A DNA stretch of 64,000 bases, from assembly GCA_965208325.1 (NCBI GenBank), contig OZ242326.1, forward strand, positions 3,456,001 through 3,520,000, written 5' to 3'. The stretch is from Candidatus Poribacteria bacterium. GTDB taxonomy: Bacteria > Poribacteria > WGA-4E > PCPOR2b. Positions within the stretch are counted from its first letter, which is position 1; every line of letters begins with the position of its first letter. A program made the position numbers and the translations under genes. Under the pieces are notes generated by a model. The model had not been told where the DNA came from. It saw nothing but the letters and a program-made list of their open reading frames with translations, and did no database searches. This document shows positions 1 through 64,000 of the stretch, one piece after another.

Positions 1-430
1 CTTCATCGGTGCTACCAAATCCCCCGCGCGTCTTCGAGTGGGTCTCCGACACTTCCATCCAATCTGCCTGATCGACCCGGACGAAAATCGCCTGCGCAAT
101 CCTATCGCCGCGCTGTATCGTTACCGTCTGCTCCGAAAAATTGTAAATTTGAATCTTTACCTCATCGTCTTCGCCGCAGTAATCCTGATCGATGACGCCA
201 ACCCCGTGCGGGATGAGCAACCCGCGTTTGCGAGGCGTGCTGCTGCGCAACGTCACCATCAACATATACCCCGGCGGGGTTTCAACGATGACATTCGCGG
301 GTACTAGCCCCAATGTGCGCGGTTTAATCGCCACCGATTCTCGGCATACCAAATCAAAGCCGACGGAACCGGCGGTTGCATATTGCGGTAGCGGCAGGTT
401 CTTGTCCAGCCGTTTGATTTTAACTTTCAT
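1..430 (-). CDS. dut: dUTP diphosphatase (3' end runs off the window; not in the ORF track)
   Basis: Manual translation from ATG at 430: MKVKIKRLDKNLPLPQYATAGSVGFDL...LRSS...GVIDQDYCG...GDRIAQ...RGGFGST, which shows the trimeric dUTPase motifs. Confidence 0.93.
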   Translation of the reverse strand, partial: MKVKIKRLDKNLPLPQYATAGSVGFDLVCRESVAIKPRTLGLVPANVIVETPPGYMLMVTLRSSTPRKRGLLIPHGVGVIDQDYCGEDDEVKIQIYNFSEQTVTIQRGDRIAQAIFVRVDQADWMEVSETHSKTRGGFGSTDE

Positions 431-482
431 CAAATACCCATGAATCAAAGGTCGCCGCTAACGGGAATGAACCCAATTTATT

Positions 483-1275
483 GATGAGAAACCGAGTTTT
501 TTTCTTCAAAACTCGGTTTCTTCTTAATACGTTAAGGCACGGGAATTCCGGCTACCTTGCACTCCACGCGATAAATTGAAGTAGACGCCGTGATGAAAAG
601 CGATTTCCAATCACCGCCGCCCCAAGCCAGATTGGCTGTGCCGATGCAAAACCGAGTTTTTTCTTCAAAACTCGGTTTCTTCTTAATACGTTAAGGCACT
701 TGAATTCCCGAAACCTTGCACTCCACGCGATAAATTGAAGTAGACGCGGTAATGAAAAGCGATTTCCAATCCCCGCCGCCCCAAGCCAGATTGGCTGTGC
801 CGATGAGAAACCGAGTTTTTTCTTCAAAACTCGGTTTCTTTGATGTGCGTTAAGGCACCGGAATTCCGGATACCTTGCACTCGACGCGATAAATTGAAGT
901 GGACGCTGTGATGAAAAGCGATTTCCAATCCCCGCCGCCCCAAGCCAGATTGGCTGTGCCGATGAGAAACCGAGTTTTTTCTTCAAAACTCGGTTTCTTT
1001 GATGTGCGTTAAGGCACCGGAATTCCGGATACCTTGCACTCGACGCGATAAATTGAAGTGGACGCTGTGATGAAAAGCGATTTCCAATCCCCGCCGCCCC
1101 AAGCCAGATTGGCTGTGCCGATGCAAAACCGAGTTTTTTCTTCAAAACTCGGTTTCTTCTTAATACGTTAAGGCACTTGAATTCCCGATACCTTGCACTC
1201 CACGCGATAAATTGAAGTAGACGCTGTAATGAAAAGCGATTTCCAATCACGCCCGCCCCAAGCCAGATTGGCTGT
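483..1275. repeat. Tandem array, 159-bp period x5: palindrome plus the last 35 codons and stop of the SMP-30 gene
   Basis: TTAAGGCAC at 532, 691, 850, 1009 and 1168. Each is preceded by AAACCGAGTTTTTTCTTCAAAACTCGGTTT. The last unit is the real gene end. Confidence 0.97.
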
Positions 1276-2052
1276 AATTTCCGGTATTTTTATGATGCCG
1301 AGGTGTTTACCCGATGCATCGAAAATCCAAACTCCGCCAGGCCCCGTCGCATAAAGGTTGCCCCGCACGTCAACCTTCATTCCGTCCGGCACACCATTTT
1401 CTCCAGATTCCTCGGCGAAAACTCGGCCGTTTCCAAGCGTGCCGTCGGGTTGAAGGTCAAAAGCGCGAATGTGCATTCGGGCGGTATCATCAACGTATAG
1501 AATCGATTCGTCCGGCGAGAAGCAAAGTCCGTTAGGGCGGTCAAAATCATCGGCGAGAAGCGTCAGAGTCCGGCAATCAGCGGACAGCCGATAGACGCCT
1601 TGGAAGCCGAGTTCTTGCCCTTTGGTTTCCCCATCATCATCCATGATGCCGTAAGGCGGGTCGGTAAAGTAGATGCTCCCATCCGATTTCACAACCACAT
1701 CGTTCGGGCTGTTCAACCGCTTTCCGTTATAGTGCGCGGCGATTGAGATGATTGTCCCATCGGCTTCCGTTCGTGAGACACGGCGGTTCCCATGTTCGCA
1801 TGCAATCAGCCGCCCCTGTTTATCATAAGTCAAACCGTTCGAGCTTCCCGATGGAGATCGGAAGTTTGTGATTCCGGAATCGGGGCTCCACCGTTTTATC
1901 TGATTTGCGGGAATGTCACTGAACAGCAGATACCCCGCCCCGGCGTTCCAGAGCGGTCCCTCGGTAAACTGGCACCCTGATCCAAGCCGCTCGGCCTGCG
2001 CGTCAGCGTCGACCAAATCCAACAGTTCCGGAGATCGAACTTCAATGCTCAA
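1168..2052 (-). CDS. SMP-30/gluconolactonase/LRE family protein
   Basis: Motifs EGPLW, SNGL, LNSPND, PNGLCFSPD, PDGMKVD, TANLAWGG. Likely TTG start at 2052 after AGGAG. Confidence 0.92.
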   Translation of the reverse strand: MSIEVRSPELLDLVDADAQAERLGSGCQFTEGPLWNAGAGYLLFSDIPANQIKRWSPDSGITNFRSPSGSSNGLTYDKQGRLIACEHGNRRVSRTEADGTIISIAAHYNGKRLNSPNDVVVKSDGSIYFTDPPYGIMDDDGETKGQELGFQGVYRLSADCRTLTLLADDFDRPNGLCFSPDESILYVDDTARMHIRAFDLQPDGTLGNGRVFAEESGENGVPDGMKVDVRGNLYATGPGGVWIFDASGKHLGIIKIPEITANLAWGGRDWKSLFITASTSIYRVECKVSGIQVP

Positions 2053-2071
2053 TACAATACTCCTATATCGG

Positions 2072-2192
2072 TAGGACCTACGCAATTAGTTCAAAAGTCC
2101 CCCTGATAAGGGGGATTTAGGGGGTTAAAACACTGAAGTAACGACTTTTAAGTCCAATATTTCCTTTTTCTGCTCTATTCTCGTAAGCCCTA
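2072..2192. mobile_element. MITE-like element (~120 bp), copy 1
   Basis: Imperfect terminal inverted repeats TAGGACCTACGCA / CGTAAGCCCTA, internal CCCCCTGATAAGGGGG hairpin, close copy at 4465-4587. Confidence 0.7.
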
Positions 2193-2314
2193 ATCAAGAA
2201 GCGTGACATTGCCCTGCCACCTTCGCCATAAAGTTAGCACACCCCAAAAAAATTTACAAGCCGAAACTTGACGGATTGGTGCGCCTATAACGGCGCAAAC
2301 TCCACAACAAATTA

Positions 2315-2343
2315 TTGACAGAATTTTTATATAAGGGTATAAT
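2315..2343 (+). promoter_or_regulatory. Consensus sigma70 promoter
   Basis: TTGACA-17 bp-TATAAT. Confidence 0.65.
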
Positions 2344-2416
2344 GGTTTTGATTTTTGAATCGGCGGGTCAATCCATACGTATGTAGACCGCAAGGCGGAG
2401 GTGTATTGAGGAAGGC

Positions 2417-2493
<77 letters not shown>

Positions 2494-2508
2494 ACGCTAA
2501 GAGATTCT

Positions 2509-2537
2509 ATGATATAATATCCCCTGAAAATTGTCAA
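2509..2537 (-). promoter_or_regulatory. Sigma70 promoter of tRNA-Arg
   Basis: TTGACA-17-TATCAT on the minus strand just upstream of the tRNA. Confidence 0.6.
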
Positions 2538-2616
2538 GTGAATTTCTCGCAAATCGAGCATCATCCCCAACCTGCAGGCTAGTAAATGGCCGTCTAAATG
2601 TGAGGAGGAATGTAAA

Positions 2617-3735
2617 ATGCGCCGAACTGTCCAACGCCTGTTCATCTCGATTATCGTTGCTTTATTCTTGTTCAGTCTAAACGCCGAAGTCTTTTCGAAG
2701 GGCGGCGGAGGGTTCGGCCGATCGTTCGGCAGAAGCTACAGCAGCCGCAGTTCTAGTAAATCCTACAATCGCTCGGCATCACGTACGTCCACCAGCCGTT
2801 CATGGTGGGGCGGCTCGCGGGCATCTACTTCCACAAGCCGAAGAGCCGCTGCACCTGCCGGTCAGCGCAGCGCGGGCAAGAGTTACGGTCAAAGCACAAG
2901 TAGTCGGCGTTCAAGCAACACTGCGACGCGGCAAAGCAGCGCGGTACGCCAAAAACAGAGCGCTATGAGCGGTGCGAGAACTTCATCCGCTGTCTCAACG
3001 AGAAACATGACCAGCGGCCAGAAACGCTCACTGCGAGGCCAACGCCGCACAGAAGCGCGAAACCTCAAAGCAGAAAACCGCAGCCTCAAACGCCAAAACA
3101 GGCAGGCACGCCGGGAAACTGCCCGCGAACGCCGCCGAGCCGCTGAAGCCGCTTCGCCCATCACAGTCAACAATTTCGGCGGCTTTTACCCGCTTGGAGG
3201 CTATACTACCTTCGGTCTTGCTGCAAGCATGATGTACGGGAATATGATGGCCGGTATCTATTTCCACGACCACTATAACCATATGATGCACCGCAGCTGG
3301 CTATGGCACTATCATCACCAGGACTATGACCGCTCGCACTGGTCGAAGGACAAGCAAGGGGAGTACGAGAAATGGCGCGCCTATTACGACAGCCAAGGTG
3401 TTGAAAAGAACCCGAATTATGTCGATCCGGGCACCAGCCGCGATGAAGACTACACCGAAGCGTATGTCGAGAAAAATAGCGGCCAGTTTTACGGTCCTAA
3501 TGCCGCAGAAGCTGTGACCGTCGAAGAGCTTCCCGACGAAAAGGAACTCCGTGAAACAGTCTTGGCGGGCGGCGCTGAAGCTGCCGTTCAGTCACAACCG
3601 CAGCGGGTCACGGTCGAAAGAAAGGTCGTCGTTCAGAAAAAGACATCCGGCGGCGCTTGGTTCCTCATGGTATTCGGCAGCCTGATCGTCGTCGGCATCG
3701 TAGTTTTGGTGTTGTATAACAGGGGGTACTTCTAG
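2617..3735 (+). CDS. Exported protein: Gly/Ser/Arg-rich N-region, His/aromatic-rich middle, C-terminal TM helix
   Basis: RBS GAGGAGG, signal peptide, GGGGFGRSFGRS, C-terminal hydrophobic helix. Confidence 0.8.
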   Translation: MRRTVQRLFISIIVALFLFSLNAEVFSKGGGGFGRSFGRSYSSRSSSKSYNRSASRTSTSRSWWGGSRASTSTSRRAAAPAGQRSAGKSYGQSTSSRRSSNTATRQSSAVRQKQSAMSGARTSSAVSTRNMTSGQKRSLRGQRRTEARNLKAENRSLKRQNRQARRETARERRRAAEAASPITVNNFGGFYPLGGYTTFGLAASMMYGNMMAGIYFHDHYNHMMHRSWLWHYHHQDYDRSHWSKDKQGEYEKWRAYYDSQGVEKNPNYVDPGTSRDEDYTEAYVEKNSGQFYGPNAAEAVTVEELPDEKELRETVLAGGAEAAVQSQPQRVTVERKVVVQKKTSGGAWFLMVFGSLIVVGIVVLVLYNRGYF

Positions 3736-3757
3736 GTTCAGATAGGGGTGAAGGCAC

Positions 3758-4462
3758 ATGGGGTTATTTGCGCGTAAACGCAAAGCTCAACAACCGAATC
3801 GGCACGAGTTGGTAGAAATTCCTATCGGCAGTATGATTGAACTCACCGATCCAACCACCTTTGAAACCAGCGACACGCCGTCACGTACGTTTGAACTCAT
3901 AGAGCGCAAGAAGTATGAAGGCGAAGGGCTCATGCGCTATATGTATACGATTAAAGACGGGGACGAGGTCGTGATTTTAGGCGTTGACCAAATCGGGGGC
4001 ACCGATGAGTTTGAAGTCACGCGATGGATAATTGACAGTGAAGAGCAGATTGATAACGGCGGCGGCAGCCCTGAAGACGAGGATGATGACGAGGACGAAT
4101 ATTACTTCGACGACGATGACTACGACGATGCGGATATTATCATAGATGAAGGCGGCGGCGATTCTGAATCAAGCGCCGATCTGCCGGATAGCATCACACT
4201 CCACTACACCGACCCCGACGACGAAGATTTGGAGTTTTCGGTCGAGTACCTTCGCCAAGTGGTCACGCCGGCAAACATGACCGTCGCCAACCTGAAAACG
4301 TTAGAAGAGTACGATGTCGAACTACACGATTATAACGCCGAAGAGGGGGGATTGATGAGTGTTGAGCACTGCGGCAATTGGTTGACCTTCTATGTCGGCG
4401 AGTTAATCTCCCAATCCGATGTAAATGTCTATCCTGCCGAGGAGGAGGCAGAATATATATAA
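3758..4462 (+). CDS. DUF4178-like protein with an acidic insertion
   Basis: Long ORF. C-terminal MSVEHCGNWLTFYVGELI resembles the DUF4178 end, and it neighbours a DUF350 gene. Confidence 0.6.
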   Translation: MGLFARKRKAQQPNRHELVEIPIGSMIELTDPTTFETSDTPSRTFELIERKKYEGEGLMRYMYTIKDGDEVVILGVDQIGGTDEFEVTRWIIDSEEQIDNGGGSPEDEDDDEDEYYFDDDDYDDADIIIDEGGGDSESSADLPDSITLHYTDPDDEDLEFSVEYLRQVVTPANMTVANLKTLEEYDVELHDYNAEEGGLMSVEHCGNWLTFYVGELISQSDVNVYPAEEEAEYI

Positions 4463-4464
4463 AT

Positions 4465-4587
4465 TAAGACTTTCGCAGTGAGTTCAAAAGTCCCCCTGAT
4501 AAGGGGGATTTAGGGGGTTAAAAGCACTGAATTAGCGACTTTTTAAGCCCAATATTTCCTTTTTCTGCTCAATTTGCGTAAGTCCTA
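4465..4587. mobile_element. MITE-like element, copy 2
   Basis: TAAGACTTTCGCA...TGCGTAAGTCCTA, same interior as 2072-2192. Confidence 0.7.
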
Positions 4588-4678
4588 CAATTTGTTAACC
4601 CCAATAACGAAGTAACATGTCCGCGAACCCGCAATTTTAGTCACAAACATCACCTTCAACGAAGGAGGAATTTAGCAA

Positions 4679-5023
4679 ATGGCAAAAAAAATCGTTATTC
4701 TCAGTTTCTGTGTCGCAATCGCTTTTATCCTCGCTGCGTCGTTCCTATCGACGACGGTTGACGCTCAAGGTGAAACATCTGAAGCGGTAGACAGCGGGGC
4801 ATTTATCGACTTCAAACACCTCGCGCTGCTCATCGTTGAGAGCGTCATTTTCAGCATTGTCGGTATGATAGTCTTGGTGATTGGATATAAAATCTTCGAC
4901 GCCGTCACACCGTACGATCTGAACCACGAGATTGCCGAGGATGATAATGCCGCGGCTGGAATTTCTATCGCAGGGCTGCTCATTGCTCTGGGACTGATTG
5001 TGGCAGCGGCGATATCAGGCTAA
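4679..5023 (+). CDS. DUF350 family membrane protein
   Basis: KIFDAVTPYDLNHEIAEDDNAAAGI motif between TM helices; RBS GGAGG. Confidence 0.88.
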   Translation: MAKKIVILSFCVAIAFILAASFLSTTVDAQGETSEAVDSGAFIDFKHLALLIVESVIFSIVGMIVLVIGYKIFDAVTPYDLNHEIAEDDNAAAGISIAGLLIALGLIVAAAISG

Positions 5024-5072
5024 TTGGTCAGCAGCCAAACAATCCGTTATTAGGCTGGCTAGCAGTAGATAT

Positions 5073-5110
5073 GAGGGGCAATCTGCGCACTCGCGCGGAT
5101 TGCCTCTTTT
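5073..5110 (+). terminator. Probable intrinsic terminator
   Basis: GAGGGGCAATCTGCGC-ACTC-GCGCGGATTGCCTC followed by TTTT. Confidence 0.6.
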
Positions 5111-5123
5111 CAATTGTGTCAAT

Positions 5124-5395
5124 GCAGGTTGGGTTAAGCGATCAACTGAGCCAATAGCGAGTGCGATAAAGATTTTCAGGTCTATACAATGCAGGTTCTC
5201 CACGCACCAAAGCGCCAGCGGCGCGATAGGTATATAGCACGCGGAGGCACCATATAACCAAGCCCCGGCGCGGGATCAAGCGAACGAATAGTGAGCGCGA
5301 TTGTTTTAGTATTTGTAGGTTGGGTTAAGCGATCAATCGACCGAATAGGGGGTGCGATAGTCTTCAACAGTCTTCCCCGAACCCAACGCTTTTTG
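5124..5395. repeat. Cluster of REP-like modules
   Basis: (G)TAGGTTGGGTTAAGCGATCAA..., GCGCCAGCGGCGC and CGAACCCAAC segments shared with 6597-6860 and 7020-7190. Confidence 0.8.
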
Positions 5396-5504
5396 GTAAT
5401 TGCGGATGTGTTTCGTGGCACGGAGGCGGTGCCGGTTTCGGAGTTGTCCCCCTGTTTGATTCAATTAATATGTGTAATTCTTAGCCGCATTGACTTAGAA
5501 ACCC

Positions 5505-5780
5505 ATGCTATTTCCTATCATTTTCTTCATCTTAATCCCCCTCGTCGTCTGGATTGTCTTGCACACGGTTTCCAAACGGCGGGAAACGCAAGACCCAACC
5601 GAGCAAATCGCCATGGAGGAATGCGCGCTCTGCCACGAGGAATTCCCCGTGGACGAACTGATGGAAAAAGAGGTCGGCGGATACAGCAGAGTCTACTGTT
5701 TCTGCGGCGGCTGTATCGAGGGACTTTACCGCGAATATCAGGCAAAAAAAGAAGCATCAATAGACGAATCGGGAAACTGA
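5505..5780 (+). CDS. Small membrane-anchored protein with CxxC...CxxC zinc ribbon
   Basis: N-terminal TM, CALC...CGGC; its stop abuts the trpC start. Confidence 0.75.
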   Translation: MLFPIIFFILIPLVVWIVLHTVSKRRETQDPTEQIAMEECALCHEEFPVDELMEKEVGGYSRVYCFCGGCIEGLYREYQAKKEASIDESGN

Positions 5781-6575
5781 ATGAAAGAAAAAACGCCTTC
5801 AATCCTGCACACCATTGTCACCCACAAACACAAAGAACTCAAACAAGATCAGTGCCGTCTACCGTTGGCTGCGTTGAAAGAGAAACTTAAGGATCAACCG
5901 CCCACGCGGGATTTCCGATCCGCACTGCCCTTCCCGAACCGCATCAATCTCATCGCTGAAGTTAAGAAAAAATCGCCAAGCAAAGGCGTTCTCCGCGACG
6001 ATTTCGATCCGGTTGCGATTGCCGGAACCTACGCCGCAGCCGGCGCCTCTGCGGTTTCCGTGCTGACGGATGCTCATTTTTTCGACGGTCATCTCACGCA
6101 TCTCACCGCGATACGCCGTGCGGTGGATATTCCGCTGTTGCGAAAAGATTTTACCGTCGACCCTTATCAGATTTACCAAGCGCGCCTCGCCGGCGCAGAC
6201 GCAATTCTGCTGATTGCGGCAATCCTGACGTTAGCCCAACTGCGTGAATTTACCCAAATCGCTAATAGCCTAAACCTCGCCTGCCTCGTCGAAGTGCATA
6301 CCGAGGAAGAGTTAGAACTCGCGCTGCGCGCAGACGCACGAATCATCGGTGTCAACAACCGCAACCTCGAAAGTTTCGAGACGGACATCGCAACTACTTT
6401 CCGCTTGATGGAATCCATCCCTGCGGATAAAATTGTCGTGAGCGAAAGCGGCATCTACACCCGCGAGGACGTTAAAGCGCTGCACGGCGCCGGCGTCAAC
6501 GCCATTCTGGTCGGCGAGTCGTTGATGCGCTCCCCAGATATCAAGCACAAAATCAAGGAGCTTTTGGGAGACTAG
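5781..6575 (+). CDS. trpC: Indole-3-glycerol phosphate synthase
   Basis: IAEVKKKSPSKG, SVLTD, LRKDF, GADAILLI, LVEVH, GVNNRNL, VSESGI, LVGESLM. Confidence 0.97.
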   Translation: MKEKTPSILHTIVTHKHKELKQDQCRLPLAALKEKLKDQPPTRDFRSALPFPNRINLIAEVKKKSPSKGVLRDDFDPVAIAGTYAAAGASAVSVLTDAHFFDGHLTHLTAIRRAVDIPLLRKDFTVDPYQIYQARLAGADAILLIAAILTLAQLREFTQIANSLNLACLVEVHTEEELELALRADARIIGVNNRNLESFETDIATTFRLMESIPADKIVVSESGIYTREDVKALHGAGVNAILVGESLMRSPDIKHKIKELLGD

Positions 6576-6596
6576 GACGACTGAAATGCAGTTTTT

Positions 6597-6860
6597 GTAG
6601 GTTGGGTTAAGCGATCAACCGACCGAATAGCGAGGGATCAAGCGAACGAATAGTGAGTGCGATAGTCTTCAACAGTCTTCCCCGAACCCAACGCTTTTTA
6701 GTCGTTGGATAGTGTTCAGATTTTCGGAGTCGGATCGGGCTTACGAAAAGCGTTGGGTTACGCTTTACTAATTTTTGTAATGGCGCGATTCAATTTCAAT
6801 GGCACAATTATACTGTCGGTACGAATTTGATAAAAGTCGCTTAACCCAACCTACGGGGCT
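6597..6860. repeat. REPIN-like element with GTAGGTTGGGTTAAGCG ... CGCTTAACCCAACCTAC ends
   Basis: Long terminal inverted repeat beginning GTAG, plus internal AACCCAACGCTTTT / AAAAGCGTTGGGTT inverted pair. Confidence 0.8.
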
Positions 6861-7231
6861 ATTGGGAGTGTGGGATGACTCGAAAAGCAGTGGAAAACAA
6901 CCCCTACAATTTCAGCCATGACCTCGGATGGTGCGGTTACCAACCGCACCGTCGGACGGTAATAACACTCATTGGTATGTAGGAGAGGCTTCCTAGCCTC
7001 GATTATCAATCGGTTTTTGTAGATCGGGTTAAGCGATCAACTGAGCAAATTGCGAGTGATTAGCAAGCGCGATAGAGATTCTCAGGTCTATACAACGCGG
7101 ATACTCCACGCACCAAAGCGCCAGCGGCGCGAAAGGTATATAGCATGCGGAGGCACCAAATATCCAAAGCCCCAGCGGGGCGACAGGTGTGTCTGTGAAT
7201 TGTCAAGCGAACCTAGCTTTGGAGGTACATA

Positions 7232-7462
7232 ATGAGCCAAGACGAATTAAGCCCCGACATCTACAAAGAAACACTTGAATTTCTGCGAATTGCCAATCGT
7301 GCCGTCAAAAGAGCGCAGGAAGAAAACCGCAAAAAAGGCATCCCAAACGTCTATTCTTATAACGGTCACATCTACTACGAGCTGCCGAACGGCGAACTGA
7401 CCAAGGACGATCCCCTCAAAGATGCAAATAAACCGGATGGAGATAAAAGCTATTGCAGCTAA
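7232..7462 (+). CDS. 76-aa hypothetical protein, copy 1 (resembles small proteins found beside zeta-toxin-like kinases)
   Basis: RBS GGAGG; AVKRAQEENRKKGIPNVYSYNG. Synonymous differences among copies support coding. Family link is from recall only. Confidence 0.8.
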   Translation: MSQDELSPDIYKETLEFLRIANRAVKRAQEENRKKGIPNVYSYNGHIYYELPNGELTKDDPLKDANKPDGDKSYCS

Positions 7463-7724
7463 AACTCATTAATTTACTTATCGGTCTGTGGGAGAGGCTT
7501 CCTAGTCTTTTGTAAGTTGGGTTAAGCGATCAATTGAGCAAATTGCAAGTGATTAGCAAGCGCGATAGAGATTCTCAGGGCTATATAACGCGGATTCTCC
7601 ACGCACCAAAGCGCCAGCGGCGCGAAAGGTATATAGCATGCGGAGGCACCAAATATCCAAAGCCCCAGCGGGGCGACAGGTGTGTCTGTGAATTGTCAAG
7701 CGAACCTAGCTTTGGAGGTACATA

Positions 7725-7955
7725 ATGAATCAAGACGAATTAAGCCCTGAAACCTACAAACGCACACGTGAACTACTGCGAATTGGCAATCGCGCCGTCA
7801 AAAGAGCGCAAGAAGAAAACCGAAAAAAAGGCATCCCAAACGTCTATTCCTATAACGGTCACATCTACTACGAGCTACCGAACGGCGAACTGACTAAGGA
7901 CGATCCCCTCAAAGATGCAAATAAACCGGATGGAGATAAAAGCTATTACAGCTAA
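7725..7955 (+). CDS. 76-aa hypothetical protein, copy 2 (divergent N-terminus)
   Basis: As copy 1; MNQDELSPETYKRTRELLRIG. Confidence 0.8.
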   Translation: MNQDELSPETYKRTRELLRIGNRAVKRAQEENRKKGIPNVYSYNGHIYYELPNGELTKDDPLKDANKPDGDKSYYS

Positions 7956-8233
7956 AACTCATTAATTTACTTATCGGTCTGTGGGAGAGGCTTCCTAGCC
8001 TCGATTATCAATTGGATTTTCTAGGTTGGGTTAAGCGATCAACTGAGCGAATTGCGAGTGATTAGCGAGTGCGATAGAGATTCTCAGGGCTATTCAACGC
8101 GGATTCTCCACGCACCAAAGCGCCAGCGGCGCGAAAGGTATATAGCATGCGGAGGCACCAAATATCCAAAGCCCCAGCGGGGCGACAGGTGTGTCTGTGA
8201 ATTGTCAAGAGAATCAAGCTTTGGAGGCACACA

Positions 8234-8464
8234 ATGAGTCAAGACGAATTAAGCCCCGACATCTACAAAGAAACTCTTGAAATTTTGCGAATTGCCAATC
8301 GTGCCGTCAAAAGAGCGCAGGAAGAAAACCGCAAAAAAGGCATCCCAAACGTCTATTCTTATAACGGACACATCTACTATGAGCTGCCGAACGGCGAACT
8401 GACCAAGGACGATCCCCTCAAAGATGCAAATAAACCGGATGGAGATAAAAGCTATTGCAGCTAA
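8234..8464 (+). CDS. 76-aa hypothetical protein, copy 3
   Basis: As copy 1, with one amino-acid change (F17I). Confidence 0.8.
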   Translation: MSQDELSPDIYKETLEILRIANRAVKRAQEENRKKGIPNVYSYNGHIYYELPNGELTKDDPLKDANKPDGDKSYCS

Positions 8465-8545
8465 AACTCATTAATTTACTTATCGGTCTGTGGGAGAGGC
8501 TTCCTAGCCTCGATTATCAAATAGTCGATACCTCCTTGCGCAAAT

Positions 8546-8877
8546 ATGAACCAAAATGACTATAAAAATAACCAACACATCGCAACCATGACAGACCGCA
8601 TCGTGCGAGGTTTTCGTCCCGAGCAAATTATTCTCTACGGTTCGCATGCCCGCGGCGACGCGCATCGGCATAGCGATGTAGATCTGCTCGTGGTCTTCTC
8701 CGAATGTGCCGACAAGCGAAAAGCCGCTATTGAGATTCGACGTGTCCTTAAAGACATGCCGTCCCTAAAGATATCATTGTTTCAACGCCGGAAGAGCTTG
8801 ACCGCAAGCGAGATTGGATTGGTTCGGTGCTGCGCTACGCCCAGCGGGAAGGGGTGATTCTGTATGAACACAGATAG
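8546..8877 (+). pseudogene. Minimal nucleotidyltransferase (MNT antitoxin-like), frameshifted near 8760
   Basis: ILYGSHARGDAHRHSDVDLLVV motif. The typical C-terminus VPKDIIVSTPEELDRKRDWIGSVLRYAQREGVILYE lies in another frame. Confidence 0.82.
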
Positions 8878-9630
8878 ACTAGATTTAGGAGATACAATCT
8901 ATTTTAAATGCTTGTCCTACTCACAAATTACCTCCCAAACGCCATCAATTCAAGAAGTTAGCAAGCTACTCTCCTCGTATAATTTTCTACAAGTGCCCAT
9001 AACCTTAATGAGAATAGGGTTGGCTTTCTCTCGAAGTGAGGATGTCGAGCAACGACACCAGACGGAATGTGCCCTGAGAGATGCATTTTATTCACCTTGT
9101 TACACACTTGAGATTGAATCACACGGGCTGAATCTAGATTTCATTGGCTCTAAAGCGCTGATGACTTAAATTCTAGGTTGAAAATACAATTTTTACTTGA
9201 CATTTTACCTTTCGGTTCGGACGCAATCATTTATACCTTACGATCAAATCTACAAGGAAGGTAATATAGTCCAAGAATGAAAATCACAAAAATCCTGAAG
9301 TACCAGTCAACATTCAAAAGGAAGACCAGATTGTGATATAATTTCAGCCGATTTACTTGACAATCGTTTAGCAAACAGATATACTGATTTGACAAAGGGT
9401 CAATGTGATTGGCACCCCCGCCCAATACCTCATCGCGTTCATAAAAGGCGATCGCCAAATGGACGAATCAATTTCAGTAAAAGCACTTTGGGTTTGATTT
9501 AATGGTGTCCATAATACTCAAAAGGGCAGATTCAAAGAAACTCCGCCAGGAGGAAACCCAGAATAAGATTTAGCGGTCGGGAATGCCCAAGATATAGTAA
9601 ATGCACTCAATAATCTGAATACACAACTTG

Positions 9631-10290
9631 TTACCGGAAAACGCCCTCCACAAAGACCCTAGACGAATCTTGAGCACTTCGATGATTGTGGCGGTAACAT
9701 GCCTCCGTAATATATAGGAGCATGTATTTTCCGTTGTACCGATGGTAGACGCCGTATGACACGCGTTTGACGATTGCCCAAAACGACGCAATAATTTGTG
9801 TATGGGTATCACCATCGGTACAAGTTTCAATTTGTTTTATAACCGCGTGGTGATATGAATCATCTAGCTAAATATACCCCTTGTATTCGTCCGTAATTAT
9901 TTTGGGCTTGCCCAATTTGGCACAACTCAATTCAAATTGCTCAATTTCGTAAATTGTAACTCTTGAAAGGATTTTAGTAACAACTTTTCCACCGCCTTCT
10001 ATCGCTCCGATTGCAGGGATTTTGTTCGTGCCTCGACTACGTTTCCCTTTAGGCTGACCATGCATTCGTGGTTTTCCACCGACATTTGTCTCATTGAACT
10101 CGACCATACCCTCAAGCAAGTGATTCTCTTTCTCTGCCATTTCTTGCCTGATACGGATCAGCATATACTAAATTGCCTTCTGTCCAATCTCAAAATCACG
10201 TGCAAGTTAATAGCTAAAAATTCCCTTCTTAGTGTTCATCATTATACAGATTTCCCAAAAACCATGCGAGATGCTTTGTTTGGAATGCTT
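9631..10290 (-). pseudogene. IS1595-family transposase remnant
   Basis: Fragments KKGIFSY*LARDFEIGQKAI*YMLIRIR, VEFNETNVGGKPR...RGTNK, ITDEYKGY, HTQIIASFWAIVKR...GVYH...EACYRHN, with stops and frameshifts. Confidence 0.85.
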
Positions 10291-10483
10291 CTCTAGTCTC
10301 GTATATGCCCATTACGACCTCCTTTTAAGGTTGGCGCACTTGCACGGATGGGTGTAAAATTCAGAACTCAAAAGTAGTTGTAAGGTTTAGCCATCAAAGA
10401 ATTTAACCCTTATTATTTGATATCCTAAATGTGAACCAGCCCATATGTGATAGGTATCAATTAGATCCGTTCAGGAGACAAAA

Positions 10484-10834
10484 ATGGAAGTGGATAAGGA
10501 TATCGTCATTGGCATAACAATTGAGTCGTGGCGGTTTAGACAGGTCTTTGCACGTTTGCTCACCAAGTTTGAAATCGAAGAGCAGCATCGATACAGAAAC
10601 CAGTTGCGGTGGTTTGAAAAAAAATTGGAGGAGTTTCTTACGCAAATCGGTTGGCAGGTTGTTGATGTCGAGGGACAACCGTTCGATCCGGGCATGGCTG
10701 CTACACCGCTAAACATTGAGGATTTTGACTCCGAAGATTCCTTGATGGTTGATCAGGTGCTTGAGCCAATCATCATGGGGAAAGACGGATTGGTTAAAAC
10801 AGGCACAGTTACTCTAAAGCGGGAGGAAACATGA
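10484..10834 (+). CDS. GrpE-like protein
   Basis: EGQPFDPG...VDQVLEPIIM...VKTGTV resembles the GrpE beta-domain; RBS AGGAG; ATGA overlap with the Hsp70 gene. Confidence 0.7.
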   Translation: MEVDKDIVIGITIESWRFRQVFARLLTKFEIEEQHRYRNQLRWFEKKLEEFLTQIGWQVVDVEGQPFDPGMAATPLNIEDFDSEDSLMVDQVLEPIIMGKDGLVKTGTVTLKREET

Positions 10835-13377
10835 AGAATTTTATCGGTATTGACCTTGGAACAACAAACAGCGCCATCTGCTCCTACGATGGCTCAGAGA
10901 CTCGAATCTGGAAGAGTCCCGAGACAAACGACGTAACACCTTCTGCAGTCTATATCGACCGCCGTGGAAATAAGTATTTCGGCCAAAGGGCTTACAATTC
11001 TGCGCCTAGGAGCCCAGATAACGCCGCAACGCTGTTCAAACGCCTCATGGGTACGAGCACGCCCGTTAAACTTTCCGCAGCCGGCGTTACCCTAACCCCT
11101 GAGGAGTGCTCTGCAGAAATATTAAAGGTGCTGTTTGGTTATCTGCCAGAAGAAATCCGGAATGACTCCGATACAGGCACTGTCATCACGGTACCTGCGG
11201 CATTTAATCAGATGCAGAAAGATGCCACTATGCAGGCTGCAAATATGGCTGGCATAGGCAAAGTTGCGCTCATGCAAGAACCGGTTGCCGCCGTGATGAG
11301 CGTCATGCGAACGCGAAAAACCGATGGTATGTTCCTCATTTATGACATTGGAGGAGGTACGACCGACATAGCTATCGCTGAAAGTATCGGCGGGAGAGTG
11401 AACCTTCTCGCCCACGGCGGAATTCAAATGTGTGGAGGACGCGACTTCGATCGCGCGCTTGTTGACAACGTTGTTCGTCCTTGGTTGCTTGAGACCTGTG
11501 AATTACCTGAAGACTTCACCATAAACCCGACCTTCAAATCGCTCATCCGCCTAGCCACTTGGGCAACCGAGCGCGCCAAGATTGAACTCTCGTCAAGCGA
11601 GGAGACGGCGATCAGACTCGATGAAATGGAGGCGCGGACACAGGATCTCAACGGAGATGAGATTTTCATAGACATCGCATTGCAGCGAGATAGTTACACT
11701 CCCTTAATAACCGAGCGTGTCAGTGAAACCATTGATGCTGCGCGTGAAACCCTTTCGCAAGCCGGGCTCACGCCACACGATTTGGAGTGCATCGTGTGGG
11801 TCGGCGGCCCAACAAATTACAAACCCTTGCGAGACAAGGTCGCTTTTGAACTTGGCATTCCTGGCAATCTAGCTTTGAACCCCATGACAGCCGTGGCTGA
11901 AGGGGCGAGTCTGTTTGCTGAGTCCATAGACTGGAGTTCCCAAAGCCGCTCGCGGAAGGATATCCGCGGACAGATTTCCTCGCAAGGTGAGTTCGATTTG
12001 ACGTTCAGGTATATCGCCCGTACACCGGCAGACAACGCCCAGATTGGTATTCAACTCGCCGGGCAAGCAGCCCCCGGTTCTGAATTTCAGATCGACAGTG
12101 TTGATACTGGTTGGACTTCCGGCCGCTTGCGACTCGTACATGGCGTAACTATAGACGTAGCTTTAACAAAGGACGGGGCGAACACATTCACGGTGTCGGC
12201 ATTCGATGCAGTGGGCGAACCCATAGAACTTGAGCAGAATGAGATTGTTATCGCCAAAACTGCTGCTACCGTTGACGCGATTCCGGCATCGCATTCAATG
12301 GCACTAGAGGTCCTGGAGAAACTTGGTGGTCGGTCGCGACTCGAATTTCTGATAAAAAAGGGGGACCCGCTACCTAAAAAGGGCAGATTGGTGGTTAAAG
12401 CGGGTGAATCGCTTAAGGTAGACTCATCTGGCTCACTCAATTTTAGGCTGTGGGAGGGTGACATTCAAGATCCCATTAACGACAACCGCCTAATTGGTGC
12501 TGTAAAAATAACCGGAAAAGATTTCGATTACGGTGTGATTCCTACTGGTGCCGACCTTGTCTGTGATTATGAGATTTTTGACGCAGGGAATTTGCGGATT
12601 GAGGTCTCCGTTCCAAGTATCGGAGCCACTTTCAACTCGGAGAAGAATTTCTATTCAAGCGTGGACGGGAGAATTGACAATTCGTCGGTTTCTGCTCGGA
12701 CATCCGTTGCCGATGAGGTAGCGGACACCATGAACCGTATTGATGAAATCAAGGAATCCGTAGATGACACTAGGCTGGAGCAAGCTAGACAAAAACTTGT
12801 ATCCGCTGCTACGCTCAATCCCGATGACACGGACGCTGAGAATGTGCAAGAAGCCGACGAAAGAGTTCGGGCTGCAAAGGGCCTTCTGGCCCAAGTTAGA
12901 GAAGCGAACCTCAAGGAATTCCGTCAAGCTGAACTTGCCAGGGTGATTGGCTCATTTGAGCATGTCCGCCGATTTGCCCGCGCATCAGAGTCGGAAGCAT
13001 TTGACAAACTAACGGCAACTGCGCAGCGCGCTATTGACAGCAATGACAGCAACTTTGAGGGGTATTTGGATGAGCTTAAGGGAAAGAACTTTGACCTCTG
13101 GTGGCGCCAACCATGGTTTATTATTGAACAGTTCAAGCGATTTGCGAGTTCGCCTGAGCGATTTGCCGACAAGGGGCGTTTTGAGGAACTTGTCGCTGTT
13201 GGAACGCAATTCCTGCCGAAAGACATCAGCCCTGACGGGAAGGGTACTGGGTTTATAGATCCTGAAGACATTAAGAGACTGCGTCCTGTTGTCGCCGAAA
13301 TGTACCAGCTTCAATATGAAGGAGGCCGAGGCACGAAGGGCATTGAGGATTGGGCGGTAAACATCATCAGGGGTTGA
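10831..13377 (+). CDS. Atypical Hsp70/DnaK-family protein (848 aa)
   Basis: GIDLGTTNS, TVPAAF, EPVAA, YDIGGGTTD, GGRDFD; divergent and extended C-terminal half. Confidence 0.93.
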   Translation: MKNFIGIDLGTTNSAICSYDGSETRIWKSPETNDVTPSAVYIDRRGNKYFGQRAYNSAPRSPDNAATLFKRLMGTSTPVKLSAAGVTLTPEECSAEILKVLFGYLPEEIRNDSDTGTVITVPAAFNQMQKDATMQAANMAGIGKVALMQEPVAAVMSVMRTRKTDGMFLIYDIGGGTTDIAIAESIGGRVNLLAHGGIQMCGGRDFDRALVDNVVRPWLLETCELPEDFTINPTFKSLIRLATWATERAKIELSSSEETAIRLDEMEARTQDLNGDEIFIDIALQRDSYTPLITERVSETIDAARETLSQAGLTPHDLECIVWVGGPTNYKPLRDKVAFELGIPGNLALNPMTAVAEGASLFAESIDWSSQSRSRKDIRGQISSQGEFDLTFRYIARTPADNAQIGIQLAGQAAPGSEFQIDSVDTGWTSGRLRLVHGVTIDVALTKDGANTFTVSAFDAVGEPIELEQNEIVIAKTAATVDAIPASHSMALEVLEKLGGRSRLEFLIKKGDPLPKKGRLVVKAGESLKVDSSGSLNFRLWEGDIQDPINDNRLIGAVKITGKDFDYGVIPTGADLVCDYEIFDAGNLRIEVSVPSIGATFNSEKNFYSSVDGRIDNSSVSARTSVADEVADTMNRIDEIKESVDDTRLEQARQKLVSAATLNPDDTDAENVQEADERVRAAKGLLAQVREANLKEFRQAELARVIGSFEHVRRFARASESEAFDKLTATAQRAIDSNDSNFEGYLDELKGKNFDLWWRQPWFIIEQFKRFASSPERFADKGRFEELVAVGTQFLPKDISPDGKGTGFIDPEDIKRLRPVVAEMYQLQYEGGRGTKGIEDWAVNIIRG

Positions 13378-13482
13378 ATAGTAAGATTGCATTACATTTG
13401 TACGCATCGTTCCGCATTATCTTTAACCGTGTAATGAGTACGGCTGAATAGTATTAGCGAGAAGTTTCGAAACATTGCATTC

Positions 13483-15384
13483 GTGAATCATTCACAACTG
13501 GATAAGTGCATGGATTTCTTTCAAAACCCATTTTACGTTCTTGGTGCTACGCCGCAAGACAATCGTAGAAGGATTATGGAACTAGCAGATTCGCGTAGTC
13601 TGGTTCACGATCCGGACGAGTGTAGAAAAGCGGCTGCTACTCTGACACATCCCCGACGGCGGCTCTCCGCCGAAATGGCGTGGATGCTAGGTGTCCTCCC
13701 AAAGCATGTTAATTCAGTGTTGTGGTATCTGGAATCGTCGGTACGAAATTTAATCGGAATGGACAAACTGGCGCAATTCAGAAACAGTCTAGGCATAAGC
13801 AAAATGATGCCCGTCGCTAGCGCTAACTTGCTAGCTGCCGGGATTTCTCGCCTACCTGATTATCCATCGGTTGTTGTTGTGAGTTGGATTGTTGAAATTG
13901 CAGCGACATCCGAGGAAATCAGCTTAGAACAAGTTCGCGCGGTCATCAACGTGGAACGAAAAGTGTCCGGCTTCCCAACAGTGGCCATGTCCAATGTAGA
14001 GGCGGAATTTCAAAATCTGCGGGAGTATTATCGACAGGTGATGACATCTGCATTGAATCATCTATCTCCCAAAGAATGCGCCGAAGTAATAACGGAAGTA
14101 GTAGAATCGGTTACTGATGACGAGACGCCTTTGCCGCGTTTGATTGATCACTTGGTTGACTGGTATGAATTAGAAGCGCAGGAACCTCTTGAGGAGCACG
14201 AAAGGAAGCTTGAAGAATTAGACGAGAAACTTCGATTTGAGGCTGATGAAGAACGTCCGGATTCAGCTTTGGCTCCAGTGGTGGACCAGTTAATTCAGAC
14301 TGTTAAAATCTGGGATGTCATTGCGCAGCCAATTCAGGTAAGCAAAAAGAGTCAAGGGTTACCCCACGATGCAAGCAGCCGCGTAGCAAGACGCGTGCGA
14401 GAATTGGCAGTCCACCTATTCAACCAATATGACAGGCTCAATTTCGCTCAAAAACTGACAAATATGCTCCGAGAAGTATTTGCTGAGGTTGGTGAAGTTG
14501 CTGAATTACTTGAGGAAGACGCAAGAACTCTAGCCAATGTCGCCAACAACCGTGCACGCCTAAATGAAGGTTTGGAAAAATACGAAAAGATTAAGGATTT
14601 GGTCGAAAAACTGCGAGCCGAGGCTGATGCGGAACGTCCTGATTCCATTTTGAGTCCGATGGTAAACCAACTCAGACATTATGTCAAAAAATGGGACGTC
14701 TCCGCACAACCCAATGAGGCAAACATTGCTGTAGCGAATCTTGTGCGGGGAATGGCACTTCACTTGTGGAACGAACACCAAAAGCTTGACTTCTCGCTCC
14801 AATTGACAAATACCCTCAAAGAAGCATTTGCAATTGTTAGCGAAGTTGCTGAGCATCTTGTAGAAGACGCAAGGACCCTGCGCGAAATCGCCGATGATCG
14901 TGCGCGCCAAAATGAAGCCGTCAAACAATTCGAAAAGATCAAAGCGCAGGTTGAGAAACTACAGGCCGAGGCTAATGCTAAAAGATCTGATTACTTCATG
15001 AAATCAATGGTAAACGAACTCATTCGGTCCGTAAAAGAATGGGACACCTCGGCAAAACCCAACGAGGCAAACATTGCTGTAGCGAATCTTGTGCGGGGAC
15101 TAGCACTTCACTTATGGAACGAACACCAAAAGCTTGATTTCTCGCTTCAACTGACAAATGCTCTCCAGGAGGTATTTGCGGGAATTACGGATATTGCCGA
15201 TCGCATTGCTGAAGATAAAAGGGCACTAAATAAACTCACTCAACAGCGCGCACGCATGATTGAAACTTCAGTAACGGAGAACAGCGCTCCAGGTTTTCTC
15301 CAAGGATGCTTATGGCAAATAGGCACGTACTTGGGTATCATTTTTATTCTTGGGATAGTGGTAGCGCTGTTCCAAAACTGTTAA
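13483..15384 (+). CDS. Helical repeat protein with degenerate J-domain-like N-terminus and C-terminal TM
   Basis: NPFYVLG...HDPD...LTHPRRRL, three ~116-aa repeats, C-terminal hydrophobic helix. Start may be ATG at 13510. Confidence 0.75.
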   Translation: MNHSQLDKCMDFFQNPFYVLGATPQDNRRRIMELADSRSLVHDPDECRKAAATLTHPRRRLSAEMAWMLGVLPKHVNSVLWYLESSVRNLIGMDKLAQFRNSLGISKMMPVASANLLAAGISRLPDYPSVVVVSWIVEIAATSEEISLEQVRAVINVERKVSGFPTVAMSNVEAEFQNLREYYRQVMTSALNHLSPKECAEVITEVVESVTDDETPLPRLIDHLVDWYELEAQEPLEEHERKLEELDEKLRFEADEERPDSALAPVVDQLIQTVKIWDVIAQPIQVSKKSQGLPHDASSRVARRVRELAVHLFNQYDRLNFAQKLTNMLREVFAEVGEVAELLEEDARTLANVANNRARLNEGLEKYEKIKDLVEKLRAEADAERPDSILSPMVNQLRHYVKKWDVSAQPNEANIAVANLVRGMALHLWNEHQKLDFSLQLTNTLKEAFAIVSEVAEHLVEDARTLREIADDRARQNEAVKQFEKIKAQVEKLQAEANAKRSDYFMKSMVNELIRSVKEWDTSAKPNEANIAVANLVRGLALHLWNEHQKLDFSLQLTNALQEVFAGITDIADRIAEDKRALNKLTQQRARMIETSVTENSAPGFLQGCLWQIGTYLGIIFILGIVVALFQNC

Positions 15385-15481
15385 CCACGAGTTTTTTCGG
15401 GTTGAATTGGTTTAGCGCGGAGTTTCACCGCCACAAGGAATCTGGCAAATCTATTTGTTACAGCGTTGTTTCGCAGTGCTT

Positions 15482-15697
15482 GTAGGTTGGGTTGAACTGA
15501 AGGCGAAACCCAACAATCAACTGAGCGGGCAGCGAAGGCGATAGTTTTCACGACACCAAAACTATCGCGCTTCCCATTGGGCAGCTTGAACGTTGGGGCA
15601 CTACGCAACACCCAACAAGTTTCGAACGCATTCGACCGAATGAAACCCATACGTGAATATCCCCATATTTTACCATCTGCGCTCAATCCAACCTACC
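15482..15697. repeat. REPIN-like element (GTAGGTTGGGTTGA ... TCAATCCAACCTAC)
   Basis: Same end family as 6597-6860. Confidence 0.75.
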
Positions 15698-15892
15698 GAA
15701 TCATTCGCAATTCAGTTTGTAGTAGCGCAATTTATTGCGCGTCCGGCAGGTCGTCCTCTTCCTTGATCTGAAATATTGTTTTATGTAGAAACGGGCAATA
15801 AAGAGGGAACTCTATCGCCTTCGCTATTCGCTCAGTTGATCCCTACTACATACCTTTGGGCGTACAACGGCGTAACTCCTATTTTAGAAGAG

Positions 15893-16049
15893 TTTGAATT
15901 TTTCATAGTTTTTCATAGTAAAGTATCGTGCCGCGTCCGATGAAAACCGCCTGAAGATCCGTCCACGACTGGATTTCCGCCTGTTTTCTCTCCAAATCCG
16001 AACTACATCAGAACTACGCAAAACTATGAAAACTATGAAATTTTTCAAA
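15893..16049. repeat. ~157-bp element with doubled TTCATAGT inverted ends, copy 1
   Basis: TTTCATAGTTTTTCATAGT ... ACTATGAAAACTATGAAA; second copy 581 bp downstream. Confidence 0.85.
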
Positions 16050-16473
16050 ATCTGTAGAACTTTCGCAGTTCAGTCAATTCGGCAATCGCTGTAATCATTG
16101 GGCGATCCGCCGGAGACTGAACTTATATACCTGTCGCCCCGCTGGGGCTTGGGAGTGTAGAGATGCCGCGATGCTATACACATGCCGCCCCGCTGGGGCT
16201 ACAGGGCAACGTTTAAGCAATTTGTATCAATCGCTGTTCTCATTGACCTCCGGTATTGCAATCGGAATATTGCCCTACTATAAATTAAGCAAAAACTCCG
16301 GTAATCTTAACTCAAGCGACCACGCACATAGCCCCAGCGGGGATCTTCGATCATCAAATCGAAGATAGTTTTTCCAGTAAAATAGAAACACCAATTCACC
16401 ATACATCGAAAGCCCCAGCGGGGCGACAGGTGTGTATGTCTAATGTCAACAGAACCTAGTAAAGCTAGCAAAG

Positions 16474-16630
16474 TTTGAATTTTTCATAGTATTTCATAGT
16501 GTGGTATCGCGCCGCGTCCGATGAAAACCGCCTGAAGATCCGTCCACGACTGGATTGCCGCCCGTTTTCGCTCCAAATCGGAACTACATCAGAACGGCGC
16601 CAAACTATGAAAACTATGAAATTTTTGAAT
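16474..16630. repeat. ~157-bp element, copy 2
   Basis: Direct repeat of 15893-16049 with scattered substitutions. Confidence 0.85.
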
Positions 16631-17232
16631 ATCCGTTAAGTTGCAATATCCCTATTGTTAAAATTTACCGATGCAACCTGCGCCTACGCAACCCTTTTTT
16701 CAAATGACTTTAGGGACGGTTTCACCAATCCACCGAAATCTGGTTAGCGACCGAACAAGGAACGCTATAGTTTTCGTGTCGGTGAAGACTATCGCCTTCG
16801 CTATTCACTCAGTTGATCGGTGGGTTTCGCTTTACGATGATTTCTCTTAAACCATTTCACCTTTGAATCATCTCTGGCTATAAGGCAGCCCCTGCTGTAC
16901 ATGCTCTACCCAATCTACAAGAACTGAGATAAACTGTTCGATCAAGCGAACGAATAGCGACTGCGATAGTCTTTCAGTGTAGCACAGAAATCTCAGGCGG
17001 TAGTTTTTTCCGCCAGCCGCCGTTCCACCTACCGCGAATTTCCCTCTTTTTTTATAGACTGTAAAAACTGTAATTTTTCTCCTCCAACATCATAATTCAC
17101 CGCATCAAGTGGGGAGAATGTAGTTCGACGCCTGCATCATGTACCTCGACAGGTTTTACATTCTTGTGTTACAATTACGAGATACTTATGTGTCTTTCGA
17201 CATTTCACTTTATAAAACGGGAGGATTTGAGC

Positions 17233-17811
17233 ATGAAAGAGCGTTTCATAGTCTTGGGAAGAATAGTCTCAATGCTATCGCTGCTGGTTGGGGTTTCGGT
17301 TGTTTTGGTGAGTTGCGATGGGAAACAGAAGAAAGAGACCGCTTCGACGCCGCCGAAACAGGCGACGGCAACGATCAGTTCGGCGAGCGGCAGTGAGGTG
17401 ACCGGTACTGCGGTTTTTAACCAGAGCGGTGATTCAATCACCCTCACCGTTGAGATTCAGAACGCGGCGCCGGGGCTCCACGCCGTTCATATCCACGAGG
17501 TCGGGGATTGCAGCTCGCCCGACGGGAAGTCGGCAGGCGGGCATTGGAATCCCACGGAAGTCGCGCACGGAGAATGGGGAGTCGGAGAATTTCACCTCGG
17601 CGACATCGGCAACATGACGGTCGGCGAAGACGGCACCGGCAAAATCGAATTGACGACAGACAAGTGGGAGATGGGCACCGGATCCATCCGAGATATTGTC
17701 GGAAAGGGAATCATCGTCCATGCGGACGCCGACGACTTTACGTCGCAACCGTCAGGGGCAGCGGGTGCGCGAATCGGTTGCGGGGCGATTGCGTTGGCAG
17801 CGTCGCAGTGA
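17233..17811 (+). CDS. sodC: Cu/Zn superoxide dismutase, lipoprotein
   Basis: LVSC lipobox; HAVHIHE, SAGGHWNP, HLGDIGN, IIVH, GARIGCG. Confidence 0.95.
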   Translation: MKERFIVLGRIVSMLSLLVGVSVVLVSCDGKQKKETASTPPKQATATISSASGSEVTGTAVFNQSGDSITLTVEIQNAAPGLHAVHIHEVGDCSSPDGKSAGGHWNPTEVAHGEWGVGEFHLGDIGNMTVGEDGTGKIELTTDKWEMGTGSIRDIVGKGIIVHADADDFTSQPSGAAGARIGCGAIALAASQ

Positions 17812-17866
17812 TGTGCGAGTCATGTGAAGGCGGGGGCGTTCCGATATTGCTGGGTGAACGGACAGG

Positions 17867-18349
17867 TCAATTAGAGTTCTGCCAGCCCCATACCTCGCTT
17901 CCGATTTGAGAAATCAGGTCGGTGAGTTCCGTGTCACCCGATTTTTTGGCGAGTTCCATCGCAGCTTCGTAATCATCAAGGGAGGCGAGGTTATGGTGCG
18001 CATCACCTGTGCGTACGCTCCACTCGAACTTGGTTATCCCGCGATGGAGGTAGGCTAAAGCGTCATTTGGCTCAAGTTGAATAGCGGTGTCGTAGTCTAA
18101 TATAGCGGCGTCGTACTGTTTTAACGCCGCTTTCACGATGCCTCGGCTGACATAGGCATCCGAATTGTCGGGCTCTAGAAGGATGATGGTGTCGTACTCT
18201 TGCAACTTCGCCTTTGCATCACTCTCTTCTGGGGAGTCAGCTTGGCGTTCCACCTCGGCTTGGTAGATTCTTACACTTGCGGCAACGAGTCCGCAGACCA
18301 AGAAAACCACCGCAACACTCATCATCCACGATTTTATTTTATGCTTCAT
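17867..18349 (-). CDS. TPR repeat protein with N-terminal membrane anchor
   Basis: AYVSRGIVK...YDAAILDYDTAIQLEPNDALAYLHRG; RBS GGAG. Confidence 0.85.
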   Translation of the reverse strand: MKHKIKSWMMSVAVVFLVCGLVAASVRIYQAEVERQADSPEESDAKAKLQEYDTIILLEPDNSDAYVSRGIVKAALKQYDAAILDYDTAIQLEPNDALAYLHRGITKFEWSVRTGDAHHNLASLDDYEAAMELAKKSGDTELTDLISQIGSEVWGWQNSN

Positions 18350-18892
18350 CTGTTCTCCTATTTTGAAAAAACCAAAATCCGTCGTCATCGGTCAACGCTA
18401 AGTCGGTAATTCTAACACAAAACGAGAGAAATTGAAAGAAAAATTTAATCCGGTATCAAAGACAATGCTGGTGCTGCTATTCAATCTTCAGTCCCCGCCT
18501 TACCTAAGGAAGGCGTCGGTTGGGTTAAATAATACGAATTAATTACAGAGAGGGTTACATTTCGATTTCGTAGGGTGTCGCGATTCAGAGACCGCTCCGA
18601 CGCGGCGTTGTAGACGATAGTCTTTAAGTCTTTACTTCCAGATTCAATCATAATACAGGTTCTACCATTCAATCATCATTCCCCTCCTTACTAAGGAGGG
18701 ATCAAGCGACTGGATAGGGAGCGCGATAGTTTTCCTAAATTTCAACCGACCGAATTGCGACGGCGATAGTCTTTCATTCCCCTCCTTGCCAAGGAGGAGG
18801 GAGGTCGTAGTATTTGTCGTGATTCGGAGATTACTCCTACCCAGCGTTCTAGCTGAAGAGAACTGCCAATAATCACCTCCAACAGAATAACC

Positions 18893-19993
18893 TTGTCCCC
18901 TGACCTTTCCGCAAAAATCCATCAAATTGCCGACCATCTCCGGGTTGATGCCGCCAACCTCCGGATAACTCCCGTTCGACACGGCAGGTTCAAACGCAAC
19001 AACGTCTGGCGGTTGAATACGCCTGAGACGGACTATATTCTCAAACAGCATCTCGTCACTCACCCGCTAGGGAAAACGGCTTTCTCCCCATATCAGATTG
19101 AATCTGCCGTGCTCCCGATTTTGCATCGAGCGGGTTGCCGCGTCCCTCAAGTTGTTTGGAAGTCTCGGGCCGCTTCGATGCTGCTGTTGGAAGCGTGCGG
19201 CGAAATCACGCTCGACGATTTCGCGCAAGTCTCGCCCGCCGAAATCCTCGTGCCGATTGCGCGGAACGCGGTTCGGGAATTCTGCCGTCTGGAATCGGCG
19301 TTTGCTGACCGCGCGGAGGTCATCCAACCTTACATCTATCCGTCAGATTCGCCCCTAGATGAAACACTTGACGGGATGTTGGACCGTGGCAGAAAGACCA
19401 TGGATTACCTAGCATGGTTGAACGGCGGAACGATGCGTCCGGATGAGCAAGCGATGGTCAACGAAATTTGGGAGGATATGTCGAACTATCTACACAATGC
19501 AGAGGCGAGGCTGGGAAGCTTGGATTACAACGCGCGGAACGTGGTGGTCGACGTTGACAGCGCGGCTTTCATCGATTTTGCGAGCGTCGGTTGGGACTGG
19601 GGCGAGCGTCGACTGGTTCAGACGTTCAATAGTCTCGGGGCGCACCGATCGGGCGGAAGGTTTGTCAGCGCCTTAAACCGGGAGGTTGTCGGCGAATACG
19701 CAAGCCGGTCAGCACACGGGAAATCGGACGAAGCTGAGATTCGAGTGGACTATCACAACATTCTCTTCTACCTCTCTGTCGTGTATCGGCTCTTGCAGGC
19801 GATCGCTCAACCGCAGCGTGAGGCGAGCATATCCCTGTTAAACGCGTGGGGCGATGCTAAGCCGAGGCTCCGGCAGGCGATAGACCTGCTTGCGGATTCC
19901 CCCCTGAGCGGCAACCCATACGCAGCACAGCTCCGGAACATTGTCGGCGAATGGCGATCGGCGGCTGCAAAGAGCGGCGATTGGCAGCTATGA
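18893..19993 (+). CDS. Aminoglycoside phosphotransferase/choline kinase-like protein
   Basis: YILK, RVPQV, DYNARNVVV, FIDF kinase-like motifs. Confidence 0.75.
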   Translation: MSPDLSAKIHQIADHLRVDAANLRITPVRHGRFKRNNVWRLNTPETDYILKQHLVTHPLGKTAFSPYQIESAVLPILHRAGCRVPQVVWKSRAASMLLLEACGEITLDDFAQVSPAEILVPIARNAVREFCRLESAFADRAEVIQPYIYPSDSPLDETLDGMLDRGRKTMDYLAWLNGGTMRPDEQAMVNEIWEDMSNYLHNAEARLGSLDYNARNVVVDVDSAAFIDFASVGWDWGERRLVQTFNSLGAHRSGGRFVSALNREVVGEYASRSAHGKSDEAEIRVDYHNILFYLSVVYRLLQAIAQPQREASISLLNAWGDAKPRLRQAIDLLADSPLSGNPYAAQLRNIVGEWRSAAAKSGDWQL

Positions 19994-20121
19994 AAGTAAC
20001 TGAAATGCAACAGACATGCTTCTAATTTCAAACGGCCAGCGTCCCGAAGCGCGTTTTCATCATTGCGGCTGGCATGACCGGATCGGGATTTGGCCTGCCG
20101 TTGCTCCTGACGCCGATCGGC

Positions 20122-20892
20122 TCACGCCTCGTCGCGGTGTGCCTCTGCCAGTGCGGCCATCGACTCGAATCTGAATTCGCAGTGCGGCATCGTTTCCGGC
20201 GGCATGGTGGCGCCGAACCCCACCTTCCCCGCCCTGCGGTAGACGTGACAGCTGGCGAGCCCCGCGCGGTTCGCCGGGGCGTGGTCGTGGAACATGCTCT
20301 CGGCGGTGTGCAGGATCCCCGATGGATTGATCCCGAGCGTTGAGAGCTGCTCTATCATGTAGCTGAAGTTCCTGTCGCTCGGTTTGTAGGATCCGATGTC
20401 CTCGGCCGTGAAGACCCCGTCAAAGACGACCCCGAGCTTTTCGTTGCTCCGTGCGAAGCTGCCGTTGTCCACATTGCTCAGCACGAAAAGGCGGTAGTGC
20501 TCCTTCAGATACCGCAGAGCTGGGGCGGAATCGAGAAACGCGGGCCACTGTCCCACCGATTCGCCGTACCGCACGCACTCCCGCCAATCGACCGTCAGCC
20601 GCCATTGCTCGGCCAGACGGCGATACACTACCGCCAGCAAATCGCAGTACCGCGCAGCCGGAGTGACGCGCTGCTGTGCTGATTCGTGGCGGGCATGCGC
20701 TTCGAGCACTTTGTCCCGACTCGGCTGGGTCTCGAGCCGAGTCGTCAGCGGGCGCAGCGCCTCAATAATGCCGGTCTCCCAGTCAATGAGCGTCCCGTAT
20801 ACATCGAAGGTAAGAGCTTGAAAGTCTCTGAGCCTCAACTGCCGATCCTTTCCTGAAAAGCGAACTCGGGCGGCGGTCAACCGCTGTGGCAC
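20122..20892 (-). CDS. Haloacid dehalogenase type II-like HAD hydrolase
   Basis: FDVYGTLIDWE, LSNVD, SYKP, HTAESMFHD. Confidence 0.92.
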   Translation of the reverse strand: MPQRLTAARVRFSGKDRQLRLRDFQALTFDVYGTLIDWETGIIEALRPLTTRLETQPSRDKVLEAHARHESAQQRVTPAARYCDLLAVVYRRLAEQWRLTVDWRECVRYGESVGQWPAFLDSAPALRYLKEHYRLFVLSNVDNGSFARSNEKLGVVFDGVFTAEDIGSYKPSDRNFSYMIEQLSTLGINPSGILHTAESMFHDHAPANRAGLASCHVYRRAGKVGFGATMPPETMPHCEFRFESMAALAEAHRDEA

Positions 20893-20898
20893 ACGATA

Positions 20899-21678
20899 TT
20901 AGCGGTCCCCCTGGCCACGTTCCGACTTCTGGCAAACATAGATAATCCCCGGATAGGGAACGACTGATTCGATTAGGATTTCATCACGGATATTTAGGTT
21001 GGCGCTGCGAATCAGTTGCCGCCACAACTCAGGTGGATGGTGGTTTGGACGAATTTGCGTCGTTACGCCATACACCCCAACGGTTCGCTTGATTCGCTCC
21101 TCGACGTTTACATAACGGTATTTCCACTTCGGTACCGTCGTGTTATCTTTAATTAACAGAATGCCGCGCGGTTTGAGCGAATCGGTGCAGGCGGCAAGAA
21201 TCTGTCCTTGGGTTTCATCGGTAAAATAGGAAAGAATATCAATTAAAAGTAGCGCATCCCCCGGCGGTACCGGTGTTTGCGCGACATCGCCGCACTGAAA
21301 AGTCACTTGCCCCAGATCGCGAGCCGCCTCTTTGGAGATTGAAACACGTATTGGGGACGCCTCAATGCCGAGAATCCTTGTCTTGCACCGCAATGCTGCC
21401 ATTAGGCTGATTAGCCCGTACCCGGATCCCAAATCCACTAACCGTTCTGCTGTGGCGGGAACATGCCGATCTATCGCTTTCAGGATGGGTTGTAGACATA
21501 TCAGACGCGCCCAAATCTTCACCCGTTCGCGGACAGCGGCATGGGTGTAGCGATTCATAAGCCAGCGTACATCAGGGAGCGCCATCGGCCCCTCTCCGAA
21601 CAGATACGATAACCTGTACAGCACCGGTGCGATTACGCTGTCAATTGCTGAACGCCGCTGACTCCGTTCTATCCCCAT
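20899..21678 (-). CDS. Class I SAM-dependent methyltransferase
   Basis: LVDLGSGYG motif I, LKPRGILLI; start uncertain. Confidence 0.85.
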   Translation of the reverse strand: MGIERSQRRSAIDSVIAPVLYRLSYLFGEGPMALPDVRWLMNRYTHAAVRERVKIWARLICLQPILKAIDRHVPATAERLVDLGSGYGLISLMAALRCKTRILGIEASPIRVSISKEAARDLGQVTFQCGDVAQTPVPPGDALLLIDILSYFTDETQGQILAACTDSLKPRGILLIKDNTTVPKWKYRYVNVEERIKRTVGVYGVTTQIRPNHHPPELWRQLIRSANLNIRDEILIESVVPYPGIIYVCQKSERGQGDR

Positions 21679-22460
21679 CGGGTCTCCGGCGGATCGAATA
21701 GAAACCCGTGGAATAGTTTGCGGCGCTCCTCAGACAGGCGGTTGTAGAAACTCTTTTTGTAACCCCAATGCTCCGGAGACGCCATCATCCAAGGAGGCTC
21801 GTAGGCGTAATACAGCATGATGCGCGCGCCGTCGCCCCGCGTCCATGGACCCGCGGAATGCCAAAGCGCGTTATGAAATAGGATGGCGCTTCCGGCTGGC
21901 GCACAGAGTTGTATCGCGCCCGGAAATAGGTCGTTTCGTTTAAGCGCCGCTGAATCCGGCTCATGCACGGCTTTGTGGCTGCCGGGAACAACACATAGGT
22001 TGCCGCGCCCCGACTCCGTCATGTCGGTCAGATAGTATCCGATTTTAAGCTGTAGCAGGGGGATTGGGGGACCCAGGTCGCGGTATCCATAGTCGCGGCC
22101 GTCTCTATGCCAGCCCATCCCGCGATCCCTTCCGCCGTACTCAACGATTGCGTCGGAGGCGTGATGGTGCGGACGTTCATGGAGCAGTTCCGTGACGTAC
22201 GTAAACATCGGCGGATAATCGAGCATGTCCAGAAACAGCGGGTCGTCGTCCAGAATATAGAAAATGCGTGTGTTGCCGCCTTGAACATCTGTACGCCCGG
22301 TGTGCGGGATGTCACGTTCCTGAAGCCCCCGCCTACGCGTAACCGCGGCGTGCAACGCTTCCAATAGGCGCGCGACAAGGTCCTTGCTCAGGAAACTTTC
22401 TAGAACAAGGTAACCGTTGTTGTCGAAGAAGAAGCGTTCTGATTGCGTGAGTTCGGTCAT
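21669..22460 (-). CDS. Phytanoyl-CoA dioxygenase (PhyH) family
   Basis: NGYLVL, WHRD, VPGSH, FHNALWH. Confidence 0.92.
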   Translation of the reverse strand: MTELTQSERFFFDNNGYLVLESFLSKDLVARLLEALHAAVTRRRGLQERDIPHTGRTDVQGGNTRIFYILDDDPLFLDMLDYPPMFTYVTELLHERPHHHASDAIVEYGGRDRGMGWHRDGRDYGYRDLGPPIPLLQLKIGYYLTDMTESGRGNLCVVPGSHKAVHEPDSAALKRNDLFPGAIQLCAPAGSAILFHNALWHSAGPWTRGDGARIMLYYAYEPPWMMASPEHWGYKKSFYNRLSEERRKLFHGFLFDPPETRWG

Positions 22461-22526
22461 GTTTGTCACGATTCGTCGGTGTGCAGTGTCATGTCGGTCA
22501 ACGGACACCAGAAAGTGGAAGTGATA

Positions 22527-22919
22527 CTAGTCTTTTTCCGTTGGCGCGATCGCCGATTCAAGATTACCGAGGAATTCTATCGTTTCGCCCGTTGAGGGCT
22601 TTGTGGACTGAAACTTCTGTTGGTACGCTTTCAGCGCGCGATAGAGACGGACGAGATTGGCACGCCGATCCGCGTTTGCGTCCCGAACACTCTCAAATTG
22701 AAAACGAACTTCCGCCTCCGAGACCCCATCCGGACGATGCTTCAGCAAATGCTCCTCGACCTTGTCCACCGCGCGCCCTGCCATCCAGTATCGTGCGCCT
22801 TCAACGCCGCCGAGCCGCATGTAGAGGAATATTCCTGCAGCTAGGATTAACATCCCAAAAATCAGCAAGAAACCCAGTACCCGCCGGTAGCAACCCTTCA
22901 GCTTATCCGTCCGCGCCAT
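22527..22919 (-). CDS. Hypothetical membrane-anchored protein
   Basis: Tightly packed in the operon; N-terminal TM. Confidence 0.7.
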   Translation of the reverse strand: MARTDKLKGCYRRVLGFLLIFGMLILAAGIFLYMRLGGVEGARYWMAGRAVDKVEEHLLKHRPDGVSEAEVRFQFESVRDANADRRANLVRLYRALKAYQQKFQSTKPSTGETIEFLGNLESAIAPTEKD

Positions 22920-22922
22920 GGG

Positions 22923-24038
22923 CTACAACTCCCCTCCCCGAATCGTTAAGTAGGGTTGCAGTTTCTGATTCCCGATAAGCACCGTACCGTGTGTGTCGCG
23001 AAACTCAAATTCGCCGGAGATGCAGTCAAAGACTGCGACATCGGCGACCGTTCCAATCTTAAGATGTCCGAGTTCAGCTTCGCGCCGAATGGCTTTTGCC
23101 GCAGCGATGGTCGATTTCGCAAGTACCTCATCAAGAGAAAGCCCAAGATGCAAAAATTTGGACAACGTCGTTGGCAAATCGTACACGGGTCCGTTGATGT
23201 TGCCTGTATGTAGGTCGGTGCTGATCACATCGGAGATAAATCCCTGTTCCATAGCGCGCTGCGCGACTTCGTAAGAGAAACTGCCCATGCCGTGCCCCAC
23301 ATCGAATATAACGCCGTCGTTTCGCGCCGACCATGCCTCGGGAATAACGCGCCCTTTGTCATCAATGATGCTATCGCCGCGTCCTTGAAAACAGTGCGTA
23401 ATCACATCTCCCGGACGCATCAGTTTTAACACATCCGGCAGCGGTACGCCAGCGCCGATGTGGCACATCACGGGGGTATTTGCAAGCTCCGCCGCCTCAA
23501 TCGCCAGCTTCAACGGCTCGACCCCGTTGCCGCCGACTTGCTCTGCCCCTTGACGCACCTTGACGCCGATTGTGATGTCCGGGTTTCGCATCAGCGTTTC
23601 GGCAACTTCGCCGGGATTCGCATATTCGAGTTCGTGCATCTCGCCGACCGGTCCGTAGACCAGACCGATACCGGAGATGTGGATGTAGGAGAGTACACGG
23701 GTTCGCGCGGGTTGCACGACATATTCTCGAAGGCCGGGAAACGTCACCCAGCTTGAACTGCCGGCATCAACGATTGTCGTAACGCCCGTTGTCGTACAAA
23801 CCGGATCGGCTTTGATTCCCCATGTCGTCACCCCTGCGTAGACATGGGCATGGATATCCACCAAGCCGGGTGTAACGAATTTTTCAGTGACGAAAACCGT
23901 CTGCTTCGCCCGATTTGCCGGGATATCGCGCTCAATCGCGGCGACTTTGCCTTTGGCGATTGCCACGTCTCGCTGATGGTGCAGTTGCTGAGCCGGATCA
24001 ATAACCGTTCCGCCTTTAAGCAGTATGTCGTATTTCAT
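22923..24038 (-). CDS. Amidohydrolase/deacetylase family metallohydrolase (dihydroorotase-like)
   Basis: PGLVDIHAH, GVTTIVDAGS, DVGHG.GSF, ISTDLH. Confidence 0.92.
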   Translation of the reverse strand: MKYDILLKGGTVIDPAQQLHHQRDVAIAKGKVAAIERDIPANRAKQTVFVTEKFVTPGLVDIHAHVYAGVTTWGIKADPVCTTTGVTTIVDAGSSSWVTFPGLREYVVQPARTRVLSYIHISGIGLVYGPVGEMHELEYANPGEVAETLMRNPDITIGVKVRQGAEQVGGNGVEPLKLAIEAAELANTPVMCHIGAGVPLPDVLKLMRPGDVITHCFQGRGDSIIDDKGRVIPEAWSARNDGVIFDVGHGMGSFSYEVAQRAMEQGFISDVISTDLHTGNINGPVYDLPTTLSKFLHLGLSLDEVLAKSTIAAAKAIRREAELGHLKIGTVADVAVFDCISGEFEFRDTHGTVLIGNQKLQPYLTIRGGEL

Positions 24039-24060
24039 CTCGCTTGTCTCCCCCGCGCTT

Positions 24061-24741
24061 TCACACACCGCGCCGGTTCCCCCAAATATCCACGTGCACC
24101 CTCGGCGAATAGCGGTATCCGTATTCTTTGCACACCTCCACTAGCCATTCCTGTTTGGGTTGCAATTCTTCGGAGGTTGTACCCTGCGGCATTAGCACAA
24201 TGGTTTCCGGCGGGATGGAGATTTCCGTTTGCAGGGCGTTGATTTCTTCGAGATCTTCGGGCTGGTCGACGACAAATTTGACCTGGCAGTCGTATAGCTC
24301 GAGGAACTTGCGGATGACATCGGGGCAAATGCGTCCCCGTTCATGCCGCCGAAAGTATCGGTCGTCCGGACGCGGATTGGAGTTCCGCAGTTTTGGGCTC
24401 ATCGAAATCAGGTGAGCCGCCACAGGGGCAAAGACGGTTGCATTGGTTTCGATGGTGATATGGTGACCCTGCCGGTCGAGCGTTTGGCACAATTCCATTA
24501 ACGCCTTGGCTTGGATAAACGGCTCGCCCCCCGTGATAACAACATGCTTGCAACCGTACCGCGTGATTGCCGCTGCCGCTTCGGAGACGGATATTTCCTT
24601 GTTCTCCGGATTCCACGACGTATAGGGCGTATCGCACCAGATGCACCTCAAATTGCAGTAGCTCGTCCGGAAAAAAACCGACGGCGCTCCAATGAGTTTG
24701 CCCTCGCCTTGAATAGTATAGAAGAGTTCGCTGAACTTCAC
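24061..24741 (-). CDS. queE: 7-carboxy-7-deazaguanine synthase
   Basis: ELFYTIQGEG, CNLRCIWCDTPY, ITGGEP, IETN, SPK, PRVH. Confidence 0.9.
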   Translation of the reverse strand: MKFSELFYTIQGEGKLIGAPSVFFRTSYCNLRCIWCDTPYTSWNPENKEISVSEAAAAITRYGCKHVVITGGEPFIQAKALMELCQTLDRQGHHITIETNATVFAPVAAHLISMSPKLRNSNPRPDDRYFRRHERGRICPDVIRKFLELYDCQVKFVVDQPEDLEEINALQTEISIPPETIVLMPQGTTSEELQPKQEWLVEVCKEYGYRYSPRVHVDIWGNRRGV

Positions 24742-24782
24742 GTCTTATCCCTGTTTCGATCAGAATTTTCACCCTGCAAAAC

Positions 24783-25166
24783 TTAGGAGCGCTGAAGAAG
24801 TTCGATTTGCACGCCGTCAGGCCCCTTGATGAACGCAATCGTGAAGGACGGGTTGACGACTATCGGATCGCCTTCAAACTCGGCGCCCCGAGCCGTCAGC
24901 TCTTCTACGGCCGCAGCCATGTCTTCAACGGCAAAAGCAACTTGGTAAACTCCCCACCGCAATTTTCCGCTGTTCGGTTCGACCTCTTCCCCTGCAAGTT
25001 TGGGAGAGAAGAATAGTCTCTGCCCGCCAACTTCAAGCTGAACGATCGGCCGCCCTTTGACTTCCACCCGCGCCAGAACCGTGCCGCCAAACACCTTAAC
25101 ATAATAGTCAACTGTCGATTCGAGGTCATTACAACGAAAGTGGACGTGATCGAATGTATACGCCAT
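24783..25166 (-). CDS. VOC/glyoxalase family protein
   Basis: FDHVH...AFAVED...FIKGPDGVQIEL; RBS AAGGAG. Confidence 0.9.
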   Translation of the reverse strand: MAYTFDHVHFRCNDLESTVDYYVKVFGGTVLARVEVKGRPIVQLEVGGQRLFFSPKLAGEEVEPNSGKLRWGVYQVAFAVEDMAAAVEELTARGAEFEGDPIVVNPSFTIAFIKGPDGVQIELLQRS

Positions 25167-25345
25167 GGTGATTCTCCTTATGAATGACAAATGATGGGAA
25201 TGTTTCATCCGGTTTTGCCCGCACTAAACCAAACCCCGCGGGCTTCGGAAGAATACGACTATTATAGACCAGAAGCAGAGCGAATGTAAATGGAATTCGC
25301 CCCGCCAGATTGAAGCGAAATACCTTCACTCGGACTCATTTTTGC

Positions 25346-25374
25346 TTGACAAGACAGAAATTATCTGTTATCAT
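25346..25374 (+). promoter_or_regulatory. Sigma70 promoter upstream of the riboswitch
   Basis: TTGACA-17-TATCAT. Confidence 0.6.
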
Positions 25375-25419
25375 TGCGCTTGTACAGCAGCATGGCAGAA
25401 GCATTTTAAAACTGAATAT

Positions 25420-25600
25420 TTATTCGATTCAGGTGCTAGCAATCGTTTGCGATTGTGGAGAATAGGGAAGCGCGGTGAGAATCCGCCACGGCCCCGCCAC
25501 TGTGAACGACGAGTAATCGTGTCCACGATGCCACTGTCCCAGCGTGTTGAGATGGGAAGGCGGACACGGGTTGTCGGTAGTCAGGAGACCTGCCTGAAGC
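25420..25600 (+). promoter_or_regulatory. Cobalamin riboswitch
   Basis: AGGTG...AATAGGGAA.CGCGGTGAGAATCCGC..CGGCCCCGCCACTGT...GCCACTG...GGGAAGG...AGTCAGGAGACCTGCC (B12 box). Confidence 0.95.
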
Positions 25601-25688
25601 GAGTTTCACACAGAGTTTTCGCGGGAAGGCTGTGAACCAGAGACTTTGCTCCTTTTGCCGAAGCGGCGGCGTAGGAATAACGAACTGC

Positions 25689-25722
25689 ACCCCAGTTTTC
25701 TAAATGAAAACTGGGGTTTTTT
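25689..25722 (+). terminator. Terminator-like hairpin in the riboswitch leader
   Basis: CCCCAGTTTTC-TAAAT-GAAAACTGGGG followed by T6. Confidence 0.6.
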
Positions 25723-25811
25723 GTTTCTGGAGTCCGAAAAAGGCTGTTTCCGTTAGCAGTCCTTCCACACCTCAAACGGTATTTTCCACATACGAAAGGA
25801 CAGTCAAACCC

Positions 25812-27521
25812 ATGAAGAATAGACTCCAATATGCGTTAATATTCGCCGCCACGGCGTTGATGCTTGTTGCGTTTTCGGCTTCCGCCGCAAATGAGGTTCA
25901 AAATCTGGCGGTTGTTGTTAATGACTGGGCAGATCAAGAACGCGGCATTTCCACCTCCTTATCTATTGTTGACCTCGACGAGCCGGATGTTGAACGAGCT
26001 GTCGAAAATGAGATTATTCCGCTCGGATCGGTTCCAAGCGACATTGAGATTCGAGGCGATTTGGGGTATGTCGTCAACACATTCAGCGATAACGTACAAA
26101 TTGTAAATTTGAGACATAGGGTCAGCCTTGGAACAATCCCAATCGGAGATGGCACTTGGCCTCAAAAAATCGCATTCGCCAGCGATTCCAAAGCGTATGT
26201 CACTTGTAGTGGGACAAATGACATTAGGGTGGTGGATGTAAAGGGGCGGAGCGTAATTAACACCATCCCCGGCGGCTTGAAACCAGCGGGGATAACGATA
26301 ATCAATGACAAGGTTTATGTCGCAAACTCGGCGTGGGAATGGGATGGACAGGTCACCTACAAGGATAGTAGCGTTACAGTGATTGATATATGGACGGATA
26401 CTGTCATAAAGTCGATTGATGTCCCAACGAACGCTACAGGCATTACAAACGATGGTGCGTCTAAAGTCCTCGTAATCTCGACAGGCGATTACGCGACTAT
26501 CTTGGGAAATCTTGTTATTATTGATGCAAACCGCGATGAAGTTGAGAAGATCGTTAATCTTAGATCAACCCCATCCCACTCGATCGTCATTAACAGTATG
26601 AATCACGCCTTTTTCACGGGCGGGGACGGTTGGTTCACAAACTTAGGTCTTATGATTTACGACCTTGAGAGAGAAAAGTGGATACGCGATCGAAACGATG
26701 CGCTTGCGGATTTCAAAGAAGGTTCTGGGTTAGCCGTCGATTCAAATGACTACATTTATGTAGCAATTCCAGATAGGACCGGTGCAGGGCTAAGTGAGTT
26801 GCGCGTCATGGCGCCGGATGAGACCCTTGATAGCGTCTATCGTGTCGGCCATGGCGCTTCTATCGTTGCAATCGCACAGATTCAACCGCTTGAACCGCCG
26901 GCGGTTGATGTAAACAGCGACGGCGTCGTGGATGTGGCCGATTTAGTACTCGTTGCCGGCAATTTCGGCCAGACAGGAGCTGCAGGCGATGTCAATGCGG
27001 ATGGTGTCATCGACATATTAGATTTGGTGCTCGTCGCCAAGCGTTTCGGAGAGGACGTTGCCGCCGCGCCGATGAATCGGCAATTGCCGTCCGTCAACGC
27101 CGCGGTCGATGCCGCACACATCCAACGCGCGATTTCCGAGTTAGAATCGTATCCGGATCAGTCCCCCATCATCCGGTTTATTGCCGACTATTTACGGGCG
27201 TATCTTACATCGGCGTCTCCAACTGTGTTAGAAACAGAGTTGCTCGCAAACTTCCCGAATCCGTTCAACCCGGAGACCTGGATGCCCTATCACCTCGCCC
27301 ACGCCGCTGATGTTACGCTCACCATCTATAATACAAAAGGCGCAGTAGTGCGGGAATTAAATGTCGGGCATCAGCCTGCAGGACTATACGCCGATACAGC
27401 AAAGGCTGCGTATTGGGACGGAAAGTCGGAGACGGGCGAACTCGTCTCAAGCGGCGTCTATTTCTATCAACTTCGCGCGGGAGATTATTCCCAAGTGCGG
27501 CGCATGGCAATCCTCAAATAG
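25812..27521 (+). CDS. Secreted YncE/YVTN-like beta-propeller + dockerin + FlgD-Ig/T9SS-A-like C-terminal domain
   Basis: Signal peptide; GYVVN/AYVT/VYVAN blades; DVNSDGVVDVADLV...DVNADGVIDILDLV; NFPNPFNPETW...WDG...SGVYFYQL. Confidence 0.9.
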   Translation: MKNRLQYALIFAATALMLVAFSASAANEVQNLAVVVNDWADQERGISTSLSIVDLDEPDVERAVENEIIPLGSVPSDIEIRGDLGYVVNTFSDNVQIVNLRHRVSLGTIPIGDGTWPQKIAFASDSKAYVTCSGTNDIRVVDVKGRSVINTIPGGLKPAGITIINDKVYVANSAWEWDGQVTYKDSSVTVIDIWTDTVIKSIDVPTNATGITNDGASKVLVISTGDYATILGNLVIIDANRDEVEKIVNLRSTPSHSIVINSMNHAFFTGGDGWFTNLGLMIYDLEREKWIRDRNDALADFKEGSGLAVDSNDYIYVAIPDRTGAGLSELRVMAPDETLDSVYRVGHGASIVAIAQIQPLEPPAVDVNSDGVVDVADLVLVAGNFGQTGAAGDVNADGVIDILDLVLVAKRFGEDVAAAPMNRQLPSVNAAVDAAHIQRAISELESYPDQSPIIRFIADYLRAYLTSASPTVLETELLANFPNPFNPETWMPYHLAHAADVTLTIYNTKGAVVRELNVGHQPAGLYADTAKAAYWDGKSETGELVSSGVYFYQLRAGDYSQVRRMAILK

Positions 27522-27537
27522 GTGCGTAAACAGCCAG

Positions 27538-27574
27538 AAGAAACCGAGTTTTTTTCTTCAAAACTCGGTTTCTT
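27538..27574. repeat. Solo copy of the AAACCGAGTTTT...AAAACTCGGTTT palindrome
   Basis: Matches the palindrome in the 483-1275 array; lies just after a stop codon. Confidence 0.85.
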
Positions 27575-27575
27575 G

Positions 27576-27703
27576 AGAACTTGTTTGAAAATTCAATTTT
27601 TTACAGCACCGGTTGTCTTAAGCCAAAGCCCCAGCGGGGCGACAGATTATAGCCACTCAAACGCACAAGAATGGCTTGGTCACCTATTATTCAAACAAAC
27701 TCT
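27576..27703. mobile_element. MITE-like element carrying a GCCCCAGCGGGGC hairpin
   Basis: Inverted ends AGAACTTGTTTGAA / TTCAAACAAACTCT. Confidence 0.55.
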
Positions 27704-27795
27704 TAACCGTGCAATTGAGAACATCGGATTTCAAGCGTTAAGTCTAAAGGGTTTCAACACTTCAACATAGAGTATTCTATTTAAGGAGAAAACTA

Positions 27796-28845
27796 ATGAA
27801 ACAATTCCTGAAGGTTACTTTTTTTGCGGCAATCGTCTGCTTGTCGATTCCAGCAACCTGTCTCGCACAAACTGTCGTATCTTTCAATCCACCTGTAATG
27901 GAATCGCCAGACACCGCACAGCAATTCACAATTGACGTGCATATCTCAAATGCAACTGATGTCTTCGGATATCAAATCGCTCTCACATTCGACTCAACCG
28001 CACTCGCATATGTCAGCGTTGAAAACCGTGACTTCCTGCCAGGTTCCATCGGCCCGCCAACACTCCCCCCAATCGTCGCAGACGGCGAAATCAATTTCAG
28101 CGTAACCCTATTAGGTGCAGTGCCCGGCGTTAATGGAGACGGAACACTCGCAACCGTTACGTTTGAGGTCGTTGCCGTGAAAACATCTACACTCGGACTT
28201 GACGTTAAGGTGATAGATTCAAACGACCAGCAGTTGGAATTGACAACTGAATCAGGTACGATTACCGGCGCACCGCTCGAACCTGTGAGAACTGAACCGG
28301 AAGGCGATGTGTTATCGTTTGAAGCGTCGATTTCGAGTGCAAACACACCAGCCAAAGGCTTTATCGCTGTATGGGAAGGGGTAATGGAGATACAGGCGGG
28401 TACGTTCATTGAATATCAGGTGATGTTCTCGGGGATTAGCGTCCACACACGAGGCGGTGTCTACGCTCACACTGCCGACGGTAGAATCGTTGGTCTCGTT
28501 GATGATGCTGCTGGGTCGGATTGGCAGCACCGCAAGGTCTCACTCGACGATATTGCCGGCAGTGAAATTGTTGCGATTACAGTCGGCACGGATAACGGAG
28601 ACAATCCGGATAATCCAGCCGGTCAATTTGGAATGGTGATTGACAACGTGCAGATAACCAGCGATGCGGGTGTATTAACGAAGGTATGGGTTGACGAAAG
28701 TACGATTGGCGGTGCGCAGGAGTCGGCTGCAGCGTATGGAGATTCTACAGGTGTTGAGGGCATGCGGGCATTCATCTCTGCCGTTTCTGTTGAACCCCAA
28801 TCGAAGATGTTGACAAGTTGGGCGCATCTTAAAGCAGCGCGTTGA
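27796..28845 (+). CDS. Secreted cohesin-domain protein with C-terminal VEP..K....W..LK tail
   Basis: FTIDVHISNATDVFGYQIALTFDSTAL.YVSV...VNGDGTLATVTFEV cohesin pattern; RBS AAGGAG. Confidence 0.85.
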   Translation: MKQFLKVTFFAAIVCLSIPATCLAQTVVSFNPPVMESPDTAQQFTIDVHISNATDVFGYQIALTFDSTALAYVSVENRDFLPGSIGPPTLPPIVADGEINFSVTLLGAVPGVNGDGTLATVTFEVVAVKTSTLGLDVKVIDSNDQQLELTTESGTITGAPLEPVRTEPEGDVLSFEASISSANTPAKGFIAVWEGVMEIQAGTFIEYQVMFSGISVHTRGGVYAHTADGRIVGLVDDAAGSDWQHRKVSLDDIAGSEIVAITVGTDNGDNPDNPAGQFGMVIDNVQITSDAGVLTKVWVDESTIGGAQESAAAYGDSTGVEGMRAFISAVSVEPQSKMLTSWAHLKAAR

Positions 28846-28872
28846 GCACGCAACTTTACTAGTAAACTATCC

Positions 28873-28905
28873 AAAGCCCTGCATCAGCAGATGCAGGGCT
28901 TTTTT
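28873..28905 (+). terminator. Intrinsic terminator
   Basis: AAAGCCCTGCATC-AGCA-GATGCAGGGCTTTTTT. Confidence 0.85.
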
Positions 28906-29199
28906 ACGTTTTGGAAACCACTTGCAAATCTGGCTTGGCTGATTTAAAATTATGCGTGTGTTGGCTAACACCTAACGTATAATATTGGGTGTACAATCAA
29001 CAAATATCTCTAATCCTGCAAATAATTCAATCACATAAATCACAGTTCAGACAATAAACATCCTTACGGATGAAAGAAAACTAATGACTATGCAAATGGT
29101 TTGGCATTAAACCTAGCGTATGGTAGAATGTAAAGCGATGTCGAACCGCTCTAGCACAACGTAAGTTGAGATTCCTGAGTCGGATAGGAGAAAACGAAA

Positions 29200-30093
29200 T
29201 TGAGTGAACAATTGGGGTTGGGAGTGTTGGGTTTCGGCACTGCGAGCTACGAAATAACCAAAGGGCTTCATTCGGAGGGGGTGGCGGACATCCGCGTCTG
29301 GAAGCGCGAGCCGTGGAGCGATGAAGTCCAAGCGCGTGCAGATGCCGCAGGCGTCATCCTGTGCAGCGAGGCAAGCCAAGTTACCGCTGCGTCGAACATT
29401 ATCGTTTCGCTAGTCGCACCGACCGCGGCCCCGGACGTGGCTCGGCAGGCATGTTCCGGTATCGCCGGTAAGTTCTATCTCGACCTGAACGCAGCGTCCC
29501 TCAAAACCAAGGAGGCGGCAGCGGCGGTAATACAAGGGGCAGGCGGCCGATTTATTGACGGCGCAATCATGGGGCCTCTGAAACGGCAACGCCACCAAGT
29601 CAGCACCGTAATCTCCGGTGAGGGGGCGGAAGAACTCGCAGGCGTTCTACAGGGTTGGGGCATGGACGTGCGGGCGATTGGCACCAAAGTCGGGCTCGCT
29701 TCAACCGTCAAAATGATTCGAAGTGTCTACACCAAAGGCTTGGAGGCAATCGTCGTGGAGTTTATGGTCGCCGCGCACCGTTACGGCGCCACCGAACAGG
29801 TGTTTGACTCACTAGAAGAAATTCTTGAGCTGGGGCCGTTCCTGCTTCCGTTCCGGCAGATGGTCTCTGAGCTAGTTCTCGAACAAGTTGAGTTCGCGGG
29901 GCGGAGAGCTACCGAAATGGAACAGGTAGTTCTTACCATGGAGGAACTTGGCGTCGATCCGTTGATGGCGCGCGGCACTCTTCAGCGTCTCCGGTGGGTG
30001 GCGGATGAAATTAAGCTTCGTGACCGCTTTGAAGGTCGGACGCCGTCCAATTACGGGGAAGTGTTAGATGCCATTGAATCGGCGGCTAAGTAA
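29200..30093 (+). CDS. NAD(P)-dependent oxidoreductase, 6PGDH/HIBADH-like (DUF1932 type)
   Basis: GVLGFG, YLDLN, DGAIMG, KMIRSVYTKGLEA, RRATEM. Confidence 0.88.
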   Translation: MSEQLGLGVLGFGTASYEITKGLHSEGVADIRVWKREPWSDEVQARADAAGVILCSEASQVTAASNIIVSLVAPTAAPDVARQACSGIAGKFYLDLNAASLKTKEAAAAVIQGAGGRFIDGAIMGPLKRQRHQVSTVISGEGAEELAGVLQGWGMDVRAIGTKVGLASTVKMIRSVYTKGLEAIVVEFMVAAHRYGATEQVFDSLEEILELGPFLLPFRQMVSELVLEQVEFAGRRATEMEQVVLTMEELGVDPLMARGTLQRLRWVADEIKLRDRFEGRTPSNYGEVLDAIESAAK

Positions 30094-30200
30094 GCGAGTT
30101 TGAAATTAACGCAAGCTCCGTTGCCCCAAATCAGGGTGACACGGCGGCGCCTTTGCCCGCGAGAGCATTCATACCAATCCTTTGCGAAAGGAGCACCTAG

Positions 30201-31028
30201 ATGGTTATTGGCAATCCTATGATTTTCCTGAAATACCCTTTAGAAGAAGCGCTGCGTTCGCTGGTTAAATTCGGGTTTGACGGCGTTGAACTTTGGCCGC
30301 CGCAAATTGAAGTGTGCAAAACGGACGAATTACGGAAGCAACTTGCAGAGCATATCTCCTCCTTGGGCCTGTCCCTCGTCGGGTTGAATTGTGCAGACCC
30401 GCCTTACTTCGAGGCGCTTAACTCCCCGGACGATGTCGAAGGAGTTGTTCAAGGGTTAAAACAGGACATTGATATCGCGGCTTCTATGGGAATGAGTCAA
30501 CTCCTAAGCTGGGACGGGAGAAGGCGTGAGAGTATGACGGACAGTGACCTTCACGGATGGGTACTGGACGAAACCGTGAATGTTTTCCGCGAAGCGGTTT
30601 CGTACGCTGAGACTAAGGGTATCACCATCACCGTGGAGATACACCCTTTCACAGTAGGTATAGACGTAGATTTTGCTTGCAAGCTCTATGACCGGGTTGA
30701 TTCACCGTCGTTCGGCATCACTTATGACTCCTGTCACTTTGCAGTTGGATTGCCTAACGGCTATATTGATGCCATTCCCAAGCTTGGGCATCGCATCAAC
30801 AACGTTCATTTCGCCGACAGCGACAAACACAGTTCGGAATTGCATTTCGCACCTGGAACAGGATGTTTGGATCTCGACGCTATTGTCAACGAATTGAAGG
30901 CGATTCGCTATCAGGGGCCCATGATGCTCGACCTCTGGCTGTATCCTTTCCCGGAAGAGGGTTCAAAAATCGGTATGCCCTATATCCGTGACGTGATGAA
31001 AACCTTGGGATATCCGTCTGAAGCGTAG
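30201..31028 (+). CDS. Sugar phosphate isomerase/epimerase (TIM barrel)
   Basis: GFDGVEL, VEIH, YDSCH, VHFAD, PGTG. Confidence 0.9.
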   Translation: MVIGNPMIFLKYPLEEALRSLVKFGFDGVELWPPQIEVCKTDELRKQLAEHISSLGLSLVGLNCADPPYFEALNSPDDVEGVVQGLKQDIDIAASMGMSQLLSWDGRRRESMTDSDLHGWVLDETVNVFREAVSYAETKGITITVEIHPFTVGIDVDFACKLYDRVDSPSFGITYDSCHFAVGLPNGYIDAIPKLGHRINNVHFADSDKHSSELHFAPGTGCLDLDAIVNELKAIRYQGPMMLDLWLYPFPEEGSKIGMPYIRDVMKTLGYPSEA

Positions 31029-31162
31029 TTAATGCAACCGCTTGCCGCCCCGCTCGCTTCGAGAGTGCGTGCCGCCGCCATGAAGCCGGCGTACGTGTTT
31101 ATTTCGCCCTGAAGACGGTATTACGATTTGCGGCAAAACCTCGTTGAGTTGATGACAATCTT

Positions 31163-31495
31163 ATGAAAAAGTTCACCTGCTATCTATTATTGATTGTTTT
31201 CCTATTGACCTCCATCTCAACTGCCCATAGCATCAGCGTCAAAACCCGGGGGAAATTGACGCTGGCGGCAATTTTGTTCGGCATTGCGGTTTTGACGAAG
31301 CATTTGGTCGATCGGGATAAACAGACTGTCGAAGCGCTCCATGCCAAGCTGGGCGAACCCGATCGAACTGTTAAATATGAACGCGGATTTGATGCCTGGC
31401 GAATTGAGTGGTATGGCAATCAAAAATACATCTTTCGCAATCATGTCTTCCAGGAAATGGTTGAATCGGTTCAAAGCCCCAACGGTTGCGATTGA
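31163..31495 (+). CDS. Hypothetical exported protein
   Basis: Signal peptide, LGEPD motif. Confidence 0.7.
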   Translation: MKKFTCYLLLIVFLLTSISTAHSISVKTRGKLTLAAILFGIAVLTKHLVDRDKQTVEALHAKLGEPDRTVKYERGFDAWRIEWYGNQKYIFRNHVFQEMVESVQSPNGCD

Positions 31496-31680
31496 GTTGA
31501 TGTATCAATTTTCGGTTCGACCCCGATTTAGCAAAAAAGACTGATTCGCGTCCAAAGGTGTTCCTTCAACGCGACACAGCACGTGAAGAGTTTCCCCGTT
31601 TTTTCTTGAGGATTTGCCGTCTATCGGGTATCCTTATTTGCAATTTAATAATTGGCGATTCCTAAATTTCTCAATTCCGC

Positions 31681-32319
31681 TTGGACAAATTTTCGTTGCA
31701 CGAAGAAAGGCAGATTGTTTTGCGGACTTCGGATGAAGAATTGATGATGAAATGTCGAAACGGCGACATGAGCGCATTTGAATTGCTGGTCATGCGCTAT
31801 AAGGATGTAATTATCAATTTCATTTACAGATCCATCGGCGATTATCACCGCGCGGAAGATCTCACACAGGAGACATTCCTGAGAGTTTTTAGAAATGCGA
31901 GCCGCTATGAACCTAAATCAAAGTTCAAAAATTGGATCTACCTTATTGCGACGAATCTATGCCGGAACGAAGTTCGTAATCGCAAGCGCCGAAATACAGT
32001 GTTCTTTGACGATTTGGTACCCGATGAAGACTATGAAAACTACCCTGCATTGATGCAGGATGTAAGGAATCTTCCCGACGAGCTCTACGAGAAAAAAGAA
32101 CAACAGCTAATCATTCAGGAAAAAATCAACTGCCTGCCGGACAATCAACGGTTGGCGCTAATCCTTGTGACCTATCACGATTTGAGATATGAAGCCATCG
32201 CGGAAGTGCTTGACTGTTCGGTTAGCGCCGTGAAATCCCTCATTCATCGGGCGCGGCAAAAGGTGAAAAAACACCTCGTAGAAGTGGGAATTGGAGAGAG
32301 TTCTAATGCTAAACTGTGA
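31681..32319 (+). CDS. ECF sigma-70 factor
   Basis: SDEELM...AEDLTQETFLRV...WIYLIATN...AVKSLIHRAR; start uncertain. Confidence 0.93.
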   Translation: MDKFSLHEERQIVLRTSDEELMMKCRNGDMSAFELLVMRYKDVIINFIYRSIGDYHRAEDLTQETFLRVFRNASRYEPKSKFKNWIYLIATNLCRNEVRNRKRRNTVFFDDLVPDEDYENYPALMQDVRNLPDELYEKKEQQLIIQEKINCLPDNQRLALILVTYHDLRYEAIAEVLDCSVSAVKSLIHRARQKVKKHLVEVGIGESSNAKL

Positions 32320-32854
32320 AGATGTTCAGTCCCAGATATCCGCTTATTTGGATCGGGAGATGCCGCTGTGGAAAATACAACTGATTCGGTTGCATCTCAA
32401 GCGCTGTTCAACTTGTGCGCATGAGACTATGCGCCTGCAGCAAACCCACAAAATTCTGGGGCAGCTTGATTCGGTCAGAACGTCCAATGAATTTCTGTCC
32501 GATGTGATGCGTCGAGTCTCAACCATCTCAAGCGTGGAGCGGCAGCGAGTTTTGCCCATCCAGCGAATCTTCCGCAGGTTGGAGTCCTCACTGACATGGC
32601 TGCGGTACCGATTCTGGACACGCCCCTCATCCTACGCCGTAGGGCTCTCGTTTGCATTGATTGTTACGATTGCGAGCATCGCGACATTCTATCAACCGTT
32701 CAAGCGTGCAAATCTGTCAGACTCAATGCACTTGTTAGCCCGATCTCAGGCGCAGGAACCGTTTATTCATGTCAACGAAATCTTCTCGGTCGATCGGTTT
32801 ACAAAACCCCACCTAAATCCTAAACACCGATCAATAATCCAAACTAATCCTTGA
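32306..32854 (+). CDS. Zinc-binding (zf-HC2) anti-sigma factor
   Basis: C...ISAYLD...HLKRCSTC plus TM; overlaps the sigma gene end. Confidence 0.88.
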   Translation: MLNCEDVQSQISAYLDREMPLWKIQLIRLHLKRCSTCAHETMRLQQTHKILGQLDSVRTSNEFLSDVMRRVSTISSVERQRVLPIQRIFRRLESSLTWLRYRFWTRPSSYAVGLSFALIVTIASIATFYQPFKRANLSDSMHLLARSQAQEPFIHVNEIFSVDRFTKPHLNPKHRSIIQTNP

Positions 32855-32868
32855 CATTCGTAAGCGAG

Positions 32869-34785
32869 CTACATGCTATAGGTCGGTATTTTGAGCACGA
32901 CACCGATCACGCCCCAAATTGAGCCTCCCACGTAGTCTCCGAGAATTAGCCCGGCAAAAAAGGGAATCGCTTTTCGATACGCTTGCAATCCGCCGTGCCG
33001 CAGCACGACAGCCTTAATTGCCCAACTCACCAGCACGGGAAACCAGTAAAACGACATATCCCCCCACCTGCCCGTGCCGATGACGTAACCAATCGGATGG
33101 AATGGCCACCAGAAAAACCGTAGTTTCATCGCTATCAAAAACAGCGTGAAGCCCAGCCCTGTGCCCATGGCGAGCATCGCGGCATAATCCACATCCGTCA
33201 GATAAATCAACCGCGTTTGCAACGCATGAAAGGTGTGGCTCATCGGCACTAGTGTGTGACGCGCCCCATAGCCGCCGAAATCATAAGAAAGGCCGAGATA
33301 AGTGATGAATGTTACGGGGATGCCGACTGCTAATCCTATCAGCATTGCCGCTAGGAGTTTTCTACTATCAATCCTTGCCTGACGACCGATATGAAAGGCT
33401 TCCAGTTGATTCGGCATGGGGTGTGCGGTATTGACGCGGTTCAACCAGAAAAAGAAGGACAGAACGGTTAAGCTGCTTGCACCAATCATCCGCGTTCCCA
33501 GGGCTGACACCATCGTTGCTGCGGGGTCTTTGCCAATGACTTCGTGCATCGGCGGTCCCAAACCGGCTCGGACTTTTGTCAGGCTAATCGCCATCAGGAA
33601 GTAGATGCCGAAGAAGAGCAATACGCACCAAAGGGAAGCCCCCGCCTTATATCCAAACAGCAGGACGCAGAGTACACCGCAAATCGTTCCCCAAACTGCC
33701 CATTTATACGGCATCGGTTCCGCTGAATCATCCGCATGTTCTTTCCCCGGCATCGCCTGTTTGAAAACACGCTTCAAATGCCGCCGTCCAATCCATAAAG
33801 CGAGTATCCCTAACCCAATCCATGCTCCTTCCGATTGCTCGTCAAGATAGAGGTCGGTACGCCATCCCAAAACACTCTTCAGCACGAGCAGAAATTTGCC
33901 AAAAAAGTAGAAAAACCATGAGGAAAAAGCCAAATCTAGGGGCATGAAAAACGCCAAACCTATCACAAAAGGCCGAGCAGTGAAAAGGATTGTGCCGACA
34001 GCATTCCAAGGTTTTTCTTGAAACAGGTGGGAAACGTTCTGGATCCCTATAGGGACAGAAGGAATAGCAGGATACAGAAAATTGATGCCGTTGAGGACCT
34101 CAATCCCGCCAGCGACTCCAAACCCAGCCCACATTAACCGGTTCCTAAAGAAGCCTGTCGGGTTATTCCCCATTTCCAGCGGCAGCCAAGTGATGGGAAA
34201 CGTCAACCGCTCATGTTCTGCAAACTGCTTCCTGAGTATCACATTCATGCAGATGAGGGTGACGTATAGGACAAAAATAAAGGCGGACCATACAAGGAGC
34301 GTGGCGAGCCAACCCTCGACGTACGGAGCCATAAAAAACGATGACTCTCCCTCATAAAAACCGCGCAGTACCTCCTTGTCCCGGACGGTAAACCACCGAG
34401 GGATGTGGCCTCCGAATAGCTGCAACCAGTCATTTTCTGCTGTCTCGAACCAAAAAGGATAGGCAAGGATGTAGAGCAGGTACCCCATGTTTGTGTTTCC
34501 ACTGAGCGTGGAAACCATGAGAACCATCACATAGATGACAAGGAGTTCGGATCGGTGGAACGCATATTGAGGACACACTCGCCTCAACAAGAAATTCATG
34601 AGGACGAGCAAAAATAGGCAAAAGACGGTATTAATGAATAGTGAAATATAGGTGTGCAGTATGCGCCCCGCCCACGTCGCCTCATTCAGCCAGTACGAAT
34701 TTGCGATTATTAGGACGACGCCGATGCACAGCGCTCTCAGTGTCAGACCGCTTGACCCGCTGTCAGACCGAGATGCGTACTCCAT
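32869..34785 (-). CDS. Polytopic membrane protein, DUF6785/DUF6784 type (putative transporter)
   Basis: Many TM helices; HERLTFPI, WWPFHPIGY, PFFAGLILGD. Confidence 0.8.
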   Translation of the reverse strand: MEYASRSDSGSSGLTLRALCIGVVLIIANSYWLNEATWAGRILHTYISLFINTVFCLFLLVLMNFLLRRVCPQYAFHRSELLVIYVMVLMVSTLSGNTNMGYLLYILAYPFWFETAENDWLQLFGGHIPRWFTVRDKEVLRGFYEGESSFFMAPYVEGWLATLLVWSAFIFVLYVTLICMNVILRKQFAEHERLTFPITWLPLEMGNNPTGFFRNRLMWAGFGVAGGIEVLNGINFLYPAIPSVPIGIQNVSHLFQEKPWNAVGTILFTARPFVIGLAFFMPLDLAFSSWFFYFFGKFLLVLKSVLGWRTDLYLDEQSEGAWIGLGILALWIGRRHLKRVFKQAMPGKEHADDSAEPMPYKWAVWGTICGVLCVLLFGYKAGASLWCVLLFFGIYFLMAISLTKVRAGLGPPMHEVIGKDPAATMVSALGTRMIGASSLTVLSFFFWLNRVNTAHPMPNQLEAFHIGRQARIDSRKLLAAMLIGLAVGIPVTFITYLGLSYDFGGYGARHTLVPMSHTFHALQTRLIYLTDVDYAAMLAMGTGLGFTLFLIAMKLRFFWWPFHPIGYVIGTGRWGDMSFYWFPVLVSWAIKAVVLRHGGLQAYRKAIPFFAGLILGDYVGGSIWGVIGVVLKIPTYSM

Positions 34786-34863
34786 CTGGTAAACTCCTGT
34801 GGCGAGGCATTTCAGATGTTCCTCTCTTTTGTAAAGATAGGCTGCGCCGGTGATTCATCCGTG

Positions 34864-35379
34864 TCAGCTTTCCTTTGCCTCCTTCATCAACTGTCCGCGC
34901 AGAACGTAGTCGTCTTTTCCAAGTCGCATGCGTTCGAGTTCTTCCGCTGTGACATCCCGTCTAATTCGCGCCGGAATACCCACCGCCAAAGATTTGGCAG
35001 GTATTTCCTGTCCTTCACGTACTACAGCGCCCGCCCCGACAATTGCACCCGCTCCTATTTTGGCACTAGTGAGAATAATAGCCCCCATTGATATCATTGC
35101 GCCGTCACCAATGGTGCAGCCGTGAATAATTGCACCGTGGCCGATCGTCACATCATCGCCAATTATAGCCGGGAAGTTTTTGTCCATATGCACAACTGCG
35201 CCATCTTGGATGTTGCTGCGCGCTCCGATTTCAATGCGGTCCACATCGCCTCGCAACACGCAATTGAACCAAACACTCGACTTTTCGCCAATGGTAACAT
35301 CTCCAATAATCATTGCACCTTCGGCGATGAATGCGGATGGATGAATTCTTGGCGTTGTGTTCTGATAGGCGGTTAGCAT
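34864..35379 (-). CDS. Gamma carbonic anhydrase family protein
   Basis: VLRGD...NIQDG.VVH...VTIGH.AIIHGC hexapeptide repeats. Confidence 0.95.
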   Translation of the reverse strand: MLTAYQNTTPRIHPSAFIAEGAMIIGDVTIGEKSSVWFNCVLRGDVDRIEIGARSNIQDGAVVHMDKNFPAIIGDDVTIGHGAIIHGCTIGDGAMISMGAIILTSAKIGAGAIVGAGAVVREGQEIPAKSLAVGIPARIRRDVTAEELERMRLGKDDYVLRGQLMKEAKES

Positions 35380-35403
35380 TTTCCCTCCCGAATGATTGAT
35401 GTT

Positions 35404-37041
35404 CTAACTCAGCAGTTTTCGCAGTGTTCGCTTTCCAGACATGTAGGATAATCCCCAAACTCCAACCATCACTGCCAACGTTGCAACCATGCCGAGTAGC
35501 TTAAGCACGCTAATCGACTCGTCGTCAAGTATTGCAATGCCCCAAATGAGTGTTGGACTCAACAACACAGCATTAGCGGCAATTGCAAAAAAACTCGTTG
35601 CAATTCGCGCAACTGGCCTTTTTCTCGAATCCCGATACGATTCTCCAATTTCCGCCACCCAAGGCAGCGCCCCCATCGCTGTGTTGAATGAAATTGCAGC
35701 AGTCGTCGCAATGGTTGCCACAATTAGGATCGGCAGCCATACTTGGAAGGGCACCCGAAACAGAATCAGCCACAGGCAAAACCAAACATTTGTGAAAACA
35801 ACCGAACAACAGGTCGCTATCAAAATTTTGCTCTTGAAAAGTAAGCCTGGTGAAACCGGTCCTGATTTTAGAATCCACCAGGTTTTCGCCTCGGCTTTGA
35901 ACCCGCCCCATGTGAACCCTAGCGTTGTCATCACGCTAATTATCATGATTTGGATTCCAACGCCAATGTATAGCGGGATTAACTCTCCTCGAAATGTTCC
36001 ACCACTGTCCCTGATTTCAGATGCTGCCGGAACCATACCAACTAATATGATTAGTGTAAAAATGACAAACGTCGTCACCTGCTTCCTATCCCGTACAAAC
36101 ACCCGAAAATCTTTTGCTAGCATCGCACGAACCTTCCCACGCCCTATGCGAGAGTCCCCGGATCGTTTTTTCTCTTTTCGGTCAGCCTTCACTTCCACAC
36201 GTCTCGCATACTCCCAACTTCGATAGTAAACCTTGGAAGCAATGGGCACACTCAAAACTGATAACCCGGCACTCACAACCAATAATTGGACTGCCCAACG
36301 CAACGCGGACATTTTCGATTCAGGAAACCAACCCACCATCATTTTTGCCACCCATAGGTGAGGAAGCCAATTGGATTCCGGCACTTTCAACCGATCAAGG
36401 GCAAATTGGGCAGCCAAATCCGGAGCAAGGAAGCTTACTGCTATAAGAAATCCGGCGGCAAACCCAATGGCCGAACCGAGAATTTTCAAAATCCTTATCA
36501 TCAGCCCGGACGAAAAAAATCGGACAATCAACATAGTTGATATGGAAATTGCGTTGACAACGATAACAAGCAAGCAGAAACACGCCGGCAGAAGCGCAAG
36601 GTAGAAATGCCAAGGCAGATGAAAAAGTTGACCGACTGCAAACCAAGGTGGGAGTAGCCAGATGGCCATACTCAAGGAATTGGCGGCGATGATTTGGATT
36701 AATTTAAAGCCAAAAACAATAGAAGGCGGCAGGGGTGATGATAAAAGCAGCGATGTATCCGGTGCCTCGTACAATTGCTTCATTGAGCGCGTCATCGCAT
36801 CCGTCATTAAGACGCAAAAACCAAGTGTCATGAAGATATTAATTGTGCGTATTATCGTTGCATTCCCCGGTTGGATTTCCACCGCTCCGAACACAGCGCG
36901 GCCTAACCAATAGAGTGCAGCAATAAGCACGAAGAATCCGATAATCTCTACAGCCTTTTTTCGTTTCTCGTTCGAAACGTATCGAAAACCATTCGTCCAA
37001 CCGTACCAACTGGTTTTGAGTAAGATTGCTAATGTGCGCAT
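35404..37041 (-). CDS. Putative ABC exporter permease
   Basis: About 14 TM helices; LLLSSP, KDFRVFVRD; adjacent to an ABC ATPase. Confidence 0.85.
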   Translation of the reverse strand: MRTLAILLKTSWYGWTNGFRYVSNEKRKKAVEIIGFFVLIAALYWLGRAVFGAVEIQPGNATIIRTINIFMTLGFCVLMTDAMTRSMKQLYEAPDTSLLLSSPLPPSIVFGFKLIQIIAANSLSMAIWLLPPWFAVGQLFHLPWHFYLALLPACFCLLVIVVNAISISTMLIVRFFSSGLMIRILKILGSAIGFAAGFLIAVSFLAPDLAAQFALDRLKVPESNWLPHLWVAKMMVGWFPESKMSALRWAVQLLVVSAGLSVLSVPIASKVYYRSWEYARRVEVKADRKEKKRSGDSRIGRGKVRAMLAKDFRVFVRDRKQVTTFVIFTLIILVGMVPAASEIRDSGGTFRGELIPLYIGVGIQIMIISVMTTLGFTWGGFKAEAKTWWILKSGPVSPGLLFKSKILIATCCSVVFTNVWFCLWLILFRVPFQVWLPILIVATIATTAAISFNTAMGALPWVAEIGESYRDSRKRPVARIATSFFAIAANAVLLSPTLIWGIAILDDESISVLKLLGMVATLAVMVGVWGLSYMSGKRTLRKLLS

Positions 37042-37089
37042 AATTAGCAGCTAGTAAACAGATGCGTTGAATTACGCCCGTTATTACAA

Positions 37090-37848
37090 CTATTCGGATA
37101 AAATCGTCACCATCTCTCTATCCTCAACGTCTCCTGTGAGTTCCAAGAAAATCTCCTCCAAGTTTCTATCCACCGCGGTATTGTCTTGGCGTAGCTCATC
37201 CATCGTGCCGACTGTGACTAGTTTTCCCTCGTTGATGATACCGATTCGGTCACAGACCCGCTCAGCAATCTCTAAGATGTGTGTGCTCATGAACACTGTG
37301 CAACCGCGGTCACAAAGAAGGCGCAATATCTCCTTTACTGTACGAGCGCTTTTGGGATCAAGTCCGCTTGTGGGTTCGTCAAGAAATAGCACACGCGGTT
37401 CATGCACGAGCACGGCGGTCAAGAGAATCTTCTTCTGCATGCCGTAGGAATAGCTTTTGATTAATTCATCTCCTGCATTGACCAGATCTAGCATCTCCAA
37501 CAGCTCCGCCATGCGTCTCTCGGAGCGCTGGGAAGGTATTTCGTACAAATCTGCCATGAAACGGACATACTGGCGTCCCGTCAAGGTATCGTAGAGATAG
37601 GGCGTGTCGGGCATAAGTCCTGTTAACGCCTTTGCCTGTAGCCCTTGGGTTTTAATATCATACCCGCAAATCGTCGCCGTTCCCGCCGTAGGGCGGATTA
37701 ACCCGGTTAGCATGTTAATCGTAGTGGTCTTTCCAGCACCGTTCGGGCCCAAGAAACCAAAGAGTTCTCCGGATTCAATCTGCATCGTCAGGCGATCGAC
37801 CGCCGTAAGCTTGCCAAAAAATTTGGTCAGATTGGAAATTGTAATCAT
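37090..37848 (-). CDS. ABC transporter ATP-binding protein
   Basis: GPNGAGKTT, YSYGM, LFLDEPT, MSTH. Confidence 0.96.
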   Translation of the reverse strand: MITISNLTKFFGKLTAVDRLTMQIESGELFGFLGPNGAGKTTTINMLTGLIRPTAGTATICGYDIKTQGLQAKALTGLMPDTPYLYDTLTGRQYVRFMADLYEIPSQRSERRMAELLEMLDLVNAGDELIKSYSYGMQKKILLTAVLVHEPRVLFLDEPTSGLDPKSARTVKEILRLLCDRGCTVFMSTHILEIAERVCDRIGIINEGKLVTVGTMDELRQDNTAVDRNLEEIFLELTGDVEDREMVTILSE

Positions 37849-38161
37849 ATGGTGATGGCAACAATGTCATTCTGCTTGAATGCTCGGATACAATCACATA
37901 TCCGAACCTTCAGTATTATAAAGCCAAGTAGAAGGATTGGACAAGTGGAAATCGCCGCCCTACCATGTGAACCTTCAGTGTACCCGTTTCGTTGACTATT
38001 CGGTTCCCGCCTTAATAAATTCGTTTCCGTTCGTAGGTAAAATCGAACGGAGTTAACTTCATGAGCCATTGTCGCAGATGCGTCCTGATCCGCTGCCAAA
38101 TCTCACTCACTTAACCTCTCTTTTGAAATGCCCATACCACTCTTTCGAAAGGGATTTCCTG

Positions 38162-38190
38162 TTGACGAGATGCGGGCAGTTGAGTATAAT
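38162..38190 (+). promoter_or_regulatory. Sigma70 promoter
   Basis: TTGACG-17-TATAAT upstream of the S9 peptidase. Confidence 0.6.
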
Positions 38191-38321
38191 GTCGAAACGC
38201 TTTAAATCAGGTGGTTGCGCTGGATTGAAGGCACGGGATTTTTTCGTACAGAATGTAGTCAGTCGGTCCGAATTCCATATAACGGTATTTTAATTCACGA
38301 TATTTATCTGGAAGAATGTGT

Positions 38322-40241
38322 ATGGTCGCACCCTACGGTTCATGGAAATCGCCAATCACTGCAGACGTTATCGTGTCTGAAACCAGCCGGTTTGGAGGAC
38401 TTGCGCTTGATGGAGAGGATGTCTACTGGGTCGAGAGCCGCCCAGCGGAAGCAGGACGGTACATAATCGTTCGGCGGACCCCGGAAGGGCGGACAGAAGA
38501 CATGACACCTGTCCCGTTTAATGCTCGCACGCGCGTTCACGAATACGGAGGCAGTGCCTTTGTCGTCAGTGGCGGGACAATTTACTTCTCCAACTTCGCA
38601 GATCAACGCCTGTATTGTCACAAGCCTGGCCGCACACCGTATCCGATTACTCCCGATGCCCCGCTGCGTTATGCGGATGGTATTTTTGACCGCCGCCGCA
38701 ACCGGCTAATCTGCGTGTGCGAAGACCACACTGATGTTGAAAGCGAAGCCGTCAACAGCCTCAGTACTGTGCGGCTTTCGCACACACCGGACGTACAGGT
38801 GCTTGTCTCTAGCGGTGATTTTTACGCTAGTCCTCGCCTGAGTCCAGATGGGTCTCAACTCGCTTGGCTCACTTGGAACCACCCGAACATGCCGTGGGAC
38901 GGATGCGAACTCTGGGTTGGCGAGGTTAAGCAGGACGGATCCATTGGTCAAACCGTAAAGGTTGCAGGCGGGCAAGATGAGTCGATTTTTCAACCCGATT
39001 GGTCTCCGGATGGCGTGCTGCACTTTGTATCCGACCGAACTGGCTGGTGGAATCTGTACCGCAGGAGCGATGGCGGCATCGAGCCGCTGCGCCAAGTGGA
39101 GGCAGAGTTCGGGCGGGCGCAGTGGCTGTTCGGGATGTCCACCTACGCGTTCGAATCAGCCAATCGAATCATATGCACCTACAACGAGCGAGGTACCTGG
39201 CATCTTGGAAATATCAATACAACTACGGGTAAGTTTGAACGGATTGAGACGCCGTATTCAGAAATCTCCTTTCTCCGGTGTGGTTCCGGGTGCGCCGTTT
39301 TCTACGCGGGTTCGCCGACTACGCCCGAATCCATTGTCCGACTCGACCTCGCCACGCGCCAGACTCAGGTCCTGCGCCATTCAAGCAATGTAGTGATTGA
39401 CGATGGATATTTGTCCGTACCCCAAGCGATTGAGTTCCCTACTGAGAATGGGTTTACAGCATACGCCTTCTGCTACCCGCCCCAAAACTGCGGCTACACC
39501 CCTCGATCCAGTGAACGGCCGCCGCTGATTGTAGTAAGCCACGGAGGCCCAACCGGGGCAACTTCGACGGCATTTGACCTGAAGATTCAATACTTGACGA
39601 GCCGTGGTATAGCTGTGTTGGACGTGAACTATGGCGGCAGTACAGGCTATGGACGCGCGTACCGCCAGCGGCTTAACGGCCAGTGGGGAACAGTTGATGT
39701 CGATGACTGCGTGAATGGCGTGCGTTACCTCGCCTCGCTCGGTGCAGTTGACGAAGGCCGGACTGCCATACGCGGCGGCAGTGCGGGAGGTTACACCACC
39801 CTCTGCGCCTTAACCTTCCGAGACACTTTCAAGGCAGGTGCAAGCTACTACGGCGTTAGCGACCTTGAAGCATTGGTACACGACACGCACAAGTTTGAAT
39901 CCCGATACCTAGATAACCTTATTGGCCCTTATCCGGAGCAACGCAATCGTTACCGTGAAAAATCACCAATTCATTTCACCGATCGGCTATCGTGCCCGTT
40001 AATCTTCCTCCACGGTCTTGAGGATAAAGTTGTTCCGCCCAATCAGGCGGAGTTAATGGTTGAGGCGTTGCGCACAAAAGGGATGCCTGTCGCATACCTG
40101 GCGTTTGAAGGCGAGCAGCACGGCTTCCGACGCGCCGAAAATATCAAACGCGCCCTTGAAGCAGAACTCTACTTTTACGCAAAGGTTTTCGGCTTTGCAC
40201 TTGCCGATTCGGTAGAGCCGGTGCGAATTGAGAATCTCTAG
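38322..40241 (+). CDS. S9 family prolyl oligopeptidase/aminopeptidase
   Basis: APYGSWKSPI, HGGPT, GGSAGG, DKVV, EQHGF. Confidence 0.95.
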   Translation: MVAPYGSWKSPITADVIVSETSRFGGLALDGEDVYWVESRPAEAGRYIIVRRTPEGRTEDMTPVPFNARTRVHEYGGSAFVVSGGTIYFSNFADQRLYCHKPGRTPYPITPDAPLRYADGIFDRRRNRLICVCEDHTDVESEAVNSLSTVRLSHTPDVQVLVSSGDFYASPRLSPDGSQLAWLTWNHPNMPWDGCELWVGEVKQDGSIGQTVKVAGGQDESIFQPDWSPDGVLHFVSDRTGWWNLYRRSDGGIEPLRQVEAEFGRAQWLFGMSTYAFESANRIICTYNERGTWHLGNINTTTGKFERIETPYSEISFLRCGSGCAVFYAGSPTTPESIVRLDLATRQTQVLRHSSNVVIDDGYLSVPQAIEFPTENGFTAYAFCYPPQNCGYTPRSSERPPLIVVSHGGPTGATSTAFDLKIQYLTSRGIAVLDVNYGGSTGYGRAYRQRLNGQWGTVDVDDCVNGVRYLASLGAVDEGRTAIRGGSAGGYTTLCALTFRDTFKAGASYYGVSDLEALVHDTHKFESRYLDNLIGPYPEQRNRYREKSPIHFTDRLSCPLIFLHGLEDKVVPPNQAELMVEALRTKGMPVAYLAFEGEQHGFRRAENIKRALEAELYFYAKVFGFALADSVEPVRIENL

Positions 40242-40329
40242 CGATCAACTGAGCGGGTAGCGAAGGGAAGACTATCGCGCTCCTTATCTAGTCACTTGAC
40301 CTGTCTACTATTAAGCGGCAAATAGGTAC

Positions 40330-41850
40330 TTGTCTTACGCAATACCTGAAAAAGGATGCATTCCGATGACAGCTAATCGAAAATACAAACTGTATTGCAA
40401 ACTATCCCTGATGCAGATTTCGATTTTTTCCTTTATCGGTGTCTGGTTTTGCCTTTCAGGTTGCGGTGAAGAGGAAACACCCGCACCAATCATTGTCAAA
40501 ACGACAACGCCGCCTACGCTTATCGCTACTAATGTACAAGGCGGCCCGATTCCTGTCAATACACCCATTATCCTCATTTTCAGTAAGAGAGTCCATCTAA
40601 CCTCCGCACAACGCGGAATCTCAGTTCGCTCTGCCGTTGACGCCGAAGTTGTCAAAGGGGTTATCACCCTTGAGCAGCAGAATCGCGCAGTCAAATTCAC
40701 ACCTACAGAACAGATGACAGCCGGAGCTTACGTCCTGACAGTTTTGGGTGTTGAGGATTTGGAAGACAATACATTAACCACGCCTTTTTCAATCTTTTTC
40801 AATGCGGTTGAAGTCGATATCACACAACAACCCGCAGACGTTATACCACCCACGGTTGTAAATACTATCCCTACTGAAGGCGGCTCTGTCAAAGCAACAG
40901 GCAGCCTTGTGGTGCGTTTCGATGAAGAAGTGGATCCGGTTTCAGCCCAAGCGGGCATCGTGGTTTCCGGCATTGAAGGGGTCGTGGAGGTTGGCGGCGC
41001 TGTGGCTGTATTTAAACCGCAGAAGCCGATGGCGGTTGGTAAACACACACTAGCCGTTCTCGGCGTAAGGGATTTGGCGGGGAATGTCATGGGAACTTCC
41101 GTGCTACTTACCTTTGAAGTCATTGCACCGCCCCCTAATGAAATTACCCCGCCCGTTTCAAGACCGCCGCTAATTACCGGTGGGCGGGTTATCTTCTGGG
41201 AGGCTGAGAATTTCACCGCGAAAAACGGAAATGGAATTGAGGTGTTTAAACCTCCGCATCAGGACACAGGTGCAAATAACGTACAATATAAGATTGTCGA
41301 AGCGTCTAACGGCGCGTTTGTCGGTTCAGAAAACGGCGCAGGGGGTGTCTCGAACTCTTGGCTCAAGTATGTGTTTAACGCCTCAGTGGCAGGGGATTGG
41401 TATTTCTGGGGTAGGGTCATTGGCCCTCCGAATAGCGACAATTCTTTCTTCTGGGGCGTGGATATCAAGGATGCTGATGCCAATTCAGTGGACGATGCTA
41501 ACATCAACATCTGGGATTTCAATGAGGCGGCCGGCGGCTCGGTGAATTTCCCATTTGGCAATCCGGCGCCGGCGAAAATTTTACATCAGTGGGCGTGGTA
41601 CCGGTTGAGCAGCCGCAGCGGACCTTTTCCGGGCAGAGGTTCATACGACAATCCAACGCCTCTGGAATTGACGGCGGGCAAGCATACGTTTCACCTCATT
41701 GATCGGGAGGATGGGACGTATTTGGATGCTGTTTTTGCAACGACGGACAGTGCATTCGATGCCAATGAAACGCCTCCTGACGGCAGGCTCGCCGTCGAAC
41801 CGCACGTCAGATTAGCAACAATGTGGGCAAATCTCAGGCGACTAAAATAA
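40330..41850 (+). CDS. Lipoprotein with two Ig-like (Big_5/SbsA-type) domains, a jelly-roll/CBM-like domain and the tail motif
   Basis: LSGC lipobox; D..PPTVV.T.P...V.F.E.VDP; WEAENF; AVEPHVRLATMWANLR. Start uncertain. Confidence 0.82.
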   Translation: MSYAIPEKGCIPMTANRKYKLYCKLSLMQISIFSFIGVWFCLSGCGEEETPAPIIVKTTTPPTLIATNVQGGPIPVNTPIILIFSKRVHLTSAQRGISVRSAVDAEVVKGVITLEQQNRAVKFTPTEQMTAGAYVLTVLGVEDLEDNTLTTPFSIFFNAVEVDITQQPADVIPPTVVNTIPTEGGSVKATGSLVVRFDEEVDPVSAQAGIVVSGIEGVVEVGGAVAVFKPQKPMAVGKHTLAVLGVRDLAGNVMGTSVLLTFEVIAPPPNEITPPVSRPPLITGGRVIFWEAENFTAKNGNGIEVFKPPHQDTGANNVQYKIVEASNGAFVGSENGAGGVSNSWLKYVFNASVAGDWYFWGRVIGPPNSDNSFFWGVDIKDADANSVDDANINIWDFNEAAGGSVNFPFGNPAPAKILHQWAWYRLSSRSGPFPGRGSYDNPTPLELTAGKHTFHLIDREDGTYLDAVFATTDSAFDANETPPDGRLAVEPHVRLATMWANLRRLK

Positions 41851-42075
41851 TCACCCCGGTTGAAGCGTTGAACTTATCCCCGTTCTTTGGATAGCCAGGA
41901 ATTATATTTCAGATGAAAAATCTTGACATATAATCAACTGAGTGTTAAACTTCTTTGAAGTTTAACACAACATTTTAATTTGGTTGTTTACGGGAACCCA
42001 ATACCATCTCGGAGGTCATACAATGCCCACATACTTAGATTTAGCGTTTATGCTATAATGGATTATTAAGAAATC

Positions 42076-42522
42076 ATGAAAACTCGAGTTTCACTTTTTA
42101 GTGTTAGCTCAATGGTTGTGTTGATAATTTTTGTAGTATTGGTAGTGCTGTATTCCTGCGTAATTGCAATCCCGCATGGGTTAAGTAGACAACTACCAAT
42201 AAGGCATCAGATAATTGACATTACTGCGTATATTGGAAAGTTCATTCCAGTTGCCATAGTAATTACAATTATATTAGATCTGATATGGGGTTCACTGATG
42301 ATACTTTGGGAATGGTACAAAGGTAGAGTTTATACAAAAGGCAAATCTGAAGGTATGTCTGAAGGTATGTCTGCAGGTATAATTGAACAACAACAGAAGT
42401 GGGAAGAGTGGAATGCCCGTCGATGCAAAGCTGAAGCTGAAGGTACTAAATTTGATGAACCCCCGCCGCATGCCCAATATGGATCGTCTATAGATGAATC
42501 TACCCATAGGAACAAAAACTAG
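42076..42522 (+). CDS. Hypothetical low-GC membrane protein
   Basis: Two TM helices, KGKSEGMSEGMSAG repeat, WEEWNARR...FDEPPP. Confidence 0.7.
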   Translation: MKTRVSLFSVSSMVVLIIFVVLVVLYSCVIAIPHGLSRQLPIRHQIIDITAYIGKFIPVAIVITIILDLIWGSLMILWEWYKGRVYTKGKSEGMSEGMSAGIIEQQQKWEEWNARRCKAEAEGTKFDEPPPHAQYGSSIDESTHRNKN

Positions 42523-42553
42523 TTAATCCTTAAATTACCAGTTCAAACCTCCC

Positions 42554-42582
42554 ACCGTTGGCACGTTCCAACGGTTTTTTTT
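42554..42582 (+). terminator. Intrinsic terminator
   Basis: ACCGTTGG-CACGTT-CCAACGG followed by T8. Confidence 0.75.
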
Positions 42583-42695
42583 ATTCTCTGTACAATTCAC
42601 GTTGAAATTAACGCATCATGACGATTCAACTTTCCCAAAAACGCTAGCGCTAATCCTTCCTCCACTGATTAAAACCGAAAATTCTTTTATTTCAA

Positions 42696-42724
42696 TTGAC
42701 CGAAATTCTGTTTTATGCTATAAT
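42696..42724 (+). promoter_or_regulatory. Sigma70 promoter
   Basis: TTGACC-17-TATAAT with extended TG. Confidence 0.6.
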
Positions 42725-42782
42725 AAGCTATTCTGTATCGGTACAGTTTGAAATTGATAACATATTGAAAGGAGAGACATAT

Positions 42783-43502
42783 ATGCGACGAATCACCTTT
42801 TTCACATTAGCTAGTGTCGTCGCCTTAAGCCTAATCGTTTGCACGGCAGATGCACAGCATCAAAGAGGCTGGGAGGCGGAAAACTACACAGACCGCAGCG
42901 GCGATGGTATGCAGATTTTCAATTCTCCGCATTCAGCATCAAATGGGGGTGAATACACAATTTCTGATGCTTCCGGTGGTGCATTTATCGGTTCTGACAA
43001 TGGTGCAGGAGGCAGTTCAAATTCTTGGTTTAAATATGCGTTCAACGCCCCAGTGGCAGGAGGTTGGTATCTCTGGCTAAAAGGTATCGGACCGCCAAAT
43101 AGCGACAATTCTTTTTTCTGGGCGATAGATATTGCCGATGAGGATGCTGCGTCAGCAGATAACGATCAGATAAACATTATTGATTTCAATGAAGCCGCTG
43201 GCTCCTCACAGAATTTCCCGCTTGGCAACCCGCCTCCAGAAGGCGCGATACATGACTGGATGTGGTTCCGTGCGGGAAGTCGGAGCGGACCATTTTCTGG
43301 AGTCGGTGATGCAACGCCTCTCGAATTATCCGCGGGTACGCATACGTTGCACATTATGGATCGAGAGGACGGAGCTTATCTGGATGCCTTCTACATAACA
43401 ACCGATGCTAATTTCAACGCCAATGAAACCGAACCCATAGCCGTTGAATCGCAGGGGAAATTAGCCACAACTTGGGCAAATCTCAAGGGCAAAACATATT
43501 AA
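42783..43502 (+). CDS. Secreted jelly-roll/CBM-like protein, paralog 2
   Basis: RBS AAGGAG, signal peptide, WEAENY, tail AVESQGKLATTWANLK. Confidence 0.85.
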   Translation: MRRITFFTLASVVALSLIVCTADAQHQRGWEAENYTDRSGDGMQIFNSPHSASNGGEYTISDASGGAFIGSDNGAGGSSNSWFKYAFNAPVAGGWYLWLKGIGPPNSDNSFFWAIDIADEDAASADNDQINIIDFNEAAGSSQNFPLGNPPPEGAIHDWMWFRAGSRSGPFSGVGDATPLELSAGTHTLHIMDREDGAYLDAFYITTDANFNANETEPIAVESQGKLATTWANLKGKTY

Positions 43503-43599
43503 TTTCGCCTTTGCGTGACGTGCATAAAATATGGTATAACCGCGAATTCCGACAAAATTGACATTTTTCACAGTCGATTATTACTTGTGGAGGTCACAT

Positions 43600-44349
43600 A
43601 TGCGTTTCATTACCTTAATCACGCTAGTTGGTCTTGCCCTCTTGAGCGTGCTTACATTTGAAGCAATCGCCCAAGAATTTCAATTCGCCGCAGAAGACTT
43701 TATCGCGTCCAGCGGAGAACGGTGGCAGATTCTCACGCCTCCGTTCTCAACCGTGGCATCGGACAACCCGAACCGGGCTCCGGAACTTCCCGACAACCGT
43801 GAGTATACCATCACGGAGGCGATCGGAAACGCTTTCATCGGCTGGCCTGATGGACCGGATGCGTGTTGCGGGGATGGCAGTTGGGTAAAATATTCGGTTA
43901 GCGTACCAGCAACAGGGACATGGTACCTCTGGGCACGGGCTGTCGTTGCGACGCAGGCAGATAATTCGTGGTTTTGGGCGTTCGATTTGGCGGATGACGA
44001 GGTGGTTTCTGACGACGCCAACGGTGCAGGCCCGATGAACATCTGGGATGTCCTTGAGAGTGCCGATCTGCACGACCGGTATACGCTCAATTGGACCTGG
44101 TATCCGCTAGTTAGCCGCAGAGGGCCCCATACCGGAACGGAAGTTGGTCAGTATACCGATGATCGAGTGGGTGTGGAGCTTTCGGCTGGCACCCATACGC
44201 TCCACTTCAGCTACCGAGAACACTCCCAAATTGATCACGTTTGGGCAACCATGGAGCAGACGCGCGACCCGAATGTGGATGCGCCGGCGTCTGTGAATCC
44301 GCGTGGGAAATTGGCTGCAAAGTGGGGAGATATCAAAGGCGGTTTTTGA
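43600..44349 (+). CDS. Secreted jelly-roll/CBM-like protein, paralog 3
   Basis: RBS GGAGG, signal peptide, FAAEDF, tail SVNPRGKLAAKWGDIK. Confidence 0.85.
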   Translation: MRFITLITLVGLALLSVLTFEAIAQEFQFAAEDFIASSGERWQILTPPFSTVASDNPNRAPELPDNREYTITEAIGNAFIGWPDGPDACCGDGSWVKYSVSVPATGTWYLWARAVVATQADNSWFWAFDLADDEVVSDDANGAGPMNIWDVLESADLHDRYTLNWTWYPLVSRRGPHTGTEVGQYTDDRVGVELSAGTHTLHFSYREHSQIDHVWATMEQTRDPNVDAPASVNPRGKLAAKWGDIKGGF

Positions 44350-44382
44350 CCAACACACAAAACATAGTAAATTAGCTAGTCT

Positions 44383-44413
44383 AGGGTGTCCTTAACAGGA
44401 CACCCTTTTTTTT
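44383..44413 (+). terminator. Intrinsic terminator
   Basis: AGGGTGTCCT-TAAC-AGGACACCC followed by T8. Confidence 0.85.
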
Positions 44414-44615
44414 GCGCTTGTATTATTTTAGGTTCATGCTATAATTTAGTGCAGTTGGTGACCTCAAAATTGATACCGTCCGATTCCATTTGCAGGGCTG
44501 GGTCGACTATTCAGATCATGAGTTTCACCGTAGGGCAACCGGTAAAACTCGTCCTATTGTGAAGGATGGGATGGTCACATTTCTAACCACTAACGTTATT
44601 ACAAGGAGGAGGGCC

Positions 44616-45386
44616 ATGCGACTGCGATATCCAAATTTACTTATGTTAGTTAGCCTTGTCATATTGAACATTGTCTCTTACGAGGCGAGCGGTCAAACGT
44701 TTCAGTTTCAAGCAGAAGACTTCGTTGAGCAACAGGGGCCGAGCTGGGAAATTCTGAATGTCCCTTATACGGCAGCGGCATCGGGTCACGCCGAACGGGC
44801 GGCGGAGCTAATTGATAGTGATGGAAACAAGATACTGGAATATACCATTGACGAGGCGTTCGGCGATGCGTTTATCGGCGATCCATCGTCCGACGGCGGA
44901 TGTTGCGGCGACGGTGACTGGATTAAGTATGAATTCAGCGTCCCCGCAACCGGAACATGGTACATCTGGGCAAGAGCCATTGCACCGACTAGGGCAGAAA
45001 ATGCGTGGCATTGGGGATTGGATATTGATGGGAGCGATATTGAGGCTGGCAACAACGATCAGAATCCGTCCCTAAATGTCTGGGATCTATTCGAGGGAAG
45101 CCAGTTCACTTGGTCTTCCGATTGGATGTGGTACCCAATCAATAGCCGCAACGGTCCGTTTCCAGGCCTTGAAGTCGATCAACTCACAGAAAACCGTGTC
45201 GGCTTGGAAATCTCCGCCGGCAGCCACACCTGGCACGTCGTTGATCGAGAGCGAGCCTATATCGACATGTTCTGGGCAACAATGGAACAAGCACTGAATC
45301 CTAACGTGAATGCGCCAGATGTGGTCTCGGTAGAACCGCGAGGGAAAATAGCCGCAAAGTGGGGAAAAATTAAACGCGGTTTCTAG
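44616..45386 (+). CDS. Secreted jelly-roll/CBM-like protein, paralog 4
   Basis: RBS AGGAGG, signal peptide, FQAEDF, tail SVEPRGKIAAKWGKIK. Confidence 0.85.
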   Translation: MRLRYPNLLMLVSLVILNIVSYEASGQTFQFQAEDFVEQQGPSWEILNVPYTAAASGHAERAAELIDSDGNKILEYTIDEAFGDAFIGDPSSDGGCCGDGDWIKYEFSVPATGTWYIWARAIAPTRAENAWHWGLDIDGSDIEAGNNDQNPSLNVWDLFEGSQFTWSSDWMWYPINSRNGPFPGLEVDQLTENRVGLEISAGSHTWHVVDRERAYIDMFWATMEQALNPNVNAPDVVSVEPRGKIAAKWGKIKRGF

Positions 45387-45628
45387 TCAATACTTTTCAA
45401 ACGCGGCAAGGCGTAATAGGTAAACTCGATAATTACTAGATTGAAGTATACCTTCTAGCTAACGGCAAAGGTTGCACACGTTGGATATTGACATTCATCA
45501 GAGAGCGTTTAAGCGGGGCCTAAATCAATCACTAAGGTTTGACGTTCTACTTCCAACACTTCGGCTTGGCGTGCGTGCAGAGCAACGGCTCCCAAGACCA
45601 CCTACTTCTACGCCCCGGTGACTGAAAA

Positions 45629-46513
45629 ATGGATATAAGTTTTCAGGCTGATGGGGTAGGTTGGAACCTTGAGAAATGCGCCGCATGGGCACAAGCAAAC
45701 GACTTTGACTGTGTACGCTTGGCCGATAGCGGTGTGCTGGAGTCTGGCCGTATTCTCACCGAGGGGCCGGACAAAGTATTGGAGACACTCAATCATTACG
45801 GCCTCTATCTTGCAGCTATTACCGCACATTGCAACCTTCTCGACGACGATGAAAATGTGCGGTGGTCCGAACAGACCCGTCTGATGCAGGCGATCGAATC
45901 AGCCAACGTGTTGGAATGCCGCGTGGTAATTACCGGCAGCGGCGCGCCGGTGAAGAACGGCCGGTTCTACGGCATGTACTCATCGCCGCCTGGAAACCCC
46001 AGTGACCGCTCGGAGGAGCTAGTTGAACGCTTTGCCGAAATGTTTACGCCAGTGGTCAAATTAGCCGAGGACAAAGATATCAAGATTGCCTTGGATGTAG
46101 CTGTACGCATGGGAAACATCGCCTGCAACCCTGAAATGTGGGACAAAATCCTGGACGCGGTACCCTCTGATCATCTTGGGTTGTCCTGCGACCCGTCACA
46201 TTGGTTGTGGATGATGATTACCCCAATCGAAGACGTAATTCGTGATTACGCTGGCAAGTGGTACTATGCGGATGTAAAAGATTGCGAAGTAAATCCGCAC
46301 ATGCTATATCGACAAGGAATTATTGGCAACTGGTGGTGGCAGTACCGGGTGCCGGGAAGGGGCACGTTGGATTGGGGCACAGTTATTGGTTCACTGATGG
46401 AATCAGGCTACGATTATGTGCTCTGCGTGGAGAATGAGGACCGCGAAATGCCCGGTCTGGAAGGCATCGCCTACGGTTGCCGACATCTACGCCAATTTTT
46501 GCCGCCCGGGTGA
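45629..46513 (+). CDS. Sugar phosphate isomerase/epimerase (TIM barrel)
   Basis: GLSCDPSH, VKD, RVPGRGTLDW, VENED. Confidence 0.88.
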   Translation: MDISFQADGVGWNLEKCAAWAQANDFDCVRLADSGVLESGRILTEGPDKVLETLNHYGLYLAAITAHCNLLDDDENVRWSEQTRLMQAIESANVLECRVVITGSGAPVKNGRFYGMYSSPPGNPSDRSEELVERFAEMFTPVVKLAEDKDIKIALDVAVRMGNIACNPEMWDKILDAVPSDHLGLSCDPSHWLWMMITPIEDVIRDYAGKWYYADVKDCEVNPHMLYRQGIIGNWWWQYRVPGRGTLDWGTVIGSLMESGYDYVLCVENEDREMPGLEGIAYGCRHLRQFLPPG

Positions 46514-46654
46514 GCAGATTGTGACCCACCTCTCATGTCCTCAAGGAACTGCGAGTTACGAACCAACCCCGATTTGCTGGTTTTACCACCCAATCTTGTA
46601 CCCTTGGTAAATGATACCGTTGTCAGCTCTCACGCAGATACTTCAAGCTCAAAC

Positions 46655-47407
46655 CTAATACTGTTGTCTGATATTGCCCCACGTCACCGCCAGTTTCCCT
46701 TTCGGCGATACAGCTAACGATGGAAGTACCTTACTCGGGTCTTGTGACTTATTTGTGGTGGCAAAAATCACATCAATATACATCCCGTCTTCGCGGTGAA
46801 CGATGTGCAGCGTATGGTCCCCGGCAGACAATCTCACAGGTTTTGGATTTTGCCCGTTCTGCGTAGCTTCAGGTCCATTGAACGGTCCCGAACGGCTATT
46901 GATTTGGAACCATACCCAGCCGGAGGACAGTTCCCCTCGGAATTGCGCGGCTTCGTAAAAATCCCATATATTCATGTCCTTATTGTCTTCCGACACCGCC
47001 TTGTCATCGTCAATATCCAGACCCCAATAGATTGAGTTATCGCCGACTGTCGGCGCGATAGCTCTTGACCATATGTAATAACTGCCTTCTGTCGGTACAT
47101 TGAACGCATACTTAATCCATGCGCCCCCCAGAACGTTAATCCTGTCGCCTGGACCGTTGGGAATACCGATAAAGGCGCCGTTGGACGCTTCAGCGATAGA
47201 ATATTTGCCTTTACCGCGAATCTCCTTTGCCATGTGTTCATGAACTTGTACCGGGGCACTAAACGGCGGTTTCAATTTCTCCCACTCCTTTCCATCGGAG
47301 TCGATGAAATCTTCAGCTTCAAAGTGGAAGGTTTCCGCATTCATCTGAACAGCAACACAGTTCATGATGATAAAGCTAGCAAGAAAGGTAACGGTCATAA
47401 ATCGCAT
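46655..47407 (-). CDS. Secreted jelly-roll/CBM-like protein, paralog 5
   Basis: RBS AAGGAGG, signal peptide, FEAEDF, tail AVSPKGKLAVTWGNIR. Confidence 0.85.
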   Translation of the reverse strand: MRFMTVTFLASFIIMNCVAVQMNAETFHFEAEDFIDSDGKEWEKLKPPFSAPVQVHEHMAKEIRGKGKYSIAEASNGAFIGIPNGPGDRINVLGGAWIKYAFNVPTEGSYYIWSRAIAPTVGDNSIYWGLDIDDDKAVSEDNKDMNIWDFYEAAQFRGELSSGWVWFQINSRSGPFNGPEATQNGQNPKPVRLSAGDHTLHIVHREDGMYIDVIFATTNKSQDPSKVLPSLAVSPKGKLAVTWGNIRQQY

Positions 47408-47730
47408 GAAAGTGACCTCCTTATCGTGTTGGGTTTTTGATGTTAGTAGACATATTTGATAGCAACACCATCAATACACATAGAAAAACCAGGAATGCGC
47501 GAAATGGTTGAATTTTCCCCATGTAGGAAAATCAACTCGTATGACTTTTCACGGCCGGTTGAAGCGACGATATACAACTTCGCATCGGTATCGACTAAAA
47601 TCGCTACAGATGCGCGCTCGAACTTCCTCAATATTCGCCAAATATTATACAAACCTAATTTACCTTTGGCAACGACAATCTTGTTTCGAGTGCTCTAAGA
47701 GCCGCCAAAGTTTACCAAAAGGGAATTAAA

Positions 47731-48825
47731 ATGCACGGCAAAATGAAAATCGGAATTATCGGCTGTGGTATGATTAGCAGTACCTATTTCGGCGCCGCCC
47801 AGAACACCGATGTTTTAGAAATCAAATCTTGTGCTGATATCAATATAGAGGCTGCTCGAAGCCAAGGGGACAAATACAACTGCCAAGCAGTAAGTGTTGA
47901 CAAATTGCTAGCGGATGCAGAGATTGAACTTGTCCTCAACCTGACTGTTCCCAAAGCCCATGCGGAAGTTGGGTTGGAGGTGTTGGAGGCAGGAAAGCAC
48001 GTCTATAGCGAAAAGCCGTTCGCTGTAGATATTGAAAGCGGCGAAATGCTTCTTCGTACGGCAGCCAAACAAGGGTTACGCGTCGGCTGCGCACCGGACA
48101 CATTTTTCGGGGCAGGGATTCAAACGTCCCGAAAGATAGCAGATGAAAACCGCATCGGCAAAATAATCGCCGGAACGGCATTCATGTGCGGCCATGGTCC
48201 CGAAAACTGGCATCCGAATGCTCCATTTTACTTCGATATCGGCGGAGGTCCCATGATGGATATGGGACCTTACTACATCACAGCGCTTGTAAACATCCTC
48301 GGTCCGGTCGAGCGGGTCGCGGGCATTACAGCCAAGGCATTTGACGAAAGAATACCAACTAGCGGCGCATTTAGTGGCGTGCATATTCCCGTACACACCT
48401 CCACACATCTAGCGGGCGTTATGGAGTTTGTTTCCGGTGCCGTCGTCACGATGATTATGAGTTTTGATATGTGGAGACACAGCCTACCGTGCATTGAACT
48501 TTACGGTACGACAGGTTCGATGCAGGTCCCCGACCCGAATAATTTCGGCGGACCAGTGCGTAATTCTGATTCCGGTGGAGATTGGCACGATGTTCCGCTC
48601 GCTTTTCCACAGAATGCCCGCATGATTGGCGTTATTGATATGGTTCGTGCAATTCGATCGGGGCGAGAGCACCGTGCCAGCGGAACGTTAGCACACCACG
48701 TTCTGGAAACGATGCTCGCGTTTGACAAATCTTCGCAGTCCGGCAAATATGTCCAAATTCAGAGTGCGGTGGAACGCCCCGCGCCGCTTCCAATCGGCCT
48801 TAACGAATGGGAAGTGGAAAGCTGA
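47731..48825 (+). CDS. Gfo/Idh/MocA family oxidoreductase
   Basis: GIIGCG, GKHVYSEKP, GCAPDTF, GGGPMMDMGPYY. Confidence 0.95.
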   Translation: MHGKMKIGIIGCGMISSTYFGAAQNTDVLEIKSCADINIEAARSQGDKYNCQAVSVDKLLADAEIELVLNLTVPKAHAEVGLEVLEAGKHVYSEKPFAVDIESGEMLLRTAAKQGLRVGCAPDTFFGAGIQTSRKIADENRIGKIIAGTAFMCGHGPENWHPNAPFYFDIGGGPMMDMGPYYITALVNILGPVERVAGITAKAFDERIPTSGAFSGVHIPVHTSTHLAGVMEFVSGAVVTMIMSFDMWRHSLPCIELYGTTGSMQVPDPNNFGGPVRNSDSGGDWHDVPLAFPQNARMIGVIDMVRAIRSGREHRASGTLAHHVLETMLAFDKSSQSGKYVQIQSAVERPAPLPIGLNEWEVES

Positions 48826-48966
48826 TATTAAAGCCTAGTATGTTTTGTAATCGTTGAGGATAGATTCCGTCGAAAGATCGCTCTTCTCACAACCATAACA
48901 AATGACAGATAGGCGTAGCGCATCGAAGGACTTTCAAGCTGGTAAGTTTGTGACTCGTTGGGCGGA

Positions 48967-49042
48967 TGGTGGGGCGTACTGGATTTGAACCAGTGACTTC
49001 TACCGTGTGAAGGTAGCGCTCGTACCACTGAGCTAACGCCCC
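48967..49042 (-). tRNA. tRNA-Val(CAC)
   Basis: GGGGCGTTAGCTCAG...CTACC-TTCACAC-GGTAG...GGTTCAAATCC...CGCCCCACCA. Confidence 0.96.
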
Positions 49043-49072
49043 ATTAGGCGAGTATGATAAACAACTAAAAAG

Positions 49073-49148
49073 TGGTGGGCCCACTAGGATTTGAACCTAG
49101 GACCTGCCGGTTATGAGCCGGCTGCTCTAACCACTGAGCTATAGGCCC
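49073..49148 (-). tRNA. tRNA with CAT anticodon, probably tRNA-Ile2 (lysidine) rather than Met
   Basis: GGGCCTATAGCTCAG...GCCGG-CTCATAA-CCGGC...GGGCCCACCA; TTGACA-17-TACAAT promoter at 49195-49167. Confidence 0.93.
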
Positions 49149-49254
49149 ATCTGAAATCGTGTCCTTATTGTAAAAATTTGGCATTGATTTGTCAATAAAA
49201 TTGCAAAATGGGGCAATTGACATCAGTGAAGGCGAGGAACTCCTTCGGGCATAA

Positions 49255-51093
49255 CTAATCCAAATATCCCCTTAGTTGCTGGCTGCGGACCGGGTGACGC
49301 AGTTTTCGCAAAGCTTTCGCTTCAATTTGACGGACACGTTCCCGCGTTACCTGAAATTCTGCGCCTACCTCCTCAAGTGTCCGAGGGTATCCATCCCCAA
49401 TGCCAAACCGCAATCGGATTACCTTCGCCTCACGTTCCGTCAATGTCGTCAGCACATCTTCAACCCGTTCCTTTAGCATCGTGAATGCCGCTTCGCTCAC
49501 CGGCGATTTCGAATCCTTGTCCTCAATGAAATCGCCGAGTTGGCTATCTTCTTCCTCTCCCACAGGCATTTCTAGCGAGACAGGCTCTTGGGCAATTCGA
49601 AAAACCTGTCTTACCTTTTCAAGGGGCAGGTCCATTTCATCCGCAATTTCCTGCGGCGTAGGTTCACGTCCCTTTTCCTGCACAAGATAACGAGAGGTGC
49701 GGATAAGTTTATTTATTGTTTCAATCATGTGGACAGGAATACGGATGGTACGGGCTTGATCGGCAATTGCGCGCGTGATGCCCTGACGAATCCACCACGT
49801 CGCGTAGGTGCTAAATTTGTAACCGCGCTGATAATCGAATTTATCCACTGCTTTCATCAAGCCGATATTTCCTTCTTGTATGAGGTCCAAAAATGCCAGT
49901 CCAGGCGTACGATTCCTATATTTCTTGGCAATGCTCACAACCAGCCGCAAGTTTGATTCGACAATCATCATCTTCGCCTCTTGTGCGAGCATTTCGCCCT
50001 TATGAATCCGCTGAATCACTTCGTTCAATTGTGCACGTGGAAGGCCAATTTCACGCTCCAATTCTCCAATCATGCGCTGTGCCCTAACAATGTCTCCACT
50101 ATGATGTTTTAGCGGTTCCGTCGCTGCCTTCGAATCCGGGCTTTCTATTTGGTCAGGTGCGCCATTCCCAACTAGCTCACACAGTTGGGCCGCGGGCATC
50201 TGGCACGTCCGCTCAATTCGCGCAATCTCTTTTTCCAAATCTCTTATTGCATTGCCGGCTTCTTTAATCTTGCCTGATATCTTGCTGATTTCTTCCTGAT
50301 TTATCTTCACCTGTTTCAAGTTGTGAATTAATCCGGCGAATTTCGATTCAGGCGTTTCGCGGACAATTCCTTCCTCATCAGGCGGCAGGTTTTCGATTTT
50401 GACCCCATGCTCTCCGTTAGACCTTTCCAATTCCACATCTTTCAAAGTGGATAAAAGCTGCGTCGCTGTTTGGAGATATTTCTCTTCTTTGTCGCTAGCC
50501 GAAGTGCTGGAAACCGGCAACTCAATCACCTCGGAAGGTTTCTTGCCCCCTGCCAATATTAGGTTCAGAAGTTCGCTCATTCCTGCAATCGCCAATGGGG
50601 TCTCAAATATTGCTTCCTGGACGATTCTGTGCGCTTCCTCAATCCGTTTTGATAAAATGACTTCCTGTTGCTTAGATAGTAAAGGGATACGTCCCATTTC
50701 CCTGAGGTACACACGGACCGGGTCATCAACCTTGTCAAGTTTTTCCGAGTTCAGATTGAGCAACAACGCATCGTCGTAGTTTTCGTCATCGACATTGTCC
50801 TCATTATCAGAGTAAACATCGCTGCAATCAATATCTCTTAAATCCATTGTCATTAAATCTCCCTCATCAAGAACGGCCGTGTTATTGGAAGGATTAAGTT
50901 CTTCCACATCCAAACATAACAAATCATCGAAATCCTCTGGTGAGGAATCCGGTTGCTCACTATATTCCAAATAAGCTTGATCTCTGTCTGGTTCTGCCAC
51001 GGCGTTGTTCAATTTAGTCTTCGAAACCATGCTTAATAATTTCTCCTTTAGGTCTAGAGAGTGCCAATCTTTGAGATTTTCACTATCTAACAA
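49255..51093 (-). CDS. rpoD: RNA polymerase primary sigma factor
   Basis: [59 protein letters not shown]. Confidence 0.98.
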
Positions 51094-51102
51094 AAAGAGG
51101 GA

Positions 51103-52887
51103 TTAATGGACGAAATGTCGTCTTCGGTTTGAAAGTTCAACAAGTTCCGCAAGTGTCTCAATGTTATTATCACCCTGCGTCAGGGCGGTGGAACGTCTTT
51201 CACGCTCTACATCGCGCAATAAAAATTCTCTGAGTTTTTTCAAACACCCTTCAACCCGCACTTTCAGATTTGGCGAAATCTTCCTTTGCAAAAGGGCATT
51301 CGAGATAGTACCTTTAATTTTCTCATTCTCACAAGTGTCAATCAGGCCTTGCACGTCAAGCGGGTCGTCAGACTTGCACCCGTCCCATAGCATTTGCGCA
51401 ATAATTGCAAATTCGGGATGTGTAAAGTCTTGATAGCGAAATTTCTCTTTTACACACGGAATAAGATTCGGACTCTGAATAAGGGATTCAATCAACTGCC
51501 ATTCGATTGACTCGCGCGGTTTGAGGCTTGCCTTTCCGGCATAATGGGAGGAGGGACGCACCTGGGAAGAACGGTTTGCTTTTACACCGAGACGCTGCAA
51601 CTCCTTCAATAGCACATCACGTTCAATATTGAGTTCTTGCGCAGCATATGAAATGTATTCATTAAGTTCAACATTGCTTGTAATATGAGACAAGGTTAGT
51701 GCAATCTCTTTAACTGTATGAGTTTTCACATCAATTCGGCGGATTGCATCTTGTTGAGAAGCACGTTGAATCTGAAATTCGATGAGATTCATCGCAGAGT
51801 TGCAGAGTTGATTAAACGCATCCAACCCTTGTGATTGAATAAATTGATCTGGATCTTCACCTCGCGGCAGAAGCGCGATTCGAACACGCAGTCCTTTCTT
51901 CAGAAGAATATGTAACCCTCGAAGCGTCGCTTGGAAACCCGCGGCATCGCCATCATAAACGATAACCGTCTCTTCAGCAAATCGATTCAATAAACTAGCG
52001 TGTGATTCGCTAAATGCCGTTCCTAATGAGGCAACAACATGTTTCACACCTGCCTGATAGGGCATGATCGCATCAAAATAGCCCTCGACCAGAATCGCTT
52101 TCCCTGCCTTCTGAATTGCTTGCCGCGCATGGTATAGATTATAAAGTGTCTTGCTTTTATCGTAAAGGCTCGTTGTAGGTGAATTCAGATATTTGGGAAG
52201 TGTTTCTTCAGATAACGCGCGCCCGCCGAATCCAACAGGTGCCCCGCGTTCATCAAGAATTGGAAAGATGATTCGTCCTCGAAAACGGTCAATGGACCCG
52301 TGTTCGTCTTTCTTGATGAGCCCGGCATCTAATAACTGTTGCACCGAAAAATCGGCTTTTGCCGCAGTTTTGAATAGATCTTGGCGTCCACGGGTGGCGT
52401 ACCCGAGTTGGAAATGGCTGATGGTCTCATCTTTTACACCGCGCTTTTTGAGATATGCCAACGCATTGCCGCCGATTTGAGGCGTCAAGAGTTGTCGATG
52501 AAAATGCGCCATGGCAAAACGGTTGACATCCTGAAGTTCAAGACGTTTACGACTTTTCTCACGCGATTTACCGTCCTGACTCGGCAATGAAATTCCAACA
52601 CGTTGGGCTAACCGCTCTACGGCTTCGATGAAAGACATGCCTTCATGTTTCTGAAGGAAGCTAATCACATTGCCACCGCTGTTGCAACCGAAACAGTAGA
52701 AGATTTGCTTCTCGGGAGATACGCTGAAGGAGGGCTTTTGCTCTTCGTGGAAGGGACAGAGCGCACTGTATTCCTTACCCGCGGCACGCAACGGAATACC
52801 ACACTCAGATATCACTTCCGCAATATCGTTTTGTGCTCGAATTTCGTTCAGTAGTTCCGGTGGAATGTAATTCGACGATTGATTCAT
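51103..52887 (-). CDS. dnaG: DNA primase
   Basis: CPFH...CFGC zinc finger, FGGR, KYLNSP, VEGYFD, DGDAAG, DPD. Confidence 0.98.
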   Translation of the reverse strand: MNQSSNYIPPELLNEIRAQNDIAEVISECGIPLRAAGKEYSALCPFHEEQKPSFSVSPEKQIFYCFGCNSGGNVISFLQKHEGMSFIEAVERLAQRVGISLPSQDGKSREKSRKRLELQDVNRFAMAHFHRQLLTPQIGGNALAYLKKRGVKDETISHFQLGYATRGRQDLFKTAAKADFSVQQLLDAGLIKKDEHGSIDRFRGRIIFPILDERGAPVGFGGRALSEETLPKYLNSPTTSLYDKSKTLYNLYHARQAIQKAGKAILVEGYFDAIMPYQAGVKHVVASLGTAFSESHASLLNRFAEETVIVYDGDAAGFQATLRGLHILLKKGLRVRIALLPRGEDPDQFIQSQGLDAFNQLCNSAMNLIEFQIQRASQQDAIRRIDVKTHTVKEIALTLSHITSNVELNEYISYAAQELNIERDVLLKELQRLGVKANRSSQVRPSSHYAGKASLKPRESIEWQLIESLIQSPNLIPCVKEKFRYQDFTHPEFAIIAQMLWDGCKSDDPLDVQGLIDTCENEKIKGTISNALLQRKISPNLKVRVEGCLKKLREFLLRDVERERRSTALTQGDNNIETLAELVELSNRRRHFVH

Positions 52888-52917
52888 CTCAACCCACCAA
52901 ATTTATTGGCCCTGCGT

Positions 52918-55365
52918 TTAATCCTTCAGGCTAATGGTTGTCACGCCCGCGCCGCCTTGGTTAAGTGGTGCTTCTCGAAAATCTACAACTAAAGGATGCT
53001 CGCATAAAAATTCCTGTATTGCACCGCGTAGCGCACCGGTGCCTTTGCCGTGGATAATTCGCACAGTTGATAAACCGGCGAGAAAAGCGTCGTCCAAGTA
53101 TTTATCGGTTTCATCTAACGCATCGGTGACTGTTTTGCCTCGAAGATTTATTTCGGTTTTGACAACGCCCGCCTTTAAGTCTTGTACATCCAACACTGAA
53201 GCAGATAGATTCGGTGTGTCGCCCCCTACCGGCGGACAAAATTCTACTTCATCATATGAGACCTGCATCACCATATTCCGAACTCGGATTTTTAACGGCG
53301 CCTTTTTGCTTTTGTTGATTGATAGGACTTCCCCAAACTGATTTAGCTCTTTGAGCCGAACCTTATCTCCTACCCGTATCTTTGGAAGAGATAGGTGGTC
53401 TGTCTGCGCTTCTCCCTTTGGCAGATGGCGCTCCCTGAGTTCTTTTTCAGCATTCTCAATGTGTGTGAAAGCCGAACGTACACTCCTTTTCGATGCACTT
53501 TCCTTTCGCACGTCCGCGATTGTTTGTTCAATTAGTTTACGCGCATTCTTGAGAATCTCGGCGGCCTCTTTTTCAGCCGCTCTCTTAAGTTCATCGCGCT
53601 CAACTTCAAATTGGCTAATTAGCGCTTCATGTTTTTTAAATTTGGTTTCAGCAGCTCGGACTTTCCCCTGGACAATTTCACGTTCAGCTTCGAGTTCACG
53701 TTGTGATTCTTGCATGCTTACAATGAAGTCTTCAACGGCGACTAGCCGACCGCCCATGTGCGCTTTTGCTTCGTCAGTTATCGAGTCGGTCATACCCAAC
53801 CGCTGCGCGATTTTAATCGCATTGCTGCTTCCAGGCACACCTATTAAAAGCCGATAGGTAGGGCTTAAAGTTAGCCAATCAAACTCCATTGAGGCGTTCT
53901 CCATCCCCTCCTGAGTGTGGGCGAACGATTTTAACGTGCCATAATGTGTTGTTACAATAGTACGAGCCCCGCTTTGACCAAGCCGGTCAAGAATCGCCAT
54001 ACCTAATGCTGCTCCCTCAGTAGGGTCTGTGCCTGCACCAAGTTCGTCCAGCAGCACCAACGATTGCCCATCATGCCGCGGCTTGCTATTGTGGCTGTTG
54101 CCTCGTTCAATATGCTTCAAAATCTCAATAATCTTGGTGATGTGCGATGAAAACGTGCTCAAATTCTGTTCGATACTCTGTTCGTCGCCAATATCTGCGA
54201 ATATATCATCAAATACTGCAATATCACTACCGCTCCGTGCCGGAATGTGCAATCCCGATTGTGCCATGAGCGTTAGTAGACCGATGGTTTTGAGCACGAC
54301 GGTTTTTCCGCCTGTATTGGGTCCTGTAATGACGACGGTGTGAAATGAGTCGCCGACGTGTAAATCAGTCGGAACTATGTGCTCCGGTGTACCCGATTTC
54401 CCTTTCCCCACTTGTGACCTTAAATTCGCTTCTAGTAAGGGATGCCTCGCTGACTTCAATTTCACAAAACCGCGTGTGTTGAGGCGGGGTTCCACCGCGT
54501 TCAGCTTAAGACTCAATTCTGCCTTTGCACCCAAGAAATCCAGTTCGCCCAGTGTGTCCATTGCGGCATCCAGATTAGTTGCACACTCGCGAACTTGTTC
54601 ACTCAATGCAAACAACACTCTGCGAACCTCTTCACGTTCCTCATCTGCTAATATATGCAGGGTGTTATTGAGTTCAACAATACTGAAAGGTTCTATGAAT
54701 ACGGTTGCCCCACTTGTGGATTGCCCTTGGACAATTCCGGGGAAATGGCTTCTAGCGTCTTGTTTAATTGGAATGACGTAGCGATCGTTTCGGAGGGTGA
54801 TGATGTTTTCTTGGAGCGATTTCTGATGGTGGGAAGAACGTAGGATTGTTTCTAATTTCGACTGAATCTTTTCCCGGGTGTTTACCAACTGCCGGCGGAT
54901 GCGCCTCAAGGTACGACTCGCTTGATCCAGAATTTCGCCTTCTGAACCGATACAGCCGGTAATTGATTTGGATAACTCGATAAAAGTCGGAAGATTATTG
55001 ACGAGTGTGAAAAGGTTTGGAAAGTCGTCCGCGTCTATTTTCGCTAACCATCGACTGACGTTCTGAGCAACATTCGCAAAACGACCGACATCAAGGAGTT
55101 GGTTGGCTTCTAATATCGCGCCCGGCTTGGCTGCTTTTCGAATAACCGGAGAAATATCCGTTAAACCCCTTAGTGGAAAACCGTTCGATGTTTCATAAAT
55201 AGCCTTCGCCTCGCTACAAAGTTTCTGTTGTTCTCGAATCTCGTCTATCTTCCGGCTCGGCCTTAACTTCTCTACTCTTGATACGCCCAACTGAGAAAGA
55301 GCGTAATTCTTGAGCAGTGATTTCAACTTATCATATTCAAGAACTTTTTCTGTATGGGCGACCAT
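52918..55365 (-). CDS. mutS2: Endonuclease MutS2
   Basis: GPNTGGKT, DIGDEQSIEQNLSTFSSH, DELGAGTDP, C-terminal Smr IIHGKGTG. Confidence 0.97.
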   Translation of the reverse strand: MVAHTEKVLEYDKLKSLLKNYALSQLGVSRVEKLRPSRKIDEIREQQKLCSEAKAIYETSNGFPLRGLTDISPVIRKAAKPGAILEANQLLDVGRFANVAQNVSRWLAKIDADDFPNLFTLVNNLPTFIELSKSITGCIGSEGEILDQASRTLRRIRRQLVNTREKIQSKLETILRSSHHQKSLQENIITLRNDRYVIPIKQDARSHFPGIVQGQSTSGATVFIEPFSIVELNNTLHILADEEREEVRRVLFALSEQVRECATNLDAAMDTLGELDFLGAKAELSLKLNAVEPRLNTRGFVKLKSARHPLLEANLRSQVGKGKSGTPEHIVPTDLHVGDSFHTVVITGPNTGGKTVVLKTIGLLTLMAQSGLHIPARSGSDIAVFDDIFADIGDEQSIEQNLSTFSSHITKIIEILKHIERGNSHNSKPRHDGQSLVLLDELGAGTDPTEGAALGMAILDRLGQSGARTIVTTHYGTLKSFAHTQEGMENASMEFDWLTLSPTYRLLIGVPGSSNAIKIAQRLGMTDSITDEAKAHMGGRLVAVEDFIVSMQESQRELEAEREIVQGKVRAAETKFKKHEALISQFEVERDELKRAAEKEAAEILKNARKLIEQTIADVRKESASKRSVRSAFTHIENAEKELRERHLPKGEAQTDHLSLPKIRVGDKVRLKELNQFGEVLSINKSKKAPLKIRVRNMVMQVSYDEVEFCPPVGGDTPNLSASVLDVQDLKAGVVKTEINLRGKTVTDALDETDKYLDDAFLAGLSTVRIIHGKGTGALRGAIQEFLCEHPLVVDFREAPLNQGGAGVTTISLKD

Positions 55366-55391
55366 AGCTTTTCCAACATTACTCGAAGTTA

Positions 55392-56525
55392 CTAGTCCGA
55401 GTCATCAAATTTTACAGTGTGTTGGAGTCTATCGTGATGGAAGCGAGCAGTTTCATAGAGGTTACGGCTTGGCGCAAAGTCGAGATTTACTGCTTGATCG
55501 TAATAGTACAAAGCCGTATTCTGCTGACCCTCCGATTCATAACGACGCGCATCTCGAAGGTTTTTTAGAAAATCATCCGCTTTCTTTTCAAAGTTATAAA
55601 TAGCTGTGCGTAACGCCTTAGTTAGTCCGCGGTCAATTTCTCTATTGACTTTGTAGAGATGTACCGCATCCGCGTATGCAATGAAGGCTTTATAATATGC
55701 GCCTTCGCTTACTAGCTTTTCGGCTTCCGGCACACTGGGGGCTTCTGGAAGTGAAGTGAGCAACGATTTAACGCTCGGTGTAAGGTTCCGTCCGTAAATG
55801 AAATCGCGGCTTTTCTCTTGGATGGCTTTGTCTAGATTTTCACCAAAATGGTCTACAATATCTTTATATATTGCTACCGAATCGTCAAGGCGACCGAGTT
55901 TCTCATAGCATCGTGCTTGGCTCAACTGGGCATCTACAAGTGCATGCTCGCGAACAGGTATCAAGATGTCCGGCAGCTTTTCATAGGCTTCAATTGCCTT
56001 TTCATATTGACCTTGCTGCTCATAACAGTTGCCTATTGCCTTTTGAGCATACAAAGCAAAATTTTGGTTATCCGATTCACGGCTTTCCTTGACCGATTCA
56101 AATTGTTCTATTGCCCCCGCATAATCACCCTGGTAATAGAGCGTCCTCGCATAGTTGTATCGCGCCCTATCAGCAAACGGGGTGCTAGAATAATTCTGGA
56201 AAATCGTTTGAAACGCCTCGCCCCCTGTCTGGAATTGTTCGCCGCTCGTTTCTAACTTCTCGTGATCCAACCAACCATCTTCCGCTTCTTGATATTTTTG
56301 AATGGCTTCCGCAAACGCTAGAGATGCCTCCGCACGCGTCTGTTGTTGTTCTTGTGTATAGTAGGACATTGCAGCTACAAGAACAACCACAACCGCTGCT
56401 GTGATGATTATCAATTTTAAGTGCTTCTTGAGAAAATTGTAAAAATTCAGGACAGTCTCGACAAATTGATCTCGTTTTATCTCTTCCTTCGTCAGACGAT
56501 TACCTTGAGCCATTAACTTCCTCAA
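55392..56525 (-). CDS. Membrane-anchored TPR protein (YfgM-like N-terminus)
   Basis: EIKRDQFV, TM helix, TPR repeats. Confidence 0.85.
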   Translation of the reverse strand: MRKLMAQGNRLTKEEIKRDQFVETVLNFYNFLKKHLKLIIITAAVVVVLVAAMSYYTQEQQQTRAEASLAFAEAIQKYQEAEDGWLDHEKLETSGEQFQTGGEAFQTIFQNYSSTPFADRARYNYARTLYYQGDYAGAIEQFESVKESRESDNQNFALYAQKAIGNCYEQQGQYEKAIEAYEKLPDILIPVREHALVDAQLSQARCYEKLGRLDDSVAIYKDIVDHFGENLDKAIQEKSRDFIYGRNLTPSVKSLLTSLPEAPSVPEAEKLVSEGAYYKAFIAYADAVHLYKVNREIDRGLTKALRTAIYNFEKKADDFLKNLRDARRYESEGQQNTALYYYDQAVNLDFAPSRNLYETARFHHDRLQHTVKFDDSD

Positions 56526-56586
56526 CTAATCTTTTACGGCGAGTGTAGAGCATTAAAACTCTTCCGCTAGAATACACGGCTGATGA

Positions 56587-56658
56587 AGCGGGTGACGGGA
56601 ATTGAACCCGCGGCCCTCAGCTTGGGAAGCTGACGCTCTACCGCTGAGCTACACCCGC
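56587..56658 (-). tRNA. tRNA-Gly(CCC), CCA not encoded
   Basis: GCGGGTGTAGCTCAG...TCAGC-TTCCCAA-GCTGA...GGTTCAATTCCC...CACCCGCT then TCA; promoter TTGACA-18-TATAAT upstream. Confidence 0.95.
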
Positions 56659-57057
56659 ACAGAAATTGCTAAATTATACAGATAGACATGCTCCATTGTC
56701 AAGAGGATTTTCTTGGAGATTAGCGATAGGTTATAAGTGAAAATTCCAGAACATTTCAAGTGAAGCCTCCAACGGATTGTAGTAGCGATCTCCGAATCGC
56801 AACATTTTCCACCGTAGGAGCGATCTACATATCGCGACTACAATTTTGCCGCGATGCGCGCCGCTTTTCGCCTAGAGTTTACAAAAACTATGTTATACTT
56901 TAAGGGGATTTACGCTAAGGAAGGGATGTTTGGCCGCACTCCCGAATTTTCCACCGTCTGGCATATTCGGGCGGCGGCTGAAACACTCGGATAAGGAACA
57001 ACATGCGCGGTATATAAGTCTTTCCATGAATAGACAACTGCAGCAGGAAGATTTCAA

Positions 57058-58539
57058 ATGAGCATACGGTCACGCGGCGCAATCTTGCTAATCTCTTGTT
57101 ACGAACTTGGACACCAACCTCACGGTATCAGTCTGCCGCTTGGATTTTTGGAAAATGCCGGATTTGCACCCGATTCAATGGACATAGCGGTTGAGGCGTT
57201 CGACACAGCGAAGATTGGACAGGCTCGATTCATAGGCATCTCGGTACCGATGCACACTGCTTTGCGGCTGGGCGTTCATGTCATACGGCGAATTCGAGAA
57301 ATCAATCCGGAGCCAATTATCTGCCTCTACGGACTTTACGCGGTTCTAAACGCAGAGTACCTCTTAGAAAACGGCGTGGATTTTTGTATTGGGGGTGAGT
57401 TTGAGGCGCCTCTCACGGCGCTCGTCGAAACATTGGAATTGCACTCGCAAAACAATAGCCTTCATTCAACTCTCAACGTTCAGATAGAGGGTGTTATACA
57501 GCCCGGCGCAAATGCTCGTCCTCTCCTTCGACGATTACTATTCGCTGTCCCAAGCCGTGACACACTGCCGGCGCTCGAAAAGTATGCCCATTTGGAGCAT
57601 AAAGGCGAGCACCGCTTAACCGGTTACGTCGAGGCAAGTCGCGGATGCGTACATCTTTGCACACATTGTCCGATTCCGCCCGTCTACGATGGACGGTTTT
57701 TTGTAATTCCGCGGGAAATTGTACTTGAAGACATACGAAGGCAGGTGAACGCCGGTGCAACGCATATCACGTTTGGGGATCCCGACTTCCTAAACGGGCC
57801 AACGCACTCGTTGCGTATCATCCGTGCGATGCATGAGGAATTCCCGCACCTCACTTTCGACTTCACTGCTAAAATCGAGCATATCCTAGAGCACCGAAAG
57901 GTTTTCCCCGAACTCGCAGCGTCAGGCTGCTTGTTTATAATTTCCGCTGTAGAGTCGCTAAGTGATACTGTCCTAGAGATATTGAGTAAGGGCCACAAGC
58001 GCGAGGACATCGTTGAGGCGTTAAAGATTGTACAAAACGCTGGCATTGCGCTTCGTCCTACCTGGGTCATGTTCACACCTTGGACTACCTTAGACGATTA
58101 CACCAACGTGTTGGAATTTCTTGATACACACAACCTTATTGACCACGTAGACCCCGTACAATACGCGATTCGACTGCTGATTCCGCCCGGATCCATTCTG
58201 CTTGAGTGCCCTGCCGTTAAGCCTTATCTTGGATCGCTAAACCAAGCATCTTTTAGCTATGAGTGGCGTCACCCCGATCCCCGTATGGATGAACTTCATA
58301 AAACCGTCAGTACTTTGGTAGAACGGGATTCCCAAGCAGGCGAGGACGAAATGAGTATTTTTTACAGGGTGTGGGCGCTTGCGGCAAAAATGCGGGGCGA
58401 GTCACTTCCCGAGTCTGTACACCGTAGTCGCCGCGCCGATCGAATCCAAGTGCCGCGAATTACCGAGCCATGGTTCTGCTGAGCAGAGCCGACCGAGGGT
58501 CAGTTGGACCCGCTTCAAACCCAAATGGCCGGTGTGTAA
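57058..58539 (+). CDS. CUAEP-tail radical SAM selenoprotein (TGA at 58480 read as Sec)
   Basis: ISCYELGHQP, B12-binding-like N-domain, EASRGCVHLCTHCP; C-terminus ITEPWFC-TGA-AEPTEGQLDPLQTQMAGV-TAA. Confidence 0.87.
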
Positions 58540-59008
58540 ATCGGTGGGAGGGATGTTATAGCCCCATGCGAATTTTCAACCCGCTGTGGTCGGCGGAAAT
58601 GTACTCGGAGGGATTGGCGCCGTGTAGCATCAAAAACATTGTAGGAGCGATTTCCGAATCGCGAAATTTTCGGTAAAATAAATCTCACCCCTACACAAGA
58701 CCCCAAATTAAAAGCGCTGCTGCCAATCGTGTTTGTTCTATATTTACAATTCTTGGTTGAATTATCTACACCAATTTAATTCTCGGGAGGGGCACCACGC
58801 CGTAGATGGAAATGCCCTGCAGTAACATCAAGGGCGTATACATTGACGTATTCACAACTATATCATGTATCGTCACAATCAGCTTAATCGCATAGGGGAA
58901 ACGCCTATTGCCGTAGCAAGTGCCATCCCGCACTTAACCCTGAAGACCGGATTTAGCTAAGCGTATTTCGCACGGTTTTAGGAAAGTACAGATGTGCTAT
59001 TCCCCTTA

Positions 59009-59662
59009 TTATCGGCTTTGAACCTTGACTTGAGAGGCGTGAGTTGCGGTGAGATATTTCGCCAAGACAGAACGCACCTTTGCCTCCGTGAATGCCAAGC
59101 CTGGCGCAACAAGCATACATCGTCTAACAGACCACCGAGAAGACCACATCCTAAGAAAATCCGAATAGGGCAAACGCCTTATCCTCTGGCGTTTTAGATC
59201 GTTCGTGCCTGAATGGGCTCTCAAAATATTCGTCAGTTGGACTTGCTCATCGCCGTCGTTGTAGCCAAGCAATGCCCAGAATTCCACTGGACCGTCATAC
59301 CGTAACAATACCACAGGCGCCCAGCCTGCTGCAATAAACGCCTTCAATACATCAAAATTGCAATTCGACACTAGGCTAATATGGTCGTCCTGTCTCTTTA
59401 TCCTTGCGTAGAAATCTTCAATGCCGTGATTGAGAGGTTGGTTTTTGAAAGTAGTTTTCGGCAACGGCAGCCGCGCTGACTCTACCTCTGCTACCCACGG
59501 TAATGACGGGCTTGACGATGCCGGTACATTTCTCGGTGCGAAGCTGCCATCTATGGAAGTTGATGTGCTCGGAATATACCTTTTCCCGGGCGCGGGACCG
59601 CAGCCAATCAGCAACGTACCCAACACCAGAATGGTTGAAAGATAACCAATTGCAGTTCTCAT
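59009..59662 (-). CDS. Hypothetical lipoprotein
   Basis: RBS GGAG, LIGC lipobox; LKAFIAAGWAPVV...LLGYND loosely resembles C39-like folds. Confidence 0.7.
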   Translation of the reverse strand: MRTAIGYLSTILVLGTLLIGCGPAPGKRYIPSTSTSIDGSFAPRNVPASSSPSLPWVAEVESARLPLPKTTFKNQPLNHGIEDFYARIKRQDDHISLVSNCNFDVLKAFIAAGWAPVVLLRYDGPVEFWALLGYNDGDEQVQLTNILRAHSGTNDLKRQRIRRLPYSDFLRMWSSRWSVRRCMLVAPGLAFTEAKVRSVLAKYLTATHASQVKVQSR

Positions 59663-59896
59663 AATACGCTCCACCTTATGTTGGATTGCTATTATAACCC
59701 CAAGCGGGAATACAACGCAGCAACCAACAAGTAAACCTCCCATTTGAACAATGCATTAACCGTTTGCCTGCCGACACGGCCAAAACATTCGATTAGTTAG
59801 CAATAGCAAATTCTTCAAACGGCGCCTGAATAAAATTAGATGAACTTATAGTTGATTGAGTGGATTAAAACGCGACGGTTAAAATTCATAACCGTC

Positions 59897-62800
59897 TTAT
59901 CCGCTAAACTTCGCCGAGACGACTTTCGACACCCCCGCCTGCTCCATGGTCACACCATACATCGTATCGGCAATCTCCATCGTTCGTTTATTATGGGTAA
60001 TAATGATGAGCTGTGTCTGTTCAGCATATTTCCGAATGAGATTCGTGAATCGGAGTACGTTCGCTTCATCAAGAGCGGCATCAACTTCATCGAGAACACA
60101 GAAGGGGCTCGGTTTGATTTTGAAGATGGCAAACAGCAGAGCGATAGCAACCAGCGACCTTTCACCGCCGGACAGTTGTGTTATACTCTGGGGGCGTTTC
60201 CCCGGCGGACACGCGATAATTTCAATCCCGGCTTCTAGCACATCGGACTCGTCCGTTAAGCGCAATTCCGTCTCTCCGCCGTTGAAGAGTTCCTCAAAAA
60301 CAGCCTGGAAGTTACATCGAATCTGCTCAAACGTATTAAGGAAGGCGTCCCGTGAGGTCTTGTTTATCTTTTGAATCGCCTGATAGGTTGATTCGAGCGA
60401 CTTCTGCAAATCTTCACGCTGCTCCGCGAAAAAATCCTCGCGTTTCTTGTGTTCTTGATACTCTTCAATCGCCACCAGGTTAACGGAACCCATGCTCTCA
60501 ATCTGAACCTTTAGCGTCTCAATCCCGTCCATCAATTCAAGATCGCTAGACGGATTTTCTTCAACTTCAATCTGATCGATGGACACCTGATATTTGTCCT
60601 GAATGCGCGCAGAGATTGCCTTCAGTTGCATCTCCAATTGTGTAGTCGTTACCTCCAAGTGGTGGCGCATGCGGTTATGTTTATCAAATTCGCGCCTCGC
60701 TCTGCGCATCATTTTTTGCGCCTCAGCAATCTGTTCGATTAAACCATCACGCTCCGCCTCCAGTTGGCTCACACACTCTTCGGCTTCAAATTTCCGACCC
60801 TCCGCCTGTACAAATTGGCGCTGAACTTCGTCAATCTGTTCCGAGAGATTCTGTTGCGTCTGGTTGTCCGAGTCAATAATTTCCTGATGTTCTCCAATGC
60901 TCTCGCGGATTTGCACCTGGTTTTTCTGCAGTGTTGCGAGTTCATTGCCCAGACCCTGCAATCTCTCACGCTTACCAGCCAAATTAATTTCAAGTTCCTG
61001 ACACGATTCTGAAACTTCATCTCGCTTCTTACACTCGACTTCAATCTGTTCAGATAAGCGTTCAATCCGCCGCTGTAGTGTATGTTGTGTTTTTTGGTCT
61101 TCCGCAAGTTGGCTTTGAAGCGCCTCCCGGTCTGCCTTGACCTTCTCTGTTTCCTGATGAAGACTTGCGCCTTCCGTTTCAGCATCGGTCAGTTGCCGGT
61201 TGAGATGTGTAATTTTGTCATGAAGCTGTTCCAAATCCTTTGTCAGGCTTGCGCGTTCGATTTCGTTGTCTTGCTGTTTCGAGATTAGCGTTTGGCGAGT
61301 CTGCTGAAGCTGCGCTAACAGTTTAACATGCTCTTTGCGTTTGGCGTCTTTCTTGTTCACAACTCCCGTCAGTTCTTTGATTCGCTCCTGTAAATCTCCC
61401 AACTCTCTAGGCCGGCTAAGCAGGCCGCTGGTTTGTGTTTTGCTGGAACCGCCTGTGACTGCGCCGGAGGTATTAATCAATTCCCCTTCCAACGTGACCA
61501 AACGGGCGCTCGGTCGGAAACTCCGTGTCAATTCTATTGCCCTGTCAAGATTTTCAATGACGACAGTATTCCCCAACAGTTGTTGAACCGCGACTGTATA
61601 TTTCGGATCGTAATCTAGCAGCTCGGAGGCTAAACCGACTACACCGGCCTGTTTGAGCAGGTTGTTGTCCCGGAAGGAACGAGAACGGAGAATATCCAGA
61701 GGCAGGAATGTCACTCGGCCGGCCTGCGTCTCCTTGAGAAATGTAATTCCCGCCTGGGCATCCTCTGCCGTTTCTGTAACGACGTTTTGGAGGGCGTTGC
61801 CCAACGCCACTTCCATGGCTAACTCGTAGTCTGGCTCGGTGCGAATCAGTTCCGCGATAACTCCGCAAACCCCGCCGAATCGATCAGGATGTATTTCTCT
61901 AGCTTTTAAAATAGCTCGTACGCCTGTAAAAAAACCCTCGTGAGCAGCTTTTAATTCCTGCAATGATTTGAGACGCGATACGCTCATGCCAAGCGAATCT
62001 TGAATGCCGCGCATCTCAGATTCTAGCTTCCGAAGTTCATCTTGATGCTGTTGCAGTTCTTCTTCCGTGTTCTGTTTTTCAGTGTCAATGCGAAATTGGT
62101 CCGCTGTTAATTGTCGCTCGCGTTTCTGTGCCTCTGTTTGTGTTTCCTTCGCGGTTTCCAGCTCCGTGTGCAACGCCCTTGAGTTCTCGACAACCCGGTT
62201 CAAATTGTCCGTGGAATAAGTAAGTTTGCCTTCGAGTGAAGTAAGCTGTGCTTCCGCCTGTGAAACTTGTGCGCTCTTTTCATCTAACTCCACTCTTGTT
62301 TTATTCACTGTCTGTTCAGCATCATTCACCCTCGTAGTGAGTTCGGTTAGAACCCGGCGCCGCGCAGTCAAACGGCTTTCTTCCAGCTTGAGCGCGACAT
62401 CTAGTTGCGTCCGTTCTCGCTCGCGTTCATCCTTTTGGGATTCGAGTTCAGCGTGCTGTTTCTCCAACGAGTCAATCGCTTGTACCGCACGCTGACGCTG
62501 CTGCTGGATATTTAACTGTCGTTCCTTGTAAAGCGCAATCTGTCGCTCCGTCTTCTCAATTTCACCCATGAATTGACGTACAACCTCTTGCGCATCCCGG
62601 ATAGATACGTCTAATTCAGACCGTTTCTCTGTTGCTTCTTCAATCTGTACCTCGGTCGTTTCAATTGTCGCATTTGCGCCCGCCGTCAGATTCAAGATTT
62701 CATCCAAGCTCAGTTGTGTTTCCGTCAATTCCTTGACAAAACGGCCGTGCTCCCGGCGATTCAGTTCCAGTTCTAACTGTTTCAACTCATCGTGCAGTCG

Positions 62801-63448
62801 TTGATAACTCTCAGCCTCTTGCGCCTGCCGCTTGAGCGACTCGGTTTCACGCTGCAATTCGTGAATGATATCGTTGATTCTGACAAGGTTTTGCTCCGTG
62901 GCTTCCAATTTCTTTATCGCGGCTTTTTTACGGCGCTTATATTTGGTGATACCCGCAACCTCATCAAACAGAAAGCGGCGTTCCTCCGGTCTATTGTTGA
63001 GGATGAGGTCAATCTTAGCCTGTTCCATTATGGAGTATGCATCAACACCGATTCCGGTGTCCATAAACAGTTCCGTGATATTCCGCAGCAGGCAGGGGTT
63101 TTGATTGATAAAATAATCACTCTCACCGCTTCGTGTCAATTGGCGGCGAACCTCAATCTCCGGAGATTCGAGTGCGAGCTTTCCATCGACGTTGGTGAAA
63201 CTCAGAGAAACATGCGTCTTTGGCGCTGGTTTGAAATTAGCGCCGCCGTTGAATATGATGTCCTGCATATTGGCGCAGCGAAGCGCGCGGGCACTCTGTT
63301 CGCCAAGCACCCATCGGATGGCGTCGGAAACGTTGCTTTTGCCGCAGCCGTTCGGTCCCACAACCACTGTGACGCCCGGCTCGAGCAGTAATTCCGTCTC
63401 TTCGGCAAAACTCTTAAAACTACTGATTTTAATCTGATTGAGATACAA
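59897..63448 (-). CDS. smc: Chromosome segregation protein SMC
   Basis: FKSF, GPNGCGKSN, coiled coils, hinge GRVTFLPL, LSGGE, LDEVDAALD. Confidence 0.98.
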   Translation of the reverse strand: MYLNQIKISSFKSFAEETELLLEPGVTVVVGPNGCGKSNVSDAIRWVLGEQSARALRCANMQDIIFNGGANFKPAPKTHVSLSFTNVDGKLALESPEIEVRRQLTRSGESDYFINQNPCLLRNITELFMDTGIGVDAYSIMEQAKIDLILNNRPEERRFLFDEVAGITKYKRRKKAAIKKLEATEQNLVRINDIIHELQRETESLKRQAQEAESYQRLHDELKQLELELNRREHGRFVKELTETQLSLDEILNLTAGANATIETTEVQIEEATEKRSELDVSIRDAQEVVRQFMGEIEKTERQIALYKERQLNIQQQRQRAVQAIDSLEKQHAELESQKDERERERTQLDVALKLEESRLTARRRVLTELTTRVNDAEQTVNKTRVELDEKSAQVSQAEAQLTSLEGKLTYSTDNLNRVVENSRALHTELETAKETQTEAQKRERQLTADQFRIDTEKQNTEEELQQHQDELRKLESEMRGIQDSLGMSVSRLKSLQELKAAHEGFFTGVRAILKAREIHPDRFGGVCGVIAELIRTEPDYELAMEVALGNALQNVVTETAEDAQAGITFLKETQAGRVTFLPLDILRSRSFRDNNLLKQAGVVGLASELLDYDPKYTVAVQQLLGNTVVIENLDRAIELTRSFRPSARLVTLEGELINTSGAVTGGSSKTQTSGLLSRPRELGDLQERIKELTGVVNKKDAKRKEHVKLLAQLQQTRQTLISKQQDNEIERASLTKDLEQLHDKITHLNRQLTDAETEGASLHQETEKVKADREALQSQLAEDQKTQHTLQRRIERLSEQIEVECKKRDEVSESCQELEINLAGKRERLQGLGNELATLQKNQVQIRESIGEHQEIIDSDNQTQQNLSEQIDEVQRQFVQAEGRKFEAEECVSQLEAERDGLIEQIAEAQKMMRRARREFDKHNRMRHHLEVTTTQLEMQLKAISARIQDKYQVSIDQIEVEENPSSDLELMDGIETLKVQIESMGSVNLVAIEEYQEHKKREDFFAEQREDLQKSLESTYQAIQKINKTSRDAFLNTFEQIRCNFQAVFEELFNGGETELRLTDESDVLEAGIEIIACPPGKRPQSITQLSGGERSLVAIALLFAIFKIKPSPFCVLDEVDAALDEANVLRFTNLIRKYAEQTQLIIITHNKRTMEIADTMYGVTMEQAGVSKVVSAKFSG

Positions 63449-63869
63449 CGGGTTTCCTCCTTCGATTCACAGACTGTTCGCAAAGCCTACTTCATTTAAC
63501 GTGAATACGTCATGGTGCGTTTCAAGTCCTCATCAGAAAAATCCGTCGCTTTAATTTGTAACTCCTCGTCGGTTTTCCAGCCATCGGGTTTTATCCACTT
63601 CAAGACACGGAATGATAGGGCATTATCGTCGCCTCTAAAAAAATGAACGTGCGCCGAAACTTGCACAGGAACCCTCTCTAATAAAATCGGCGCCAGTTTC
63701 GGTGCATCATGTTGGTCATGGTTGGCCCCTGTTACACAACCGAATACAAAATATTTTGCGTTTGCGAAGGGGCGAGCAGCGCTGCTGTATGACGCAGGCC
63801 AACTAACTGAAGTAGATGAAAAACACGCGGCAATTACGCGGCTGTGTTCGCCAAGCACTAAACTTGATA

Positions 63870-63898
63870 TTGACAAAGACTGACAGTTGTGCTATAAT
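63870..63898 (+). promoter_or_regulatory. Consensus sigma70 promoter pointing out of the window
   Basis: TTGACA-17-TATAAT with extended TG. Confidence 0.6.
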
Positions 63899-64000
63899 CG
63901 CCTAGGTTGATGCTTGCACCCATGATAAGCATTTATTCTTGACAATACATTACCAGATGCACAGATTCCAATATCCAGGCAGGTTTTTCAATCTCAAATT

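Follow-up and report, generated by a model that had tools for sequence, protein, structure and literature searches.

Several described systems come close to a gene whose 3′ end is repeated downstream of itself. In Pseudomonas fluorescens SBW25, tandem REP/REPIN clusters include flanking sequence, according to Bertels and Rainey (2011; PMC3116915). For rhs genes, Jackson et al. (2009; PMC2935791) set out a C-terminal displacement model, in which incoming DNA recombines via homology and the incumbent end is shunted to a silent downstream position. In E. coli K-12, prophage e14 has left icdC, a C-terminal piece of icd that lacks a start, downstream of the working gene; as described in PMC13626634, it differs from icd mostly synonymously and is swappable by recombination.

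The locus considered here lies in a window of 64,000 nucleotides, the whole stretch of DNA that was analysed, from the genome of a Candidatus Poribacteria bacterium. This source genome (G000) is closed, a single contig of 4,707,648 bases with a G+C content of 49.4%, and most of the sequencing runs that contain the stretch carry the label sponge metagenome, with no RNA run found among them. It was compared with three species of the same genus (G001, G002 and G003) whose genomes are closed or near-closed, G002 being the nearest. The features of the locus are as follows.

2..448, minus strand: dUTPase gene (Pfam PF00692, E 1.8e-25), adjoining the array downstream on the same strand and continuing past the window start
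483..639, minus strand: unit 4, the last silent copy, stop 532-534, abutting the original downstream flank; S to A (GCC)
640..798, minus strand: unit 3, silent, kin to unit 0, stop 691-693; G and Q; unique states ACC and GTT
799..957, minus strand: unit 2, silent, 0 differences to unit 1, stop 850-852
958..1116, minus strand: unit 1, silent, type B, stop 1009-1011; its protein is that of the G002 working tail
1117..1275, minus strand: unit 0, the expressed tail, stop 1168-1170; spacer CGTATTAAGAAG, REP hairpin, joint TTGCATCGGC; R (CGT) and Q (CAA)
1126..1155, no strand assigned: the REP of unit 0, a hairpin whose 12-bp stem carries a 6-nt loop (RNA fold and terminator prediction)
967-996, 808-837, 649-678 and 489-519: further REP hairpins of the array
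1168..2052, minus strand: SGL (SMP-30/gluconolactonase/LRE-like) gene, the expressed copy (Pfam PF08450, E 3.1e-56)
2417..2493, minus strand: tRNA-Arg(CCG), upstream of the SGL gene, context only

The SGL gene ends with a stop codon at 1168-1170; its longest ORF covers 1168-2085, and the 294-aa form known from the databases, to which protein P0001 is identical, corresponds to 1168-2052. Homologues of SGL number thousands. TRF reported the array at 483-1275 with a period of 159, 5.0 copies, 93% matches and no indels, and together with a register-exact cut this confirmed the claim of the initial annotation that there are five exact 159-bp units, which are arranged head to tail and comprise the real SGL tail (unit 0) and four start-less copies of it (units 1-4). 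In each 159-nt unit the last 35 codons and TAA are followed by a spacer of 12 nt, then by a perfect hairpin of 30 nt, and 9 nt join it to the next unit, and only 51 nt (spacer, REP and joint) separate a stop from the next tail. Read from unit 0 to unit 4, the unit types are A, B, B, A' and C; units 1 and 2 have the states GGG, TCC, GTC, TCC and CCG with the spacer CGCACATCAAAG, and the states of unit 3 include ACC, GTT and CAA. Among units 0-3 the non-hairpin spacer varies at 8 of 21 columns. All four internal joints are alike (CATC-GGC-ACAGCC), and the gene itself has ATT before ACAGCC. The same palindrome had been said to separate all the copies: a hairpin is indeed present in every unit, but the last one has an extra A in its loop (7 A, one more than the others), the same as in G002, and the end of the array is therefore placed at 483. 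That the extra copies lack a start was borne out in the gene's frame, where no ATG, GTG or TTG opens an extra copy, bar one GTG 11 codons before the stop. No ORF or integrase ORF was found between units, and an Rfam search of the array returned nothing.

The array resembles the SBW25 clusters in its head-to-tail units of flank, REP and flank, in having few copies and several hundred bp in total, in being present in only some genomes of the REP family, and in a RAYT gene flanked by its own REPs. It differs from them in that the SBW25 clusters are extragenic with nearly identical units, whereas here 108 of the 159 nt are coding, units differ by up to 8% and the differences carry a coding signature. 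As in rhs/cdiA arrays, an intact gene is followed by start-less 3′ pieces homologous to it; the rhs pieces are non-homologous toxin tips with immunity genes in diversifying arrays, whereas these are near-identical ends of a metabolic enzyme, in 159-nt units and without a cargo gene. Hill et al. are said to have dealt with icd/icdC at e14 in 1989. With that case the locus shares a start-less end of a housekeeping-type gene lying downstream and differences that are mainly synonymous, but e14 is a 15-kb prophage with site-specific recombination between its ends, whereas here there are 51 nt, no integrase and four stacked copies. Unlike the pilS and vls silent cassettes, which hold many amino-acid variants, the array shows just three single-residue differences across its five units, and the suggestion that the copies might be swappable C-terminal cassettes with a function finds no support in them. 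Differences confined to template adenines, as in a diversity-generating retroelement, are likewise not what is seen: the substitutions are varied, including G/C, C/G, T/G and T/C, and at the sites that distinguish units 0 and 1 the latter has C, G, G, C, C, C, C, C and G. As the changes are not adenine-specific, that candidate was ruled out. The locus probably combines REP-associated tandem amplification with recombinational displacement of gene ends, parts that are known separately; a literature search for REP-bounded arrays carrying gene ends, limited in coverage and so weak as evidence of absence, found none.

A register-exact comparison of the 108 coding nt found 12 sites that vary among the units, of which nine are third codon positions, two are first positions and one is a second position, with no indel and no extra stop; three states occur at sites 51 (ACA/ACC/ACG) and 99 (CAA/CCG/CCC), and the only amino-acid variants are R/G, S/A and Q/P. 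All of this agrees with the initial count, as does the finding that the copies at 850 and 1009 are identical and those at 532 and 691 distinct. Units differ pairwise at 0-9 of the 108 coding sites, giving tails that are 91-100% identical. The probability that at least 9 of the 12 sites fall on position 3 by chance is 0.0039; of a minimum of 14 state changes 11 are synonymous, which, with a random mutation being synonymous at p = 0.257, has P = 5e-5; the whole of these site statistics rests on only 12 variable sites, some of them adjacent and maybe non-independent. By the method of Nei and Gojobori, distinct units differ from each other with a pS of 0.15-0.26 and a pN of 0.013-0.045, and the SGL gene body of G000 differs from that of G002 with a pS of 0.181 and a pN of 0.025. 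Units 1 and 2 differ from the working tail of G002 at nine sites, all synonymous, and encode an identical protein (pS 0.33, pN 0). On these comparisons the units diverge, in amount and in kind, like working orthologues of separate species, and the array carries a signature of purifying selection. A Fisher test that set the spacer (8/21 variable) against codon positions 1 and 2 (3/70; P = 2.5e-4) was withdrawn. The columns that distinguish A from B spacers are contiguous, look like the 5′ flank common in the hairpin family, and probably reflect one block event linked to the REP flank; the test therefore overcounts.

As a control, the variable columns of each array in the genome were tested for concentration in one of the three phases. 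TRF gave 184 rows with a period of at least 60; requiring 85% matches or more and no fewer than 2 copies, and merging overlaps, reduced them to 58 long-period arrays. Fifty-five of the 58 could be tested, three having too few variable columns, and 49 of the 55 showed no 3-base periodicity. Three of the six periodic arrays lie within ORFs of 3060 or 2415 aa, a fourth lies within a 262-aa ORF, a fifth is made up of three small ferredoxin genes, each complete, and the last is the present array. Thus, ordinary arrays of G000 gain no such bias by mutation, and the present one is the sole start-less array that has it. The argument that a wobble bias would not come from neutral decay in place is upheld both by this control and by the two probabilities given above. 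The 3-base periodicity of inter-unit differences is a simple, annotation-free test for telling once-coding repeats from ordinary intergenic arrays. It had also been proposed to scan the genome for other stop-spanning arrays with the palindrome, and this brought up no second clear case in G000: a scan of ORF ends over the arrays gave 13 rows, and in none but the present one is a start-less array connected with a long ORF that belongs to a known family, and flank-to-flank similarity around 76 hairpins of the genome gave matches solely in arrays already known. A larger sample of stop-spanning arrays cannot therefore be drawn from G000.

Each of the three related species has one tail. In the alignment of G000 with G002 there is a clean gap spanning the four extra units, between flanks that are 90-100% identical in 60-nt windows; G002 shows just one tail there, carries the hairpin with 7 A in its loop and shares the downstream flank, and the dUTPase gene likewise neighbours the SGL gene. 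Instead of being young, the array may be an old one that G002 has lost. Sites 1-57 of unit 4 are identical to the working tail of G002. A pattern scan of genome contigs gave one record, carrying a single tail, and two pattern scans of JGI metagenome contigs gave 0 matches. A paralogue within the genome was considered as the donor of the tail variants and ruled out, since no close SGL paralogue is present in G000, where identity to any other SGL gene does not exceed 36%. Natural tails were taken from 11 full-length proteins at least 92% identical, and fall into the following types.

Tail G..P: 5 proteins, with the protein of units 1 and 2; these include P0123 (97.3% identity), and P0122 has a further F to C
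Tail G..Q: 2 proteins, P0003 and P0006, with the protein of unit 3
Tail R..P: 1 protein, with a further T to A
Tail G..S: 2 proteins, one with a further E to K
Tail R..Q: G000 itself

The tail proteins of units 1-3 thus match, at the protein level, the expressed tails of natural relatives, and the first 57 nt of unit 4 have the states of G002. The A of unit 4 was not seen among the proteins at least 92% identical, and is present in 12 of the 120 homologues listed. Both these matches and the orthologue-like pN and pS values, with units 1 and 2 differing from G002 only synonymously, point to the copies having once been the ends of functional alleles, as first proposed. The central inference of the initial annotation is in this way supported, by internal and external controls alike, the match to natural alleles holding at the protein level; its interpretation as a whole is supported in part.

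The hairpin that lies in every unit has a predicted RNA fold of -19 kcal/mol (z -3.87; none of 200 shuffles was equally stable) and is terminator-like on the plus strand only. Loop included, it occurs 70 times in G000 by a strict pattern and 76 times by a looser one, with 37 copies in G002, 15 in G003, eight in G001 and none for a reversed control pattern, and copies of 97-100% identity are found in many genomes of the family. A 188-aa ORF (G000:C1:3321737-3322304) matches Pfam Y1_Tnp at 39.4 bits (cut-off 23) and, weakly, the TnpA-REP structure PDB 4er8 (E 0.008). The same hairpin flanks this ORF, with one copy 5′ of its start and three to four 3′ of its stop, which is the classic layout of a REP family with its transposase. 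A short hairpin in tens of copies, near-identical across many genomes of the family, and a predicted transposase gene flanked by that hairpin are what is seen in REP/RAYT systems; unlike that type, the match of the 188-aa ORF to NCBIfam REP_Tyr_transpos (NF047646; E 8.5e-21) scores just below the cut-off (74.4 bits against 80). On these results the palindrome is a REP element with its own gene for a probable REP-associated tyrosine transposase (RAYT). Within the array the REPs are direct repeats, the same hairpin is contained in eight other arrays of G000, and one end of the present array, and of several of the others, lies within about 10 nt of the hairpin. The presence of a genome-wide REP with a candidate transposase gene, and of 58 long-period arrays in the genome, lay beyond the view of the initial annotation.

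The reading that we prefer, to which we assign a probability of roughly 0.55, is that REP-associated tandem amplification produced the array and that recombination out of register traded its units for functional alleles from related lineages, so that former ends of the gene were displaced. A single illegitimate tandem duplication of tail, spacer, REP and 9 nt would have come first, leaving a 3-nt filler, GGC, at the joint; the identical joints suggest one founding duplication that was later expanded. Homologous recombination among register-shifted units would then have multiplied the duplicate and shuffled the copies. Units 1 and 2, being identical, speak for a recent unequal exchange. In the four-gamete test site 27 fails against sites 48, 90, 98, 151 and 152, and unit 4 joins a G002-like 5′ half and private states to a type-A spacer and the ancestral 3′ flank; such patterns show the units to be mosaics, with exchange among them. 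Finally, DNA from relatives would have recombined with one or more units out of register, placing a new tail on the gene and stranding the old one downstream. Such a scheme follows the rhs displacement model and is reminiscent of the icd/icdC pair, though cargo, integrase and a diversifying role are all missing here. On this view the differences did not arise in place: each tail would have gathered them as the gene's expressed end, in one or another lineage of a group of related Poribacteria that recombine. We infer import from other lineages from pS/pN and the natural tail proteins; the direction of stacking is likewise a probable rather than observed element of this history, and so is the view that exchange of the RecA type, not the REP transposase, drove it. 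The initial annotation had proposed a record of successive allele capture or replacement; the notion of such a record fits homologous exchange with relatives, but not a separate integration for each unit, and independent integration of palindrome-bearing DNA as the origin of every unit is made unlikely by the four identical joints. The silent copies themselves are best explained as by-products, not translated and with no evident function or physiological role.

If the preferred reading holds, the locus is a small natural archive of four former ends of one gene, each diverged like the orthologue of another species, and would give direct, datable evidence of repeated inter-lineage recombination in an uncultured sponge symbiont. 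It would also mean that REP-associated tandem amplification can capture coding sequence.

A more far-reaching version, which we think unlikely, makes of the 159-nt unit a minimal non-autonomous mobile cassette: it would leave as a one-unit piece, by way of the REP transposase or of inter-unit recombination, enter the same gene of a relative, supply a working end and strand the old one. Were this true, hairpins would spread by riding the ends of conserved housekeeping genes, leaving a readable stack of past alleles behind them, and, should similar cases elsewhere hold, this would be a widespread and undescribed mode of spread for tiny hairpin elements. A related and distinctly unlikely proposal gives the whole process to the REP transposase, which would cut the 159-nt unit beside two successive REPs and re-insert it next to a REP at the same locus elsewhere, making the array a stack of mobile cassettes with replacement ends. 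The hairpin family of about 70 copies and a Y1-transposase gene flanked by the very same hairpin speak for such a proposal, as does the closeness of several same-hairpin array ends to the hairpin; G000 is moreover rich in such arrays, and the 37 hairpins of G002 include none in tandem within 500 nt (among the places listed, none are closer together than about 900 nt). However, the distance from array end to hairpin varies (2, 6-7 or 10 nt), the REPs of the array are direct repeats whereas the mobile form described in PMC3116915 is an inverted doublet, and among the 76 hairpins scanned there was no other one lying between the end of a gene and a displaced copy of that end.

Raw data from a second source bear on whether import is needed at all. 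An independent sponge metagenome run, X1, yielded pieces that cross joints at 728-809 (0 differences) and 902-968 (1 difference). Its flanks differ from those of G000 at 9 of 282 and 20 of 204 letters, the interior of the array being more alike between the two than the flanks, and its expressed tail reads GGC GGT where that of G000 reads GGG CGT. Because X1 holds the same joints, the joint, and hence the array, exists in at least two strains. An old array could be imagined that evolved in place in one lineage, with unequal crossing-over so frequent that every unit was exposed to purifying selection and nothing was imported. That unequal exchange occurs is seen from the identity of units 1 and 2, and mosaic units point to exchange between units; but exchange that frequent would homogenise the units, yet their pS reaches 0.26 and so equals or exceeds the between-species value of 0.18. 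Furthermore, arrays of this hairpin are missing from G001, G002 and G003, and in one silent copy of X1 the second position of a conserved Gly codon is altered (place 938), which hints at unselected decay. Evolution in place under continued selection is thus less likely than import by out-of-register exchange, and we consider it quite improbable.

Since the genome was assembled from a metagenome and several related lineages exist, the assembler might have strung together the tails of co-occurring strains. No contig among the Logan contigs listed spans the whole array, and the units are numbered and ordered as the assembly gives them. However, the joint of hairpin to tail, which is impossible in a single-copy locus, was found without a single difference in short-read contigs from three runs belonging to two studies, and the genome was assembled into one contig of 4.7 Mb. 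For X16 and X17, the Logan contigs contain unit-specific pieces at 0 differences, including one at 718-832 that crosses the joint of units 3 and 2. These pieces have depths of 31.5 and 18.8 against flanks at 16 and 10; overall, unit-specific pieces stand at 0.6-2 times flank depth and not at a small fraction of it, which is the result that the coverage check proposed initially called for in a genuine array. Holes in the cover of X16 and X17 at 874-955 and 1038-1119 prove nothing, because units 1 and 2 are identical. An artefact is, on this evidence, very doubtful.

A function of the extra copies themselves, whether by stop read-through, by a small ORF on the antisense strand, or by serving the dUTPase gene as multiple terminators or as a UTR, seems to us highly improbable. 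The gene's frame is open through the whole array except for the TAA of each unit (the period being 53 codons), but the spacer residues in that frame are unlike between units (RIKKK..FC vs RTSKK..FL), and all 10 relatives with an intact stop end at the gene's stop position, one more having lost its stop and running on for 3 codons. Every unit also contains an antisense ORF, 33-37 aa long, that shares its third positions with the gene; these small ORFs were rejected as an explanation, since the antisense ORF, taken from its ATG, leaves out 9 of the 12 variable sites. A 232-aa ORF runs through the array on the minus strand in a different frame (552-1250) and owes its existence to a period divisible by three. 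It was rejected as a coding gene, having no Pfam match and the variable sites landing on its second codon position. No promoter-like site was found on the minus strand inside the array.

That an ordinary slippage array decayed neutrally and its differences fell on third positions by luck is scarcely credible: with only 12 variable sites, some adjacent and perhaps non-independent, chance has some room, but it is opposed by P values of 0.0039 by position and 5e-5 by synonymy, by the 49 of 55 other arrays without bias, and by a bias that persists when G002 and X1 are added, the differences of units 1 and 2 from G002 being synonymous in 9 cases out of 9.

The tail that is expressed in G000 has two rare states. 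Among the 120 homologues listed, the third-last residue is P in 113 and Q in 3, and R occupies the ninth residue of the tail in 2; the expressed tail has R and Q, and the silent units 1 and 2 have the common residues. These rare states run counter to the simple picture in which the expressed copy is the one best kept.

The hairpin that accompanies each unit of the 159-bp SGL array, a 30-nt REP element, was found to belong to a family with about 70 copies in the source genome, versus 37, 15 and 8 in three other species of the same genus. Among the same-genus genomes examined, tandem arrays of the hairpin occurred only in the source genome. Members of the same family as in the SGL array also lie on both sides of a gene resembling those for REP-associated tyrosine transposases (RAYT), with a single copy 5' of it and, on the 3' side, a tandem run of three to four. 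The region that holds this gene and its hairpins is as follows:

G000:C1:3321590-3322350 (source genome, outside the window; about 590-1350 of the genomic stretch L014), RAYT-like gene, 188 aa

The expressed tail of the SGL gene (window 1168-1275) carries R at a site where 111 of the 120 listed homologues have D, and Q at another site at which P is present in 113 of the 120; the common P is retained in silent units 1 and 2.

In the same-genus species G001 (stretch L004), the stop codon TAA of the SGL gene is changed to TCA, and reading continues for three codons to end at TAG; downstream of this gene, a degenerate half-hairpin is all that is left. One database homologue in the same 90% cluster (P0121, 277 aa) has a C-terminus, ...SLFITA, that falls within the repeated tail, and this protein is possibly a disrupted copy or one cut off by the end of a contig.

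Other repeats were present both in the window and elsewhere in the source genome:

Window 7015-8508, a further tandem array of long period (493), with 92% matches over 3.0 copies
G000:C1:3307604-3310507 (outside the window), CRISPR-like array from TRF rows, repeat about 37 nt, period about 73 nt
G000:C1:3163077-3164213 (outside the window), ferredoxin-like gene in three complete copies arranged in tandem, period 396

The array at window 7015-8508 contains other REP-like motifs, and three-base periodicity was absent from its variable columns (counts of 18, 10 and 14, taken from an overlapping 509-nt row). The genes of the tandem triplet are small (85-87 aa each) and were labelled 4Fe-4S ferredoxin-like on the basis of Cys motifs rather than a family search; the differences among the three copies are three-base periodic.
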